A stretch of DNA of 64,000 nt from Oscillospiraceae bacterium (GTDB taxonomy: Bacteria; Bacillota; Clostridia; Oscillospirales; CAG-272): contig SVRE01000004.1 of assembly GCA_015065005.1 (NCBI GenBank), positions 1,922 to 65,921 of the forward strand, written 5' to 3'. The notes beneath the pieces were generated by a model, which ran no database searches, was not told where the DNA came from, and was given only the letters and a program-made list of their open reading frames with translations. Made by a program: the position numbers and the translations under genes. Positions 1 through 64,000 of this stretch are shown here, piece by piece; the first letter of the stretch is position 1; each line of letters opens with the position of its first letter.

Positions 1-2
1 AT

Positions 3-326
3 AGTGAAAATCTTCACTCAAAAGATACATATGTCGCAGGACCTAATTCGCCCTCGATTGGTGAAATGGTTAAAAGCAGATTGATTTTTGAGGATATATG
101 TACTACCTTGACTACAACAGTAGATTTTGGCACAAGTTTTGAAAATAAGGTTATGCATATCACGTGTCCAAAGGGATTTGTGTCTCAAGTTGTAGGACAC
201 AAAAGAAAGAATATTATTGAATGGAAAAAAATGTTTGGATTGAAAAACATTTTAGTTTATGAAAATCCAGATTTAGATAACAAAACGATTATATCTGAAA
301 TAAAGGAGGAAAACTCATGCGTTTAA
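3..326 (+). CDS. 3' end of a conserved protein gene entering from the left edge. Function cannot be assigned from this fragment; a radical-SAM protein often occupies this position upstream of smc in Clostridia.
   Basis: The frame is open from nt 3 (SENLHSKDTYVAGPNSPSIGEMVKSR...) to TAA 324-326. The Met at 66 in the ORF track is internal. There is a 10-nt overlap with smc. Confidence 0.45.
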   Translation, partial: SENLHSKDTYVAGPNSPSIGEMVKSRLIFEDICTTLTTTVDFGTSFENKVMHITCPKGFVSQVVGHKRKNIIEWKKMFGLKNILVYENPDLDNKTIISEIKEENSCV

Positions 327-3300
327 AGTCACTTGAGCTACAAGGCTTTAAGTCCTTCCCGGATAAGACAACCTTGTATTTTGATGATGGCGCCACGGTT
401 ATAGTTGGTCCTAACGGAAGTGGCAAATCTAATATCACTGACGCGATGCGTTGGGTGCTTGGTGAGCTTTCCACAAAAACTCTTCGTGGTTCAAAAATGG
501 AGGACGTAATATTTATTGGTACTGAGGTTCGTAAGCCCATGAGCTATGCCGAGGTATCTGTTACATTTGACAATTCATCCGAAGAGGGAAGAATAAATAG
601 TCCATATGACACTATCACAGTTACCAGACGTTATTTTCGTGCTGGAGAAAGTGAATATCTGATCAATAAAAATCCGTGTAGGCTCCGTGATATTCATGAG
701 CTTTTTATGAATACAGGTGTCGGCCGTGAGGGTTATTCTATAATCGGTCAGGGTCGAATTGCTGAAATCATTTCTAAAAAGAGTGAGGACAGAAGAAATA
801 TTTTTGAAGAAGCTGCCGGAATTGCAAAAAGCAGATATCAAAAAGAGGATGCCGAAAGAAAGCTTAGGGCAACTGAAGATAATATGGAACGTGTATTTGA
901 TATTTATAACGAATACGCTAACCGTATCGGTCCGTTGAAAACTGCAGCCGATAAGGCGATAAAGTACCACGAGTTATATGACAAGAGAAAAGAAGCCGAG
1001 GTTTCTTTGTGGATTTATGATTCACAAAAAACTAAAGCTGATATTGAAAAGCAAGGACAGGTTTTTCAACTATCCGAGGAAGAATTAGAGCAAACCGATG
1101 AAACCATCAGAAAGCTTGAAACAAAAGATGCAGCATTATACGAAAAAATCATTGAAGCTCGTAAGGAAAGTGAAGCAATTCTAACACAGATTAACTCTTG
1201 CTCCAATACTATCAGCAATCTTGATAGAGAGCTAAGCGTTATGGAAAATGATGTTGAGCATGCAAAGATGTCTTCAAGCGCTCAGATCGAAGAACTGGAG
1301 CGAATTAATGCCAAAAAAGAGTTTTGTGAGATTGAAATTAAAGAAAAAGAAGCTAATTATGACAGGATTAATGAGCTTTTGCAATCTGCAAAACAAGAAA
1401 AAGAAGTTCTGGAAAAAAATGGTGGAGAGCTAAAGCTAAAGGTTGATCAAGCTGAAGAAGAGATAGAACGCTTATTCCAAGAGATTAAAGGACTTGAAGC
1501 TAATGCTAACGAAATAGTTGTTAAACTTTCGGTTTTAGAAAATACTCAGTTCAATGGAGACGAGCGAAGGGAAGAAATCAGCAATGATATTGCAAAATAC
1601 AGAGCTGATTTCGATGAGCTTAATGATAAGGCAGATGCCCAAGCTAAGGTTTTAGCTAAGTATGAAGCGACTCTTAGTGAGTTAGAAGAAAGACTAACAG
1701 CTACAAACAACGAAATAGATGAAAAAACAGAAAAATATGAAGCTCTGAAGGAAGAAATGAATGTTCTTAAATCTAAGCAGCTTGCACTTAGAGAAAGAAT
1801 AAATGCTTTGAACTCAATGGAAGAGCTTTTTGAGGGATATGCAAAGAGCGTAGGCTTCATAATGAACGCATATAAAAACGGCGAAATTCAAGGCTGCGGC
1901 ACTGTTTATGGACCTGTTTCTACATTGATTTCTGTTTCTAATGAATATATATCAGCAATAGAAACTGCGCTCGGTGCTGGACTTCAGCATATCGTTGTTG
2001 ATAATGAAAAAACTGCTAAGTCTTGTATTATGGCACTTAAGGAAAATAAGGTTGGTAGGGCAACATTCTATCCAATAAGCTCGGTTAGCGGGCAAAATCC
2101 TACCCAGGAAATGCTTAATGCGAAAAAGTATAAGGGCTATATTGGTGTCGCTGATGACTTGATTAAGTTTGACAGTAAATTTGAAAAAATATTTTCTTCT
2201 TTACTTGGTCGAACTGTAGTATTTGATAATATTGACAATGCTACAGAAATGGCAAAAGAGCAGAATTACAAAGTAAAGGTTGTTACCCTTGATGGACAAA
2301 TTATTAACGTTGGAGGTTCGTTTACCGGTGGTTCTGTAAAGCAAGAAGGTACAATGCTTTCACGTAGTGTTGATATCAAAAGGATGGAAGAAGAAGAGGC
2401 TGAACTCATCTCGCGAATTGATGATATTAAAGCTGTAGGTCAAAAGCTTGGTGAAAGATTAAGAGAGCTTACTTCAATTCGTTTAGCTGATAAACAGCAA
2501 TATGATTTGACGGATACAATTTACAGGGATGAAAAAACTGAGTACGATTCCCTAATTGTAAAAATGGAATTTTCCAAAAATCAAATCGAAGGACTTGAGG
2601 ACAGTACAAAAAAGCTGTTTGATGAAGAAGAGAAGAACAAAAATGAGGTTGAGGCTCTTAAGCTAAAACAGGTAGAGATTAAAGAGTTGATCAGCACCAT
2701 TTCCGAAAGAAGATTTAATATTGATATGGAGAAGGGCGAAACAGAAAATGAGGTTGAAGCCATTCAACGTAAGATAGTAAATAAGGAAATTGAAATTACC
2801 GCAATAAACAAGGATATTGAAGCTGCTGTTGCTGCGATTTTGAGTGCTAAGGAAAGACTTGATGAAATCGAGGCGGACATTAAAGAAAGAAAGGATAAGA
2901 TGGAGCAGTATAATGAGGCTGTTTCTTCTTCCGGCGAGAAAAAGGCACATAACAGAAAGCTATATCATGATGCACAAGAAAGGCAGAACAACTTACAATG
3001 TCAAAGAGATGACTTGCTTGCACAAATCGCTAATTTAGAGCAAAAGAGAACAGAGCTTAACAAAACATACAAGGACATTGTATCAAAGAAAGAGCTTGTA
3101 ATTCGTTCTAACTCTGAAAGCAAGAGCCATCTTGAGCAGTTAAAGCTGCAATTTGACAATATGGTTGACAAATTGTACCAGGATTATGGTTTAACCTATT
3201 CTACCGCAGTTGAGCTTGGTTATCCGGAGGTTACCTCTGAAAACCGCAAGGAAATTCACGCTTTAGCTGTTGAGTGCAGAAACAAGCTTCGTGCTCTTGG

Positions 3301-3934
3301 TCATGTTAATCCAAATGCAATGGATGAGTACAAGGAAGTTAAAGAGAAGTATGATTATTACAATACTCAATTAACTGATTTAAAGTCCGCTAAAGAGGAT
3401 TTAACAAAAATAATTGTTGATATGGAAACCAAGATGAAGGAAAGCTTTATCCAGGCATTCCGTGCTATCAATGAGAATTTTAACTTAGTATTTAAAGAAT
3501 TGTTTGGTGGCGGTCATGCTGAGCTGTCACTTGAGGATGAAAATGATATTCTTAATTGCGGCATTGAAATCAAGGCCGCGCCTCCCGGTAAGGTTATTAA
3601 GAGTCTTATGCTTTTGTCTGGTGGTGAGCAGGCATTTGTTGCTATTGCATTACTTTTTGCAATTCTGAAAGTAAATCCAACACCGTTCTGTATTTTTGAT
3701 GAAATTGAGGCGGCACTTGATGATGTTAACGTTGCAAGATTTGGTCAGTACGTTAAAAGATACTCAGGTCAAACCCAGTTTATCATTATTACCCACCGTC
3801 GTGGAACAATGGAAATTGCAGACCGTCTATACGGTGTAACAATGCCTCAAAAGGGTATTTCCAAGGTTCTTACTATGGATGTTAATGATGTTGGTAAGGA
3901 TAATATATTAAAGGACGATGGTCCTAAACAATAA
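317..3934 (+). CDS. smc: Chromosome segregation protein SMC
   Basis: 1205 aa with N-terminal Walker A GPNGSGKSN, long coiled-coil arms, a hinge, and C-terminal LSGGE signature plus Walker B FCIFDEIEAALD. RBS AAAGGAGG lies upstream. Confidence 0.97.
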   Translation: MRLKSLELQGFKSFPDKTTLYFDDGATVIVGPNGSGKSNITDAMRWVLGELSTKTLRGSKMEDVIFIGTEVRKPMSYAEVSVTFDNSSEEGRINSPYDTITVTRRYFRAGESEYLINKNPCRLRDIHELFMNTGVGREGYSIIGQGRIAEIISKKSEDRRNIFEEAAGIAKSRYQKEDAERKLRATEDNMERVFDIYNEYANRIGPLKTAADKAIKYHELYDKRKEAEVSLWIYDSQKTKADIEKQGQVFQLSEEELEQTDETIRKLETKDAALYEKIIEARKESEAILTQINSCSNTISNLDRELSVMENDVEHAKMSSSAQIEELERINAKKEFCEIEIKEKEANYDRINELLQSAKQEKEVLEKNGGELKLKVDQAEEEIERLFQEIKGLEANANEIVVKLSVLENTQFNGDERREEISNDIAKYRADFDELNDKADAQAKVLAKYEATLSELEERLTATNNEIDEKTEKYEALKEEMNVLKSKQLALRERINALNSMEELFEGYAKSVGFIMNAYKNGEIQGCGTVYGPVSTLISVSNEYISAIETALGAGLQHIVVDNEKTAKSCIMALKENKVGRATFYPISSVSGQNPTQEMLNAKKYKGYIGVADDLIKFDSKFEKIFSSLLGRTVVFDNIDNATEMAKEQNYKVKVVTLDGQIINVGGSFTGGSVKQEGTMLSRSVDIKRMEEEEAELISRIDDIKAVGQKLGERLRELTSIRLADKQQYDLTDTIYRDEKTEYDSLIVKMEFSKNQIEGLEDSTKKLFDEEEKNKNEVEALKLKQVEIKELISTISERRFNIDMEKGETENEVEAIQRKIVNKEIEITAINKDIEAAVAAILSAKERLDEIEADIKERKDKMEQYNEAVSSSGEKKAHNRKLYHDAQERQNNLQCQRDDLLAQIANLEQKRTELNKTYKDIVSKKELVIRSNSESKSHLEQLKLQFDNMVDKLYQDYGLTYSTAVELGYPEVTSENRKEIHALAVECRNKLRALGHVNPNAMDEYKEVKEKYDYYNTQLTDLKSAKEDLTKIIVDMETKMKESFIQAFRAINENFNLVFKELFGGGHAELSLEDENDILNCGIEIKAAPPGKVIKSLMLLSGGEQAFVAIALLFAILKVNPTPFCIFDEIEAALDDVNVARFGQYVKRYSGQTQFIIITHRRGTMEIADRLYGVTMPQKGISKVLTMDVNDVGKDNILKDDGPKQ

Positions 3935-3943
3935 GGAGATAAT

Positions 3944-4849
3944 ATGTCTTTTTTTGAAAAACTTAAAAGAGGACTTCAAAAAACAAAAAATGCGTTATTT
4001 AAGCCCTTTTCCAACCTTTTCAAGAGCTTAAGAAGGATAGATGAGGACTTAATGGAGGAGCTTGAAGAAATTCTTGTTTGTGCTGATGTTGGTGCTGTTA
4101 CAACAGATGAGATTTTGACTAAGCTAAGAGAAGAAATAAAGGAAAACAAAATCAAGGATTCTGATGATGTTAAGGCTTCGCTTAAGGAAATAATGCGCGA
4201 AATGCTTGGACAAGGCGGAGAGATAAGCTTTGGCAAGGATATGACGGTAATACTTGTAATTGGTGTTAACGGTGTAGGAAAAACAACATCTATTGGAAAA
4301 ATCGCGGCGGCACTCAAAAGACAACACAAAAAGGTTGTTGTTGCGGCCGCAGACACATTCAGAGCTGCTGCTATCGACCAATTAAACGTTTGGACTGACA
4401 GAGCCGGTGTTGATTTAATTAAGCACACAGAGGGCTCGGACCCTGCTGCTGTTGTTTTTGATGCAATCAATGCTGCTAAAAAGAGAAATGCTGACGTGCT
4501 CATTGTTGATACAGCCGGTCGTTTGCACAATAAGAAAAACTTGATGAATGAGCTTGCTAAAATTGACAGGGTGGTTACAAGAGAAATACCTGATGCAACA
4601 AGAGAAACCTTGCTTGTATTAGATTCTACGACCGGTCAAAATGCTGTTAATCAGGCGAAAGAATTTAAAAATGCCGCAGATATTACCGGTATAGTGCTGA
4701 CTAAGCTTGACGGAACTGCTAAGGGCGGTATAATATTCTCAATTAAGAATGAGCTTGATATTCCGGTTAAGTATATTGGAGTTGGTGAGCAAATTGATGA
4801 TATGGAGAAGTTTGACGCAGACGATTTTATTGATGCGTTGTTTGAATAA
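3944..4849 (+). CDS. ftsY: Signal recognition particle receptor FtsY
   Basis: SRP-GTPase motifs GVNGVGKTT, DTAGR and TKLDG. 301 aa, directly after smc as is usual in Firmicutes. Confidence 0.95.
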   Translation: MSFFEKLKRGLQKTKNALFKPFSNLFKSLRRIDEDLMEELEEILVCADVGAVTTDEILTKLREEIKENKIKDSDDVKASLKEIMREMLGQGGEISFGKDMTVILVIGVNGVGKTTSIGKIAAALKRQHKKVVVAAADTFRAAAIDQLNVWTDRAGVDLIKHTEGSDPAAVVFDAINAAKKRNADVLIVDTAGRLHNKKNLMNELAKIDRVVTREIPDATRETLLVLDSTTGQNAVNQAKEFKNAADITGIVLTKLDGTAKGGIIFSIKNELDIPVKYIGVGEQIDDMEKFDADDFIDALFE

Positions 4850-4851
4850 AT

Positions 4852-5445
4852 ATGATAAAAGTAGTTTTAGCAACAAGAAATAAGAATAAAATTCATGAGC
4901 TCAGAACTTTTTTTCGCGAGCTTTCTGATTTAGACATAACCGTATTGTCACTTGATGATATAGGCTATTATGGTGAGATTGAAGAGTGCGGAAATACATT
5001 TGAGGAAAATGCAATTGCAAAGGCATCTGTTCCTGCAAGGCTTGGCTATATTGGAATAGCTGATGATTCCGGCATTTGTGTTGATGCTTTAGGTGGCGCT
5101 CCCGGCATTTATTCTGCACGCTTTTCCGGCGGTGATGATGAGGCCAATAATGATCTTTTGCTTCAAAAGCTCGAGGGAGAAAGTGAGCGTGGAGCGAAGT
5201 ATGTATGTGCAATGGCTTGTGTTTTTCCTGACCATTCAAAGGATTTCACTGTACGTGGCGAATGTTATGGTAAAATATTGACCGAAAGACATGGGGATGG
5301 CGGCTTTGGATATGATCCGCTGTTCTATTATGAGCCTTTTGGTAAAACCTTTGCCGAAGTAGATTTGGCAAAGAAAAACAAGGTTAGTCACAGAGGCGTT
5401 GCAATGAGAAGCTTTATTAAAAAAATATCGAAGGTGTTATCATGA
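4852..5445 (+). CDS. rdgB: dITP/XTP pyrophosphatase (Ham1/RdgB family)
   Basis: ATRNKNKIHEL N-terminus plus FGYDPLF and SHRG motifs. 197 aa. Confidence 0.9.
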   Translation: MIKVVLATRNKNKIHELRTFFRELSDLDITVLSLDDIGYYGEIEECGNTFEENAIAKASVPARLGYIGIADDSGICVDALGGAPGIYSARFSGGDDEANNDLLLQKLEGESERGAKYVCAMACVFPDHSKDFTVRGECYGKILTERHGDGGFGYDPLFYYEPFGKTFAEVDLAKKNKVSHRGVAMRSFIKKISKVLS

Positions 5446-5741
5446 CAAGTAAACAAAGATCATACCTGAAAAGCCTGGCTGTAAAATTGGATACAATTTT
5501 TCAAATTGGTAAAGGCGGCATAACTGATGAGCTTTGCACTCAGCTTTTAAATGCTCTTAATGCAAGAGAATTAATCAAGATTAAGGTCCTGGAAACTTCA
5601 CCAAATTCTGCTAAAGAAACGGCGGAAATGATTTCTGAGGAAATAGATGCCCAGGTTGTACAAGTAATCGGAACAAAGATTGTTTTGTATCGTGTTTCCG
5701 ATATTGAGAAAAACAGAAAAATAGATATAACAAAAATATGA
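5442..5741 (+). CDS. yhbY: YhbY-like CRM-domain RNA-binding protein
   Basis: 99 aa with GKGGITDE motif. 4-nt overlaps with both neighbours suggest translational coupling. Confidence 0.85.
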   Translation: MTSKQRSYLKSLAVKLDTIFQIGKGGITDELCTQLLNALNARELIKIKVLETSPNSAKETAEMISEEIDAQVVQVIGTKIVLYRVSDIEKNRKIDITKI

Positions 5742-6358
5742 TGAGAATAGGTATTTACGGTGGCACCTTTGACCCGCCTCACAATGGACATGTAAGTGCG
5801 TTAAAGGCGTTTACGGAGCAGTTTGACTTTGACAAGATATTTATTATCCCTGTGCTTATTCCTCCTCACAAAAGTCGTAAATCGACCGTAAGTGCTGAGG
5901 ATAGGCTGAATATGTCTGATTTGGCATTTAAAAATCTGTCGAAAATAATAGAGATTTCTGATCTGGAAATAAACCGACAGGGCAAAAGCTATACAGCGGA
6001 TACCATACGTGAGATTAAAAATATGGGTTATGATGACATCTATTTCTTATGTGGTACAGATATGCTGTTAACTCTTGATTCATGGTATATGCCTGAGTAC
6101 ATTTTTGCTAATGCGACTATTGTTTATGCAAGGCGTGAATGTGATGAGCGGCTTGATATCGAAATTTCAGAAAAGATACAGAATTATCAAGCTAAATTTA
6201 ATGCAAAAATTATTCCGTTAAAAACTCAAATTATTGAGATCTCTTCATCAGAAATAAGGGAATCGCTTGACACGGAAAGCCGTAATCGTTATTTACCTTC
6301 CGAGGTGGCTGACTATATAATCAATCACGGTTTGTATAAGGATGTGAGCACTATATGA
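5738..6358 (+). CDS. nadD: Nicotinate-nucleotide adenylyltransferase
   Basis: GGTFDPPHNGH (HxGH) and SSSEIR motifs. 206 aa. Confidence 0.93.
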   Translation: MMRIGIYGGTFDPPHNGHVSALKAFTEQFDFDKIFIIPVLIPPHKSRKSTVSAEDRLNMSDLAFKNLSKIIEISDLEINRQGKSYTADTIREIKNMGYDDIYFLCGTDMLLTLDSWYMPEYIFANATIVYARRECDERLDIEISEKIQNYQAKFNAKIIPLKTQIIEISSSEIRESLDTESRNRYLPSEVADYIINHGLYKDVSTI

Positions 6359-6993
6359 GTTATGATTATGAATTTATAACCGGCGTGTTAAAAACGCTTG
6401 AAACGGAAAAAAGATATAAGCACACTCTTGGTGTGAAAAAGGAAGCATACACTCTTGGTATGATTTTTATGCCTGAAAAATCGGACAAGCTGGCACTTGC
6501 GGGGCTTCTGCACGATATAACCAAGGATTTCAGCTTGGAAAAGCAATTATCTCTATGTGATGAGTATGCAATATCGATTAACAGGGAAAATTTAGTGCCT
6601 AAGCTGCTGCATGCAAAAACAGGCTGTGAGTATGCAAAAAGGATTTTCGGCGAGGATATTGTCGATAAAGAGGTATATGATGGTATATATTATCATACTA
6701 CCGGAAGAAGCAATATGTCCTTGTTTGAAATAATTATTTACTTGGCTGATTATATAGAAGAGGGTAGGCAATTTGAGGATTGCGTTTTGTTAAGAGATTT
6801 TTTCTACGATAATATAAGAAAAGCGCAAAACAAGGAAGAGCAATTTGAGGTTTTGAGAAAAACAATGGTTCTGTCCTTCGACCTGACCATTAAGAATTTG
6901 CTTGAAGAAGGAAAACAAATTGATTCCGATACGGTAAATGCCCGAAATTACTATTTAACTAATAAAAATCTGTTGGATTCTATGGAGGAATAA
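6355..6993 (+). CDS. yqeK: HD-domain protein YqeK (bis(5'-nucleosyl)-tetraphosphatase family)
   Basis: HD motif LLHDITK. Sits in the conserved nadD-yqeK-rsfS order. Confidence 0.85.
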   Translation: MSYDYEFITGVLKTLETEKRYKHTLGVKKEAYTLGMIFMPEKSDKLALAGLLHDITKDFSLEKQLSLCDEYAISINRENLVPKLLHAKTGCEYAKRIFGEDIVDKEVYDGIYYHTTGRSNMSLFEIIIYLADYIEEGRQFEDCVLLRDFFYDNIRKAQNKEEQFEVLRKTMVLSFDLTIKNLLEEGKQIDSDTVNARNYYLTNKNLLDSMEE

Positions 6994-7389
6994 ATGGATA
7001 TACTATTTAACGTAAAAGATGGCGAGCTGGAAAATTCTACATCTTTTGAAATCGCTTGTGCAGCAGTAAAGGTTTTGGATTCTAAAAAAGCAGGAGATAT
7101 TAAACTCTTGAAAATTGATAAAAAAACAATAATTGCTGACTATTTTGTAATATGTACAGGTAATTCCAGTACACAAATTAAAACATTGGCTGATGAGGTT
7201 GAATATCAGTTAGGCGTTGGCAAGGTGCCATATGTCAGGCTTGAGGGAACCGATTCTGACGAATGGAAAATCATTGACTGTCACGACATTATAGTGCACG
7301 TCTTTTCAAACGAAGCCAGAGGCTTTTACAAGCTTGAAAAGTTGTGGGCTGATGCCGAGGAAATAGATATTAACAGCATTATAGGTTAG
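6994..7389 (+). CDS. rsfS: Ribosome silencing factor RsfS
   Basis: 131 aa with [13 protein letters not shown] and IIVHVF motifs. Conserved position after yqeK. Confidence 0.9.
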
Positions 7390-7400
7390 GGGAGCAAAAA

Positions 7401-9803
7401 ATGAAATACGAATTTACTCAAATCGACAAAAAATGGCAAGAAAAATGGGATGAAAAGGAAGCATTTAAGGTTTCAACTGACTATTCTAAACCCAAATATT
7501 ACACTTTGATAGAATTTCCATATCCGTCAGGTCAGGGATTACATATCGGACATCCGAGACCGTATACAGCTATGGATATTGTTTCCAGAAAGAAAAGAAT
7601 GGAGGGATATAACGTTCTTTTCCCAATGGGATGGGATGCTTTTGGCTTGCCAACTGAAAACTATGCAATTAAAAACCACGTTCATCCAAGCATAGTTACT
7701 GAAAAGAATATTAAGCATTTTAAAGAGCAGTTAAAGTCCATAGGCTATAGCTTTGACTGGTCTCGTGAAATTAATACAACAGATCCTGATTATTTTAAAT
7801 GGACACAGTGGATTTTCCTTCAACTGTACAAGAAGGGCCTTGCTTACAAGAAGGAAATGAATGTAAACTTCTGCACATCTTGTAAATGCGTTCTTGCAAA
7901 TGAAGAGGTAGTTAACGGCGTTTGCGAAAGATGCGGTAGTGAGGTTGTTCACAAGGTTAAGAGCCAATGGATGCTCAAGATTACCGAGTATGCGCAAAGG
8001 TTGATTGATGATTTAGCTGACCTTGATTTTATCGAAAGAGTTAAAACCCAGGAAATCAACTGGATTGGTAGAAGTGAAGGTGCTGAGGTAACATTTAATA
8101 CTACCATGGGTGATGAGGTAGTAGTATATACAACTCGTCCGGATACACTTTTTGGTGCGACCTACATGGTTATGGCTCCTGAGCATGCACTCATTGAAAA
8201 ATGGAAGGACAAGATCAACAATATTGATGAAGTAGATAATTACAAGGCTGAGGCTGCTAAAAAGTCCGATTTTGAAAGAACTGAGCTTGTAAAAGATAAA
8301 ACAGGTGTTTGCTTGGAAGGCGTTAAGGCTATAAATCCTGTGAACGGAAAAGAAATTCCTATCTTTATTTCCGATTATGTATTAGCAACATACGGAACAG
8401 GCGCAATTATGGCTGTTCCTGCCCATGATGAGCGTGACTGGGATTTTGCAAAGGTATTCGGTCTTCCAATTATAGAGGTTGTTGCAGGTGGAAATGTTGA
8501 AGAAGCGGCATTTACCGATGTTGCAACAGGTACTATGTGTAATTCAGGATTTTTAAACGGTCTTGAGGTTGCTGAAGCGAAAAAGGCTATTATTGCTTGG
8601 TTAGAAGAAAACGGAAAAGGCCACTCAAAGGTAAACTATAAGCTAAGAGACTGGGTATTCTCACGTCAAAGATATTGGGGTGAGCCCGTTCCTATGGTTT
8701 GGTGTGATAAGTGCGGTTGGGTTCCTGTGCCTGAAGACCAGCTTCCTGTCAAGCTTCCGGATGTTGAGCATTATGAGCCTACTGATACAGGTGAATCACC
8801 GCTTTCTAAGATTGATTGGTGGGTAAACACAACTTGCCCTTGCTGTGGCGCTCCCGCAAAGAGGGAAACAGATACAATGCCACAATGGGCAGGATCATCT
8901 TGGTATTTCTTGCGTTATTGTGACCCTGATAATAAAAACGAGCTTGCTTCCCGTGAAGCAATTGACTATTGGATGCCTGTTGACTGGTATAACGGTGGAA
9001 TGGAGCATGTAACTCTACACCTGCTATATTCCAGATTCTGGGCTAAATTCCTCTATGACATTGATGTAATCGGTTGTAAGGAGCCATATAAAAAGAGAAC
9101 TGCGCACGGTATGATCCTTGGTGAAAACGGTGAGAAAATGTCAAAATCCCGTGGAAATGTAGTTAATCCTGATGACGTAATTGGAGAATACGGCGCTGAT
9201 ACACTTCGTTTATATGAAATGTTTATTGGAGACTTTGAAAAGGCTGCACCGTGGAATCCTGCAAGCATCAGAGGCTGTAAGAGATTCCTTGACAGAGTTT
9301 CCTCTTTGCCGGAAATTGCTAAGGGTAACGGCGTTACCGAAAAGCTTGAGGGTTCAATGCATAAGCTTATTAAGAAGGTTACAAATGACATTGATACAAT
9401 GAAATTCAACACTGCAATTGCTGCAATGATGGCATTTATTAATGAGGTTTATGAATTTGGCACTTTAACCAATGATGAGCTTGCTACATTTATTAAGCTT
9501 CTTAATCCGTTTGCACCACACTTGACTGAGGAAATGTGGTCCAATATGGGCGGAGACGGTTTCTTGTCTCTTGCAAAGTGGCCTGAGTACGATGAAGCTA
9601 AAACTGTTGAGAATAATGTTGAAATTGCTGTACAAATTAACGGTAAGCTTCGCTCAACGATTACAGTTTCAAAAACTATTTCAAAGGAAGATGCAATTGC
9701 TGCCGCAAAAAATGATGTAAAGGTTGCAGAAGCTATTAGCGGAAAAACAATTGTAAAAGAGATTTTTGTTCCGGGAAAAATAGTAAATATTGTTGTAAAA
9801 TAA
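7401..9803 (+). CDS. leuS: Leucyl-tRNA synthetase
   Basis: 800 aa with HIGH-type motif [10 protein letters not shown] and KMSKS. Only 11 nt separate it from rsfS, so there is no leader. Confidence 0.97.
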
Positions 9804-9831
9804 ATTTTTTCAAAAAAATGTAAATTCTCTA

Positions 9832-9861
9832 TTGACAAATACAGTATGTTTGTACTATAAT
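9832..9861 (+). promoter_or_regulatory. Sigma-A type promoter for rpsU
   Basis: TTGACA (9832-9837), an 18-nt spacer, then TATAAT (9856-9861). Confidence 0.6.
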
Positions 9862-9909
9862 ATAATAGAGATTTAATCTCTTTGCTATACGCGGGGGGAG
9901 GGATATAGA

Positions 9910-10086
9910 ATGGCAGAAATTAGAGTTAAAGAAAATGAATCACTCGACAGTGCACTTCGTAGATTTAAGCGTCAGTGTGCTAGATCCGGAGTTCTTATGG
10001 AGCTTCGTAAGAGAGAGCATTACGAAAAACCAAGCGTTAAGAGAAAGAAAAAATCTGAAGCTGCAAGAAAGCGCAAGTTCAAATAA
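9910..10086 (+). CDS. rpsU: 30S ribosomal protein S21
   Basis: My own translation gives [58 protein letters not shown], 58 aa, which is below the track cutoff. RBS GGGGGGAGGG lies upstream. The track ORF 9935..10234 is in the wrong frame. Confidence 0.93.
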
Positions 10087-10112
10087 TTTGGACAAACGTA
10101 TTAAGCAACAAC

Positions 10113-10147
10113 AAAAGGAATTCGTGTTCGCGAATTCCTTTTTTGTT
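10113..10147 (+). terminator. Intrinsic terminator of rpsU
   Basis: AAAAGGAATTCG-tgtt-CGAATTCCTTTT hairpin followed by a T run. Confidence 0.8.
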
Positions 10148-10155
10148 TATAAAAG

Positions 10156-10181
10156 AAAAATCGGCAGGAGTGCCGATTTTT
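10156..10181. terminator. Hairpin terminator, probably serving the convergent minus-strand membrane gene
   Basis: AAAAATCGGCA-ggag-TGCCGATTTTT, flanked by A and T runs on both sides. Confidence 0.65.
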
Positions 10182-10780
10182 CAATCAAACTGTCTTTTGT
10201 AAGCCTTTTCTTCATTTTCATAGGAAGCAAATGAACGCTTAACATAAAAATAAGTTACAGATGATATTACATAAAAAATAGTGAATGACCCTATAAATAT
10301 CATAACAAGATTTCCTGTATTATATCCGGCAATAACAACTGTTAGTATTAAAAATGAAGCTAAGCTTAGCGCATAGTAGATTAAAGATTTAATTAAGTAA
10401 CTCTTAATTTTTAAATATCTGATCGTTAAAGCAATTATTAAAGAGTAACATAAAATCAAAATAATAGAGTATTTAGTCCATACTTTTCCATCCTCAATAA
10501 TAAAAACAAAGGTGTTGATAATAAAAGAAATAATTGTGTATATTGTCGCAGAGTAATTGATTATGGGATTATTAGCACTAACATGAAACAAAAAATAGAG
10601 GAAAAGCCCAATTATGAATGATATTGCGAAAATAATAAGATTAGCCCAGGCTTGTAAAAGCTTTTCGTTTAATGTGAGAGAGCAGACTAAGTTGATCAAA
10701 ATGCTGGTAGGTGCATATACAACGCATGATAGAATAAGTATAAGTAATGGTAATTTTTCTTTCTTTTCTTTTTTATTCAT
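10181..10780 (-). CDS. Hypothetical polytopic membrane protein
   Basis: Highly hydrophobic multi-TM translation. I prefer the MNKKEKKEK start at 10780 because AAAGGAG lies 8 nt upstream. The track start at 10837 lacks an RBS. Confidence 0.6.
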   Translation of the reverse strand: MNKKEKKEKLPLLILILSCVVYAPTSILINLVCSLTLNEKLLQAWANLIIFAISFIIGLFLYFLFHVSANNPIINYSATIYTIISFIINTFVFIIEDGKVWTKYSIILILCYSLIIALTIRYLKIKSYLIKSLIYYALSLASFLILTVVIAGYNTGNLVMIFIGSFTIFYVISSVTYFYVKRSFASYENEEKAYKRQFD

Positions 10781-10895
10781 TATGAAATCTCCTTTGAAGA
10801 TTATAATTAAGATACCATAAATTAAGGTATTTTTCAAGTTAAAATATAAAAATATGCAAAAAAGAAAAAATATTCACCGATTATGAATATTTTAC

Positions 10896-10924
10896 TTGAC
10901 TTTACTGACTAAAAAATATATAAT
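10896..10924 (+). promoter_or_regulatory. Sigma-A type promoter for nusB
   Basis: TTGACT, a 17-nt spacer, then TATAAT. Confidence 0.55.
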
Positions 10925-10956
10925 TATTATATAATACTATGTTAAGGAATTTTATT

Positions 10957-11370
10957 ATGCTTGGTAAAAGAAAAGTTAGAAAATTTGCATTTGAATTAAT
11001 ATTCGGCTATGAATTCAACAAAGAGGAAACTCCCATTTCTTATTACGAAAGAGCCTATGACAATTTTGTCTGTGAAGATGATGAGGAAGAAAGTGTAAAG
11101 TCTTTGTTTTTTGGAGTGTGTCAAAATATCGAAAAGATTGATGAGATAATTTCAAATAATTTGAGCGGTTGGAAAATTAATCGAATTTCAAAGCCTGCCC
11201 TTTCAATAATGAGAATCAGTGTTTTTGAAATAGTGTTTTCCAAGCTTCATCCTGCTATTTCGATTAATGAAGCGGTTGAGCTTGCAAAAGAGTTTTGTGA
11301 GGACGGTGCCGCTTCATATATAAACGGTGTTCTCAACAACATTGCTAAAAATAACAGCATCAATGACTAA
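10957..11370 (+). CDS. nusB: Transcription antitermination factor NusB
   Basis: About 137 aa with NusB-like helices (RKFAFELIF..., INEAVELAKEF, INGVLNNI). Start chosen at MLGKRK because AAGGA lies 8 nt upstream. Confidence 0.85.
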   Translation: MLGKRKVRKFAFELIFGYEFNKEETPISYYERAYDNFVCEDDEEESVKSLFFGVCQNIEKIDEIISNNLSGWKINRISKPALSIMRISVFEIVFSKLHPAISINEAVELAKEFCEDGAASYINGVLNNIAKNNSIND

Positions 11371-12304
11371 AAAGGTAATTGTCGGTATCGACACTAGTAA
11401 TTATACAACATCCTGCGCAATTTGTGACATGGATGGTGTTGTAATAGAAAATTATAAGGAGCTGTTACCCGTAAAATCCGGTAACAATGGCTTGAGGCAG
11501 AGCGATGCTGTTTTTGCACATGTTAAAAATTTTCAGATTATTTCTTCAATGATAAAAGAAAAGCACGCAGAGTATGAAATTGTTGCAATAGGGTATTCGG
11601 CATACCCGCGAGATGCTAAAGATTCGTATATGCCGTGCTTTCTTGTTGGTAAGGCTGTTGCAGAAATGATAGCTGCTTTGTATTGTATTCCCGCATATCA
11701 GTTTTCGCATCAAAGCGGACACATTATGGCTGCTTTATATTCAGCCAAATTTAAGCCAAAGGAAAAGTTTATAGCATTTCACGTTTCAGGTGGAACAACT
11801 GAAATTGTTTTAGCCGAGCCTTCTTGTGATGGATTTTGCGTAAATATTCTGGGTGGAAGCGTTGATTTACACGCTGGACAAGCAATTGACAGAATTGGTG
11901 TTAAAATGGGGCTTGATTTTCCTTGTGGAAAAATGATTGAAAAACTGGCACTTGAAAATATTGATAAAATCCCAAAATTCAATGTTTGCGTAAATCGGTT
12001 TCAATGCAATTTATCCGGTGTTGAGAATTTAGCAACAAGCTTGTACAATAAAACCGAAAATAAAAGATTGGTTTCTGCATTTGTTTTATCGTTTTTGGAA
12101 AAAACTATTGAAAAGCTTACATCAAATCTTCGCAAAGAGTACGGAAACATTAAGATAGTTTATGCCGGTGGCGTTATGAGTAATAAGATCATACAAGAAC
12201 AATTATCGAGGGCTTTTGGTGATGTATATTTTGCTGAGCCTTCATTTAGCACTGACAATGCGTGTGGCGTTGCACTTTTGGCAAGAGAAAGATATTTAAA
12301 ATGA
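11363..12304 (+). CDS. Kae1/TsaD-family (peptidase M22 glycoprotease-like, ASKHA fold) protein
   Basis: GIDTSNYTTS N-terminus, HQSGH and HVSGGTTE motifs. Start is uncertain (11327 or 11363); it overlaps the end of nusB. Confidence 0.6.
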   Translation: MTKKVIVGIDTSNYTTSCAICDMDGVVIENYKELLPVKSGNNGLRQSDAVFAHVKNFQIISSMIKEKHAEYEIVAIGYSAYPRDAKDSYMPCFLVGKAVAEMIAALYCIPAYQFSHQSGHIMAALYSAKFKPKEKFIAFHVSGGTTEIVLAEPSCDGFCVNILGGSVDLHAGQAIDRIGVKMGLDFPCGKMIEKLALENIDKIPKFNVCVNRFQCNLSGVENLATSLYNKTENKRLVSAFVLSFLEKTIEKLTSNLRKEYGNIKIVYAGGVMSNKIIQEQLSRAFGDVYFAEPSFSTDNACGVALLARERYLK

Positions 12305-12321
12305 ATACTTAGGGGGTATAT

Positions 12322-13572
12322 ATGAATTATAGGTTTGACGATGACGGAAATGTGTTGCCCCCAATTCCAAAAACTATTTCTGAGATTAACAATTACATTA
12401 AAGCTTTAGTTGAGGAAGAAGCATTATTACAGGATATATATGCTGTCGGCGAAATTTCGAATTTTAAGCATCATTATGCCTCAGGTCATTTTTATTTTAC
12501 TTTAAAGGATGAAGGCAGTGAAATAAGGGCAGTGATGTTCAGATCATCTGCTATAAAGGTAAAGTTTAAGCCCCAAGACGGAATGAAGGTCATTATTCAC
12601 GGAAGAATCGGCGTTTATTCTCAAGCTGGTTCCTATCAAATATATGTTGATTCTATGCAACCTGATGGGATAGGTTCTTTGCATTTAGCATTTGAACAGT
12701 TGAAGCAAAAGCTTGATAATGAAGGGATATTTGATGAGGGACATAAGCTTCCGTTACCAAAATATCCAAAAAGCATTGGTATTATTACGTCTTCAACAGG
12801 CGCTGCAGTTCGTGACATAATTAAGGTTGCTACAAAAAGGTATCCTTGCTGCAAGCTTATCGTTTTTCCGTCATTAGTGCAGGGTAACGATGCGCCAAAA
12901 GAATTAATCAAAGGAATTGAGTATTTTAATTTATTTTATCCGGTTGATGTGATTATTATCGGACGTGGCGGTGGTTCTATTGAAGATTTGTGGGCATTTA
13001 ATGATGAAACGCTGGCTTATTCTGTTTATAATTCAAAAATCCCCATAATATCTGCTGTCGGACATGAAATTGATTTTACTATATGCGATTTTGTAGCTGA
13101 CGTAAGGGCCGCTACTCCATCGCACGCAGCAGAGCTTGCTACACCTGATGTTCAAGAAATAAAGTATAGACTTAATGAGTTCAAAGAAAGAGCCATAGGC
13201 GGTATTGTTGATAATTTTAATGCAGGCAAGGCAAGGGTTGAGGCGTTATCTTGCTCAAAAGTATTTTCAAGACCATTAAATATACTGGATATTCCCATGT
13301 TGAAGGTGACTACTCTTAGCGAAAAATTATCTTCAACTATGCAGATGAGCTTAAATGAGCAAAAAGAAAGATTTATTAAAACCAACTCAAAGCTTATAGC
13401 ACTTAATCCAATGGCAGTTTTGAATAGAGGATACGGTGCAGTGTTTGACGGTTCTAATAAAGTTATAAAAAGTATCGATAATGTTGATATAAATGATGAA
13501 ATATCAGTTAAAATTGTTGACGGCGTGATAAAAGCAACGGTAGTAGGTAAGGAAGGTAAGATAGATGGCTAA
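12322..13572 (+). CDS. xseA: Exodeoxyribonuclease VII large subunit
   Basis: 416 aa with an N-terminal OB fold and the GRGGGSIEDLWAFN motif. Confidence 0.95.
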   Translation: MNYRFDDDGNVLPPIPKTISEINNYIKALVEEEALLQDIYAVGEISNFKHHYASGHFYFTLKDEGSEIRAVMFRSSAIKVKFKPQDGMKVIIHGRIGVYSQAGSYQIYVDSMQPDGIGSLHLAFEQLKQKLDNEGIFDEGHKLPLPKYPKSIGIITSSTGAAVRDIIKVATKRYPCCKLIVFPSLVQGNDAPKELIKGIEYFNLFYPVDVIIIGRGGGSIEDLWAFNDETLAYSVYNSKIPIISAVGHEIDFTICDFVADVRAATPSHAAELATPDVQEIKYRLNEFKERAIGGIVDNFNAGKARVEALSCSKVFSRPLNILDIPMLKVTTLSEKLSSTMQMSLNEQKERFIKTNSKLIALNPMAVLNRGYGAVFDGSNKVIKSIDNVDINDEISVKIVDGVIKATVVGKEGKIDG

Positions 13573-13798
13573 AAAAAATATTAGCTTTGAAGATGCTCTT
13601 GATAGGCTTGAAGAAATTGTCGATTTGTTGGAGAGCGGAGAGAATCCGCTGGAAAAATCCTTAGAGCTTTTTGAAGAAGGTGTTAAGTTAGTTAAGCTAT
13701 GCAATAAAAAGCTTGAAAACGTTGAAAATTCCATTAAAATCCTTGTGAATAATGATGGAGAATTTGTAGAAAAGGACTTTAACCCGGATGAATACTGA
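13565..13798 (+). CDS. xseB: Exodeoxyribonuclease VII small subunit
   Basis: 77 aa with the FEDALDRLEEIVDLLE motif. Overlaps xseA and ispA. Confidence 0.93.
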   Translation: MAKKNISFEDALDRLEEIVDLLESGENPLEKSLELFEEGVKLVKLCNKKLENVENSIKILVNNDGEFVEKDFNPDEY

Positions 13799-14681
13799 AT
13801 TTGAAGAATTGCTTCGAGCAAATTGTGCGGTTATTGAAGATAAGTTAAAAGAGTACATAACCGATAAAGATGATAACGGTTTGGGAAAAGTGATGGCATA
13901 TAGCCTGCTTTCCGGCGGTAAAAGAATACGTCCGTTTATTACGATAGAAGCCTTTCGCCTTTTTTCCAATGATGATATAAAGAAGGTTTTACCGTTTGCT
14001 TGCGCTTTAGAAATGATACATGCGTATTCATTGATACATGATGATTTGCCGTGTATGGATAATGATGATATGAGAAGGGGTAAGCCAACAAGCCACATTG
14101 TGTTTGGCGAGGCGGAGGCGCTTTTGGCCGGCGATACCTTGTTAACTTATGCATTCGAGGTATTGGGCTCTAATCAATATGTTTCAGACAAAAGCATTCG
14201 CTTGGCTACTGTTGCTCTTTCGAAATGTGCTGGCTTTAGTGGAATGGCCGGCGGTCAAATGATAGATTTAAGATCTGGCGAAAAAATCGGTTCTTTTGAA
14301 GAGCTGAAAAGAATGCATTCATTAAAAACAGGTGCGCTTATACGTTGCGCAATGCTTCTTGGCTATTTTGCCGCCTGTGATGAACCCGACTCTGAAGTAA
14401 TTAATGATATTGAAAGCTATGCTATAAATTTAGGAATTGCCTTTCAGATTAGGGATGATATTTTAGATAAAATTGCAAATAGTGATGAGCTTGGTAAGCC
14501 TGTCGGCTCTGACAGCAAAAACGGTAAATCAACCTCGCTGTCCTTTATGAGCATTGATACGGCGCAGGGATATGTTGATCGGTTTACAGGCGAAGCTATT
14601 TCAATTATTGAAAAGTATTATAACGGTACAAAACGACCACTGATTGATTTAGCTAAATATATGGTTGGTAGAAACAAATAA
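13788..14681 (+). CDS. ispA: Farnesyl/geranyl diphosphate synthase
   Basis: Aspartate-rich motifs LIHDDLPCMDNDDMRRG and QIRDDILD. Confidence 0.93.
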   Translation: MNTEFEELLRANCAVIEDKLKEYITDKDDNGLGKVMAYSLLSGGKRIRPFITIEAFRLFSNDDIKKVLPFACALEMIHAYSLIHDDLPCMDNDDMRRGKPTSHIVFGEAEALLAGDTLLTYAFEVLGSNQYVSDKSIRLATVALSKCAGFSGMAGGQMIDLRSGEKIGSFEELKRMHSLKTGALIRCAMLLGYFAACDEPDSEVINDIESYAINLGIAFQIRDDILDKIANSDELGKPVGSDSKNGKSTSLSFMSIDTAQGYVDRFTGEAISIIEKYYNGTKRPLIDLAKYMVGRNK

Positions 14682-15454
14682 TGAGATTAGATTTATATTT
14701 GTTCCAGAAAAATTATGTTAAGAGTCGGCAAAAGGCAAAAAGCCTGATTGAAGAAGGCAATGTAAAATTGAATGGAAAGACAATTTTAAAGCCGGCTTTT
14801 GATGTCGATAACAGTGATGAAATTTTTGTGGAAATAATTGATAGCTGTCCTTATGTTTCAAGGGGTGGGCTAAAGCTTGAAAAAATTATAGAAATGACAA
14901 AGGTTGATATTAAAAATAAGGTTTGTCTTGATATAGGCGCATCTACCGGTGGATTTACACATTGCTTGATATTAAACGGTGCAAAAAAGGTATATGCGGT
15001 AGATTCTGGAACTGATCAGCTTGCCAAATTGCTTAAAGAGGATGAGCGTGTCGTTTCAATCGAGAATTATAATGCTCGCGACTTAAATATTCAAGATATT
15101 GGCGAATATGTAGATGTGATAACCATAGATGTGTCTTTTATTTCTCAATGCTTGATATTGCCGTCAGCATGCAAGCTGTTAAAGGATGACGGGATTTTTT
15201 TAAGTTTGATTAAGCCGCAATTTGAAGCGGGTCGACCAAATATCGGCAAGGGCGGAATTGTGAAAGACAAAAAAGCACGGCTGCACGCAGTAAATAATGT
15301 ACTTGAATGTGCCGGGGCGAACATGCTTATTTGCACTTCATTTTCAAAATCTCCAATCGAGGGAGGAGATGGAAATGTTGAATATCTTGCTGCTTTTTCA
15401 AAGTTTGGCAAACCGATAAACGAAGATTTAATTAAAAAGATTGTTTTAGAATAG
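14681..15454 (+). CDS. tlyA: TlyA-family rRNA 2'-O-methyltransferase
   Basis: N-terminal S4-like domain and SAM-binding motif DIGASTGGFT. The start overlaps the ispA stop (ATAATG). Confidence 0.9.
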   Translation: MRLDLYLFQKNYVKSRQKAKSLIEEGNVKLNGKTILKPAFDVDNSDEIFVEIIDSCPYVSRGGLKLEKIIEMTKVDIKNKVCLDIGASTGGFTHCLILNGAKKVYAVDSGTDQLAKLLKEDERVVSIENYNARDLNIQDIGEYVDVITIDVSFISQCLILPSACKLLKDDGIFLSLIKPQFEAGRPNIGKGGIVKDKKARLHAVNNVLECAGANMLICTSFSKSPIEGGDGNVEYLAAFSKFGKPINEDLIKKIVLE

Positions 15455-15466
15455 TAGGAGATGGGT

Positions 15467-15913
15467 ATGAAACCAAAGAGACAAGAAAAAATATTAGAGA
15501 TTATTGCTAATAATAACATTGAGACTCAAGAGGATTTAATCAGTGCGTTAAGAAGTGAGGGCTTTAATGCTACTCAGGCAACTGCTTCACGTGATATCAG
15601 ACAGTTAAAGCTTGTTAAGGTGCTTGATAACGGAGTATATAAGTACGTGGCGCCTAAAAATGATAACGATAAAACAGGTACATACAATCACGCATTATTT
15701 TCTTCAATTACTGACATTAAATACGCTTTAAACAATGTAGTAATTAAAACTAATCCCGGTTTAGCCCAGGCTGTTGCTGCCGGAATTGACACTTTGCATG
15801 ATGTTGATATTTTAGGATGCGTTGCGGGCGATGACTGTATAATACTTGTATCTGCATCTGAAGAAGCAAGCAAGAATATTACTAACAAAATATCTAAAAT
15901 TGCGGGTAGATAA
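15467..15913 (+). CDS. argR: Arginine repressor
   Basis: RQEKILEII...TQEDL...TQATASRDIRQLKL wHTH and C-terminal GCVAGDDCIILV. AGGAG lies 6 nt before ATG 15467; the track start at 15461 is less likely. Confidence 0.92.
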   Translation: MKPKRQEKILEIIANNNIETQEDLISALRSEGFNATQATASRDIRQLKLVKVLDNGVYKYVAPKNDNDKTGTYNHALFSSITDIKYALNNVVIKTNPGLAQAVAAGIDTLHDVDILGCVAGDDCIILVSASEEASKNITNKISKIAGR

Positions 15914-15925
15914 TTAGGAGATAAA

Positions 15926-17641
15926 ATGCTTGATTTTTTGCACATAGAAAACATAGCTGTTATTAAAAAATTAGATATCAATTTCGGGAATGGATTTAAT
16001 GTGCTGACTGGAGAAACAGGAGCCGGCAAATCTATAATAATTGATTCCATAAATATGCTGCTTGGGGCAAAAATATCAAAGGATTTAATACGACATGGGC
16101 AAAACCATGCCGTAGTTTCTGCGTTGTTTTCTGATGTTAATGAAGGCGTTTATGAGCTTTGTGATGAATTAGGCGTCTATTATGATAAAGAAGATGTGTT
16201 TTCAATTTCAAGAAGCTACACTATAGATGGAAAAAATACAGTAAAGATTAATTCAACACCTGCAACATTAATGCAATTAAAGGCTGTAGGTGCTAAGCTT
16301 ATCAACATTCACGGTCAGAACGAGAACCAAAGCTTTATGAATAAAGCCAATCATATTCGATTGTTGGATGAATATGCTGAGGCTTTTGCTGAAGTTGAGT
16401 CATACTCACAAATATATTCTAAGCTGAATGCTATAAAGCAGGAAATTAATTCTTTAGTAGAAGAAAATAAGCAAAAGGATACAATGATTGATATTTTACA
16501 GTATCAAATAAAAGAAATAGCTTTAGCTAAATTTAAGGATTTAGATGAAGAAGAAAAGCTTATTGAATTACGTAAAAAACTAAAGGGTGCTGAAAAAATA
16601 GTAAAAAATTCCTCCACAGTTTATAAGGCTCTTTTGCAAAATGAAAGTGGAGTAAGCGCGACTGTTTTGATAGAAAAGGCAATCGAAGCTCTTAACAGAA
16701 TTTCTGATATTGAAGCAGAGGCTGTTAAAATGGTGGAGAAGCTTAGTAATTTTAAATATGAAATTGAAGATATAGCGGAAAGCGCAAAGGGTTTTTGTAC
16801 ATTTGATGGGGTCAGTGATCCGCAAAAGAGCTTAGAACAGGTTGAAGACAGGCTAGCCCTTATCCAAAAGCTTGAAAGAAAATATGGTAGCAATATTGAG
16901 GAAATTTTAAAATTTAAAGAAAATGCTGAATTAAAATTAAAGAATTTTGAAGATGCAGACAATAAATTGGAAGATTTGAAATTCGAATATAAGAAGCTTT
17001 ATGCTGATGCTTGCGTTTTGGCTTCAAAGCTCCATGAGAAAAGAACCGTTGCATCAAAAGAATTAAGTAAGTTAGTGAAAGAAGCCCTTGTATTTTTAGA
17101 TATGCCAAAGGTACAATTTTTAATTGAAGTTAAAGAAACGCAAAGGGACGGAAAGCTGATGCTGAATTCTCTTGGTTGTGATGATGTGGAATTTATGATT
17201 GCTACAAATGTTGGCGAAGATCTTACTCAAATGAATAAGATTGCGTCCGGTGGTGAATTGGCAAGAATAATGCTTGCATTAAAGAGTGCTTTAACAGATA
17301 AAAACGGCGCACAGACAATAATTTTTGATGAAATAGATACCGGAGTTTCCGGAAGCACATCGCAAAAAATAGGAGTAAAGCTTGCAAAAATTTCAAAAAA
17401 CACCCAAACCTTCTGTGTTACACACTCTGCACAGATTGCCTCTTTAGCCGAAAATCATTATTTTATTAAGAAGTCAGAGGTTGACGGTAGGGCAGAGACA
17501 AATATAACTCTTTTAAGTGATGATGAAAGGGTAGATGAGATAGCCAGAATTATTGGCGGTATTGATTTGACCTGTAAGCAATTTGATGCTGCAAAAGAAT
17601 TGATTTATCAATCAAAAGAGTTATTAAAAGCTCTGAAATAA
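15926..17641 (+). CDS. recN: DNA repair protein RecN
   Basis: 571 aa with GETGAGKSI Walker A, a coiled coil, and SGGE plus FDEIDTG at the C-terminus. Confidence 0.96.
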   Translation: MLDFLHIENIAVIKKLDINFGNGFNVLTGETGAGKSIIIDSINMLLGAKISKDLIRHGQNHAVVSALFSDVNEGVYELCDELGVYYDKEDVFSISRSYTIDGKNTVKINSTPATLMQLKAVGAKLINIHGQNENQSFMNKANHIRLLDEYAEAFAEVESYSQIYSKLNAIKQEINSLVEENKQKDTMIDILQYQIKEIALAKFKDLDEEEKLIELRKKLKGAEKIVKNSSTVYKALLQNESGVSATVLIEKAIEALNRISDIEAEAVKMVEKLSNFKYEIEDIAESAKGFCTFDGVSDPQKSLEQVEDRLALIQKLERKYGSNIEEILKFKENAELKLKNFEDADNKLEDLKFEYKKLYADACVLASKLHEKRTVASKELSKLVKEALVFLDMPKVQFLIEVKETQRDGKLMLNSLGCDDVEFMIATNVGEDLTQMNKIASGGELARIMLALKSALTDKNGAQTIIFDEIDTGVSGSTSQKIGVKLAKISKNTQTFCVTHSAQIASLAENHYFIKKSEVDGRAETNITLLSDDERVDEIARIIGGIDLTCKQFDAAKELIYQSKELLKALK

Positions 17642-17731
17642 CAGTTTTTACTTGAAGCGTTAACGATCAAATGTAAATAAACATATTTATTTTCATATAA
17701 TATAGAGAATGCTCTTATAAGGAGAATAAAT

Positions 17732-18628
17732 ATGTTTTTTTCATTACTTTTAGATTATTTGCATAATAAACACATTGAATTTGCATTAGACGTAAATACA
17801 GCGGATTTGGTCTCTTTCAGAATAGGTGGGACTGCTAAGATAGCTATTTTTCCCAAAAATACAGAAGAGCTTGTAGATTTAATTGAATTTGTAAAAAACG
17901 AAAAGTATTTTATAATTGGTAACGGGACAAATTGTTATTTTTCAAGCGGGATGTATGACGGAATTGTTATTGCTACCAAGCATCTGAATAAGTCACATAC
18001 TAAAGGCAATACCATCGTAGCAGAATGCGGTGCTTCTATATCAAAATTGTGCAAAATGGCATTGGAAAGCTCCCTTTCGGGCATAGAATTCGCATATGGA
18101 ATACCGGGAAGCGTGGGTGGTGCAATTTATATGAATGCATCGGCTTTCGGCGGTGATTTTTCACAAATTGTCAAAAAAAGCAAGGTCCTTGACATTGAAA
18201 GCGGCAGAATAATCGAGTTAAGCAAAGAAGAGCATTGCTTTAGTGAGAAATTTTCAGTTTTTAAAGAGAAAAAACATGTTATTTTGGAAAGTGAGTTATT
18301 ACTTCAAAGCTGTGATAAAATGCTTATACATGGTAAAATGAGTGAATATATTGATAAGCGTAAAATATCACAGCCACTTGATTTGCCAAGCGCAGGGAGT
18401 GTATTTTTAAAGCCAAAAGACGGTTATGCATCATATATGATTGACAAGTCAGGTCTTAAGGGATTTACAGTTGGCGGTGCACAGGTATCGGAAAAGCACG
18501 CAGGATTCATTGTTAATGTAAACAGTGCGAGTGCTACAGATGTTCAAGAGCTGATTAATGTGATTAAAGCAAAAGTTTATAAGGAATTTAGCGTGGAGTT
18601 AAAGGAAGAAATAATTTATATAGATTAG
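17732..18628 (+). CDS. murB: UDP-N-acetylenolpyruvoylglucosamine reductase
   Basis: FRIGG and GNGTN FAD-binding motifs, and GGAQVSEKHAGFIVN. Confidence 0.93.
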   Translation: MFFSLLLDYLHNKHIEFALDVNTADLVSFRIGGTAKIAIFPKNTEELVDLIEFVKNEKYFIIGNGTNCYFSSGMYDGIVIATKHLNKSHTKGNTIVAECGASISKLCKMALESSLSGIEFAYGIPGSVGGAIYMNASAFGGDFSQIVKKSKVLDIESGRIIELSKEEHCFSEKFSVFKEKKHVILESELLLQSCDKMLIHGKMSEYIDKRKISQPLDLPSAGSVFLKPKDGYASYMIDKSGLKGFTVGGAQVSEKHAGFIVNVNSASATDVQELINVIKAKVYKEFSVELKEEIIYID

Positions 18629-18636
18629 GTGAAATA

Positions 18637-19497
18637 ATGGTTTCATTTGCAAAAAAAGTTAAAAGAGAGCTTTGCATTACAACCGATAAAATTAAAAGCT
18701 GTTGTGGTTATTCATTAATTTATGGGATGCTTTTTTGCGCTTCAATTAAAGAAGAAAAGCTTTGTCTTAAGGTGTTGAATAGTGATGTTGGTGAGTTTTT
18801 TACTAATCTTTGTCAACAATTATCTGTCAAGAATACCTTTATGTATTCATATGAAAAAAACAGAATTAAAATATTACCTGAGTTTTTAAGGTATAATAGT
18901 CTTGCGGAAGTTAAGAAAAATATATTCAAGTGTGGAAAATGCAAGGAGTATTTTTTAAAAGGTATTTTTTTAACTGTCGGAACTGTAAATGATCCTGAAA
19001 AGTCATATAGACTGGAACTGGTGTTTGATGATGAAAATAAAGCAAATGAAATATCATTTCTTCTTGATGATATGGGATTGTGTCCAATGTACACAAAAAG
19101 AAACGATAAATCAGTTTTGTATTTCAGGCGCAGTGAAGCTATTGAGGACTTTTTTGCAAATATTGGTGCTACATCCCTTGCTTTTGATATCATGAATAGC
19201 AAGATAAATAAAGAGCTTATCAACAACGCAAACAGAGTTACAAATTGTGATGCGGCTAACATAAATAAAGCAATAGTGGCCTCAAACAAATATAATACTG
19301 TAATTAATTACTTGATTGAAACAGAAAAGATTAAAAGATTGCCTGAGCATTTGCAAGAAATGGCTTTAAAAAGAGTTGAGTTAAAAGAGCTCAGCTTTGC
19401 TGAGCTTGGGAAGCAGTTTTCACCTCCCATATCAAAGTCAGGGGTGCATCACAGGCTTGAAAAAATATTGGAATTTTATAATGAATTAGAAGATTAA
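18637..19497 (+). CDS. whiA: Sporulation/cell-division transcription regulator WhiA
   Basis: 286 aa with a degenerate LAGLIDADG-like core and a C-terminal HTH (ISKSGVHHRLEKI). Confidence 0.9.
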   Translation: MVSFAKKVKRELCITTDKIKSCCGYSLIYGMLFCASIKEEKLCLKVLNSDVGEFFTNLCQQLSVKNTFMYSYEKNRIKILPEFLRYNSLAEVKKNIFKCGKCKEYFLKGIFLTVGTVNDPEKSYRLELVFDDENKANEISFLLDDMGLCPMYTKRNDKSVLYFRRSEAIEDFFANIGATSLAFDIMNSKINKELINNANRVTNCDAANINKAIVASNKYNTVINYLIETEKIKRLPEHLQEMALKRVELKELSFAELGKQFSPPISKSGVHHRLEKILEFYNELED

Positions 19498-19515
19498 TTT
19501 AGAAAGGATGCAGTT

Positions 19516-22500
19516 ATGTCGAATTTTGTTCACCTACATTTGCACAGTGAGTATAGCTTGCTTGACGGTGCCTGTCGAATAAAAGATATACCCAAGGCGG
19601 TTAAAGGCCTGGGTCAAAAGGCTGTGGCTATAACCGATCACGGTAACATGTTCGGCGCTGTTGAATTCTATAAGGCTTGCAAGGAAGAAGGAATTAAGCC
19701 GATTATTGGCTGCGAGGTATATTTAGCACCCGGCTCCCGTTTTGAAAAGGCAAGGGTAAATAATTTACCATATTATCATTTGGTTTTGCTTGTGAAAAAC
19801 GAAATTGGTTACAAAAATCTGTCATTTCTTGTTTCTTGCGGTTATACCGAAGGATTTTATGTAAAGCCAAGAATAGATTTAGAAGTTCTTCGCGAGCACA
19901 GCCAAGGCTTAATCGCTTTGTCCGCTTGTTTAGCAGGATTCATTCCTTCTGCAATAATGGCAGGAGATATTTACGGTGCAAAAAAGCATATATATCAAAT
20001 GCAAGAAATTTTTGGAAGGGACAACTTTTTTCTTGAGTTACAAAACCACGGTATTGATGAGCAGCTTGATGTAAATGAAGCAATATTAACACTGTCCAAA
20101 GAAACAAATGCACCGTTGGTTTGTACAAATGATGTGCATTATTTACAAAAAGAAGATGCGTATTTGCAGACCGTTTTAATGGCAGTGCAAATGAACACGA
20201 CCATTGAAAAAAAGAATAGCTCTATGTTTCCCACAAACGAATTTTATCTAAAAAGCGAAGATGAAATGTTGGAAGCTTTTGGTGGCATCAAGGAAGCTAT
20301 AGAGAATACTTGGAAAATTGCAGAGAGGTGTAATTTTGATTTTGAATTTGGTGTAACTAAACTGCCAAAGTTTATTTTACCGGAAGGTGTTTCTTCCAAA
20401 GAATATTTGTCAAAGCTTGCGTATTGTGGCTTTGAAAAAAGAATTTCGGACGGTAAAATCGTATTTACGGATGAGCATACAGAAGAGGAATACAGAGAAC
20501 GAATCGAATATGAGCTATCGGTCATTAATACAATGGGATATAATGATTACTTTTTGATAGTTTGGGATTTTATTAATTATGCAAAAAGTGTAGATATTCC
20601 TGTTGGACCTGGTCGTGGCTCGGGTGCCGGAAGCTTAGTTGCATTTCTGCTTGGAATTACTGATGTTGACTCAATTAAATTCGACCTGCTTTTTGAACGC
20701 TTTTTAAATATCGAAAGAGTTAGTATGCCTGATATTGATACTGACTTTTGTTATGAAAGGCGAGACGAAGTAATTGATTACGTAAAGAGAAAATACGGTG
20801 ATGATCACGTTGCGCAAATAGTTACTTTTGGAACCATGGCAGCTAAAGCGGCAATTAAGGATGTAGGCAGAGTGCTCGAAGTTCCTTACAATGATGTAGA
20901 TTTAATTTCCAAGCTAATACCTAAACGACTGAATGTCACTTTAAAAGACGCTTTGGAAGAGGTTCAGGAGATTAGGACTCTTTATAATAATGACAATAAG
21001 ATCAAAAAATTATTTGACACGGCCATGGCATTGGAGGGAATGCCAAGACACGCCTCAACCCACGCAGCAGGAGTTGTAATTACGGACAAGCCTATTGTCG
21101 ACTATTTACCGTTAGCAACAAATGGTGGGGTTGCGGTAACACAGTATGATATGGATACTGTAGCAAAGCTTGGGCTTTTAAAGTTTGATTTTCTTGCTTT
21201 AAGATATTTAACGATTATATCTGATACGGAAAAAATAATAAGGAAAAAACAGCCTGGTTTTAATATAGAAACGGTACCGTTAGATGACAAAAAAACATTT
21301 AAATTTATTTCTTCAGGTAAAACTGACGGCGTATTTCAGTTGGAATCGGCAGGAATGAAGCAGGTTTTAACTAAGCTTCAACCGGAAAGCATTGATGATA
21401 TAATTGCCACTATCGCTCTTTACCGTCCGGGTCCTATGGATTCTATACCAAATTATATTGAAAGAAGACACGATAAGTCTAAAATTATATATAAAACGCC
21501 GTTACTTGAGCCGATATTAAGGTCAACTTACGGTTGTATTGTGTATCAAGAGCAAGTAATGCAAATTTTTAGCAAAGTAGGCGGTTATTCTTATGGTAGA
21601 GCTGATATTGTTCGCAGAGCTATGTCTAAGAAAAAGGTTGATGAACTGATTAAAGAAAAGGAAATTTTCATTAAAGGCGCAACTGATAACGGTGTAGAAG
21701 AATGTGTTGCGGTTGAATTGTTTAATGAAATGGAAAGCTTTGCAAAATATGCGTTTAACAAGTCGCACGCTGCAGCTTATGCTTTCATATCGTATAGAAC
21801 AGCATATCTTAAAGCCAATTATCCAAATGAGTATTACGCATCGTTGATAACATCTGTTCTTGGCTCCACCGAAAAAATGACGGATTACATTGATGAGTGT
21901 GGTAAGGTGGGCATTCGTGTATTACCACCGGACATTAATTTTAGCGATGTTACCTTTTCGGTAGAAAACAATAACATCAGGTTTGGATTGCTTGCATTGA
22001 AAAACGTGGGCAGAAGCTTTATAACATCAATAGTTGAAGAAAGAATTCAAAACGGAAGATATGAAAGCTTTGATGATTTTGTTTATCGTTTAAAGGATAC
22101 CGATATAAATAAAAGGCAGGTTGAGGCACTGATTAAAGCGGGAGCATTCGACTCTTTGGGAAAATACAGGTCACAGTTATATAGGGTATATGAAACAGCT
22201 ATTGACGGTGCCCATAGTATATCCAAGACTACCGCTAACGGACAACTTGACATTACCCAACTAATGACGGGAGAAGAAATTGCAGGTACCATACCTAAAA
22301 TTGATTATCCTGACTTGCCTGAGTTTTCAATGAAGGATTTGTTGCTATTTGAACGTGAGGTTTTGGGCTTATGCTTTTCCGGACATATTTTGGATTCGTA
22401 TGATAAACATTTAGCGGTGTTAAAGCCTATGGAAATCAACAGTATATTAAGCAGTGATACGTTAAGGGACAGATCAAATGTTTCAATTGCCGGCTTGGTT

Positions 22501-22974
22501 ATTTCCAGAGTTGTTAAGAAGACTAAAAATGATGAAAATATGGCATTTGTAAAAATTTCAGATTCTTTTGGCGAAATTGAGCTTATTGTTTTCCCTAAAA
22601 TGTTTGAAAAATATTCTGCATATTTAACAGTCGATAATGTAATTTATGTTGAAGGCCAGCTTTCGCAAAAGGATGAGGAAGCTTCCAAAATTATACTGAA
22701 TAATTGTCAAAGCGTTCTATCAAACAGTGAGTTTGAAAATGCAAAAAAAGCAGCCTCCAAGCTTTACTTGAAGGTAAAAAGTGTTAAAGAGCCAATAGTT
22801 AATGAAATTATTGCTCTTTTGCAGGAGTATTCAGGTGACACAGAAATTATCTTTTATGATGAAGCTGCAAAAAAATATGTAAGGGCATCTAACCTAACTA
22901 TAACAGCAAGTGATGATGTTATTTTTGCTTTAAAAGCAATTTTAGGTGAAGATGCGGTTGTCTTAAAACGTTAA
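19516..22974 (+). CDS. dnaE: DNA polymerase III alpha subunit
   Basis: 1152 aa with an N-terminal PHP domain (FVHLHLHSEYSLLDG), PDIDTDF polymerase core and a C-terminal OB fold. Confidence 0.97.
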   Translation: MSNFVHLHLHSEYSLLDGACRIKDIPKAVKGLGQKAVAITDHGNMFGAVEFYKACKEEGIKPIIGCEVYLAPGSRFEKARVNNLPYYHLVLLVKNEIGYKNLSFLVSCGYTEGFYVKPRIDLEVLREHSQGLIALSACLAGFIPSAIMAGDIYGAKKHIYQMQEIFGRDNFFLELQNHGIDEQLDVNEAILTLSKETNAPLVCTNDVHYLQKEDAYLQTVLMAVQMNTTIEKKNSSMFPTNEFYLKSEDEMLEAFGGIKEAIENTWKIAERCNFDFEFGVTKLPKFILPEGVSSKEYLSKLAYCGFEKRISDGKIVFTDEHTEEEYRERIEYELSVINTMGYNDYFLIVWDFINYAKSVDIPVGPGRGSGAGSLVAFLLGITDVDSIKFDLLFERFLNIERVSMPDIDTDFCYERRDEVIDYVKRKYGDDHVAQIVTFGTMAAKAAIKDVGRVLEVPYNDVDLISKLIPKRLNVTLKDALEEVQEIRTLYNNDNKIKKLFDTAMALEGMPRHASTHAAGVVITDKPIVDYLPLATNGGVAVTQYDMDTVAKLGLLKFDFLALRYLTIISDTEKIIRKKQPGFNIETVPLDDKKTFKFISSGKTDGVFQLESAGMKQVLTKLQPESIDDIIATIALYRPGPMDSIPNYIERRHDKSKIIYKTPLLEPILRSTYGCIVYQEQVMQIFSKVGGYSYGRADIVRRAMSKKKVDELIKEKEIFIKGATDNGVEECVAVELFNEMESFAKYAFNKSHAAAYAFISYRTAYLKANYPNEYYASLITSVLGSTEKMTDYIDECGKVGIRVLPPDINFSDVTFSVENNNIRFGLLALKNVGRSFITSIVEERIQNGRYESFDDFVYRLKDTDINKRQVEALIKAGAFDSLGKYRSQLYRVYETAIDGAHSISKTTANGQLDITQLMTGEEIAGTIPKIDYPDLPEFSMKDLLLFEREVLGLCFSGHILDSYDKHLAVLKPMEINSILSSDTLRDRSNVSIAGLVISRVVKKTKNDENMAFVKISDSFGEIELIVFPKMFEKYSAYLTVDNVIYVEGQLSQKDEEASKIILNNCQSVLSNSEFENAKKAASKLYLKVKSVKEPIVNEIIALLQEYSGDTEIIFYDEAAKKYVRASNLTITASDDVIFALKAILGEDAVVLKR

Positions 22975-23348
22975 TAATAGCTTGAAATTATGTCATTAAG
23001 CTCTTGTTCTGAGGAAACGGTGATTCCTTGGGACAAGAGCTTTTTGTCCTCTTCCGGCAATGTAAACACAAAGATATCAAGTTCATATTGAAAATCATTA
23101 TTTTTATAAACAGCAAGCTTGCCGTTGTATTCTTTTATCAAATATAATTCGTTTTTCTCTTCGTTTTTGATTTCGTTGAATGTAGGGGATTCATTGCTGA
23201 TTTTTAAAGGATGCATTTGATTTATTTTACTATTTAGCAGTAAATATGAGCAAATAAACAGCATCATTGTTATGATCAATAGAAAAATTATTGAAATTGC
23301 AAATTGAATTTTACTAACGTATCCGTATTTTTCATTTTCTTGTTCCAT
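22971..23348 (-). CDS. Hypothetical membrane-anchored protein
   Basis: 125 aa with a single N-terminal TM segment. Its stop overlaps the dnaE stop by 4 nt (convergent). AGGAG-like RBS (GGAGC) lies upstream. Confidence 0.55.
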   Translation of the reverse strand: MEQENEKYGYVSKIQFAISIIFLLIITMMLFICSYLLLNSKINQMHPLKISNESPTFNEIKNEEKNELYLIKEYNGKLAVYKNNDFQYELDIFVFTLPEEDKKLLSQGITVSSEQELNDIISSYY

Positions 23349-23404
23349 ATTTTAAGCTCCTTAAATTCGCATATGAAATAGTATTATGTAAATAATAATT
23401 TTGT

Positions 23405-25648
23405 ATGCGAAAAGAGGTGAATTTTTTGAAAAAAATTAAAAAATCTACCGCAAAGCACATAGTAATTTATTCAATACTGGCAATTTTGATTCTAACAGTA
23501 ATACTTGCCATAGTATTGTATGCTAAAATCGACAAAAGAATTGATATTGCTTTAATAAAAAAGGGAAGTTCAACTGTTACTAAGGTGTTTTATTTTGATT
23601 ATCAAGATAGGAGTGAACGGGTAGGTGATCCCGTAGAGTTAAAGGAAGAAGCTATTTTCTCCAAGAACAGTGAATGGAAATCAATTTATGATATTCCTCA
23701 AAATTTAAAAAATGCCTTTATTGCTATAGAAGACAAAAGATTTTATGAGCATAATGGTGTTGATTGGATGCGGACAGGTAAAGCATTTTTAAATTATCTG
23801 TTCAAGTTTGATAAAAGCGGATATGGCGGTTCAACAATTACACAACAGTTGATAAAAAACATAACAGGTGAAAATGATTTTTCACCCAAAAGAAAAATTG
23901 AAGAGATATTCAGGGCAATAAATTTGGAAAAAAGCTTAGGGAAAAATGAAATTTTAGAGGCATATTTAAATGTAGTTTATATGTCACAAAACTGTTACGG
24001 TGTAGGTGCAGCATCAAAGCTATATTTCAATAAAGAATTAGATGCTTTAACCCTTGGCGAATGTGCTACTCTTGCTTCGATAGTACAAAATCCTTCTAAG
24101 TTCGACCCATATTTGAATTTACAAAATAATGTTAAAAGAAGAAATCTTGTCTTAAAAGAAATGCTATCACAAAACTTAATCACAGAGAATGAATATAAAA
24201 AAGCGAAATCTGAAAAGTTAAGTATTAGCTCTAATGTTGAAAACAATAGAACAAGCGGTATATATTCCTGGTATACTGAAGCATTAATAAATGAAATATG
24301 TAATGATTTGTCGCAAAAATACAATTTAAATGTATCAGCTGCCCGCAACTTGATTTTAAAAGGCGGATACAATATTTATAGTGTAATTGATCCAAATTTG
24401 CAAAGCTATGTTGAAAAGGTGTACGAAAATTACAAAGCATATATTGACAATCAAAACGGGACATATCCTGAGTCGAGCTGTGTAATAATTGATCCATATA
24501 CATCGGACATTTTAGCGATCGCAGGAGGAGTGGGAAAAAAGACAGGCAACCTGATTTTCAACAGAGCAATAGATGCAAAAAGGCCTATCGGTTCTGTCAT
24601 TAAACCGTTATCTGTTTATCTTCCCGGGCTTGAAGAGGGAATAATAAATTATTCTACCGTCTATGATGATACTCCTTTGCAACTGTCAAATAATGAATAT
24701 TGGCCCAAAAATTCGCCTAATATTTATCATGGCTTAATGCCTGTTTCTTATGCAATATCACATTCTGTAAATACTGTTGCAGTAAAAGCTTTGCGAGATT
24801 TGGGCAACAATAAATCAATTGAATATTTAAAGCGATTTGGTATCAATGTTGATAAAAATGCAGATGAAAATGAGTCTTCTTTGGCATTAGGACAATTGAC
24901 AAGCGGTGAAAGTTTATTAAATGTAACCAACGCGTTTACCATGTTGGTAAATGGTGGTAATATATCTAACCCAAAAACTTATTTATACGTGACGGATAGC
25001 CTGGGTAACAAAATTTTGGAAAAAAATAATCAAACTAATAATGTAATCTCAGCGCAAAATGCCTTTATTATGACTAAAATGTTATGTAATGTCGTTAATG
25101 AAGGCACGGCATCTTTTATAGGGCTGAAAAATAAAATTTCCACTGCAGGAAAAACCGGAACAACAAGTAATAATGAAGATAAATGGTTTGTGGGATACAC
25201 ACCTTATTATGTTTGCGGAGTATGGACAGGATATGATATACCAAAGCCTATGTATTATGCAAAAAATCCCTCATGTGTTTTGTTTGATGTAATTATGGAT
25301 TATGCACACAAGGATTTAGATTTAAGCAAAGAATTTGAAGAGCCAATAGGTATAATTAAAAGGGAGTTTTGTTTCGATTCAGGCTTGTGTCCAACAAATA
25401 GCTGCGAAAACGATTTAAGAGGTAGCAGAGTAATGGTTGGCTATTACAAGTTTGGAAATGCCCCCAAAGATAAGTGCCATTTACACAAGCTGGTCGAAAT
25501 TAATATAGAAAACGGATTAATTTCAGATAAATATGTACCTTTTTGGAAGAAAAGAAGAGTTTCTCTTTTAGAATATAATAGAAAAGTACAAGATGGGATA
25601 ATTGTTGCAGATGATGAGTTTTTAATTAAAAACAGAAAGAAGAATTAA
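23405..25648 (+). CDS. Class A penicillin-binding protein (glycosyltransferase + transpeptidase)
   Basis: EDKRFYEHNGVD, GGSTITQQL and RKIEE (GT51). SVIKP (SxxK), SHSVN (SxN) and KTGTT (KTG). The true start may be TTG 23426, which follows GAGGTG. Confidence 0.93.
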   Translation: MRKEVNFLKKIKKSTAKHIVIYSILAILILTVILAIVLYAKIDKRIDIALIKKGSSTVTKVFYFDYQDRSERVGDPVELKEEAIFSKNSEWKSIYDIPQNLKNAFIAIEDKRFYEHNGVDWMRTGKAFLNYLFKFDKSGYGGSTITQQLIKNITGENDFSPKRKIEEIFRAINLEKSLGKNEILEAYLNVVYMSQNCYGVGAASKLYFNKELDALTLGECATLASIVQNPSKFDPYLNLQNNVKRRNLVLKEMLSQNLITENEYKKAKSEKLSISSNVENNRTSGIYSWYTEALINEICNDLSQKYNLNVSAARNLILKGGYNIYSVIDPNLQSYVEKVYENYKAYIDNQNGTYPESSCVIIDPYTSDILAIAGGVGKKTGNLIFNRAIDAKRPIGSVIKPLSVYLPGLEEGIINYSTVYDDTPLQLSNNEYWPKNSPNIYHGLMPVSYAISHSVNTVAVKALRDLGNNKSIEYLKRFGINVDKNADENESSLALGQLTSGESLLNVTNAFTMLVNGGNISNPKTYLYVTDSLGNKILEKNNQTNNVISAQNAFIMTKMLCNVVNEGTASFIGLKNKISTAGKTGTTSNNEDKWFVGYTPYYVCGVWTGYDIPKPMYYAKNPSCVLFDVIMDYAHKDLDLSKEFEEPIGIIKREFCFDSGLCPTNSCENDLRGSRVMVGYYKFGNAPKDKCHLHKLVEINIENGLISDKYVPFWKKRRVSLLEYNRKVQDGIIVADDEFLIKNRKKN

Positions 25649-25652
25649 ATAT

Positions 25653-25689
25653 AAAATCACCTCATATATTATTGTGAGGTGATTTTTTG
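25653..25689 (+). terminator. Intrinsic terminator after the PBP gene. Its 3' arm carries the SD, and its T tract holds the TTG start of the next gene.
   Basis: AAAATCACCTCA-10 nt-TGAGGTGATTTT followed by TTG (25687). Confidence 0.7.
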
Positions 25690-26217
25690 AAATTTGTCAG
25701 AAGAATAAACATATTTTTTGATCGTATTGAACACGACATTCGATTGTTTGCAATTAAGCCTTCAATAATATTGAGCTGTTTTAGTTTATTTTTAGGGATA
25801 TTGAGTTGGGTAATCGGTGGAAGAGCAGATAGGGTTATGCTTATTTATATTTTCCCAAGAAGCGCAATTTCCTTGGAAATTATGTATTTTTTATGGGCTC
25901 TATCCTTTGCTTTTATTGGATTAATAGTAGGCGGAGTAATTTTTGGCTGTGAAAAATACAAAAAACGAGAAGCAGGGAAAATAGTTGTGTTTTTAATTTT
26001 AACATTACTATTTATGCTTTGTGTACATCCTACCTTTTTTAAATCGTTGTCACCGTTTTTTGCTTTTGTTTTTCTATTATTAGCTGGATTTTTTTGCTTG
26101 CTTGCAATATTTGCGTCTATAAGGATATATTCATTATGGACAATTTGCTTGACTATGCACTTATTCTGGCTTTTGTATAACGGATTTCTTGCATTAACAA
26201 TTACTTTGATTAATTAA
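25687..26217 (+). CDS. Hypothetical polytopic membrane protein
   Basis: 176 aa with about 5 TM segments. TTG start with GAGGTG 5 nt upstream. Confidence 0.5.
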   Translation: MKFVRRINIFFDRIEHDIRLFAIKPSIILSCFSLFLGILSWVIGGRADRVMLIYIFPRSAISLEIMYFLWALSFAFIGLIVGGVIFGCEKYKKREAGKIVVFLILTLLFMLCVHPTFFKSLSPFFAFVFLLLAGFFCLLAIFASIRIYSLWTICLTMHLFWLLYNGFLALTITLIN

Positions 26218-26228
26218 AAGAGGTACAT

Positions 26229-27377
26229 ATGAAAATTAGATTAATTGCTTTTACATTAGTTTTAATGATTATGCTTGGAACAATTAACTGTTCATTTGCT
26301 TTGTCCATTAAGGATACCAGTTTGGACATAAATGTTAAAAGTGCTGTGTTGATGGATGCAAACACCGGCACAGTATTATATTCGAAAAATATGGATGAAA
26401 GCTTGCCACCTGCATCTGTAACAAAGATAATGACATTGCTTTTGGTCTTTGAAGCAATTGAAAAACAAGCTTTAAAATTCAGTGATGTTTTGACAGTGAG
26501 CGAAAATGCATCCTCTATGGGCGGTTCCCAGGTTTTTTTAGAGCCCGGAGAAACCATGAGTGTTGATGAACTGATAAAATGTGTTGCTGTTGCTTCTGCC
26601 AATGATGCAGCGCTTACGCTTGCAGAGCATGTTGGTGGAAGTGAAGAAGCATTTGTTGATCTTATGAATAAAAAAGCTCAGGACTTAGGTATGAAAAACA
26701 CGCATTTTGAAAATGTTACGGGCCTTGATGATGATGTAAGTAATCATGTAACAAGTGCTTATGATATTGCTTTAATGTCAAGAGAGCTGTTAAAGCATGA
26801 GAAAATAACGGAATATACAACGATATGGATGGATACAATCAGAAACGGCGAATTTGGACTATCCAATACAAACAGACTTGTTAAATTCTATAAAGGAATT
26901 ACAGGCTTAAAAACGGGATATACCAAAACGGCTGGGTTTTGCGTAAGTGCCAGTGCAAAGCGTAATGATTTGCACTTGATAGCTGTTGTAATGGGTGCTC
27001 CAACATCAAACGATAGAAATGCAGCCGCTTGCAAGCTTTTAGACTATGGTTTTGCAAATTATTCAATATATGAAGATGAAAAGCAGGAGTGCGGTAAGAT
27101 AAAACTCATAAAAGGAGAACGCGATAATGTGTTGATAGGCTATAACAAATTTTGTTTGCTTGAAAATCTTGGAAACGAAAGATTGATTAAAAAAGAAATA
27201 ATTTTGAACGAAAACATTTCCGCTCCAATCAATGAGGGTGATGTAGTTGGCAAAATTGAGTACAAAATAGACGGTAAAATTGTGGGAGAAAACCAAATAA
27301 TTTCCTTAGAAAGTGTTAAAAGTATTACTTTCATAGAATATTTAGAAAAACTCGTAAAAAAATTCTTTTTAATTTAA
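26229..27377 (+). CDS. D-alanyl-D-alanine carboxypeptidase (serine type, PBP5/DacF-like)
   Basis: Signal peptide, SVTKIMT (SxxK), SANDA (SxN) and KTGYT (KTG). Confidence 0.92.
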   Translation: MKIRLIAFTLVLMIMLGTINCSFALSIKDTSLDINVKSAVLMDANTGTVLYSKNMDESLPPASVTKIMTLLLVFEAIEKQALKFSDVLTVSENASSMGGSQVFLEPGETMSVDELIKCVAVASANDAALTLAEHVGGSEEAFVDLMNKKAQDLGMKNTHFENVTGLDDDVSNHVTSAYDIALMSRELLKHEKITEYTTIWMDTIRNGEFGLSNTNRLVKFYKGITGLKTGYTKTAGFCVSASAKRNDLHLIAVVMGAPTSNDRNAAACKLLDYGFANYSIYEDEKQECGKIKLIKGERDNVLIGYNKFCLLENLGNERLIKKEIILNENISAPINEGDVVGKIEYKIDGKIVGENQIISLESVKSITFIEYLEKLVKKFFLI

Positions 27378-27456
27378 AAAATAATAAAAAAAGTGTTGAA
27401 TTTTTTCTTAACTTGTTGTAATATATATAAAGTATATATTATAGGGGTAAAAAACT

Positions 27457-28797
27457 ATGGCACTTAAATTAAATAATAAATTTATTGAAAAATTTGTAAG
27501 TAATGAAGATATAGCTAATATTTCTGCAGAAATATATGAGGCACAAAAGCTTTTGGCATCACGTACCGGCGAAGGAAATGATTTTCTCGGTTGGGTTGAC
27601 TTGCCTGTAGATTATGACAAAGAAGAATTTGAAAGGATCAAGAAGGCTGCAAAGAAAATTCAAAGTAGTTGTGATGTTTTCATTGTTATTGGTATTGGCG
27701 GATCATATCTTGGCGCAAGAGCGGCAATTGAATTTGTTAAATCTCCTGTCTATAATAATATTCCAAACAAGGACACACCGGACATTTATTTTGCCGGTAA
27801 CTCAATAAGCGCTTCTGCCTTGAATGATCTTCTTAAGATATGTGAAGGCAAGGATGTTTGTGTGAATGTTGTATCTAAATCCGGTACAACAACTGAGCCT
27901 GCTGTTGCGTTCAGAGTATTCAGAGCTCTTTTGGAAGAAAAGTATGGCAAGGACGGAGCAAAGGAAAGAATTTTTGCTACAACAGATAAAGCAAAGGGTA
28001 CTTTGAAGAAGTTTTCTGATGAAAACAGTTATGAAACCTTTGTTGTTCCCGATGATGTTGGCGGAAGGTTTTCTGTTCTTACAGCTGTTGGTCTTTTGCC
28101 AATTGCTGTTGCAGGAATTGATATTGATTTAATGATGAAGGGTGCTCAGGACGCAAGAATTGCTTATTCCGGCTCTGACATTAATACAAACGATTGCTTA
28201 AAGTATGTTGCTATCCGTAACATTTTGTACCGTCAGGGAAAGAGTGTTGAGATTTTGGCGGCATATGAGCCTGCAGCGCAGATGCTTTGCGAATGGTGGA
28301 AGCAGTTGTATGGTGAAAGTGAAGGAAAAGATGGCAAGGGTATTTACCCAAGCTCAGTTATTTTTTCAACTGACTTACATTCATTGGGTCAATTTATTCA
28401 GGATGGTTCAAGAATTATGTTCGAAACTGTCCTTGACATAAAAAAGGCAAATGATGAGTTGTTGATTCCTTTTGATCCTAACAATGTAGATAAGTTAAAC
28501 TTCTTGTCCGGCAAGGATCTTGATTATGTTAACCATACAGCGATGCTTGGTACTTTGTTTGCTCATTCTGACGGTAACGTGCCAAATATCGTACTTGAAC
28601 TTAATGATAGAAGCGAATATTCCTTCGGATATTTGATTTATTTCTTTGAGTTGGCTTGTGCAGTATCAGGTTACACGCTGGGTGTTAATCCATTCAACCA
28701 GCCCGGAGTTGAAAGCTATAAAAAGAATATGTTCGCGCTTTTGGGTAAGGAAGGTTACGAAGAGTTGAGAGAAGAGCTCAACAAGAGAATTAAATAA
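27457..28797 (+). CDS. pgi: Glucose-6-phosphate isomerase
   Basis: 446 aa with [21 protein letters not shown] and [10 protein letters not shown] motifs. Confidence 0.95.
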
Positions 28798-28803
28798 TTA
28801 AAG

Positions 28804-28832
28804 AGGTCTGCGTTAATTTGCAGACCTTTTAT
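28804..28832 (+). terminator. Intrinsic terminator of pgi
   Basis: AGGTCTGC-gttaattt-GCAGACCT followed by TTTT. Confidence 0.8.
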
Positions 28833-28914
28833 GTTTAAACTAATTTTTTTAGGTGAATATAATTAAAAAAGTAGAAAAAAATCGAAAAATATTAGATATT
28901 TTTCACAAAACCTA

Positions 28915-28943
28915 TTGATTTTTTGATAACTGTAGTGTATAAT
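28915..28943 (+). promoter_or_regulatory. Sigma-A type promoter of the mini P-loop gene
   Basis: TTGATT, a 17-nt spacer, then TATAAT. Confidence 0.6.
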
Positions 28944-28981
28944 TAAATCAGAAAGAAAAAGATATTGTGGAGGACAACAAT

Positions 28982-29389
28982 ATGATGAAGATTATCATCG
29001 GTGTGAAAGGCACTGGCAAAACAAAAACGCTTATCGAGATGATAAATTCCGCACTGGAGACCTCAAAGGGTTCTGTAGTGTGTATCGAAAAGGGCGACAA
29101 TTTAAGATTAACACTTAATTACAATTGTAGACTTATCAATTCTGATGAGTATATGATAAATGATGCACAGTCACTATACGGATTTATAGCTGGATTGTTA
29201 GCAAGTAACCACGATATCACGGATCTCTTTATAGATGCTACATTTAGAATTTGTAACAGAGATTTGGAAGCTTTCGATAAATTTGTTGTAGAAGCTGACA
29301 GTTTAGCCGCTAAAAATGACGTTAATTTAGTTATGACGCTTTCAATGCCTGTTGAAAACGCAACAGATAACATTAAGAAGTATCTCTAA
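28982..29389 (+). CDS. Orphan mini P-loop NTPase (135 aa), function unknown
   Basis: Walker A GVKGTGKT at residues 7-14 and a candidate Walker B DLFID. GGAGG lies 8 nt before ATG 28982; the track GTG at 28967 sits inside that RBS. Confidence 0.7.
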   Translation: MMKIIIGVKGTGKTKTLIEMINSALETSKGSVVCIEKGDNLRLTLNYNCRLINSDEYMINDAQSLYGFIAGLLASNHDITDLFIDATFRICNRDLEAFDKFVVEADSLAAKNDVNLVMTLSMPVENATDNIKKYL

Positions 29390-29611
29390 TCTAAATTATA
29401 GCGGTAAGTCCTGTGTGCAACATTTTAAACTAACAAAATTTTAAGAATGTTGAGTGAGGATGGGCCAATGAACGATTTATCACGTTTTAAAAGCTGATTA
29501 CGGAAATGGTAATATACGGCACATGTTATTAATATAACAAATGGGTAAATAAAGGTCGAGAAATGTTCGAGTTCGCAGTAATCAGTTAATCTGAGATTTT
29601 AAATGTTTTTT

Positions 29612-29806
29612 GTAAACTGGGGTGTTGCTATGTTCACAAAATATCATTTGCTTGAAATCTGAGATATGAGAGGATAAACCAATGTACTAATTAATTTACT
29701 TCAAAATTAATTGAATGAGGTATTTGCTATGTTAAGTTTCTTTATTAAAGAAATTTTAGAAAAACGAGGGCAATCCAATGTATGATTTAATTTGAAATAA
29801 ATATTA
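29612..29806 (+). repeat. Two diverged tandem copies of a ~97-nt unit (29612-29710 and 29711-29806)
   Basis: Both units share TTGCTATGTT and GAAAT.T.AGA. GAGGATAAACCAATGTACTAATTAATTT aligns with GAGGGCAATCCAATGTATGATTTAATTT at 22/30 identities by hand alignment. A further partial copy lies at 29456-29485. Confidence 0.6.
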
Positions 29807-29966
29807 AGCTGAATACGAGAATACACAAGGTTAAATTAGGTGATTATCCGATGCAAAATGAAATTTACGCTAAAAAGTATTTCTTGAATAATAAGTGTTT
29901 AACTAATACCTGAGTGTTGTTCGTGTAGTTTATATAGATTGATGTACATTTTTAATTAAATATATG

Positions 29967-30000
29967 GGAATCCAACTGCGCGTGTTGGGTTCCTTTTTTT
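29967..30000 (+). terminator. Strong intrinsic terminator ending the ORF-free transcript
   Basis: GGAATCCAAC-tgcgcgt-GTTGGGTTCC (10 bp including one G-U pair) followed by 7 T. Confidence 0.85.
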
Positions 30001-30018
30001 ATAAGTTGACTTTATATG

Positions 30019-30045
30019 ACATAATTTTATTCAATGCATATGATA
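30019..30045 (+). promoter_or_regulatory. Sigma-K-like (late mother-cell) promoter candidate
   Basis: AC (30019-30020), 16 nt, then CATAtgaTA (30037-30045). This matches the B. subtilis sigma-K pattern AC-N16/17-CATAnnnTA, 55 nt upstream of the ATG. Confidence 0.4.
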
Positions 30046-30100
30046 ATAAGGAAGAAGTCTTTTTGAAGCATCTTCAAAAATAATAGGAGGTTATTACCTT

Positions 30101-30952
30101 ATGTTGGATAATAAATTTTGTTCTTCCCAGCATCAAAAGGAAAACATATGCATAGACACATATAGAGTTTTGGATTCCTGTCGAGATAAAGACTGTTTCG
30201 AAAACGTTAGAGTGTATTTAACAGATTTTGGTGAAGAAATTATCGACCGTACATCAATAATCAGAGCTAAATGTGCCAAAATAGTGTCAGCTTACATTGA
30301 TATCAATGATGTTCCATTTAATAGAGGGTTTTATCAGCTTAATATCAAAATGTACGTGAAGCTTGTATTTGAAGCATGTATTTCACAGGGAAATATTCAA
30401 GAATTTGATGGTATTGCTGTTGTAGAGAAGAAGGTTATTCTTTACGGTAGTGAAGGAAATGTAAACGTCTTTAAGAGCGAGCAAAATGCATCTGGATTTT
30501 GTAATATAAAGCCATGTGAAGGTAGTTGTTCAAATAATTTACCGACTGCAGTGCTTGAAACAGTTGACCCAATAATACTGAATGTTAAGGTAGTAGAACC
30601 AAGGGCTTTCCCGTGTTGTTGCTGCTGTTGCATTGATGATATACCTGATTTTGTTTATAACCATATTAGCGGTAAGCTCTGCGATAGAGGAGATAAAGCA
30701 TTAGTTGTATCTCTCGGATTTTTCTCAGTAGTAAAAATTGAAAGACCTACTCAACTGATAGTTAACGCTACTGAATACAATATTCCTGATAAAGAGTGTA
30801 CAACAGCGCAAGAGGATGATCCTTGTACCTTATTTAAAGCTATGGCTTTTCCTGTAAATGAATTTTCACCGCCTACACTTGATACCTGTGCTTGTTCGGT
30901 TCAATTAATGAAACAAGACAGAGAGAAGGGAAAGGGCTGCGGTTGTAGTTAA
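30101..30952 (+). CDS. Cysteine-rich protein (22 Cys in 283 aa, CCCCCC run), possibly a spore coat or exosporium component
   Basis: GGAGG RBS. Cys count from the translation; hexa-Cys is encoded at 30614-30631; the C-terminus reads KGKGCGCS. No family recognised. Confidence 0.7.
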   Translation: MLDNKFCSSQHQKENICIDTYRVLDSCRDKDCFENVRVYLTDFGEEIIDRTSIIRAKCAKIVSAYIDINDVPFNRGFYQLNIKMYVKLVFEACISQGNIQEFDGIAVVEKKVILYGSEGNVNVFKSEQNASGFCNIKPCEGSCSNNLPTAVLETVDPIILNVKVVEPRAFPCCCCCCIDDIPDFVYNHISGKLCDRGDKALVVSLGFFSVVKIERPTQLIVNATEYNIPDKECTTAQEDDPCTLFKAMAFPVNEFSPPTLDTCACSVQLMKQDREKGKGCGCS

Positions 30953-30955
30953 AAA

Positions 30956-30983
30956 TAACCCCAAGGAATTTACCTTGGGGTTA
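30956..30983. terminator. Bidirectional hairpin between convergent genes
   Basis: TAACCCCAAGG-aattta-CCTTGGGGTTA. Confidence 0.75.
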
Positions 30984-30992
30984 TTTATCTAA

Positions 30993-31556
30993 TTAATTCA
31001 AATCAATAATGTGATCTGAATATAAGTCCACATCTTTCATATCATGGGAAATGATGATAACTGTTTTTCCTTGTAGCTTCGCAAAAATCTTAGGTAACAT
31101 CCTGTTTTTTAGTTCTTCATCAAGCGCTGAAAACGGTTCATCCATAAGCATTAAATCAGCATTGTAATATAAAGCACGTGCTAATGAAACACGCATTTTC
31201 ATGCCACCTGACAGTTCACTTGGCAAAAGAAAAGCATCATCTGTTAACTCTACAATTTTAAGTATTTCTTTTAGCTCGTCTGGTTCATCATCATTTCTGA
31301 CGATTTTAATATTTTCAGCAACAGATAAATAAGGAAATAGCCTTGGCTCTTGAAAAACAATAGACTTGCTATTTGTTATATTAATAATTTCTCCTGTAAA
31401 TTTGTCATCTAAACCAGCTAAAATTCGCAAAAGCGTTGTTTTACCACTTCCGCTGCTACCGATAATAAAGGTGACCTTTCCATCCGGTATTACGCATGAA
31501 AAATTATCAAAAATTATCTTATCATCGAAGGCTTTACATAGATTTTTGATTTCCAT
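30993..31556 (-). CDS. ABC transporter ATP-binding protein (short, NitT/TauT-like)
   Basis: Walker A GSSGSGKTT, signature LSGGMKMR, Walker B LMLMDEPFSALD and H-loop SHD. 187 aa. Confidence 0.9.
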   Translation of the reverse strand: MEIKNLCKAFDDKIIFDNFSCVIPDGKVTFIIGSSGSGKTTLLRILAGLDDKFTGEIINITNSKSIVFQEPRLFPYLSVAENIKIVRNDDEPDELKEILKIVELTDDAFLLPSELSGGMKMRVSLARALYYNADLMLMDEPFSALDEELKNRMLPKIFAKLQGKTVIIISHDMKDVDLYSDHIIDLN

Positions 31557-32334
31557 ATTTACCTCTTGTGCTAACGATATATTTTCTAAACATATACTTG
31601 ATCAAACGAGTAATCAATAATTCAAAAATTAAACTAAGTACAATCACAGATACAGTCCAAGCAAATAAATCAACACCGTTAAAGTAATATTTAGCATTAA
31701 ATATTGCCTCACCGATTGACCATTTTGGAGAGCACAGTACCTCAGCAGCTATTCCTGCTTTCCACGAAAGTCCGATGCCGGACACAAGTGAAGAAACAAA
31801 GTAGGGAATAACTGATGGAAAATAAACCGCTTTAAATGCTTTAAATTTAGATAATTTATAGCTTTTGCATACCTCAATCAAATCCTTGTCAACGCACTTA
31901 ATTCCTTCATATAGATTAGTCCAAACAATAGGAAGCATCATAAGAACTGTTATTATTACAGGTGTTTTCTGATCTCCCAAAAAAATCCAAATAACCAACA
32001 CAAAGGATGCTATAGGAGTTGCTTTTATAATTGTTAACAAAGGATAAAAAATATCGTATGCAAATTTAAAAAATGTGCAAAATATTGCCAAAATAATTCC
32101 TATAACTATTCCGATAAGCATCCCAGAAAAAACCCTTAGAATTGAGGCAAAAGAGGAGAAAATAAAGCCTTTTGTTATTGCAAGCTCTAAAAGCCTTTTA
32201 ATAACATCCAAGGGTTCTGGGAATAGCACTGGGACATTGAGCAAAATAGCACAAATCTCCCAAATTAACAGCCAAAATGCTGCTATAAGAATGTATTTGA
32301 CTATTCTAAGAGAATATTTTTTGAAATTACTCAT
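31534..32334 (-). CDS. ABC transporter permease
   Basis: Multi-TM binding-protein-dependent permease fold. Start chosen at MSNFKKYS (32334), overlapping the stop of the SBP gene. Confidence 0.85.
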   Translation of the reverse strand: MSNFKKYSLRIVKYILIAAFWLLIWEICAILLNVPVLFPEPLDVIKRLLELAITKGFIFSSFASILRVFSGMLIGIVIGIILAIFCTFFKFAYDIFYPLLTIIKATPIASFVLVIWIFLGDQKTPVIITVLMMLPIVWTNLYEGIKCVDKDLIEVCKSYKLSKFKAFKAVYFPSVIPYFVSSLVSGIGLSWKAGIAAEVLCSPKWSIGEAIFNAKYYFNGVDLFAWTVSVIVLSLIFELLITRLIKYMFRKYIVSTRGKYGNQKSM

Positions 32335-33304
32335 TAATATAATAGAAGTTTCCCTCAGAAAGCTTAATTCCAAGCTCATCTAAAAAGTTTTGCATTTTAT
32401 TTTTCATATCTTTATTAACAACGTAAACTATGTTGCAACTCGGGATTGCTTTTTCTGCTAACTTAGCATCAGCAGCTATTTCGTATTTAACGATGTATTC
32501 AGCAGCTTTAGCAGGATTTTCATTTGTGAATTTAATGGAGCTTTCGTATTCAGCTAAGAAAGCTTTTATAGCATCTGGATTTTTCTCAATAAAATCGGTT
32601 CTGGCAACAATACAACCTTGAACAAGCTCTTCGTCAGAAACCTTGTTCCATTCTTCTGTTATATCAAGTGCTATTCTGTAGCCCGCCTGTTCTTTTTTGG
32701 TAAGAACCTGAGTAGCCATAGGCTGTGGAATAACCGCTATATCAATGTCGATAGCGATTTCAACACCGCTTTCATCCTTGGTTTTTTGAGAAAGAAAAGC
32801 ACTTGTTAATTCTTGAGGTGAAGAGATACTAGTTTTAACCTCTGCATTTATATTATTTTTTTGCAAGATAAAGTTTAAAATTTGCGCTGGGTTTTGAGCA
32901 GGACAATATATAGTTTTTCCCTCTAAATCACCAATATTTTCGATCTTTTCTCCATCAGCGTTTTGCATAACAGTTAACACTCCGAGTGTATTGATAGCTA
33001 AAATTTGAATACCACCGTTGGTCTTATTGTATGTTGCTGCAGCTAAATTTGTTGGAACTGCTGCAATATCAACGGTGCCTGCTATCAAGTCACCCTGAAT
33101 TTTAGTTGCATCCTTTTGAACTGTGAAGCTATAATTGTTATTAGTTTCACCATTTGCGTTTTTTTCCATTAATTGAGCCATTCCAAATCCGGTTGTTCCG
33201 TTGAGTACTTCTACCTTAACTTCGGCTTTTTCCTCGTTACCGCAGGAAATAAGAATTCCAAGTGAAAGAATAAGTACAAGTAAAAGTGATAAAAATCTTT
33301 TCAT
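32327..33304 (-). CDS. ABC substrate-binding lipoprotein (NMT1/THI5-like, aliphatic sulfonate/HMP type)
   Basis: Signal peptide with lipobox LISC. 325 aa periplasmic-binding-protein-like sequence. Confidence 0.75.
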   Translation of the reverse strand: MKRFLSLLLVLILSLGILISCGNEEKAEVKVEVLNGTTGFGMAQLMEKNANGETNNNYSFTVQKDATKIQGDLIAGTVDIAAVPTNLAAATYNKTNGGIQILAINTLGVLTVMQNADGEKIENIGDLEGKTIYCPAQNPAQILNFILQKNNINAEVKTSISSPQELTSAFLSQKTKDESGVEIAIDIDIAVIPQPMATQVLTKKEQAGYRIALDITEEWNKVSDEELVQGCIVARTDFIEKNPDAIKAFLAEYESSIKFTNENPAKAAEYIVKYEIAADAKLAEKAIPSCNIVYVVNKDMKNKMQNFLDELGIKLSEGNFYYINE

Positions 33305-33306
33305 AA

Positions 33307-33939
33307 TTACACCTCGTTAAAAATTATTTTTTTATCAATTTTTGTGATTGCACCACTGTTTTCAAGTTTTTCAAATGCTCTATATAGAGTGGCGCGTCCT
33401 ATACCAAGCATTTTTGCGACGGTTGACATATCTACATTTAATTCAAGCTCATTATCGCTATGCGGTAATTGTAAAAGATAGGTATAAAGCTTATTTTCAG
33501 CGCTTTTTGCGGTGTAAGCGTTGATTTTTTTGTTTAAAAAGCTAACTTTATTCGCGAGAAATTCAATGTAGTTTATGGAAACAACGTTGCTTTCAATGAT
33601 ACACTTTTCAACAAAGCCTTTATCTATAGCAATTACCTGGCAATCGGTTACAGCTTGAACTACAGTAGAGTAGGTTGGCTTATCAAAAAGTGCAGCAGCA
33701 CCGTAAATACCATTTTTACCCAATTTATTGATAATTACACCATTAACATCGGATTTGATTATAGCTTTCCCTTTCGTTATGATCCCTATGGTGTCACATG
33801 TACTACAGCTTTGTATTATTTCGCCTTGGGAAAACTTTTTTTCGCAAATTCCATCAAAGGTCAAAAAATAATCAATCTTTTCATCCTGAATATTCTTAAA
33901 CAAAAAGAAATTATCTTTCAAAAACTTTCGTATATCCAT
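33307..33939 (-). CDS. Crp/Fnr-family transcriptional regulator
   Basis: N-terminal cNMP-binding-like beta-roll and C-terminal HTH (STVAKMLGIGRATLYRAFEKLE). Confidence 0.88.
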   Translation of the reverse strand: MDIRKFLKDNFFLFKNIQDEKIDYFLTFDGICEKKFSQGEIIQSCSTCDTIGIITKGKAIIKSDVNGVIINKLGKNGIYGAAALFDKPTYSTVVQAVTDCQVIAIDKGFVEKCIIESNVVSINYIEFLANKVSFLNKKINAYTAKSAENKLYTYLLQLPHSDNELELNVDMSTVAKMLGIGRATLYRAFEKLENSGAITKIDKKIIFNEV

Positions 33940-33961
33940 AAAATCACCATTTCTTTTAAAA

Positions 33962-33979
33962 GTGTATCATTTGATACAC
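33962..33979. promoter_or_regulatory. Perfect 18-bp palindrome: candidate operator of the Crp/Fnr-ABC operon
   Basis: GTGTATCA-TT-TGATACAC. It starts 2 nt downstream of the minus-strand -10 element. Confidence 0.55.
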
Positions 33980-33981
33980 AT

Positions 33982-34010
33982 ATAGTAACATTTATTTTAA
34001 AAAAAGTCAA
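33982..34010 (-). promoter_or_regulatory. Sigma-A type promoter of the Crp/Fnr-ABC operon
   Basis: On the minus strand: TTGACT, a 17-nt spacer, then TACTAT. Confidence 0.5.
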
Positions 34011-34087
34011 GTATTTTTATTAAATATCTTGATTTTTCTTTCAAAATATTATATCATATAATGGAAAATAGATAAAGGAGTAATTTC

Positions 34088-35101
34088 ATGGCAATTTTAG
34101 TAACAGGAGGAACAGGATTTATAGGTTCCCATACAGTAGTTCAACTGTTAAATGATAACAGAGAGGTTGTTATTTTAGATAACCTTTGTAATTCTAAATT
34201 GTGCGTTTTGGATAGAATTGAAGAGATTACCGGTAAAATGCCCAAGTTTTATAAGGGTGATATTTTAAATATTGAAGATATTGAAAAAGTATTTGAAGAA
34301 AACACAATAGATTCTGTAATTCACTTTGCTGGCTTAAAGGCTGTCGGAGAGAGCGTTGCTAAGCCGATGTTGTATTACAATAATAACGTAACCGGTACTT
34401 TAAATCTTTGTAATGTTATGTCAAAGCATAACTGTAAGAGAATTGTTTTTTCTTCTTCCGCGACTGTATATGGAAAGCCAAAGTCTGTTCCTATTAATGA
34501 AGATTTTCCTTTATCTACAACTAACCCTTACGGTGAAACCAAGCTAATGATAGAGAGAATCCTTTCTGATATTTATGTTTCTGATAATGAATGGAGCGTT
34601 TCAATTCTCAGATATTTTAACCCTATCGGCGCTCACGAAAGCGGTTTGATGGGAGAGGATCCTAAAGGAATTCCAAATAATCTTTTGCCATATGTTGCAA
34701 GGGTTGCTTTTGGCAAATATGATCATGTAAATGTATTTGGTAATGACTATGCAACACACGATGGTACAGGTGTTCGTGATTATATTCACGTTGTTGACCT
34801 TGCAAATGCACATCTGAAGGCGCTTGACAGAGCTACAAAGGTTACGGGAGTAGAGAAATTCAATATTGGTACAGGCATTGGATATTCTGTTCTTGATATT
34901 ATTCACGCATTTGAAAAGGCTGTTGGACACGAGATTAAATATGAAATTTGTGAAAGACGCCCAGGCGATATTGATGAGTGCTATGCAAACCCTAATAAGG
35001 CATATGAGATTCTTGGCTGGAAAGCGAATTATGATATCAACAAAATGTGCTTAGATGCTGCTAATTGGCAAATGAAAAATCCTGATGGTTATGGAGATTG
35101 A
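34088..35101 (+). CDS. galE: UDP-glucose 4-epimerase
   Basis: VTGGTGFIGSH Rossmann motif and YGETK catalytic motif. 337 aa. Confidence 0.95.
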   Translation: MAILVTGGTGFIGSHTVVQLLNDNREVVILDNLCNSKLCVLDRIEEITGKMPKFYKGDILNIEDIEKVFEENTIDSVIHFAGLKAVGESVAKPMLYYNNNVTGTLNLCNVMSKHNCKRIVFSSSATVYGKPKSVPINEDFPLSTTNPYGETKLMIERILSDIYVSDNEWSVSILRYFNPIGAHESGLMGEDPKGIPNNLLPYVARVAFGKYDHVNVFGNDYATHDGTGVRDYIHVVDLANAHLKALDRATKVTGVEKFNIGTGIGYSVLDIIHAFEKAVGHEIKYEICERRPGDIDECYANPNKAYEILGWKANYDINKMCLDAANWQMKNPDGYGD

Positions 35102-36156
35102 TAATGATTAAGAAAGAATTATTTGGTAAAATGCCTTGCGGATGCGAAGTTTATGCATATACTCTTGTCAACGCAATCGGTGCCAGTGTTAAAGTAATTA
35201 CGCTTGGCGCAACTCTTGTTTCAATCAATGTACCTGATATAGAAGGCGAATTTGCTGACGTAATTTGCGGTTACGATGATGTTGACTCCTACTTGAATAA
35301 CAGCGGATATCAAGGCGCCATTATCGGTAGATTCGGAAATAGAATCAAAAATTCATCATTTTCTCTTGATGGTGTAGAGTATAAGCTTTATAACAACGAG
35401 GGCGACAACCATTTGCATGGAGGTAAAAAAGGCTTTGACAAAAAGCTTTGGAATGCAAAGGCATGGGAAGTGGACACCACTATATTTTTAGAGATGACAT
35501 ATTTTAGTGAAGATATGGAAGAGGGTTACCCCGGTAATTTAACCGTTAAGGTCCTTTATTCTTTTGATCACACAAATACTTTATCAATTAAGTATTTGGC
35601 ATCAACAGATAAAAAGACAGTGCTGAATTTAACTAACCATGCTTATTTTAACTTATGTGGATGCGGTTCAAGTAAAATTCTTAATCATACCCTTTGGTTA
35701 GATGCAGATAAGATTTCTGAGATTGATGAAAATTTAATTCCTACGGGCAAAGAATTATCTGTTGAGAACACTCCTTTTGATTTCAGAACAGAAAAGCGCA
35801 TTGGCAAAGATATTGATGCTGATAACCAAATATTGAGTTATGGTAAGGGTTATGACCACAACTATGTTTTAAATAATAAGGGAGAAGTGAAGCACATTGC
35901 TACTTTGAAGGACACTTATTCCGGAAGAAGTATGTTAGTTTACACAAATCAGCCTTGTATTCAAATCTATACTGCAAACTGCATTAATGAAGAGGAATCA
36001 CCGTTTAAGAATAACGTTCCGCAAAAAAAGAGATGTGCGATTTGCATGGAGACCCAGCATGCACCAAATTCACCTAACATACCTGAATTTCCAAGTTGTG
36101 AATTGAATCCTTGGGAAATCTACGATTACACAACTATTTTTAAATTTGAAAGATAA
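35098..36156 (+). CDS. galM: Aldose 1-epimerase (galactose mutarotase)
   Basis: NHLHGG and NHAYFNL motifs. Overlaps the galE stop. Confidence 0.9.
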   Translation: MIMIKKELFGKMPCGCEVYAYTLVNAIGASVKVITLGATLVSINVPDIEGEFADVICGYDDVDSYLNNSGYQGAIIGRFGNRIKNSSFSLDGVEYKLYNNEGDNHLHGGKKGFDKKLWNAKAWEVDTTIFLEMTYFSEDMEEGYPGNLTVKVLYSFDHTNTLSIKYLASTDKKTVLNLTNHAYFNLCGCGSSKILNHTLWLDADKISEIDENLIPTGKELSVENTPFDFRTEKRIGKDIDADNQILSYGKGYDHNYVLNNKGEVKHIATLKDTYSGRSMLVYTNQPCIQIYTANCINEEESPFKNNVPQKKRCAICMETQHAPNSPNIPEFPSCELNPWEIYDYTTIFKFER

Positions 36157-36161
36157 CGTTT

Positions 36162-36190
36162 AAAACTCGCATTTTTATGCGAGTTTTTTC
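36162..36190 (+). terminator. Intrinsic terminator of galE-galM
   Basis: AAAACTCGCAT-tttt-ATGCGAGTTTT followed by a T run. Confidence 0.85.
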
Positions 36191-36226
36191 ATATATTTAA
36201 CTAAAACAACCTAAAAAGAGGAATTT

Positions 36227-36493
36227 ATGGTTAAATATTATACATTAGAGGAAAGATGTAAAACGTTGGCTGAATTTTTAATTAATAACAAGGCAACTGT
36301 AAGGGAGACGGCAAAAAAATTTGGAATTAGTAAATCAACTGTACATAAAGATATAACTGAAAAACTACCTAATTATAATTTTGCGCTATACACTCAAGCA
36401 TGGAACATTTTACAACTTAACAAATCCGAAAGGCATTTGCGCGGAGGCGAGGCTACCAAGAAAAAGTACGAAAACAAAACAAGTAAAATTTAA
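36227..36493 (+). CDS. spoIIID: Stage III sporulation protein D (mother-cell transcription factor)
   Basis: 88 aa with the FGISKSTVHKDITEKLP HTH and ERHLRGGEATKKKY, as in B. subtilis SpoIIID. Confidence 0.93.
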   Translation: MVKYYTLEERCKTLAEFLINNKATVRETAKKFGISKSTVHKDITEKLPNYNFALYTQAWNILQLNKSERHLRGGEATKKKYENKTSKI

Positions 36494-36540
36494 TTATAAT
36501 ACAATTGATTAAATTAAATAAAAATAATTGTCTTTTCACG

Positions 36541-36576
36541 AAGAGTGCTTAGCTAAATATAAGCACTCTTTTATTT
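36541..36576 (+). terminator. Intrinsic terminator of spoIIID
   Basis: AAGAGTGCTT-10 nt-AAGCACTCTT followed by TTATTT. Confidence 0.8.
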
Positions 36577-36583
36577 GTAAAAT

Positions 36584-36735
36584 CCGGCTCCCCGAGCCCA
36601 GTGGCGGTGAACGAACTGCCGTATAAACCCGAAGGGGCAAGCGATAGAGTAAGACAAAGCCTGTGCCTTTAAATTCAAGGCTAATTATACAAAATCCAAA
36701 TTTTATATAATTAGGGGAATGGGAAATTAGCCTTT
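36584..36735 (+). other. G+C-rich structured island plus a long AT hairpin, possibly a small RNA or cis element; class unknown
   Basis: 36584-36667 is 51/84 G+C by my count, in AT-rich surroundings. Local hairpins are GGCTC-ccc-GAGCC and GGCGG-tgaacgaa-CTGCC. A 15-bp hairpin at 36681-36714 competes with the pairing AAGGCTAATT/AATTAGCCTT (36677-36686 with 36726-36735). Confidence 0.3.
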
Positions 36736-36836
36736 AAATATACGAATATTAGATATTTGATATTTTTAGCATTTTTTATAGAATTTATCTAAACTTTATT
36801 TATTGCAAATATTATTTAAAAAATATTAAATTGCTA

Positions 36837-36865
36837 TTGACAAATTTGATTTTGCGTGATATACT
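36837..36865 (+). promoter_or_regulatory. Sigma-A type promoter of ylxM-ffh
   Basis: TTGACA, a 17-nt spacer, then TATACT with an upstream TGn (extended -10). Confidence 0.6.
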
Positions 36866-36903
36866 TGTAAAGTAATTTGGTTTACACCAGTGCGGAGGTT
36901 ATT

Positions 36904-37260
36904 ATGTTTGAAAAAAATCTTAGTATTTCTCTTTTACTGGATTTCTACGGTGATATTCTTACTGAGCGTCAAAATGAAATGCTTAATATGTATTATAATG
37001 AAGATTGCTCGCTTTCTGAAATTGCCGATAGCTTTTCTATTTCAAGACAAGGCGTTCGTAGTGTACTTAAAAAAGCTGAGGGCGTTTTAATTGATATGGA
37101 GGACAAATTACATCTTGCATCACGTTTTATTAAAATGCGTGATAAGTCATCTGAAATTGCGTCTGAGCTACAGATTATTAATTCAAATATCAATAATGGC
37201 GAAATTTCTTCTAAAATTCATTCTTTAATTGAGGAAATTAAAGAAATGGCTGAATATTAA
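36904..37260 (+). CDS. ylxM: YlxM/UPF0122 putative DNA-binding protein
   Basis: About 118 aa with a sigma-70 region-4-like HTH (LSEIADSFSISRQGVRSVLKKA). Conserved partner upstream of ffh. GGAGG lies before ATG 36904. Confidence 0.88.
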   Translation: MFEKNLSISLLLDFYGDILTERQNEMLNMYYNEDCSLSEIADSFSISRQGVRSVLKKAEGVLIDMEDKLHLASRFIKMRDKSSEIASELQIINSNINNGEISSKIHSLIEEIKEMAEY

Positions 37261-37271
37261 AGGGGGTTATT

Positions 37272-38612
37272 ATGGCATTTCAGAGTTTAACTGAAAAGCT
37301 TGCAAACGCCTTCAAGCGATTCAGAAGTAAGGGAAAACTAACGGCGAGCGATGTCAAGGAAGGTATGCGCGAAATTAAATTAGCGTTGCTTGAGGCTGAT
37401 GTTAGCTTTAAAGTAGTTAAAGATTTTATTAAAAATGTTACAGAGCGTGCTATCGGCTCTGAGGTTTTGGAAAGCTTATTACCTGCACAGCAGGTTGTTA
37501 AAATTGTTAATGAAGAGCTTATTAACTTAATGGGAAAAACCCAGGCGAAGCTTGAAATTGCTTCTAAGCCACCAACAGTTATAATGATGGCTGGTTTACA
37601 GGGTGCCGGTAAAACAACACACGCGGGAAAATTAGCAGGTCTTTATAAAAAACAAGGCAAAAATCCATTGCTTGTAGCTTGCGATATTTACCGTCCTGCT
37701 GCTATTAAGCAACTGCAAATTGTTGGTGAAAAGCTTGGTATTCCTGTATATGCTGAGGAAAAATCAAAAAATCCCGTATCTATTGCAAAAAACGCTATGG
37801 ATTTTGCCCGTAAAAACGGTCACGATATGGTATTTATTGATACCGCAGGTAGATTGCACATTGATGAGGTTCTTATGAAGGAGCTTCAGGATATTAAGAC
37901 CGCAACCGAGCCAACTGAAATTCTTTTAGTTATAGATTCTATGCTTGGTCAGGATGCTGTTAATGTGGCAGAAACCTTTAATAATATGCTTGAAATTACC
38001 GGTGTTATCCTTACAAAGCTTGATGGTGATACACGTGGCGGTGCGGCATTGTCTGTGCGCTACGTAACCGGAAAACCAATTAAATTTATTGGTACAGGCG
38101 AAAAAATGGATGCTATTGAGCCGTTTTATCCGGATCGTATGGCATCAAGAATACTTGGTATGGGTGATGTTCTCTCTTTGATTGAGAAAGCTGAGGAGGC
38201 CTTTGATAAAAAGAAGGCTGAAGAGCTTGAGAGAAAAATGAAAGAAAATTCCTTTACCTTAACTGATTATCTTGAGCAATTAGCTCAGCTTAAAAAAATG
38301 GGTTCCTTGGAAAGCATGCTTGCTATGATTCCCGGTATGAGCGGGAAGGATGTTCAAATTGATGAGAATATGCTTATGCATACAGAGGCTATTATTCTTT
38401 CAATGACACCAAAGGAACGACAAAACCCTGATATTATCTCTTCTTCTCGCAAAAAGAGGATTGCGGCAGGTAGCGGCACGAGTGTTGAGGAAATAAACAA
38501 GCTGCTTAAGCAATTTGAGCAGATGAGAAAAATGATGAAGCAGGTATCCTCCGGCAAATTCAACGGATTTGGCGGATTTGGTAAAAAGATGAAAATGCCG
38601 TTTAAGATTTAA
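37272..38612 (+). CDS. ffh: Signal recognition particle protein Ffh
   Basis: GLQGAGKTT, DTAGR and TKLDGD motifs, with a Met-rich M domain. Confidence 0.97.
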   Translation: MAFQSLTEKLANAFKRFRSKGKLTASDVKEGMREIKLALLEADVSFKVVKDFIKNVTERAIGSEVLESLLPAQQVVKIVNEELINLMGKTQAKLEIASKPPTVIMMAGLQGAGKTTHAGKLAGLYKKQGKNPLLVACDIYRPAAIKQLQIVGEKLGIPVYAEEKSKNPVSIAKNAMDFARKNGHDMVFIDTAGRLHIDEVLMKELQDIKTATEPTEILLVIDSMLGQDAVNVAETFNNMLEITGVILTKLDGDTRGGAALSVRYVTGKPIKFIGTGEKMDAIEPFYPDRMASRILGMGDVLSLIEKAEEAFDKKKAEELERKMKENSFTLTDYLEQLAQLKKMGSLESMLAMIPGMSGKDVQIDENMLMHTEAIILSMTPKERQNPDIISSSRKKRIAAGSGTSVEEINKLLKQFEQMRKMMKQVSSGKFNGFGGFGKKMKMPFKI

Positions 38613-38663
38613 TGGCTTTTTATAAAAATTTTAATATATTCAATTTATTGGAGGAAAAACAAA

Positions 38664-38909
38664 ATGGCAGTTAAAATGAGACTTAGAAGAATGGGCGCTA
38701 AGAAGGCTCCTTTCTATCGCGTAATTGTTGCTGATGAAAGATCACCAAGAGACGGTAAGTTTATCGATGAAATCGGTTACTACAACCCACTTACTAACCC
38801 AGCTGAGGTTAAGATTGACGCTGAAAAGGCTGAAAAGTGGTTGAACAACGGTGCTCAACCAACAGAAACTGTAAAATCTCTTCTTAAGAAAAGCGGCATC
38901 GTAAAGTAA
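38664..38909 (+). CDS. rpsP: 30S ribosomal protein S16
   Basis: N-terminus [24 protein letters not shown]. Confidence 0.96.
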
Positions 38910-38958
38910 TCTAAAGTACAGAAAGGTGATTATTTTTACGAATAATCAAGGTGTGAAA

Positions 38959-39195
38959 ATGATTGATCTCAGCACAGTTCTCAGTAACATTGCTAAGTCA
39001 ATTGTAGACCATCCCGAACAAGTTTCTGTAACAGAACACGAAGAAGGTAATGAAATACTTTTGACTTTAAGTGTTGCCGAGGAAGATATGGGCATGATTA
39101 TTGGAAAGCGCGGCAAAATTGCCAAGGCTATCCGCACTGTAATGAGAAGCGTTGCAAAAATTGACGATAAAAAGGTTACAGTTGAAATTAAGTAA
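38959..39195 (+). CDS. KH-domain RNA-binding protein (YlqC/UPF0109)
   Basis: About 78 aa with the GMIIGKRGKIAKAIRTV KH motif. Conserved position after rpsP. Start at MIDLS follows AAGGTG. Confidence 0.85.
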   Translation: MIDLSTVLSNIAKSIVDHPEQVSVTEHEEGNEILLTLSVAEEDMGMIIGKRGKIAKAIRTVMRSVAKIDDKKVTVEIK

Positions 39196-39222
39196 AAATA
39201 GGGCTTATGCCCTATTTTTTTA
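39196..39222 (+). terminator. Intrinsic terminator of the ffh-rpsP operon
   Basis: ATAGGGC-ttat-GCCCTAT followed by 7 T. Confidence 0.85.
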
Positions 39223-39242
39223 TCTCTATTCTTCTCTTTTTG

Positions 39243-39270
39243 TTGACTTTTTAAGAATAAATGATATAAT
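39243..39270 (+). promoter_or_regulatory. Sigma-A type promoter of manA
   Basis: TTGACT, a 16-nt spacer, then TGaTATAAT (extended -10). Confidence 0.55.
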
Positions 39271-39297
39271 TAAATTATAAAAATTAAGGAGATTATT

Positions 39298-40254
39298 ATG
39301 CTAAAACCTATTAAATTAATATCTGTATTCAAAGAAATCATTTGGGGCGGAAATAGATTAAAGGAAGAATATAATAAAAAGTCCGAGCTTAATAATATAG
39401 CCGAAAGCTGGGAGCTTACAGTTCGCGAGGATGGAATGAACACAATTTCAGGTGGTGAATTTAACGGCTATACTATGGAGCAATATATAAATGAAAATGG
39501 ATTTTCTGTTGTAACTGATAAGAATTTGGACAGATTCCCTCTTTTAATTAAATTTATTGATGCTGAGGATAATTTGTCTGTTCAGGTTCATCCTGATGAT
39601 GAATATGGGTTAAAATACGCAAACAGCTTGGGTAAAACAGAAATGTGGTACATAATTGATGCAAAGCCCGGTTCACAGCTTGTATATGGCCTTAAAGAGG
39701 GTGTAACTAATGAAATGTTTGCTCAAGCCATAAAGGATGGCAAGGTTGAAGAAATGTTGAATTATGTTCCCGTCAAAAAGGGAGATGTATTTTTTATTCC
39801 TTCGGGCTTAGTACACGCTATTGGCGCCGGAATTTTGCTTGCGGAAATTCAGCAGAACTCCAACATTACATACCGCGTATATGATTATAATCGCATTGGC
39901 AAGAATGGTAAACCAAGAGATTTGCATATTAATGATGCTTTAAATGTTATTGTAAACAGAAACGAGGAAGAAATTAACCAAATAAGATATAGCAATGGTA
40001 ACGCGGATGAAAGCACTCTTGCAAATTGCGAATATTTTAAGGTTGATAGATTCGATATTGCAGGAAATGTTAAATTTAATGCAGATAAAACAAGCTTTAA
40101 TTCAGTTCTCTGCTTAGACGGAAACGGAAAAATTACATATAATGGTGAAAGCTTTGTTATTAATAAGGGCGATAGCTATTTTATCCCGGCAGGTCTTGGT
40201 GAATACTCTCTTGAGGGGAATGTAGAAGTTATTATTTCAAGTATAAATCAATAA
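39298..40254 (+). CDS. manA: Mannose-6-phosphate isomerase, class I
   Basis: 318 aa cupin with SVQVHPDD, TEMWYI and LVHAIG metal-binding motifs. Confidence 0.88.
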   Translation: MLKPIKLISVFKEIIWGGNRLKEEYNKKSELNNIAESWELTVREDGMNTISGGEFNGYTMEQYINENGFSVVTDKNLDRFPLLIKFIDAEDNLSVQVHPDDEYGLKYANSLGKTEMWYIIDAKPGSQLVYGLKEGVTNEMFAQAIKDGKVEEMLNYVPVKKGDVFFIPSGLVHAIGAGILLAEIQQNSNITYRVYDYNRIGKNGKPRDLHINDALNVIVNRNEEEINQIRYSNGNADESTLANCEYFKVDRFDIAGNVKFNADKTSFNSVLCLDGNGKITYNGESFVINKGDSYFIPAGLGEYSLEGNVEVIISSINQ

Positions 40255-40320
40255 CCACCGTGCTCCCCATAGAATTGGATTTATATGCACTGCGTTGCCG
40301 TAAAACTGATAACTAAATTT

Positions 40321-40347
40321 AGCTCCCTCTGACGAGGGAGCTGTTTT
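40321..40347 (+). terminator. Intrinsic terminator (first of two in tandem after manA)
   Basis: AGCTCCCTC-tgac-GAGGGAGCT followed by GTTTT. Confidence 0.75.
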
Positions 40348-40394
40348 AGTTTGCTTCTGCTACTTTTTTGTTTGACACCGGTAAACCTCTACGG

Positions 40395-40420
40395 AACCCC
40401 ACGATAGTCGTGGGGTTTTC
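40395..40420 (+). terminator. Second + strand terminator-like hairpin
   Basis: AACCCCACG-atagt-CGTGGGGTT followed by TTC. Confidence 0.6.
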
Positions 40421-40427
40421 TGTATAG

Positions 40428-40460
40428 AAAAAGAAAGGCAAAATTTTTGCCTTTCTTTTT
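40428..40460. terminator. Bidirectional hairpin, probably the terminator of the minus-strand operon
   Basis: AAAAAGAAAGGCAAAA-TTTTTGCCTTTCTTTTT. Confidence 0.7.
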
Positions 40461-40530
40461 AAGATAATTGTTTTAATTTGTCTTCAAAGAAGATAATATT
40501 ATTTGGTTTTTGTGTCCTTATGGTTTTTAA

Positions 40531-41931
40531 TTATTGTGTGTTAGCAAGCGACCATTCCACCTTTTCGCCAGATATAACAACTTCCTCTTCTTCGTAAATA
40601 GCAAATTTGTTATTTTTTAAATTTCTAATATATTCGCTGTCGTTCGACGTGCCCTTGATATGAATTTTAAATTTTGTTATTTTGTCCTGAGCAATTTGAC
40701 AAACAATAATTTGATGACATTCCCCTACATTGTTATCAATCGTGTCTCCACCATCAACAAACAATCTTATTGTGCCTTCTGGGCATTCCTTGCTCATTCC
40801 GTAACTTTCAAAAATTGAGTTTACGAGTTCATCTCTTGTTCCCTGTTGATTTTCATAAAATGTATATATAAATTCTTTTCTTGTGCTTGTGATTTTAATA
40901 TTTGTTTTATTTAGAAAATCAGGTATTGAAATATTGTTATCAAGCAATGCTCTCACAAAATGATAACCTTCATCACCATTTCCTTGATATTTGACAAATA
41001 AGCCAATTTCGTTTATTTCAGTTTCACCTTTAATAATCCATTCTGCAGAAATAATTTTTTCTTGATTAAAATTGATAGGAAAGCACCTGTTAATCATTTT
41101 TCTATAACACGTTTCATTTAAGATTTCATTAACCTTGTCACCGTATTCTTCTACAAGCTGGGCAACCGTAGTTGGAATAAATGTTTCCGACTCATAATCG
41201 TCAATTTCAATCTTAGTTTCGCCCAATTGATTTTCAATAATCTCATCGATTTGAGTTTGAATTATTGAATCCTCATTTTTATACTCTTCTTTTGCATCAA
41301 AAGAAAGTACACTCTGGCTGTCAATCACAACCATAGTTTCTTCAGCATTCCCATCAATAAGGTCTTGAATTTCAATTGGATTTGAAAAATCTATAGTAGC
41401 AATCTTGAGTTCTCTTGTCGTTTCTCCTGTTTTCACAACATTAGCAACAACTACGCTTGTGATTTGCCCATCTTCATTTATTTTATAAGAGAAGCTTGTA
41501 CTAAGCGCATTATCAATATATGAAATCTTGTCAATATTGGAAGATGCAAAATTGTTTGCAATTTCACTATATTCACTCAAAAGCTCTTCAAGTGTAGTCT
41601 TTTCTTCTGTTATTCCTTCGTCAGGTTTTTGGTTATCAATTTTTGAGCCAACCACTTCACTATCAATGGTTGAAGAATTTGGCAAATCAGAGGAGCTTGG
41701 ATAGTCGAATGAAGAGGCAGTTGTGCTGTATGGAGGCTTAGATTCAGTTGAAGACGTATTGTTTTTATCACCACAAGATGCAAGCCCAAGACTTGTTCCG
41801 ATAAGCATTGCACCAATGGTCAAATAAGCACCATCTTTAACAAAAAAGCTTTTAATCTTGCTTGCCATTGAATGTTTGTGAAAAGCTTGTCCTTTTAACA
41901 TCTCTTTTTGCTCTAAGCTTCTGCCTTTCAT
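40531..41931 (-). CDS. Hypothetical lipoprotein (466 aa)
   Basis: AGGAGGGGG RBS. TM/signal segment ending in lipobox LASC, then a Ser/Thr/Pro-rich linker and an acidic domain. No family recognised. Confidence 0.65.
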   Translation of the reverse strand: MKGRSLEQKEMLKGQAFHKHSMASKIKSFFVKDGAYLTIGAMLIGTSLGLASCGDKNNTSSTESKPPYSTTASSFDYPSSSDLPNSSTIDSEVVGSKIDNQKPDEGITEEKTTLEELLSEYSEIANNFASSNIDKISYIDNALSTSFSYKINEDGQITSVVVANVVKTGETTRELKIATIDFSNPIEIQDLIDGNAEETMVVIDSQSVLSFDAKEEYKNEDSIIQTQIDEIIENQLGETKIEIDDYESETFIPTTVAQLVEEYGDKVNEILNETCYRKMINRCFPINFNQEKIISAEWIIKGETEINEIGLFVKYQGNGDEGYHFVRALLDNNISIPDFLNKTNIKITSTRKEFIYTFYENQQGTRDELVNSIFESYGMSKECPEGTIRLFVDGGDTIDNNVGECHQIIVCQIAQDKITKFKIHIKGTSNDSEYIRNLKNNKFAIYEEEEVVISGEKVEWSLANTQ

Positions 41932-41949
41932 AACCCCCTCCTATTTATG

Positions 41950-42678
41950 TTAATCGCAATTTTCCCAGTTATGGTAAACCTCTGTTACATCGTCATTGTC
42001 CTCAAGATGCTCGATAAGGAGTCCCATATACTTAATATCATCCTCTGATGTAAGAGTAACGTAGTTTGAAGGGATTTTATCGTGCTCACTTGAAGCACAC
42101 TTGAATCCTGCAGCCTCAATAGCTTCTGCAACAGCTTCTAAATCAGCATCCTCGGTATAAATAATGTACGCATCCTCGTCTGAGATAAAATCGGCAGCAC
42201 CAGCCTCTAAGGAAGCTTCCATAAGTGCATCCTCGTCATAACCCTCTTCCTTGGAAATCATAATTACGCCCTTATCCTCGAAAAGATAACCAACGCAGCC
42301 TGTTGTGCCAAGATTGCCCTTATATTTGCTAAAATATGAACGGATTTCCGGTGTGGTACGGTTTGTATTATCAGTAGCGGCGGTTACAATTACTGCAACG
42401 CCACCCGGACCGTAGCCCTCATATCTCATTTCTTCCAATGCGGCAGAATCCGCAGAGCTTGCCTTTTTAATTGTTCTTTCAATGTTATCATTAGGAACGT
42501 TATTAGCCTTAGCCTTAGCAATTAACTGTGCAAGCTTGGAGTTGGTTGTTGGATCAGGACCGCCAGCTTTTACAGCAATAGCCATTTCCTTACCGATTTT
42601 TGTAAAGATCTTTGCTTTTTGAGCATCGGTCTTTTCTTTTTTATGCATTATATTTTTCCATTTACTATGTCCGGACAT
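41950..42678 (-). CDS. yebC: YebC/PmpR-family transcriptional regulator
   Basis: MSGHSKWKNIMHKK N-terminus. 242 aa. Confidence 0.93.
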   Translation of the reverse strand: MSGHSKWKNIMHKKEKTDAQKAKIFTKIGKEMAIAVKAGGPDPTTNSKLAQLIAKAKANNVPNDNIERTIKKASSADSAALEEMRYEGYGPGGVAVIVTAATDNTNRTTPEIRSYFSKYKGNLGTTGCVGYLFEDKGVIMISKEEGYDEDALMEASLEAGAADFISDEDAYIIYTEDADLEAVAEAIEAAGFKCASSEHDKIPSNYVTLTSEDDIKYMGLLIEHLEDNDDVTEVYHNWENCD

Positions 42679-42692
42679 AAATTACCTCATAA

Positions 42693-44408
42693 TTAAATTT
42701 TTTCTGTTTTTTTCATGCATATAAGACCAAATGCTGTACCTAATACGGTTTTTGTAGCCTGTGTTAATCTTATACGTGTATTTCTTACATTAATATCATC
42801 AGCGGTAGCAATTTGACAGTTGTGATAAAACTTATTAAATGCTGAACAAATATCAATAATATATCTTGTTATAACTGATGGCTCATATTCTTTAATAGCC
42901 TCATTTACCGCCTCATTGAATTTAGACAAAATCTTTAATAAGTCAGCTTCTTCGCTTGTAGTAATAGTTGGCTCTGTTTCGTTTACATTTATTCCGCTTG
43001 CTTTTTCAAGTATGCCGCAGGTGCGCGCATAAGTATACTGAGCATATGGACCTGTATTGCCTTCAAAGCTAAGCGCATCCTTCATAATGAAGTTGATATC
43101 CTTAATTCTATTGTTATAAAGATAATAGAATACAACGGAGCCGACACCAACCGCCTCGCTAACCTCTTCCTTATTTGGAAGGTTAGGATTTTTTTCATTA
43201 ATGATTTCACTAACCTTTTCAATAGCAGTAGCGAATAAATCCTTTAAAAGAATTACATTGCCTGTCCTTGTTGCAAGCTTTTCACCATTAATGCTAACGG
43301 TACCGTATGGAACGTGTACAAGCTGATTATACCAATCATAGCCCATCATTTCAACAACCTTAAACCATTGCGCAAAGTGCAATGACTGTCCCGCTGAGGT
43401 TACATAAATGCACTTATCAAACTTGTATTCATTTTTGCGATATACAGCGGCAGCTATATCTCTTGTAGGATATAATGTAGAGCCATCCTTTTTTAAAATA
43501 AGGCACGGAGGCATATTATATTCAGATAAATCAACAATAGAAGCCCCATCATCGATTTTAAGAAGACCGCTATTTCTAAGCTTTTCTACCTGTGCAGGCA
43601 TTTTGTCTGTATAAAAGCTTTCGCCCTTATAGCTGTCAAATTCAATGCCTAATTGCTTATATGTCTTTTTATATTCATTTAAGCTGATGTCAACAAACCA
43701 TTTCCAAAGTTGAATATTTGTTTCGTCATGATGCTCAAGCTTAGTAAATTCATCACGCGCCCTTTGATTTAAGCTTTTATCCTTCTCTGCTTCGTTATGG
43801 AATTTAACATAGAGAGAAACAAGCTCATCTACTCCGCCCTTTTCAACAGCATCCTTGCTACCCCAAAGATTATAAGCAACAATCAGCTTGCCAAATTGAG
43901 TTCCCCAGTCACCTAAATAGTTAATTCCAACACAATCGTAGCCTTGAAACTCGTGTAGCATTTTCAAGGAATGTCCGATTACGGTTGTTCCGAGATGACC
44001 AATATGGAATGGCTTAGCCACATTTGGAGAAGAATAATCAAAAACCGCTACCTTACCCTTACCAGAGCCATCAGAACCGTATTTTTCACCCTTTTCTTCA
44101 ATTTTGAGTAAAACATTCTTTATTAAATATTCGTTGGAAACAAATATGTTTAAATAACCGTTTACTGCCTCAGCCTTTGATACTACCTCTGAGCTAAAAG
44201 CTTCCGATATTTCTTTTGCTATAACGGGGGGTGCTTTTCTTAAAAGTCTGCTTAATTTGAAGCAAGGAAAAGCAATATCACCTAAATTAGAATCAGGCGG
44301 ATATTCAAACATAGCTAAAACATCATCTTTAGTAAGCGCTATATCACTTGAGAGCTTGTTTATGCAATTTAGCAAATCAGCAGCAACGGTATTTTTAAAA
44401 TTATACAT
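42693..44408 (-). CDS. argS: Arginyl-tRNA synthetase
   Basis: 571 aa with HIGH-type motif PFHIGHLG and a DALR anticodon-binding-like C-terminus. Confidence 0.95.
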   Translation of the reverse strand: MYNFKNTVAADLLNCINKLSSDIALTKDDVLAMFEYPPDSNLGDIAFPCFKLSRLLRKAPPVIAKEISEAFSSEVVSKAEAVNGYLNIFVSNEYLIKNVLLKIEEKGEKYGSDGSGKGKVAVFDYSSPNVAKPFHIGHLGTTVIGHSLKMLHEFQGYDCVGINYLGDWGTQFGKLIVAYNLWGSKDAVEKGGVDELVSLYVKFHNEAEKDKSLNQRARDEFTKLEHHDETNIQLWKWFVDISLNEYKKTYKQLGIEFDSYKGESFYTDKMPAQVEKLRNSGLLKIDDGASIVDLSEYNMPPCLILKKDGSTLYPTRDIAAAVYRKNEYKFDKCIYVTSAGQSLHFAQWFKVVEMMGYDWYNQLVHVPYGTVSINGEKLATRTGNVILLKDLFATAIEKVSEIINEKNPNLPNKEEVSEAVGVGSVVFYYLYNNRIKDINFIMKDALSFEGNTGPYAQYTYARTCGILEKASGINVNETEPTITTSEEADLLKILSKFNEAVNEAIKEYEPSVITRYIIDICSAFNKFYHNCQIATADDINVRNTRIRLTQATKTVLGTAFGLICMKKTEKI

Positions 44409-44425
44409 TGTTAATTATCCTTTGT

Positions 44426-45535
44426 TTATTCAGACTGTGATTCAGTATGCTTGTCATGCAAAGCGCGAATTTTCTGTACAGGGTTAAGAAGATCGCTAAT
44501 TGAAGCATCCTTGTTAATGGTATCAATGATATATGATACGTATTTACTCATATTAACGTCACAATACCAATCTCTTGAAAGAATTTCCTTTGTGTGATAT
44601 GTGAGGTTAGTAGCAAATATCTTGTCAAAAATTCCCTCTTCATAAGCCTTATCAAACTTTTCAAGACCATTGCAGAAAAGTGCAAATGTAGCAAATACGA
44701 ATACTCGCTTTGCACCTCTTTCTTTTAACTGAAGTGCTACGTCAATCATAGAATCACCGGAGGAAATCATATCGTCAACTACAATAACATCCTTACCGGA
44801 TAAATCTCTACCAAGATATTCGTGAGCTTCGATTGGGTTTTTACCGTCAACGATTATTGAATAATTACGTCTTTTATAGAACATACCAAGCTCAATGCCG
44901 AGCACAGAGGCAATATACATTGAACGGCCGATAGCGCCTTCATCAGGAGATACTACCATAATATTATCCTTATCAAGAACAACATCAGGTACATTTTTCA
45001 CAAGCGCCTTAAGCATTTGATATGTAGGTCTAACGCTATCAAATCCATTTAGAGGAATAGCGTTTTGTACTCTTGGGTCGTGTGCATCAAAAGTAATGAT
45101 ATTAGTAACACCCATGGAGGTAAGCTCTTGCAAAGCCAATGCACAGTCAAGAGACTCTCTTGCAGAGCGCTTATGTTGTCTACCTTCGTAAAGCATAGGC
45201 ATTATCACGCTGATTCTACGTGTTTTGCCACCGGTTGCAGCGATAATTCTTTTTAAATCCTGAAAATGATCATCAGGACTCATAGGAACCTGCATACCAT
45301 ACATTTTATATGTAACGCCATAGTTAAAGCAATCGGAAATAATGTAAAGATCCAAGCCTCTCATAGATTCATTAATCAACGCCTTAGCTTCGCCGGAGCC
45401 AAATCTTGGACATTGCGCGCTTACAACAAAAGATTTGTCACTACCTCTTATTTGCTTTAAATAGCTGTCAACCTGAGCTGTAAATTCCTCACAGCCTCTC
45501 ATACCAATTACTTTTAATTCACCATTAAAATTCAT
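44426..45535 (-). CDS. prs: Ribose-phosphate diphosphokinase family protein (long ~370-aa form)
   Basis: PRPP-binding loop VIVVDDMISSGDS and TFDAHD motif. Confidence 0.8.
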   Translation of the reverse strand: MNFNGELKVIGMRGCEEFTAQVDSYLKQIRGSDKSFVVSAQCPRFGSGEAKALINESMRGLDLYIISDCFNYGVTYKMYGMQVPMSPDDHFQDLKRIIAATGGKTRRISVIMPMLYEGRQHKRSARESLDCALALQELTSMGVTNIITFDAHDPRVQNAIPLNGFDSVRPTYQMLKALVKNVPDVVLDKDNIMVVSPDEGAIGRSMYIASVLGIELGMFYKRRNYSIIVDGKNPIEAHEYLGRDLSGKDVIVVDDMISSGDSMIDVALQLKERGAKRVFVFATFALFCNGLEKFDKAYEEGIFDKIFATNLTYHTKEILSRDWYCDVNMSKYVSYIIDTINKDASISDLLNPVQKIRALHDKHTESQSE

Positions 45536-45563
45536 TATAAACCCCCGTTGTGCTTAAGTAAAT

Positions 45564-46601
45564 TTATTTTGTTACGGTAATTTTCGCAATAACATTAGAT
45601 TTATCAGGGTCAATGCCCTTTGCCAAAACTAATTCAAGTGCTATCATCTGTACTGCAATAGCAAATATGAAAGGAATTGTAAATTCACTGTTAGTGTTGG
45701 AAATTTTTATGTTATGGTTTCCGTATAAAAGCTCTTCCTTATCGGAAATTATTACAGTTCTTGCCCCAACCGCCTTAAGCTTTTCTATCATTTTTATTGA
45801 ATCGTTTTCCATTATGCCGCTTTGGGCCAAAACGATTGCAAGGTCACTATTATGTAACTGCGCCACAGGACCGTGGTAAAAGTCAGATATAGGATAACCT
45901 TTAACCTTCATTTTATTCGTTTCGAGTATCTTTAAAGCACCCTCAAGTGCAATTGCATAAGAAAGTCCCCTGCCAAGCACAACGCCTTCTTTATAGTCAA
46001 GTAAGCTTTTAACTATTTCTGCAATACTGTCCTTCAAATAATTCAAAGCTTCATCAATTTGAGATGGAACGGCACCCAAAGCCTTAATTAACTCGTTATT
46101 TTGACTCCATTCAGCACATAATAATGCCAACAGATACATTTGTGATGTAAAGGTTTTTGTAGCTGCTATACTCTTTTCTTCACCTGCGTTACAGAAAAGA
46201 TGATATTTTGCTGTATTTGCTAGCAAAGAAGTTTCATAGTTAGTTATAGCAAGTGTTGTAATTCCCTGTCGATTAGCACTTTCTAAAACCGCATTTACAT
46301 CTTCTGCTCGACCTGATTGTGAAACACCAATTACCAAAGAATTGTTAAATTTAATTTCGGAATTATACTGTGTTACAACAGAAGGTATGCCAAGAGTGCA
46401 TGGAATCCCAAGAACTATGCCAAATAAATATTGAGCATAAATGCAAGCGTGATCTGATGTTCCGCGAGCAACAAAATATACATTATTTATATTTTTTTCT
46501 TTAATTTCTTCAACTAATGTTTTGAGAACAGCAATGTTTTTATCTTTCAATGAAGCTAAAACAGCCGGTTGCTCTCTAATTTCTTTTTCAAGATTTATCA
46601 T
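45564..46601 (-). CDS. Double SIS-domain sugar-phosphate isomerase/amidotransferase-like protein
   Basis: GTSDHA and GVSQSGRAEDV SIS motifs. 345 aa, like the GlmS C-terminal half or AgaS. Confidence 0.75.
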   Translation of the reverse strand: MINLEKEIREQPAVLASLKDKNIAVLKTLVEEIKEKNINNVYFVARGTSDHACIYAQYLFGIVLGIPCTLGIPSVVTQYNSEIKFNNSLVIGVSQSGRAEDVNAVLESANRQGITTLAITNYETSLLANTAKYHLFCNAGEEKSIAATKTFTSQMYLLALLCAEWSQNNELIKALGAVPSQIDEALNYLKDSIAEIVKSLLDYKEGVVLGRGLSYAIALEGALKILETNKMKVKGYPISDFYHGPVAQLHNSDLAIVLAQSGIMENDSIKMIEKLKAVGARTVIISDKEELLYGNHNIKISNTNSEFTIPFIFAIAVQMIALELVLAKGIDPDKSNVIAKITVTK

Positions 46602-46613
46602 TATAGCCCTCGC

Positions 46614-47867
46614 TTATCTCTTTGATAAAACTTCTTGTTCGTAAGTCTTTACTTCCTTTAACCAATCGTAACCGGTTGGAACGCCACATTCTTGACAGTA
46701 TTTTTGCCATACTGCAGTAAATGGATATGATTTTAAAGTTTCAAGTAACGCTAAGCGTGAAGTGTAGTCCATTTCAAGCTCGTATTTCTTTAACAGCTCT
46801 GTTGGCTCAAGCATAGCATACAAAAGTGCTTTTTCTAAGTTTCTTGCGCCTATCGCCCAAGCAGCAACTCTGTTAATGCTGGCATCAAAGAAATCAAGTC
46901 CTATGAATATTCTATCTAGCTCATTACTTCTTACGATTTCTTGCGCTATAGCCTTTAATTCATCATCAAAAATAACCACATGGTCGCTATCCCATCTAAC
47001 AGGACGAGAAACGTGAAGCAATAGGCCCGGTGTGAATTGCAGTGCAGTGCTTATTTTATCGGAAATTACCTCTGTAGGATGGAAGTGTCCTGCGTCAAGA
47101 GTCAGATATTGTCCCTTTTTTGCACAATATCCAAGGTAAAAATCATTTGAACCGATAGTGCAGCTTTCAGCACCAATACCAAATACTTTTCCTTCTAGAG
47201 CAGCAACGTTATATTTTGGATCAACAGGAACTGCAAAAATTTGATCGAGTGAATCCTCAAGTCTCTTTCTATAGCCATTTCTATCTACAGGAATGTCCTT
47301 GAATCCATCAGGAATCCAGTAGTTACTTGCACATACCTCGCCCATTTCCTTACCAATGTATTCAGCGATTTTTCTTGTTGCAATTACGTGGTCAATCCAA
47401 AACTTACGAATTTTTTCATCGTGATGGCTAAGTGTAAAGCCATCTTCTGAGTAAGGATGAGAAAAGCAGGTTGGGTCAAGGTTGACACCGTATCCCTTCT
47501 CTTTCGCCCATTTAATCCAAACATCGTAATGCTCAGGCTTGATTTGGTCTCTCGGGATAGATTCGCCTTTATTGTCAAGATAAATAGCATGTAAACAAAT
47601 CTTCTTTTTACCCGGAATAAGAGTTGCTGCTTTGTCAAAGTCAGCCTGTAATTCTTCAATGTTACGTGCAGCTCCTGGGTAGTTACCCGTTGTTTGGATA
47701 CCGCCTGTTAAAGGTCCTTTACTTTCGAAACCTTTAACATCATCACCCTGCCAACACTGGATTGAAATTGGAATATTCTTAAGCCTTTCAATAACCGCAT
47801 CAGTGTCAATACCGAATTCAGCATAGGCTTTTTTAGCTAATTCATACATTTCATTAATGTTTTCCAT
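46614..47867 (-). CDS. rhaA: L-rhamnose isomerase
   Basis: Extensive recognisable identity to E. coli RhaA (CWQGDDV, LTGGIQTTGNYPG, DQIKPEH, LDAGHFHPTEVISDKIS, LLLHVSRPVRWDSDHVV, GLDFFDASINR). Confidence 0.95.
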   Translation of the reverse strand: MENINEMYELAKKAYAEFGIDTDAVIERLKNIPISIQCWQGDDVKGFESKGPLTGGIQTTGNYPGAARNIEELQADFDKAATLIPGKKKICLHAIYLDNKGESIPRDQIKPEHYDVWIKWAKEKGYGVNLDPTCFSHPYSEDGFTLSHHDEKIRKFWIDHVIATRKIAEYIGKEMGEVCASNYWIPDGFKDIPVDRNGYRKRLEDSLDQIFAVPVDPKYNVAALEGKVFGIGAESCTIGSNDFYLGYCAKKGQYLTLDAGHFHPTEVISDKISTALQFTPGLLLHVSRPVRWDSDHVVIFDDELKAIAQEIVRSNELDRIFIGLDFFDASINRVAAWAIGARNLEKALLYAMLEPTELLKKYELEMDYTSRLALLETLKSYPFTAVWQKYCQECGVPTGYDWLKEVKTYEQEVLSKR

Positions 47868-47868
47868 A

Positions 47869-49353
47869 TCACACCTCTTTACAAATATTTAAATATCTGT
47901 TATAAGCTTCATCCCACGCATCAGAGTGGTTTGCTTCATAAACTTTAACATCAAAAGAATCTCTTATTATTTCTCTCGCTTCAGCAATATCTTTAATTTC
48001 GCCTGTGGCTATAGTTTGCATTGCGATATTACCAATAGCAGTAGCCTCAACAGGACCGGCATAAACAGTTCTGTTAGAAGCATCAGCAGCCCATTGGCAA
48101 AGAATTTTTTCTTTTGTACCGCCGCCAACAATGTTTATAGAGTTATATTTTTTGTTAGTCATATTTTCGATGCTTTCAATTGTGTGTCTGTAGCATAAAA
48201 CAAGGCTTTCAAAAATACAACGTACAATTTCGCCAACTGTTTGCGGAACATACTGACCTGTTTTTTGACAAAATTCTCTTATTCTGCCCGGCATATCGCC
48301 AGATGGCGAGAAAAGTGTGTCATTAGGGTCAATGAAGCAAGCAAATGGCTTTGCCTGCAAAGCAAGCTCAGTAAGCTCATCAAATGAATAAACTGCGCCT
48401 TCTCTTTTCCACTGCCTTCTTGACTCCTGCTCGAGCCAAAGACCCATAATATTCTTTAAGAACCTGATTTTACCGCCTGCGCCACCTTCATTGGTGAAAT
48501 TATAGCGCATAGATTCAGCATTAATTACAGGCTCATCGTTCTCTACACCCATAAGTGACCAAGTACCGCTACTTATGTATACAAAATCATCGCCGCGCTT
48601 TGCGGGAACAGCGATAACCGCACTTGCAGTATCATGAGCGGCAATGTTTACAACATTTGCCCTAATATCACCAAGCTCAGAAATAAGGGCAGGTGTTAGC
48701 TTACCAATTTTATGTCCTGGCATCACTACCTCAGAGAAAAGGTTTTCTCTAATTCCGAACTTTTTAAGAAGCTCCTTGGAGATTTCTCTTTTCTTTGCAT
48801 CTAAAACAGCGCCTGTTGAAGCAATTGTGTATTCTGTAAACTTTTGACCTGTTAAGAAATAGTTAAGAAGGTCGGGAGTAAACAATAGTCTTTCTGCATT
48901 TTCTACAATATACGGTCTGTCTCTTAAATCAGCAGCCAACTGGTATATGGTATTGAAGTTCATAGTTTGAATACCGGTTATACCGTAAAGCTTTTCAAAC
49001 GGTACAGTCTTAAAGGCATATGGCTGAATACCGTCAGTCCTTGAATCACGATAATGATAAGGATTGGCCATTAATGCACCGTTTTTATCAATATATCCGT
49101 AGTCAACACCCCATGTATCAATACCGATGCTTACAATATCTTTGTCATCAGACAGCGCACACTTAGATATGGACGCTTTAATTTCGTGAAAAATCCTTAA
49201 AATATCCCAATTGAAATTACCGTTTGTATTAACAGGCTCATTTGGAAAACGATGATTTTCGTTAATTTCAAATTTTTTGCCATCGAATGCGCCTACGATT
49301 CCGCGTCCGCTTGATGCGCCAAGGTCAATGGCTAACATTTTTAATTTTGACAT
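47869..49353 (-). CDS. rhaB: Rhamnulokinase (FGGY family)
   Basis: N-terminus DLGASSGR, with FGGY-kinase motifs (GIDTWGVDY, GGGTKEKILCQW). Lies 1 nt upstream of rhaA. Confidence 0.9.
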   Translation of the reverse strand: MSKLKMLAIDLGASSGRGIVGAFDGKKFEINENHRFPNEPVNTNGNFNWDILRIFHEIKASISKCALSDDKDIVSIGIDTWGVDYGYIDKNGALMANPYHYRDSRTDGIQPYAFKTVPFEKLYGITGIQTMNFNTIYQLAADLRDRPYIVENAERLLFTPDLLNYFLTGQKFTEYTIASTGAVLDAKKREISKELLKKFGIRENLFSEVVMPGHKIGKLTPALISELGDIRANVVNIAAHDTASAVIAVPAKRGDDFVYISSGTWSLMGVENDEPVINAESMRYNFTNEGGAGGKIRFLKNIMGLWLEQESRRQWKREGAVYSFDELTELALQAKPFACFIDPNDTLFSPSGDMPGRIREFCQKTGQYVPQTVGEIVRCIFESLVLCYRHTIESIENMTNKKYNSINIVGGGTKEKILCQWAADASNRTVYAGPVEATAIGNIAMQTIATGEIKDIAEAREIIRDSFDVKVYEANHSDAWDEAYNRYLNICKEV

Positions 49354-49408
49354 ATCATTTATCCTTTCAATGTACTAATTTAGAAGAAAGATATAACTCA
49401 TCGCTAAT

Positions 49409-49437
49409 ATTATAACAATGCAGGCCTTGAATTTCAA
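49409..49437 (-). promoter_or_regulatory. Sigma-A type promoter ahead of rhaB
   Basis: On the minus strand: TTGAAA, a 17-nt spacer, then TGtTATAAT (extended -10). The -35 overlaps the hairpin AGGCTTGAA/TTCAAGGCCT that follows mutS2. Confidence 0.55.
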
Positions 49438-49459
49438 GCCTTTTTTAGAAATATATTTA

Positions 49460-51832
49460 TTATTTAAGTTCCACAACGGTCACACCAAAATCACCTTCGC
49501 CATATTCACCGTTGCGATATTTTCTTATTCTGTAATCTTTTCTGAAAAACTCCCAAAGTCCACGACGTAATGCGCCGGTTCCTTTTCCGTGAACAATAGT
49601 GACACTTTTAACACCAAACATCAATGCTTCATCGAGGTATTTATCAATATCTAACCAAGCATCTTCAATGTTTTGCCCTCTCACATCACATGAAGAAGAA
49701 AACTCTTTTGTTACAAATGTTTTTTGAGTGTTTTTATTGCTCGGGGCTTCGTTTTGTGACTTTTTAGGGTTTGATAGCGCTAAGTTTTTAATATTGGTTT
49801 TAGTTTTCAAAACCCCTGATTGAACGGTGACATTTCCATTCTTATCAGGATTTTCCAATAAAACACCCTCGGAACCGAGGTTTCTTAAAATGACCGTGTC
49901 TCCCTTTACCAGTTTTCTTGGCAAAACATAATTCTCATCAATTTCTTCAACAGGATTGAAAAGATCATCATCGGCAGACAGCTTTGCCCGCAATTCTTTC
50001 TTCAAATTACTGTATTTACTTGAGAAATCCTTTGCATCCTTCTCTTTTTGAATTTTGTCTAATTTAGTAAAAACGAACTCAGCACTTGCTTTTGCACCGA
50101 TTATCATCTGACGCGCCTTTTCAAGCAAAATTTCGCTTTCTTTTTCAGCATTAGCAAGCTTACTTTTCAGCTCTTTTTCAGCTTTTGCCTTAAAAGACTC
50201 GAATTCAATCCTTAATCTCTCGGCTTCACTTCTTTCTTTGTCAAGTTCAATGCGGGAAGCTTCAAGTTGCTCGATTACAGCTTCAAAATTGCGAGTATCA
50301 TCAGATATCAATTCATTAGCTCTGCCGATAATTTCATCAGGAATACCAAGCTTCTGCGAGATTAAAAATGCGTTTGATTTACCTGGAGCACCAACTACTA
50401 ATTTGTAGGTAGGCTTTAAAGTATTAATATCAAATTCACATGAAGCATTGGAAACTCTGTCTGTATTTAAAGCGAAGGCCTTTAACTCCGCATAGTGAGT
50501 TGTTGCGCCGCACAAAGCATTTTTAGCAAGAATTTTTTCTAAAATTGATTGAGCAAGCGCTGCACCCTCAATTGGGTCGGTTCCTGCACCGAGCTCATCA
50601 AACAGCACTAACGAATTCTTTGTCGATTTTTCGAGAATATTTACTATTGATACCATATGGGAAGAAAAAGTTGACAAAGATTGTTCTATGCTTTGCTCAT
50701 CACCGATATCGGGAAATACTCCGTCAAAAACACAAATCGATGCACTGTCACAAGGTAATTGTAATCCAGCTTGTGCCATTAAAGCAAATAAGCCTAATGT
50801 TTTTAGTGTAACTGTCTTACCACCTGTGTTTGGTCCCGTGATCACTAACATATTGTAGCGGTCACCGAGTGAAACATTAATAGGAACCACCTTAGAGCTG
50901 TCCAAAAGCGGATGCCTTGCTTTATGATAGGAAACAATTCTTTTATCATTTATGATTGGGCGTATTGCATTCATCTTATATGAAAGCTCAGCACAAGCGA
51001 AGCAAAAAGCAATTTCCGTAATGTTTCTGTAGTCTGAATTAAGTTGAAGACCAAAATCAGCAATACTAGATGAGAACTCAGCCAAAATTCTCTCAATTTC
51101 AGTAGCTTCCTCACCTATAAGAGTTCTTAACTCGTTATTAGCCTCTACAACAGCTAGCGGCTCAATAAATAAAGTAGCACCTGTACCTGATGTGTCGTGA
51201 ATAAGTCCTTTGATGTCATTCTTATCCTCAGATTTTACAGGCAGAACGTATCTTCCGTTACGCATCGTTACAATTGATTCACGCAAATGCTTGGATTTCT
51301 CTCCAATAAGGTAGCTCTGCAATACTTCGCGTATCTTGTTAGTTTGATAACGTATTTTGCGCCTGATATCTGCAAGAGCAGGGCTTGCATCATCAGCTAT
51401 CAGATCTTCGCCAAGAATTGCTTTAAAGATTTTTGTTTCCAACTGCTTGTTTGGAACTAATCTTTCAAATATTTCCGCGAGTTGACAAGGCTTTATAGCA
51501 TCTGAATGAATATATTCCAAAAGAAAGCGAGCAGTGCGCAAAACAGATGCAACGTCAAGTATTTCTCTTGGTGACAAAATAGAATTCTTTTCCGCTTTTT
51601 CAACAGTATCAAGAATTTCCGGAATACTGTTGAATGATGGTGCACCCTTAATACCGGCCATCACCTTTGCATTTTCTGTCAGCTCTTGCCTGCGCAAAAC
51701 GGTGTCTTTATTAGATGACGGTAGAAGGGACAATGCTCTCTTTTTCGCTCCTTCTGTTTGTGCATAAGAAGAAAGCATATTTAAAACTTTATCAAATTCG
51801 AGTATTCGTATAGATTTTTCTAAATTTAACAT
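49460..51832 (-). CDS. mutS2: Endonuclease MutS2
   Basis: 790 aa with GPNTGGKT Walker A and a C-terminal Smr domain (VHGKGTGALRRG). Confidence 0.95.
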   Translation of the reverse strand: MLNLEKSIRILEFDKVLNMLSSYAQTEGAKKRALSLLPSSNKDTVLRRQELTENAKVMAGIKGAPSFNSIPEILDTVEKAEKNSILSPREILDVASVLRTARFLLEYIHSDAIKPCQLAEIFERLVPNKQLETKIFKAILGEDLIADDASPALADIRRKIRYQTNKIREVLQSYLIGEKSKHLRESIVTMRNGRYVLPVKSEDKNDIKGLIHDTSGTGATLFIEPLAVVEANNELRTLIGEEATEIERILAEFSSSIADFGLQLNSDYRNITEIAFCFACAELSYKMNAIRPIINDKRIVSYHKARHPLLDSSKVVPINVSLGDRYNMLVITGPNTGGKTVTLKTLGLFALMAQAGLQLPCDSASICVFDGVFPDIGDEQSIEQSLSTFSSHMVSIVNILEKSTKNSLVLFDELGAGTDPIEGAALAQSILEKILAKNALCGATTHYAELKAFALNTDRVSNASCEFDINTLKPTYKLVVGAPGKSNAFLISQKLGIPDEIIGRANELISDDTRNFEAVIEQLEASRIELDKERSEAERLRIEFESFKAKAEKELKSKLANAEKESEILLEKARQMIIGAKASAEFVFTKLDKIQKEKDAKDFSSKYSNLKKELRAKLSADDDLFNPVEEIDENYVLPRKLVKGDTVILRNLGSEGVLLENPDKNGNVTVQSGVLKTKTNIKNLALSNPKKSQNEAPSNKNTQKTFVTKEFSSSCDVRGQNIEDAWLDIDKYLDEALMFGVKSVTIVHGKGTGALRRGLWEFFRKDYRIRKYRNGEYGEGDFGVTVVELK

Positions 51833-51840
51833 GTTTCTCC

Positions 51841-52632
51841 TTAAATTATCATTGATTTGTAAAAATCAAGAGAATAGAATCCTCGTTCCAAATGATTTAA
51901 TAAAAATTTTTCTGCTACATCAAAAAAGCTTGTCCATTGACTGTCATCAAGAGCAAATGACAAAATTCGCTCTTGGCGAGCAGAAATAATATAATTAAAA
52001 GTATCAATAACAGCTTTGGTAACAATTGAAATTGGCTTATTCAATCCCATTTCCATAAATGAGCCGGAATCTTTAACAAAAGTAACTACAGATTTACACT
52101 TTGGACAAGTAATAATTCCATCAATTATGTCAAAATAATATGTGTCAGCCTGATTACAATGACAAGAAACACAGCCTTCTAAGTCAGGAGAAAAGCCCAA
52201 TTCACCGGCAATTCTAATCTCAAAAACCGCACGTATAACCTCAAGGGGCTTAATTTCCTTGGAAATGGCATAAAGCATATTAAGTGTTAAGCGAAGAATT
52301 TCATCATCATTACTACCATCTTGTGTAACATCGCAAACTACATCACAAAGATATGTAGCAAGAGAAAGCTTTAATATATCGTTGCGAATATCGTAGTAAT
52401 TTTCAATTAAATCACTGTCAGTTATATAGTAGTAGTTACCTTTTTTTCTTAAACCAAAGGAGGCATATGAGAATAATTGGCAGCTTGGCATATGGCGGTT
52501 ACGTACACTCTTTGCGCCTTTAGCAATAACTGTTAATTTACCGTAACGTTCCGTTAAAATATGCAAAAGCTTGTCATTTTCGCCAATATCTCTTTCAAAA
52601 ATTACTAAACCGTTTTGTTTAATTTCTGTCAT
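51841..52632 (-). CDS. recO: DNA repair protein RecO
   Basis: 263 aa with an N-terminal OB fold and a Cys4 zinc motif (CVSCHC...CPKC). Conserved era-recO order. Confidence 0.88.
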   Translation of the reverse strand: MTEIKQNGLVIFERDIGENDKLLHILTERYGKLTVIAKGAKSVRNRHMPSCQLFSYASFGLRKKGNYYYITDSDLIENYYDIRNDILKLSLATYLCDVVCDVTQDGSNDDEILRLTLNMLYAISKEIKPLEVIRAVFEIRIAGELGFSPDLEGCVSCHCNQADTYYFDIIDGIITCPKCKSVVTFVKDSGSFMEMGLNKPISIVTKAVIDTFNYIISARQERILSFALDDSQWTSFFDVAEKFLLNHLERGFYSLDFYKSMII

Positions 52633-53522
52633 TTTAAATCTTTGAGATTATATCCCAAATTGTTAAGGTTTAATGTACTGTCACGCCACTTCTCTTTTAC
52701 CTTAACCCATAAATTCAAATAAACTTTTGCTCCAAAAAATCTTTCAAGATCTTCTCTTGCATAAGTTCCTATTCTTTTTAGTGTTTCGCCGTTTTTACCA
52801 ATAATTATGCCTTTGTGAGAAGCTTTTTCACAATAAATATCAGCGCGAACACGTATAATGCTTCCTTCATCCTTAAATTCTTCGATAGATACAGCTGTTC
52901 CGTGGGGCACCTCATCACTTAGTGTTCTTAAAATTTTTTCTCGAATTGTCTCAGACACTATACTTCTTTCCGGTTGGTCTGTAATTATATCTTCAGGGAA
53001 GAACCAATCACTCTCAGTCAAAAACTTCTCGCACTCTTTTAAAACATCGGTTATACCTTGATTTTTGGAGGCGCAGGTGGGTACAACGGCATCAAATTTA
53101 TAATATTCATCATATTGCGATATAGTTTTCGCTATTTGCTCAGGATTTGACATGTCTGTTTTATTTAAAACAAGAATGGACGGAAGCTTGGTAGCCTTTA
53201 TTTTTTCTATAATATTTTTTTCAATCTCACCGATTGGATGGCAAACATCAGCAATCAAAATAACAGCGTCAGAGCTACCAATTGAAGAACCGGAAGCTGC
53301 GAGCATGTACTCACCAAGCTTTGTTCTTGGTTTTTGAAAACCGGGGGTATCAAGAAAAACAATTTGTGTCTCATCCTTAGTATAAATGCCTGTAATTCTA
53401 TTTCTGGTAGTTTGCGGCTTAGATGAAACTATTGCAATTTTTTCTCCTAAAATTGAGTTCAACAGTGTACTCTTACCAACATTTGGTCTGCCAACTATAG
53501 CTATAAATGCAGTTTTTCTCAT
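52629..53522 (-). CDS. era: GTPase Era
   Basis: GRPNVGKSTL, DTPG and NKTD motifs, with a C-terminal KH domain. Confidence 0.96.
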   Translation of the reverse strand: MRKTAFIAIVGRPNVGKSTLLNSILGEKIAIVSSKPQTTRNRITGIYTKDETQIVFLDTPGFQKPRTKLGEYMLAASGSSIGSSDAVILIADVCHPIGEIEKNIIEKIKATKLPSILVLNKTDMSNPEQIAKTISQYDEYYKFDAVVPTCASKNQGITDVLKECEKFLTESDWFFPEDIITDQPERSIVSETIREKILRTLSDEVPHGTAVSIEEFKDEGSIIRVRADIYCEKASHKGIIIGKNGETLKRIGTYAREDLERFFGAKVYLNLWVKVKEKWRDSTLNLNNLGYNLKDLK

Positions 53523-53983
53523 CAGTATCCTATTATCTCCATAATTTCTTTTTGTCGTCTAAACATATCTTCCTCATCCTCTGAAGATGTTTCATGGTCA
53601 TAACCAAGTAAATGCAAAGTGGAATGAACAGTCAAAAAAGCAACCTCGTGATAAATGCTATGGCACAAATGATGTCCCTGTAAGGCTGCTCTTTCTAGTG
53701 AAATAACTATATCACCAAGAGGCAAAACATTAAAATCCAAAGCATCATTTAAATCATCAAACATTGGAAAAGATAGTACATCAGTTGCAGTGTTCTTATT
53801 GCGATATTGATTGTTTAAAATTTTAATTTGTTCATTATCAGTAAAGGTAACAGATACCTCAACATCATTGTCCAAGCCTTCATAAACAAGAGTATTAAAA
53901 ATCGCCTTTCTAACAGTTGCCTTCATAGCAACCCTGACCTCATATAAGTCTTGCTCATCTTTAAAATCTACAGTTAAATTCAT
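53522..53983 (-). CDS. ybeY: rRNA maturation endoribonuclease YbeY
   Basis: HSTLHLLGYDH zinc-binding motif. Confidence 0.94.
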   Translation of the reverse strand: MNLTVDFKDEQDLYEVRVAMKATVRKAIFNTLVYEGLDNDVEVSVTFTDNEQIKILNNQYRNKNTATDVLSFPMFDDLNDALDFNVLPLGDIVISLERAALQGHHLCHSIYHEVAFLTVHSTLHLLGYDHETSSEDEEDMFRRQKEIMEIIGY

Positions 53984-54988
53984 TTATTTGTTTCCTTTGT
54001 TTTGTTTAAAATTTTTTCTTTCGTTTTCGTATTTCTCATAAGCTACGATAATTTTTTGTACTAGCTTATGTCTGACAACATCCTTTTCACTAAAGGTATG
54101 AATTGCTATGCCATCAATATTCTTTAAAATTTTCACAGCTTCGGCAAGTCCGCTTTTTTTGCCGTCAGGCAAGTCTGTTTGAGACAAGTCACCGGTTACA
54201 ACTACTTTTGAATTAAAACCAATACGCGTTAAAAACATCTTCATTTGTTCTTGAGTAGTATTTTGAGCTTCATCAAGAATTATAAAAGAGTCATCAAGTG
54301 TACGCCCTCTCATATATGCAAGCGGCGCAATCTCTATCACTTGCTTTTCTATATATTTAAGGCAGGTTTCATTCCCAAGCATTTCATATAAAGCATCATA
54401 TAACGGCCTCAAATACGGATCAATTTTGCTTTGCAAATCGCCTGGCAAAAAGCCAAGACGTTCCCCGGCCTCAACAGCAGGGCGAGTTAAAATGATACGG
54501 CTGATTTCTTTGTTTCTAAGCGCTTTTACAGCCATTGCCACAGCTAAAAATGTTTTACCCGTACCGGCAGGTCCGACACCAAGAGTAACTGTATTGGATT
54601 TAATGCTATTAACATATCTTTGCTGTCCCAAGGTTTTAGCCTTAATGGGTCTGCCTTTGGCGCTTACACAAAAGCAATCATCATCCAACTCATTTAATTC
54701 TCCGGTTCTTTTATCTTGAACCATAGAAATTACATAATCAACTGTTTGATCAGTTATTACGCTGTTCATCTCGGTCATCTTATTCAAGTATATTAATACC
54801 TCATAAGCGCTACTAACATCATCAATATCACCGGTAATTGTAATGCAATCACCAATAGAGCTGTTTGAGGGTCTGTTTATAATCTTAACATTAAATGTGT
54901 TTTCGATCGCATTAACATTTGCGTCAAAAGCTCCAAAAATCGAGCTTGTTGCGCTGGGGGATGATGTATTAATGGTTTTTTCTGCCAT
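53984..54988 (-). CDS. phoH: PhoH-like ATPase
   Basis: GPAGTGKTFLAVA Walker A and ILDEAQN Walker B. Confidence 0.93.
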   Translation of the reverse strand: MAEKTINTSSPSATSSIFGAFDANVNAIENTFNVKIINRPSNSSIGDCITITGDIDDVSSAYEVLIYLNKMTEMNSVITDQTVDYVISMVQDKRTGELNELDDDCFCVSAKGRPIKAKTLGQQRYVNSIKSNTVTLGVGPAGTGKTFLAVAMAVKALRNKEISRIILTRPAVEAGERLGFLPGDLQSKIDPYLRPLYDALYEMLGNETCLKYIEKQVIEIAPLAYMRGRTLDDSFIILDEAQNTTQEQMKMFLTRIGFNSKVVVTGDLSQTDLPDGKKSGLAEAVKILKNIDGIAIHTFSEKDVVRHKLVQKIIVAYEKYENERKNFKQNKGNK

Positions 54989-55000
54989 ATGACCTCCAAG

Positions 55001-56185
55001 CTACTCTTCAACAAAAAACTCCTTTTCAACAGCAATGTCTTCTAAACAGTATAGCTTGCACCTTAAATAAAAGCACTCACTATTATAATCGGTTTCAATA
55101 GCTTTAGATACTAGTTCAGAATTTTCAAGGTGGCGATCCATTTGCATTCGCAATTCAGCAAAAGCCAGATCTACCGCCTCTTCAATAGTATAATTTATAT
55201 CTTCAAGCGTGTATTCGTATTTTGTACTAGTTGTTACTTCGATAGGAATTTTTGATATACCTAATATGTGTAGCTGTTCCTTTTTTTCTATTGTATCATA
55301 AAATCCTCTCGAATTTCTATACTTTATTAAAAATTTTAAAGGAAAATTATATATTTTAAAGCTCTTTTCTTTGTATATGTTGTTTGTATATATTTTTTTA
55401 GTGTTTTTAAGTGGAATTTTTACTAAAATTTCTTTATTTACAAAAGCTTTAACCTCGCCTTTGGCATGCTCATATCGCACCCCCTGCGATTGAGAGTCTA
55501 TTATGCCGCTGATTAACAACTCTCCTTTTTTTACAACATCGCCTATTGACACCGTTTTTTTGCCGTCAATTACTATTACCGATGTTATATAACCGTCAGA
55601 GGCAGCAACAACATTTGTGTACAGCACTTTCTTTTCTTCTGATTTACTCTCCTTCTCTTTTACCTTTATATTTGCATGATTACCTACTATATTTACTGAA
55701 ACCCAAGACAGCTTTTCACTATTCAATAGGATTTTATTATGTAGCTGGTCATAGTCAACATTGGGTATATATGTTCCAAGCTTGAAGCCGGCATTGTTTA
55801 ATTCATCTATTATTTCATCATCGCTTACATACCTATTACCTTCTATATCAATTTTCCATACAATATTTGATGAAAATAGCAGAACGAGCATTAACATCAG
55901 GCAACCCAAAGCAAAGCCAAGTCTATGTCTTATTCTTTCCAAAGGTTTAAGAATTCCGAAAATTTTTGTTGTTTCATAATCGATATTGCTACTATCAAAT
56001 ATTCTTTTGATTTTTGAAAATTGCTTTTTGCTAACTGAAATCTCTAAGGAGTTTTCTTTATTTATCTTACTGGAATTCAATGCAATTTGACTGTTTAAAA
56101 GCAAATTCAGTGCCTCTTTTTTATTGGCTGCTGAAACATTTAGCTTATATTTTGAAAATAATGTAAGTTTCATATATTTACGCAT
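55001..56185 (-). CDS. yqfD: Sporulation protein YqfD
   Basis: 394 aa with a central TM segment. Conserved yqfC-yqfD-phoH-ybeY order of spore formers. Confidence 0.85.
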   Translation of the reverse strand: MRKYMKLTLFSKYKLNVSAANKKEALNLLLNSQIALNSSKINKENSLEISVSKKQFSKIKRIFDSSNIDYETTKIFGILKPLERIRHRLGFALGCLMLMLVLLFSSNIVWKIDIEGNRYVSDDEIIDELNNAGFKLGTYIPNVDYDQLHNKILLNSEKLSWVSVNIVGNHANIKVKEKESKSEEKKVLYTNVVAASDGYITSVIVIDGKKTVSIGDVVKKGELLISGIIDSQSQGVRYEHAKGEVKAFVNKEILVKIPLKNTKKIYTNNIYKEKSFKIYNFPLKFLIKYRNSRGFYDTIEKKEQLHILGISKIPIEVTTSTKYEYTLEDINYTIEEAVDLAFAELRMQMDRHLENSELVSKAIETDYNSECFYLRCKLYCLEDIAVEKEFFVEE

Positions 56186-56451
56186 TCGATATTGTAAGAA
56201 TCAATAGCCCCTCTTATGCTTACTCTTCCTTGAGAAAAGGTTAGCATGGATAAGGAATTTCCGCATATTTTGAGTAAATAGTCTTTAGAACGTATGATAA
56301 TTTCATCAGTTTCATATTTTTTTATACCGATACAACCGTCTATAGTCATAAGAGTATTACCAATCATCTGCACGTTAGGAACAGATGCTATTCCATCAAG
56401 AGGAATATCAAATTTATCTGAAATAATTTGTCCGATACTTTTTTTATTCAT
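56170..56451 (-). CDS. yqfC: Sporulation protein YqfC
   Basis: About 93 aa with typical YqfC sequence (...IEGCIGIKKYETDEIII...). Start chosen at MNKKSIG after AGAGGTAA. Confidence 0.82.
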   Translation of the reverse strand: MNKKSIGQIISDKFDIPLDGIASVPNVQMIGNTLMTIDGCIGIKKYETDEIIIRSKDYLLKICGNSLSMLTFSQGRVSIRGAIDSYNIECVNI

Positions 56452-56510
56452 TACTGTTACCTCTGTTTTCATATAATGTTTTACTAAGATTTTATGAAAA
56501 CGGGTAGCTT

Positions 56511-57521
56511 ATGATAACTAATAAAGTTAAGAATGTGATTTTATTTACAGCTGTATGTGGATGCTTTTTTCTGTTTTTCAACAATACAAGAATAGTCACT
56601 GACAACATAATCAGTACATTGCATTTTTGTGGGAATAAGCTTATTCCAAGTATATTTCCTGTTATGATTTTATCTACTGTTTTTTCTAAAATTAATATTA
56701 AACTTTTTTCTGGTCAAAACAGCGAAATATTAAAAATAGTTTTATTTTCATGGCTGTCCGGCTTTATTGTTGGGCCGAAACAGCTGTCCGATAAGCTTGA
56801 AAACACAGAAATAACAAGATATGCTTTGCTCTCATCAAATGCGGGTATAGGATTTGTTATTTCCTATGTTGGATTGGGACTGTGGAACAGTCTATCGTTT
56901 GGAATCTTTTTGTTTGTGACACAAATTGTTTTTTCAACAATAATTTTTAATTTTTCGAAAATCAAAATTAACCCTGGAATAGTTAAAAGCAAAAAAACTC
57001 CTATACTGTCTGCAATATCCGATTCTATTGTTGAATCAACAAATAGTATGATCAGCATTTGCGGATTTACAGTGTTTTTTTCTGCATTAAGACAGCTTAT
57101 ATGTACAGTTGTAAAAATTCATCCTAATAGTGTACCATTTACAGCTATTTCTGCAATATTGGAAATATCCGGTGGTGCTTTATCTTCAGCACAAGAACAA
57201 AATATACTACTTTCAGGATTCTTTACAGGATTCTGCGTAGGTTTTGGTGGAATTTGCATGTGCATGCAGACGTTTGCGGTATGCGAAAAAAATATTGTCA
57301 ACAAAACAGAATTCATAGGTAAAAAGCTTATTCAAGGTATATTGTGCGGCATACTTTCTGTGTTGTTCGTAAAACTTAATAATTTAATGCCTTCAAAATA
57401 TGTTTATTTAGGCTTTGAGGACGGCTATAATTTCTGCACGGTAGTTACAAACACTGTATTTTGCTTTTTGGTAATGTTTTGTACAAAAAAGCAAATTAAA
57501 AATAAATTAAATTCTATTTAG
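56511..57521 (+). CDS. YlbJ-like sporulation integral membrane protein (nucleoside-recognition/Gate-domain type)
   Basis: 336 aa polytopic membrane protein, divergent from yqfC. The family assignment is tentative. Confidence 0.5.
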   Translation: MITNKVKNVILFTAVCGCFFLFFNNTRIVTDNIISTLHFCGNKLIPSIFPVMILSTVFSKINIKLFSGQNSEILKIVLFSWLSGFIVGPKQLSDKLENTEITRYALLSSNAGIGFVISYVGLGLWNSLSFGIFLFVTQIVFSTIIFNFSKIKINPGIVKSKKTPILSAISDSIVESTNSMISICGFTVFFSALRQLICTVVKIHPNSVPFTAISAILEISGGALSSAQEQNILLSGFFTGFCVGFGGICMCMQTFAVCEKNIVNKTEFIGKKLIQGILCGILSVLFVKLNNLMPSKYVYLGFEDGYNFCTVVTNTVFCFLVMFCTKKQIKNKLNSI

Positions 57522-57524
57522 ATA

Positions 57525-57553
57525 TTGATTTTTTACACAAAAAAATTTATAAT
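57525..57553 (+). promoter_or_regulatory. Sigma-A type promoter of the mgtE leader
   Basis: TTGATT, a 17-nt spacer, then TATAAT. Confidence 0.6.
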
Positions 57554-57586
57554 TACTGTGTAATACTATTTTAAGGAGGAAGCATT

Positions 57587-57670
57587 ATGGATGCTGGTAA
57601 CGTCACAAACCCTCGAGGGTGCAATAATTGTTTTTGGTCAGCGTTTGATAATGCTATTACCATAAAATAA
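57587..57670 (+). CDS. Candidate 27-codon upstream ORF (leader peptide) of mgtE
   Basis: AAGGAGG lies 7 nt upstream of the ATG. My translation is MDAGNVTNPRGCNNCFWSAFDNAITIK. It lies inside the ~150-nt mgtE leader. Confidence 0.35.
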   Translation: MDAGNVTNPRGCNNCFWSAFDNAITIK

Positions 57671-57708
57671 TTTATTCCCCTCTTATTAAACTAAATAGGA
57701 GGTATTAA

Positions 57709-59085
57709 ATGGAAGATTTAAACGAAATTATTGAACAAATCGGTTCATTGCTGAATGAACGCAATTATTACAGTATTAAAGAGCTTTTAAAAGAGTCAGA
57801 GCCGGCTGATCTATCTATAATCTTGGAGGAGTTTCCACAAAAATTGGCAACGCTGTTCAGACTATTGCCAAAGGATTTGGCTGCTGAGGTTTTTGTTGAG
57901 ATGGAAACTGATTCACAGGAATCATTATTGACACTTTTAACTGATAGCGAAATGAAAGAGGTAATGAATGAGCTGTATATTGATGATACAGTAGACATTA
58001 TCGAGGAAATGCCCGCAAATGTTGTTAAGCGTATGCTTAACAACTCTGACGTTGAAACAAGAAAAATTATTAATGATATTTTAAAATATCCTACTGATTC
58101 TGCCGGTAGCCTTATGACCACTGAGTATGTCAGCTTGGATGAGGATATCACCGTTGAGGATGCTTTAAAGAGAATCAGACGTACAGGCGTAGATAAGGAA
58201 ACTATCTATACATGCTATGTTACCAAGCCTGATAGAACGTTGCTTGGATATATTACTGCAAAAAAGCTGTTGTTGTCTGATGAAAACATGGTTATTTCAG
58301 ACATTATGGAAACCAATGTAATCTTCGTTAACACTCACGAGGATAAAGAGGTTGTTGCAAAAGAAATGAGTAAATATGACCTTTTGGCAATTCCTGTTGT
58401 TGATAATGAAAATCGTCTTGTAGGTATTATCACTGTCGATGATGCGATTGACGTCATTGAAGAAGAAGCTACCGAGGACATTGAAAAAATGGCGGCGATT
58501 ATTCCGTCCGACAAGCCTTACCTTGCCACCAGTCCGTTTGAAATTTGGAAAAACAGAATTCCGTGGTTGATTTTATTGATGCTGACATCTACCTTTACCA
58601 GCCAGATTATTACATCATTTGAAAGCAAGCTTGCAAGCTGTGTTATTTTAACAGCATTCATACCGATGATAATGGGTTCGGGTGGTAATGCAGGTGGTCA
58701 AACGTCCGTTACTATCATCCGTGGTTTAGCTACTGAAGAAATTAGCTTAAAGGATGTTTTTAGAATTTTGTTTAAGGAACTGCGTGTATCTGTTCTCTGC
58801 GGCGCAGTTTTAGGCATTGCAACATTTTTAAAAATGCTTTTGATAGATAATTTGCTTTTAAGAAATAGCGAAGTGACCGTTAATATTGCAGCTGTAGTTA
58901 GCTTTACCTTGATAATTACTATTATTGTTGCTAAGCTTGTCGGTTGCTTATTACCTCTTTTTGCTAAAAGGCTTGGGCTTGATCCTGCAGTTATGGCGAG
59001 CCCTTTTATTACTACTATAGTTGATGCTCTTTCCTTGCTAATTTATTTAGGTATAGCAGGAGCATTAATTCCCGGATTAAATTAG
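57709..59085 (+). CDS. mgtE: Magnesium transporter MgtE
   Basis: 458 aa with an N-domain, tandem CBS domains and a C-terminal 5-TM domain carrying GSGGNAGGQ. Confidence 0.95.
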   Translation: MEDLNEIIEQIGSLLNERNYYSIKELLKESEPADLSIILEEFPQKLATLFRLLPKDLAAEVFVEMETDSQESLLTLLTDSEMKEVMNELYIDDTVDIIEEMPANVVKRMLNNSDVETRKIINDILKYPTDSAGSLMTTEYVSLDEDITVEDALKRIRRTGVDKETIYTCYVTKPDRTLLGYITAKKLLLSDENMVISDIMETNVIFVNTHEDKEVVAKEMSKYDLLAIPVVDNENRLVGIITVDDAIDVIEEEATEDIEKMAAIIPSDKPYLATSPFEIWKNRIPWLILLMLTSTFTSQIITSFESKLASCVILTAFIPMIMGSGGNAGGQTSVTIIRGLATEEISLKDVFRILFKELRVSVLCGAVLGIATFLKMLLIDNLLLRNSEVTVNIAAVVSFTLIITIIVAKLVGCLLPLFAKRLGLDPAVMASPFITTIVDALSLLIYLGIAGALIPGLN

Positions 59086-59108
59086 ACCGATTTATTCGGT
59101 CTTTTTTA
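59084..59108 (+). terminator. Intrinsic terminator of mgtE
   Basis: AGACCGA-tttat-TCGGTCT followed by 6 T. Confidence 0.85.
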
Positions 59109-59154
59109 TTTATCCTGCATAAAATACTATTAAGAATTGTAAAAGGAGTATTTT

Positions 59155-59370
59155 ATGTGTGTAATTGCCTTAAAATCCATGACATATGCAATTAAAGCTA
59201 AAAAAGCATTGTCGGATTTCTATATAGATTCGGAAATTGTTAGGCTTGAGCCAAATATGACAAAAAAAGGATGCGCATACGGCATAAGCTTTAACTGCGT
59301 CAATTTAGATTCAGCTAAAGAAGCATTTAAAAAATGGTCAATCAGATATACTGAATTAATACGTAATTAG
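59155..59370 (+). CDS. DUF3343-type small protein (putative S/Se carrier-like)
   Basis: 71 aa with the pattern ...SMTYAIKAKKAL...GCAYGISF. Typically paired with a class V aminotransferase. Confidence 0.55.
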   Translation: MCVIALKSMTYAIKAKKALSDFYIDSEIVRLEPNMTKKGCAYGISFNCVNLDSAKEAFKKWSIRYTELIRN

Positions 59371-59379
59371 GGGGCTTTT

Positions 59380-60516
59380 ATGATATATTTTGATAATGCT
59401 GCAACAACCTTTCCTAAGCCGGCGTGCGTAACTGAAGAAATCACAAAGTGTATTAAGAAATATTGTGGAAATCCGGGCAGAAGCTCGCACGCGCTATCAA
59501 TTAAAAGTGCAGAAAAAATTTTTGAAGCAAGAATGCTTTTAGCGGAGCTTTTTGATGGAGAAGCTGAAAACGTAGTATTCACGTACAATACAACCTACGC
59601 TCTTAACATAGCCATTAAAGGTTATTTGAAGCTTTCTTCACACATTTTGATTAGTGATATTGAGCATAATTCTGTTTTGCGACCGATTAATGAGTTGGCA
59701 AGACAAAAGCTATGTACCTATGATATATTCAACACAAACGGAAGTGATGAAGAAATAATAGGCAATATAAAGAAAATGATTAAGCCGGAAACAAGTATGC
59801 TCGTTTGTACCCATGCTTCCAACATATGTTCACGTAAGTTACCAATTGAAAAAATCGGATTACTATGTAAAGAACACAAAATATTCTTTATTGTTGACGG
59901 TGCACAAAGTGCCGGACTTTATGATATAAACGTAAAAAGCATGAACATTGATGCACTGTGCTTACCTGCACACAAATCATTATACGGCCCGCAAGGGATA
60001 GGTGCTATTATATTTGGCTCAGACAAAGTCGGTAAAAGTATTATTGAGGGTGGCACCGGTATTAATTCCTTGGAGCTGTCCATGCCTAATATTTTACCGG
60101 AAGCATATGAGGCTGGTACATTATCAACCCCATCAATTGCGGGCCTTTGTGGCTCGTTAAAGTGGCTGAAGGCGATAGAAATTGAAAAAATTCGTAATTA
60201 TGAAGAAGATTTATATCAATATCTGATTAAAAATTTAAATGAAAACGATGCATTAGAAATATATAAAGGAAGCGACTCTCCCGGTAACACTTTAATTTTC
60301 AATGTAAAGGGTCTATCCTCAGTTTACGTTAGCAGTGAGCTTGATAAGCGTGGCATTTGCACCAGAAGTGGATTACATTGTGCTCCTTTAGCTCACAGAA
60401 CATTAAAAACGCCCATCGATGGTGCTGTACGTATTGGGTTGAGTGTCTTTAATACTAAAAACGAAATTAACATATTATTGAATGCTTTAGAAGATATAAT
60501 TAAAGAAAAGAAATAG
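59380..60516 (+). CDS. Cysteine desulfurase-family class V aminotransferase
   Basis: 378 aa with PLP lysine context AHKSLYGPQG and C-terminal RSGLHCAP. Confidence 0.88.
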   Translation: MIYFDNAATTFPKPACVTEEITKCIKKYCGNPGRSSHALSIKSAEKIFEARMLLAELFDGEAENVVFTYNTTYALNIAIKGYLKLSSHILISDIEHNSVLRPINELARQKLCTYDIFNTNGSDEEIIGNIKKMIKPETSMLVCTHASNICSRKLPIEKIGLLCKEHKIFFIVDGAQSAGLYDINVKSMNIDALCLPAHKSLYGPQGIGAIIFGSDKVGKSIIEGGTGINSLELSMPNILPEAYEAGTLSTPSIAGLCGSLKWLKAIEIEKIRNYEEDLYQYLIKNLNENDALEIYKGSDSPGNTLIFNVKGLSSVYVSSELDKRGICTRSGLHCAPLAHRTLKTPIDGAVRIGLSVFNTKNEINILLNALEDIIKEKK

Positions 60517-60539
60517 GCTGTCAGTTATACAGCCTATTT
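60511..60539. terminator. Bidirectional hairpin containing the stop codons of both convergent genes
   Basis: AAATAGGCTGT-cagttat-ACAGCCTATTT. TAG 60514-60516 (+) and TCA 60521-60523 (TGA on -) lie within it. Confidence 0.7.
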
Positions 60540-61036
60540 CTTTTAGAGAGTTTAACAAAAATGATTTTTTGATAAAGCAAAAGCAATGCAACAAATATAA
60601 GTGAACCAAGAAGTGCTCCTGCAGAATCAATTAAAACATCAGTTATCTGAGGTCCGCGTCCTTCTGCAAAATTTTGATGCAGCTCATCGGTGGTTGCATA
60701 CAATGAGCACATAATGACAGCATATACTGAATTCTGCCAAAGCTTGATTCTGAAGCTCTTTTCAAAAGCGTTTAACATACAAAATCCTAATAGCATATAT
60801 ATCCCAAAATGTGCCAATTTTCGAATTGGTAAATGGTATTCGGCGATTACAGGCGGAGTGATTTCCTCTTTTTCCATAAATATATCCAACACCTGCACAA
60901 CAACACCCTTGCTTGTTTCGGTTGACTCAGTTGCAGTTTCAGCAGAAAAGTTAAATATAATTATCATTGTTAATGCAACCAAGAACCAAGAAATAATAAT
61001 TGATACAGTTTTATTCATCCAGCAGCTCCTCGACAC
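60521..61036 (-). CDS. VanZ-family membrane protein
   Basis: About 170 aa with 4-5 TM segments and motifs KLAHFGIYMLLG and DELHQ. The start may be the internal MNKTVS at 61018. Confidence 0.8.
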   Translation of the reverse strand: MSRSCWMNKTVSIIISWFLVALTMIIIFNFSAETATESTETSKGVVVQVLDIFMEKEEITPPVIAEYHLPIRKLAHFGIYMLLGFCMLNAFEKSFRIKLWQNSVYAVIMCSLYATTDELHQNFAEGRGPQITDVLIDSAGALLGSLIFVALLLLYQKIIFVKLSKRNRLYN

Positions 61037-61661
61037 TTATATCCTTACTCGACTTAAAAAATGCGGTGCCAAGTACAAAAATATTTGCTCCTGCTTCATT
61101 CACCAACTTAATTGTCTCACTATTTATGCCACCATCTACTTCAATGTCTATATCGGCATTGATATTTCTAATAGCAATAACCTTATCGACCATTTGATGC
61201 ATAAAGCTTTGACCGCCAAATCCCGGCTCAACTGTCATAACCAAAACCATATCAATGTATTGAAGATACGGAACGATTTCAGTATATTGTGTGTTTGGTT
61301 TAATAGATATACCAACTTTTTTGCCCTTAGAATGAATAAAATCACAAGCGCTGATAATTTCTTCGCGATTCAGGGCTTCTAAATGAAAAGTAATAATATC
61401 TGCTCCGCAGTCAATACAGGCCTGCAAGTATTTGTCTGGCTGAGTGATCATAAGATGTACATCAAGAATTAAATCGGTACATTTCCTGACAGCAGAAATA
61501 ATTGGCATACCAAAGCTAATATTTGGAACAAACACTCCGTCCATAATATCAATATGAACGTATTTTGAGCCGGATGCTTCGATTTTTTTAATTTCATTCC
61601 CCAAATTAAGCAAATCAGCAGCTAAAATTGAAGGTGAAAGAGTTTTCATATTGTACCTCAC
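61011..61661 (-). CDS. rpe: Ribulose-phosphate 3-epimerase
   Basis: HIDIMDGVFVPN, DVHLM and VMTVEPGFGGQ motifs. Confidence 0.95.
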   Translation of the reverse strand: MRYNMKTLSPSILAADLLNLGNEIKKIEASGSKYVHIDIMDGVFVPNISFGMPIISAVRKCTDLILDVHLMITQPDKYLQACIDCGADIITFHLEALNREEIISACDFIHSKGKKVGISIKPNTQYTEIVPYLQYIDMVLVMTVEPGFGGQSFMHQMVDKVIAIRNINADIDIEVDGGINSETIKLVNEAGANIFVLGTAFFKSSKDISVEELLDE

Positions 61662-61782
61662 ATGTCAAATTTAAGAAAACTGTGTCAAAAAACACAGATT
61701 TTCATAGAATAATATAGAGTTAACTCTATAAGAATAAAGGTGTAAGAAAGATTGATAAATTTCAAGATGTGTGGAGCGAGAC

Positions 61783-62259
61783 TTACACCTTTTTCTTTAA
61801 AAGACAAACGCTATGCGCGCTTATTCCCTCTCCGCGACCGGTAAAGCCAAGCTTTTCTTCAGTAGTTGCTTTTACATTTATAAGGTCAATATCAATGCTA
61901 AGAGCATCTGCTAAATTCTTCCTCATAGCCATTATATGCATCATCATTTTAGGTGCTTGGGCAATAATTGTGGAATCAATATTTTCTATGTCATATCCTA
62001 CGCTTAATATGATTTTTTTGACCTCAGTCAACAAAATCATGCTACTGATATTTTTGAACCTGTTGTCATTATCGGGGAAAAAATATCCAATGTCTCTCTG
62101 TCCTGCTGCTCCAAGCAAGGAATCAGCAATTGCATGAGCAAGAACATCTCCGTCAGAATGCGCTAAAAGCCCTTTACTAAAGGGAATTTTTTCTCCACCT
62201 ATAGTAATTGAATCACCATCACAAAAACGATGCACATCATATCCGTGGCCGATTCTCAT
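61783..62259 (-). CDS. ispF: 2-C-methyl-D-erythritol 2,4-cyclodiphosphate synthase
   Basis: [13 protein letters not shown]-terminus and [10 protein letters not shown] motif. Confidence 0.96.
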
Positions 62260-63002
62260 TGTTCCTCACCTCTTGATGCCAAAATCTGCTCTGCTAAGAT
62301 TATGTCATCCTTAACAGTGATTTTTATATTCTCCTTGCCTGTTTCTACAAGCTTAACCTTAAATCCTGATGCCTCAGCAAGCATGCAATCATCAGTAGCT
62401 TCTATACCTTTTTCCTTTGCGTTATATGCGCTTACCATATAAAGCTTTTTTTCAAAAACCTGAGGTGTTTGCACACTCCACATATTACTTCTGTCAACGG
62501 TTTTAGAAATAAACCCGTTTTTATCAGCAAGCTTTAATGTATCTGTTATCCTTGTAGCTGCAGCGGCAGCATTGTGTTGATCCGCCTCATTTATCACTTT
62601 GTTAATAATTTCAGGAGTTACAAGACATCTTGCACCATCGTGAATAGCAACAAATTTTGAATTTTCATCAACGTGCTTGAAGCCCCTTAATGCGGAGCTT
62701 TGCCTTGTATCACCGCCTATTACGATGCACTTTACTTTTTTAAGTCCGTTTTTACATACAATATCCTTGTAGCTGTTGGCATCTTCTTTTCTAACAACTA
62801 AAATTATTTCACAAATATCATCAGTTTCCTCAAACGTCTTCAATGTCCGCAAGATAACCGGGACACCGTTAACAAGCGCCATTTGCTTGTTTTCCTTACC
62901 TTTTGAAAATCTTGTAGATTCACCAGCACATAAAATTATTGCAGAGGTCTTACCACGACGAATATCCTTTATTGAACCTGCTATTTTAGAAAATATTTTA
63001 AA
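62256..63002 (-). CDS. ispD: 2-C-methyl-D-erythritol 4-phosphate cytidylyltransferase
   Basis: [13 protein letters not shown]-loop-like motif. Start chosen at MFKIFSK after AAGGAGG. 4-nt overlap with ispF. Confidence 0.92.
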
Positions 63003-63085
63003 CATATTTCGACCTCCTTTACAGTTTGTTTCTAACATAAGTATTATATCATACTCTTGCTTAAAAATAAATAGAAAATTAAAAA

Positions 63086-63157
63086 AGAACCTATAAAAGG
63101 TTCTGTTTTTTTAAGATTTGGGCTTTCAGTGGAAAATCCATCAAATTTTCCACTGAA
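63086..63157 (-). terminator. Tandem hairpins downstream of the BlaI-like gene. The second (63086-63104) is a canonical terminator.
   Basis: 13-bp stem TTCAGTGGAAAAT/ATTTTCCACTGAA (63125-63157) has no T tract. AGAACC-tataaa-GGTTCT is flanked by T runs on the minus strand. Confidence 0.65.
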
Positions 63158-63184
63158 AAAACAAAATCAATTCATCGGAGCACA

Positions 63185-63562
63185 TCAATACTGCTGTTGA
63201 AACCACTTTTTCATTTCATCAAGCTCATCAGAAGATTCTGACAAATCACCATAAACAACATCTATCATCTTTACTAAGGATCCGCAGTGATACCTTTCAA
63301 TAAAATCAAGAGTCACATTTTTTATGTATTCATCCTTATTGGCATCAGCATAGTACTGCCTTTCTTTCCCCTTTTTTTCAGAATGGATAAATCCCTTCTC
63401 TTCTAATCTGGAAAGGAAAGAAATTAACGTAGGTGCTTTCCACCCCTTGTGCTTCCCGACATTTTCCATAAGATAAGCAGTATTAACCGGTGAAACCTTA
63501 CAGTCCCAGAGCGCGACCATCACATCGAACTCAGCTTCCGGCAACTTTCTTATATTGTCCAT
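63185..63562 (-). CDS. BlaI/MecI/CopY-family winged-helix repressor
   Basis: 125 aa with LPEAEFDVMVALW and TLISFLSRLEEKGFI wHTH, typical of penicillinase-repressor family proteins. Confidence 0.85.
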   Translation of the reverse strand: MDNIRKLPEAEFDVMVALWDCKVSPVNTAYLMENVGKHKGWKAPTLISFLSRLEEKGFIHSEKKGKERQYYADANKDEYIKNVTLDFIERYHCGSLVKMIDVVYGDLSESSDELDEMKKWFQQQY

Positions 63563-63596
63563 GTCTGTTTCCCTTTCTTATTTGTGACGCTTTTAT

Positions 63597-63625
63597 ATTA
63601 TACACTTGTCTAATTTGTTTGTCAA
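63597..63625 (-). promoter_or_regulatory. Consensus sigma-A promoter with an overlapping TACAnnTGT-type operator
   Basis: On the minus strand: TTGACA, a 17-nt spacer, then TATAAT. TACACTTGTC (63601-63610) overlaps the spacer and -10. Confidence 0.65.
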
Positions 63626-63653
63626 CAGAATTTTACAAAAAATTTCATAAAAA

Positions 63654-63677
63654 AACGCTGTTTTGAAAAACAGCGTT
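63654..63677 (-). terminator. Intrinsic terminator of the ACP gene
   Basis: AACGCTGTT/AACAGCGTT stem followed by a T run on the minus strand. Confidence 0.75.
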
Positions 63678-63703
63678 AGGAGTGTATGATTTTTAAAATA
63701 AAA

Positions 63704-63928
63704 TTATGCATAATTCTTCAAGATAATCTGCTCAATATCCTTTGGAGTACGAAGTTCAACTATCTCATCATCCTCAAATTTAACATTAAAACTATACTCT
63801 ACATCCATTACAATATTAATTACATCCAACGAATCGATATCAAAATCCAAAAGGTTTGTATCAGCATTTATTACGGAAGAAGGAATTCCGGTTCTGTTAG
63901 CTACAATATCAATAATCTTGTCAATCAT
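63704..63928 (-). CDS. Acyl carrier protein-like (phosphopantetheine attachment DSL motif)
   Basis: 74 aa with LDFDIDSLDVINIVMDVE. The upstream partner genes lie beyond the window edge. Confidence 0.8.
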   Translation of the reverse strand: MIDKIIDIVANRTGIPSSVINADTNLLDFDIDSLDVINIVMDVEYSFNVKFEDDEIVELRTPKDIEQIILKNYA

Positions 63929-64000
63929 TTTCTGCTCCTTAGGGGCTAATACTTTATTGATTAATTATACACCATAATTACGATATTTTCAAGTTATTAA

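Follow-up and report, generated by a model that had tools for sequence, protein, structure and literature searches.

A conserved structured RNA of about 570 nt was found 3' of a small ATPase (P-loop) gene of an uncultured gut Clostridia bacterium, within a stretch of 64,000 nt that was analysed as a whole and is called the window. The element occupies the + strand between the stop codon and the terminator of a 135-aa P-loop gene, and judged by its sequence and by that of its relatives it is a selected, multi-domain structured RNA with modules resembling translation initiation sites. Tentatively, and without claiming better than even chances, it is best read as a ribosome-engaging structured 3'-UTR RNA. 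On a conservative reading, it adds to the RNAs of uncultured Clostridia from gut and rumen a new member of ~0.5 kb with support from covariation. If the modules truly capture ribosomes or a factor binding to initiation sites, the element would be the first RNA from a bacterium that is organised as an array of mimicked start sites, with a general importance limited by its narrow distribution and its dispensability.

The P-loop gene, encoding a Walker-A protein, was located at 28982..29389 (+) from the ORF list and is preceded by a sigma-A-type promoter, TTGATT-17-TATAAT, identified by a promoter scan at 28915..28943 (+). Since neither a promoter-like site nor a terminator lies between the P-loop stop codon and the first module, this promoter likely drives the entire transcript including the element, and we infer that the element is a 3' extension of the P-loop mRNA, co-transcribed with the gene. 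An intrinsic terminator with an 11-bp stem, a 7-nt loop and a T-run (29966..30000, +) terminates the P-loop gene, with the element upstream of it. The stem of this terminator carries compensatory changes in relatives, GGGAATTCGGA/TCCGAATTCCC and GGGAACTTGT/ACAAGTTCCC. A preliminary description of this DNA had reported a strong + strand terminator with none intervening and the absence of ORFs of 60 aa or more, and both held: the sole terminator-like site in the stretch is 29966-29994 with its T-run, and the ORF list contains no ORF of at least 60 aa on either strand of 29390-30000. The same description called the stretch G-poor, which is wrong, as its G content of 18.8% equals the window mean (19.0%) and it is C that is scarce (10.6%).

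The gene order dacB, pgi, P-loop gene, gap and Cys-rich gene is conserved among related loci. At loci lacking the element, the terminator stands alone at the corresponding place and is followed by the promoter of the Cys-rich gene, which is kept in loci both with and without the element. In the window, this promoter, ATGACA-N-GCATATGATA (30016..30045, +), is a sigma-70-like match that lies outside the element and marks its 3' limit; by our own reading it also fits AC-N16-CATAnnnTA, presumably of the sigma-K type. The P-loop protein belongs to a family of 3962 homologues without a Pfam domain. Comparison of the flanking proteins with Pfam, NCBIfam, PADLOC and PDB sequences gave matches at the Walker-A level only and no functional lead, and the downstream Cys-rich protein matched none of the defence or toxin models.

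Eight pairs of an SD-like sequence and a start codon had been described in the stretch. All of them were recovered with spacers of 5-8 nt, and their mini-ORFs of 9, 8, 10, 2, 18, 5, 20 and 1 codons encode exactly the peptides reported. Compared with 2000 dinucleotide-preserving shuffles, strict SD-N5-9-ATG pairs were enriched ~9-fold, with 7 observed and 0.77 +/- 0.87 expected, and 7 was reached in 0/2000 shuffles. The looser definition used in the preliminary description gave 9 observed and 1.78 expected. Clusters of at least three GAGG-N6-9-ATG modules with short ORFs are confined to the element within 1.1 Mb of related loci, the sole exception being an in-gene cluster at window positions 15359-15567.

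The element displays four to seven modules, each composed of GAGG, 8 nt ending in CCA, and AUG, and six of them, named A, B1, C1, B2, C2 and D, recur in order in ~12 related lineages. Module A (29456..29497, +) consists of the SD GAGGA at 29456, CCAATG at 29465-29470 and a 9-codon ORF; in 12 lineages its GGAGG-N8-AUG motif, with CCAAUG, is preserved. Module B1 (+) comprises GGGGTG at 29619, ATG at 29630, the peptide MFTKYHLLEI and a stop codon at 29660-29662, and is followed in the same repeat unit by module C1 (+), with GAGAGGA at 29668, CCAATG at 29679-29684 and an ATG-TAC-TAA frame ending at 29690. In the second repeat unit, module B2 (+) has GAGG at 29717, ATG at 29729 and an ORF lengthened to 18 codons through loss of the B stop codon, and module C2 (+) has GAGGG at 29766, CCAATG at 29775-29780 and 5 codons. 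Module D (29838..29913, +) carries AGGTGA at 29838, CCGATG at 29848-29853 and a 20-codon ORF ending at TGA 29911-29913. Of the eight pairs, six are conserved in relatives, and AAAGGT 29551/ATG 29563 and GAGTG 29912/GTG 29923 are not, both lying inside helices of the conserved structure. The former, with its mini-ORF MFEFAVIS (29551..29589, +), is absent at the corresponding place in most relatives; the latter occupies 29912..29928 (+), where its start site is not conserved.

Across the ~12 lineages, the SD, the spacing and the AUG are invariant, and the spacers between modules and the ORF lengths vary. ORF C has 2-12 codons and ORF A 9-16, in line with the earlier view that the SD-spacer-AUG architecture is preserved and not the ORF length. 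The only loss of an ATG occurs in module B of L204, where it is replaced by GTG, still a start codon. All modules have the strong SD characteristic of mRNA stabilisers, with GGAGG or GAGG cores and 8-nt spacing.

The two segments reported as diverged tandem copies, repeat unit 1 (29612..29710, +, B1 and C1) and repeat unit 2 (29711..29806, +, B2 and C2), did prove to be related, with 65% identity in the alignment against 50% in shuffles (maximum 60%) and a 44-nt core repeated 96 nt apart with 73% identity. Tandem Repeats Finder (TRF) reported no tandem array on the stretch. It is the second unit to which the lone B+C unit of L004-L008 aligns, and comparison of relatives indicates a true B+C duplication common only to the closest of them; the 97-nt repeat is a lineage-specific duplication and not the organising principle of the element.

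The folding of the element was missed in the preliminary description: it has at least two domains, closed by long-range helices that covary. The fold energy of the single sequence is unremarkable on either strand (z-scores of -1.0 and -1.6), which counts against the preferred reading, and it is therefore the comparison between lineages that reveals the structure. Register slippage in the variable helix strands defeated column-wise covariation on MAFFT alignments. The structure was derived instead from alignment to a covariance model, from duplex tests within each lineage with shuffles as control, and from RNAalifold applied to subsets of closer sequences. The presence of G-U pairs in the helices indicates the + strand.

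Domain 1 (29487..29592, +) was matched by covariance model R1 with E = 5e-8. It contains helix P1, in which 29492-29501 pair with 29578-29587, helix P2, in which CGGC 29517-29520 pairs with GTCG 29555-29558, and a conserved box, GTTATTAATATAAC, at 29525-29538 (all +). The paired fraction of this domain was 79.5% compared with 69% in shuffles, and its covariation 0.388 compared with 0.213, values reached in 0/500 shuffles in either case. Both sides had changed in 9/13 pairs, and the per-lineage duplex tests agree with the helices. Model R1 detected no second copy of the domain, and it did not find the domain in the variant elements L010, L178, L200 and L211 or in the distant clade L030/L033.

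Domain 2 (~29795..29941, +) was defined by per-lineage MFE and duplex tests, with p <= 0.012 in 8/11 lineages and p = 0.03 for the window. Its long-range helix P4 (+) has the 5' strand within 29795-29831 and the 3' strand within 29909-29941, the latter including the box GTAGTTTATATAGATT at 29925-29940 (+) and the unconserved GTG 29923 start site, and encloses both module D and hairpin P5 (29877-29909, +). Helix P4a was recovered independently by RNAalifold, with 2 pairs changed on both sides. A pairing between the two boxes was considered and rejected, since the partner with which box 2 covaries is P4's 5' strand (UAUGUAAAU with GUUUACAUA in L005). The B+C alignment showed no conserved local hairpin around the module cores.

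P1 has the stop codon of ORF A (TGA 29495-29497) within its 5' strand, and ORF D crosses P5 up to the 3' strand of P4. Three types of element have an ORF stop within a helix strand, and the present one is a clear case of stop codons set in the strands of long closing helices.

No match at the gathering threshold was obtained when the whole window and 15 homologous loci were searched against Rfam 15 (4227 families), ribosomal-protein leaders included. Permissive E-values yielded noise-level snoRNA and sRNA matches only (E = 3-8), far under gathering scores. The empty scan bears out the preliminary description, in which none of OLE, ROOL, GOLLD, raiA, tmRNA, RNase P, 6S or any riboswitch core was recognised. 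The element is similar to OLE, ROOL, GOLLD and raiA in its size of ~0.45-0.6 kb, its Firmicute host, a covariation-backed multi-domain fold and a biochemical function that is not known. It differs from them by its very narrow distribution, its location in a 3' UTR, its initiation-like modules and the absence of a covariance-model match.

Relatives were obtained from a metagenome scan, which gave few close ones, and from exact-protein look-ups, which added further lineages; the genomes compared are fragmentary MAGs. The element is under purifying selection, to judge from the sequences, because it is 78.6% identical between the window and L001 over 621 nt while flanking four-fold sites are only 57% identical. 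Identity at four-fold sites of pgi and the P-loop gene ranged from 0.40 to 0.57, and the module cores are invariant across lineages in which synonymous sites are near-saturated. The element is patchily distributed and absent from many close relatives, which makes it dispensable and counts against the preferred reading. The number of modules varies between lineages from 1 to 7. In the distant clade L030/L033, a similar array lies on the opposite strand, pointing away from the Cys-rich gene, and that of L033 has its own promoter. In L010 and L013 the gap also hosts inserted genes unrelated to the element. Searches of phage and plasmid collections (blastn) and a two-module pattern scan of viral contigs gave no match, leaving a mobile or phage origin without support.

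According to the preferred reading, that of a ribosome-engaging 3'-UTR RNA, 30S or 70S particles would load on the modules and translate the frames of 2 to 20 codons. Bound and terminating ribosomes could then shield the RNA from 5'-exonuclease and endonuclease, as in the B. subtilis yrzI and hbs mRNAs, and would melt the closing helices, reaching P1 at the ORF A stop and passing through P5 to P4 along ORF D. Because ribosomes would both shield the RNA and melt these helices, its conformation and lifetime may track translational activity, giving it a sensing or stabilising role. Expression of the P-loop gene would follow translational activity as a consequence, or else a function exerted in trans by the folded domains would do so, and frame B would additionally yield a conserved peptide of 9-10 residues.

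Among the nearest known systems is the yrzI (spyTA) transcript of B. subtilis, a polycistronic small-peptide mRNA of a few hundred nt with several very short ORFs, strong SDs and a structured 3' end, on which SD-bound ribosomes block RNase J1 and stabilise the mRNA (PMC12067863). The element shares with yrzI, hbs and STAB-SD transcripts the Firmicute origin, the very short ORFs, the strong SD sequences and the structured 3' end. In contrast, the yrzI peptides comprise 17-52 aa with demonstrated toxin and antitoxin roles, whereas the frames here are mostly 2-16 codons without peptide conservation, and the CCA-AUG motif, the repeated paralogous modules and the covarying long-range domains have no known match there. 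There is no sequence similarity between yrzI and the element. Minimal start-stop ORFs can bind ribosomes without yielding a useful protein and can modulate expression in E. coli (10.1101/520783). They resemble the element in combining a strong SD, a start codon and a very early stop, although only module C and the L030/L033 modules are so short, and they differ in being single sites in genes or phage regions and not ordered arrays on a conserved structured RNA. The minigenes of the phage lambda bar regions are built likewise, a strong SD and a start codon being followed within 0-2 sense codons by a stop. No precedent for a bacterial "ribosome sponge" was found in the literature searched.

Several observations count against ribosome engagement. 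The CCA before the AUG is invariant in the modules and missing from the real genes of this genome, and SD pairing gives no account of it, so the modules are not generic ribosome sites. The absence of peptide constraint in ORF A counts in the same direction. The predicted accessibility of the modules (0.44) equals that of the rest of the RNA (0.43; p = 0.5). In the L033 array, 3/6 modules lack a correctly placed AUG and keep GAGGU...CCAA. These AUG-less modules are conserved between L030 and L033 while the spacers diverge, and lean towards a binding-site function. Such a function is central to a possible alternative of rather low probability, in which the RNA is a sponge or decoy for a sequence-specific non-ribosomal factor, a protein or an sRNA, with GAGG-N5-CCA(AUG) as binding sites. 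The factor would normally target initiation regions, the domains would serve as scaffold and stabiliser, and the number of copies would determine how much factor can be titrated. Besides the invariant CCA and the AUG-less modules, the variation in module number together with the recent B+C duplication in the window, the occurrence of the array in either orientation with its own promoter in L033, and a GG..CC mini-stem predicted in module D all favour a sponge. The titrated factor is hypothetical, though, the SD-AUG spacing lies at the initiation optimum, the single ATG replacement retains a start codon, and ORF B looks coding.

CsrB and RsmZ are structured non-coding RNAs with many copies of an SD-like motif that titrate a regulator of mRNA initiation regions. 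The element is comparable in being a structured RNA with many SD-like motifs in species-variable copy number, but its motif is GAGG-N5-CCAAUG at initiation spacing and not A(N)GGA in hairpin loops. The multiple loop-borne A(N)GGA copies typical of the CsrB/Rsm RNAs were not found; CCAAUG is preceded by a core of GAGGA, GAGGG or GAGGU, and several of the GAGGG and GAGGU modules lack GGA, so that the motif is not of the CsrA type. We know of no Csr-type sponge RNA in Firmicutes. It is also conceivable, with a probability we consider low, that the element represents an undescribed RNA class, in which a scaffold with GAGG-N5-CCAAUG mimics of initiation regions would act in trans as a decoy for 30S or initiation complexes or for a start-region regulator. 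Module duplication would adjust the copy number, and the array could be encoded as a 3' UTR or, in L030/L033, as an independent gene.

The preliminary description had also held that peptide sequences are not preserved, which is true of ORF A and not of ORF B. ORF A has no coding signature, with 3.5% synonymous changes in frame. ORF B, with the consensus M-F-x-K-Y-H-L-L-E-I (about M-F-R-K-Y-H-L-L-E-I), is alone among the micro-ORFs in its coding-like substitution pattern and shows constraint at the peptide level: of its differing codons, 26% are synonymous in frame, against 12% and 7% in the two other frames, variation is greatest at the third codon position, and insertions and deletions preserve the frame. 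It appears to encode a conserved peptide of 9-10 residues, a candidate micro-peptide. For ORF D, synonymous changes reached 21% in frame compared with 7% and 9% out of frame, an ambiguous signal confounded by RNA structure, as its conserved part falls on hairpin P5 and helix P4. What looks like conservation at the ends of peptides A and D stems largely from the helices, and these peptides illustrate how seemingly conserved micro-peptides can arise as by-products of RNA helices. Between L030 and L033, a 10-aa ORF differs by synonymous changes only, and the stop codons of 3-codon ORFs are retained as UGA or UAA. ORF B and these retained stop codons lean towards real translation. Taken with the AUG-less modules, they favour neither of the two mechanisms offered in the preliminary description, a decoy for 30S subunits or a regulator and a chain of coupled micro-ORFs, over the other.

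These coding patterns, including the in-frame indels of ORF B, also speak for an improbable alternative in which the element is a micro-peptide operon. Peptides, chiefly B and perhaps D, would be what matters, and the role of RNA structure would be limited to mRNA stability and translational coupling, a design with a precedent in yrzI/spyTA (PMC12067863). Against this, ORFs A and C conserve neither length nor sequence, the conserved part of D is the P5/P4 structure, ORF B is extended or altered in the second copy of the window, in L161 and in L204, and the codon statistics come from related and hence non-independent sequences. The peptides of 2-10 residues encoded here lack a signal sequence, and we know of no stand-alone role for such peptides.

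The micro-ORFs are followed by an intrinsic terminator and then by a gene in the same orientation, and ORF stops lie in helix strands, all of which would also suit a cis-acting leader or attenuator, in which translation of the micro-ORFs controls read-through of the terminator at 29966-30000 into the Cys-rich gene. This is very unlikely, given that a conserved promoter of the Cys-rich gene follows the terminator and that the pair exists in loci lacking the element. Moreover, no structure that could replace the terminator stem as an antiterminator was observed, terminator sequences vary between lineages without a matching change upstream, and the L030/L033 array points away from the Cys-rich gene. 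Type III toxin-antitoxin loci of the ToxI kind are similar in that an array of tandem RNA repeats stops at a terminator directly before a protein gene. They differ in that the modules here are heterogeneous, in units 65% identical and not in identical units of ~36 nt, and in that the Cys-rich neighbour has its own promoter and is kept by relatives without the array. The empty TRF result and flanking proteins without a toxin or defence match beyond Walker-A give no sign of a type III array.

Although the element is patchy and dispensable, shares its gap with unrelated insertions in L010 and L013 and was recently duplicated in the window, non-functional DNA, be it a decaying pseudogene or neutral slippage or duplication of a start-site fragment in a permissive hot spot, is scarcely credible given its far higher conservation than flanking four-fold sites, the compensatory base-pair changes, the module cores invariant despite near-saturated synonymous sites, and a gap without a gene call in any element-carrying lineage. 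A pseudogene was rejected specifically, as no homologous intact gene was found and the gap genes of L010 and L013 have no translated similarity to the element (tblastn E >= 0.4). Copying of the modules from the start site of a neighbouring gene was likewise rejected: the single real start with GGAGG..CCAATG close to a P-loop gene, that of an XRE-type regulator in L028, looks coincidental.

The window derives from an uncultured member of the Clostridia from gut or rumen, and the MAGs related to it carry the labels Clostridia, Eubacteriales or Oscillospiraceae. Across scores of loci the gene order dacB, pgi, a 135-aa P-loop protein, a gap and a 283-aa Cys-rich protein was kept. The gap measures 125-175 nt in many lineages, where it holds just a terminator, a promoter and the leader of the Cys-rich gene, and 460-715 nt in the clade of the window; at two homologous loci (L010 and L013) it is occupied by unrelated genes (3230-3640; 4852-5262 and 5437-5664, respectively). 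Comparison of the gaps across lineages therefore places the element between the stop codon of the P-loop gene and that gene's own terminator. The sole + strand terminator-like site within 28700-30300 lies at 29966-29994 and is followed by a T-run, in agreement with the terminator of the preliminary description, and the promoter/terminator scan detected neither kind of signal inside the element. On the simplest reading, the element would be a long 3' UTR of the P-loop gene, transcribed from a putative + strand promoter (TTGATT-17-TATAAT, 28915-28943) identified by the promoter scan. The gap is also an insertion hot spot whose content differs by lineage, with genes for small membrane proteins and an XRE-type regulator among those inserted, and it is enlarged to 2-3.7 kb in L049, L060 and L061. 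The 135-aa Walker-A protein (window 28982-29389) belongs to a large family with 3962 matches, which is almost always encoded immediately 3' of pgi and for which neither a Pfam or NCBIfam model nor a relative with a solved structure was found.

The SD-like clusters, start codons, spacers and mini-ORFs listed in the preliminary description are all present as described, and no ORF of at least 60 aa occurs on either strand of 29390-30000. Seven strict SD-N5-9-ATG pairs were counted in 29390-29966 versus 0.77 ± 0.87 in 2000 dinucleotide-preserving shuffles, none of which reached seven, bearing out the estimate that chance would give well under one. The proposed 97-nt tandem copies are also real, with 65% identity versus 50% for shuffles; TRF does not report the two units. 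Two statements had to be corrected: the region is C-poor rather than G-poor, and two of the modules (29551/29563 and 29912/29923) are not kept in relatives. Clusters of at least three GAGG-N6-9-ATG modules with short ORFs were confined to the element in 1.1 Mb of related loci, save for window 15359-15567, the only other three-site cluster in the window, which is probably out of frame within a coding region.

About 12 distinct element-bearing lineages with P-loop identities of 81-98% were gathered, and one ordered plan is common to all of them. It runs from module A (GGAGG-N8-AUG, with CCAAUG) through structured domain 1, between modules A and B, to module B (GAGGUGUUUCUAUG) and module C (GAGG-N5-CCAAUG-UAC), followed by the 5' strand of helix P4, between modules C and D, module D (GAGGU-N6-CCAAUG), hairpin P5, the 3' strand of P4 with the box GCAGUUUAUAUAGAUU, and the closing terminator. 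The B and C unit is duplicated in the window and L001, has a decayed second copy in L002, and is single in the other lineages. Genuine gene starts of the window genome carry AGGAG(G) and then an A/U-rich spacer; CCAAUG, kept in modules A, C and D of every element-bearing lineage, was found at none of 34 inferred starts. The distribution of the element among relatives is narrow and patchy, which tempers its importance.

Four-fold degenerate sites of pgi and the P-loop gene show 40-57% identity between the window and element-bearing lineages, which is near saturation. Despite this, the element is 78.6% identical between the window and L001 over 621 nt, and no element-bearing lineage shows a change in the module cores: the element is under purifying selection, and neutral junk was ruled out on this ground.

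The folding of the element lay beyond what could be seen from a single sequence. A two-part stem closes domain 1 (window 29487-29592); it is 15-20 bp long, and its two sides remain complementary although their sequence varies by lineage. The strands of P1 read CUGAUUAC/GUAAUCAG in the window, GUAAAUUC/GAAUUUAC in L005, GUAAGUUC/GAACUUAC in L171 and GGUGAAU/AUUCGCC in L008, and the inner helix P2, read by eye, appears as CGGC/GUCG, CGGC/GCCG, CAGC/GCUG, CAAC/GUUG, CGAC/GUCG or AGAC/GUCU. In the covariance-model alignment, 79.5% of domain 1 cells were paired versus 69.0% in shuffles, and the covariation score was 0.388 versus 0.213, neither value being reached by any of 500 shuffles; shifting the 3' partner by 1-3 columns gave scores of 0.05-0.15. 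Changes on both sides occurred in 9 of 13 pairs. Duplex energies per lineage ranged from -10 to -22 kcal/mol versus -4 to -8 when shuffled (p = 0/300 in 8 of 12 lineages). Domain 2 (~29795-29941), closed by P4, has weaker support: duplex tests reached p <= 0.012 for 8 of 11 lineages, and the window group gave values of 0.03-0.06. RNAalifold on seven lineages recovered P4a independently, with two pairs altered on both sides (e.g., GCACGA/UCGUGC versus GCAUGA/UCAUGC). Column statistics understate both domains because MAFFT misregisters the variable strands. The occurrence of G-U pairs in the helices indicates that the folded strand is the + strand. A near-palindrome, AUCUGAGAU, occurs twice in the window (29589-29606, before B1, and 29654-29666, at the end of ORF B1), and both copies pair with each other in the single-sequence MFE fold; this pairing is probably window-specific because L001 is without the upstream copy.

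From the base counts we estimate roughly one stop per 11 codons at this composition, so ORF lengths of 2-20 codons are uninformative alone. ORF B is coding-like: 26% of differing codons were synonymous in frame versus 12 and 7% out of frame, the three codon positions had diversities of 2.98, 3.08 and 4.87, and indels were in frame. Its peptide would read approximately M-[FLI]-x-K-[YF]-[HY]-[LI]-L-E-I. ORF A has no coding signal (3.5% in-frame synonymous changes), and its conserved end (VNF, then stop) forms the 5' strand of P1. ORF D showed 21% synonymous changes in frame versus 7 and 9% out of frame, an ambiguous signal because the conserved part of the ORF is also where hairpin P5 lies. ORF C varies from 2 to 12 codons. 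As the compared lineages are related, these codon counts amount to a hint rather than to proof.

In a distant clade with a P-loop identity of 61% (L030 and L033), the same inter-gene position holds an array of 4-6 AGAGGU-RYAYU-CCAA(UG) modules, spaced 52-58 nt. The array lies on the strand opposite to the window element, behind its own TTGAAA-17-TATAAT promoter, as an independent RNA gene between the P-loop and Cys-rich genes (L033 4480-5215; L030 4405-5300; minus strand). Three modules open 3-codon ORFs (MKT or MRI) with stops retained as UGA or UAA; others have no start codon at initiation spacing, yet are identical at both loci while their spacers differ. All differences between L030 and L033 in a 10-aa ORF of this array, MKLDFKSEQK, which runs into a 13-bp hairpin, are synonymous. 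A third variant (L010 2677-3240; L178 2909-3480; L200 and L201; L211 1909-2100) keeps C-type modules with a different structured core. Its module ORFs are MYD, MNN and MYYFDLTSTVDI, each followed by a stop, and its core includes a UUAUCGAA...UUCGAUAA stem enclosing a hairpin that varies by locus (AAGGU/ACCUU versus GGUUU/AAACC); L211 is a minimal version with one module. A short ORF recurrently terminates within the 5' strand of a long closing helix, as with ORF A and P1, MYYFDLTSTVDI and the UGAUAU helix, and MKLDFKSEQK and the 13-bp hairpin.

The tentatively favoured reading is a ribosome-engaging structured 3'-UTR RNA; that the element is transcribed, that it binds ribosomes and that it has any role in stabilisation or sensing are inferences. 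Initiation complexes would load onto the modules, and ribosomes, whether bound or terminating, would shield the RNA as well as remodel its closing helices, thereby coupling RNA fate to translational activity; ORF B may contribute a peptide. The nearest precedents come from B. subtilis, where RNase J1 is blocked by ribosomes sitting at very strong SD sites of the yrzI/spyTA small-peptide mRNA and of hbs (PMC12067863). Start-stop sites are likewise minimal ORFs able to bind ribosomes (10.1101/520783). A sponge for a factor recognising GAGG-N5-CCAAUG is rather doubtful, although the invariant CCA, the AUG-less modules and their copy-number variation speak for it, and a decoy role is similarly doubtful. 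A micro-peptide operon is unlikely. An attenuator of the Cys-rich gene is highly improbable given that gene's independent promoter and the opposite-strand array of L030/L033, and non-functional DNA is scarcely credible in view of selection on the element and covariation in its helices.

The element is real, selected and structured, and is a member of no described family. As the failure to recognise known RNA families had implied, Rfam gave no match in the window or 15 homologous loci; searches of phages, plasmids and viral contigs returned nothing, and no bacterial 'ribosome sponge' RNA turned up in the literature searched. Structured RNAs with short ORFs and SD-based ribosome loading are known as a general kind; what is new here is that start-site mimics sharing an invariant CCA form an ordered array that is set in covarying domains.

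The region upstream of the Cys-rich gene (window 30016-30100) is conserved at all loci with or without the element (e.g., L012, L014 and L082). It reads ATGACA, ~16 nt, GCATAnGATA, compatible with both a sigma-70-like pattern and the sigma-K-type AC-N16-CATAnnnTA, which suggests late-sporulation expression of the Cys-rich (CCCCCC) protein, possibly a spore-coat protein. A leader hairpin, GAAGACGAC...GTCGTCTTC, follows 3' of this promoter, with GAAGAAGTC...GAAGCATCTTC as the window version.
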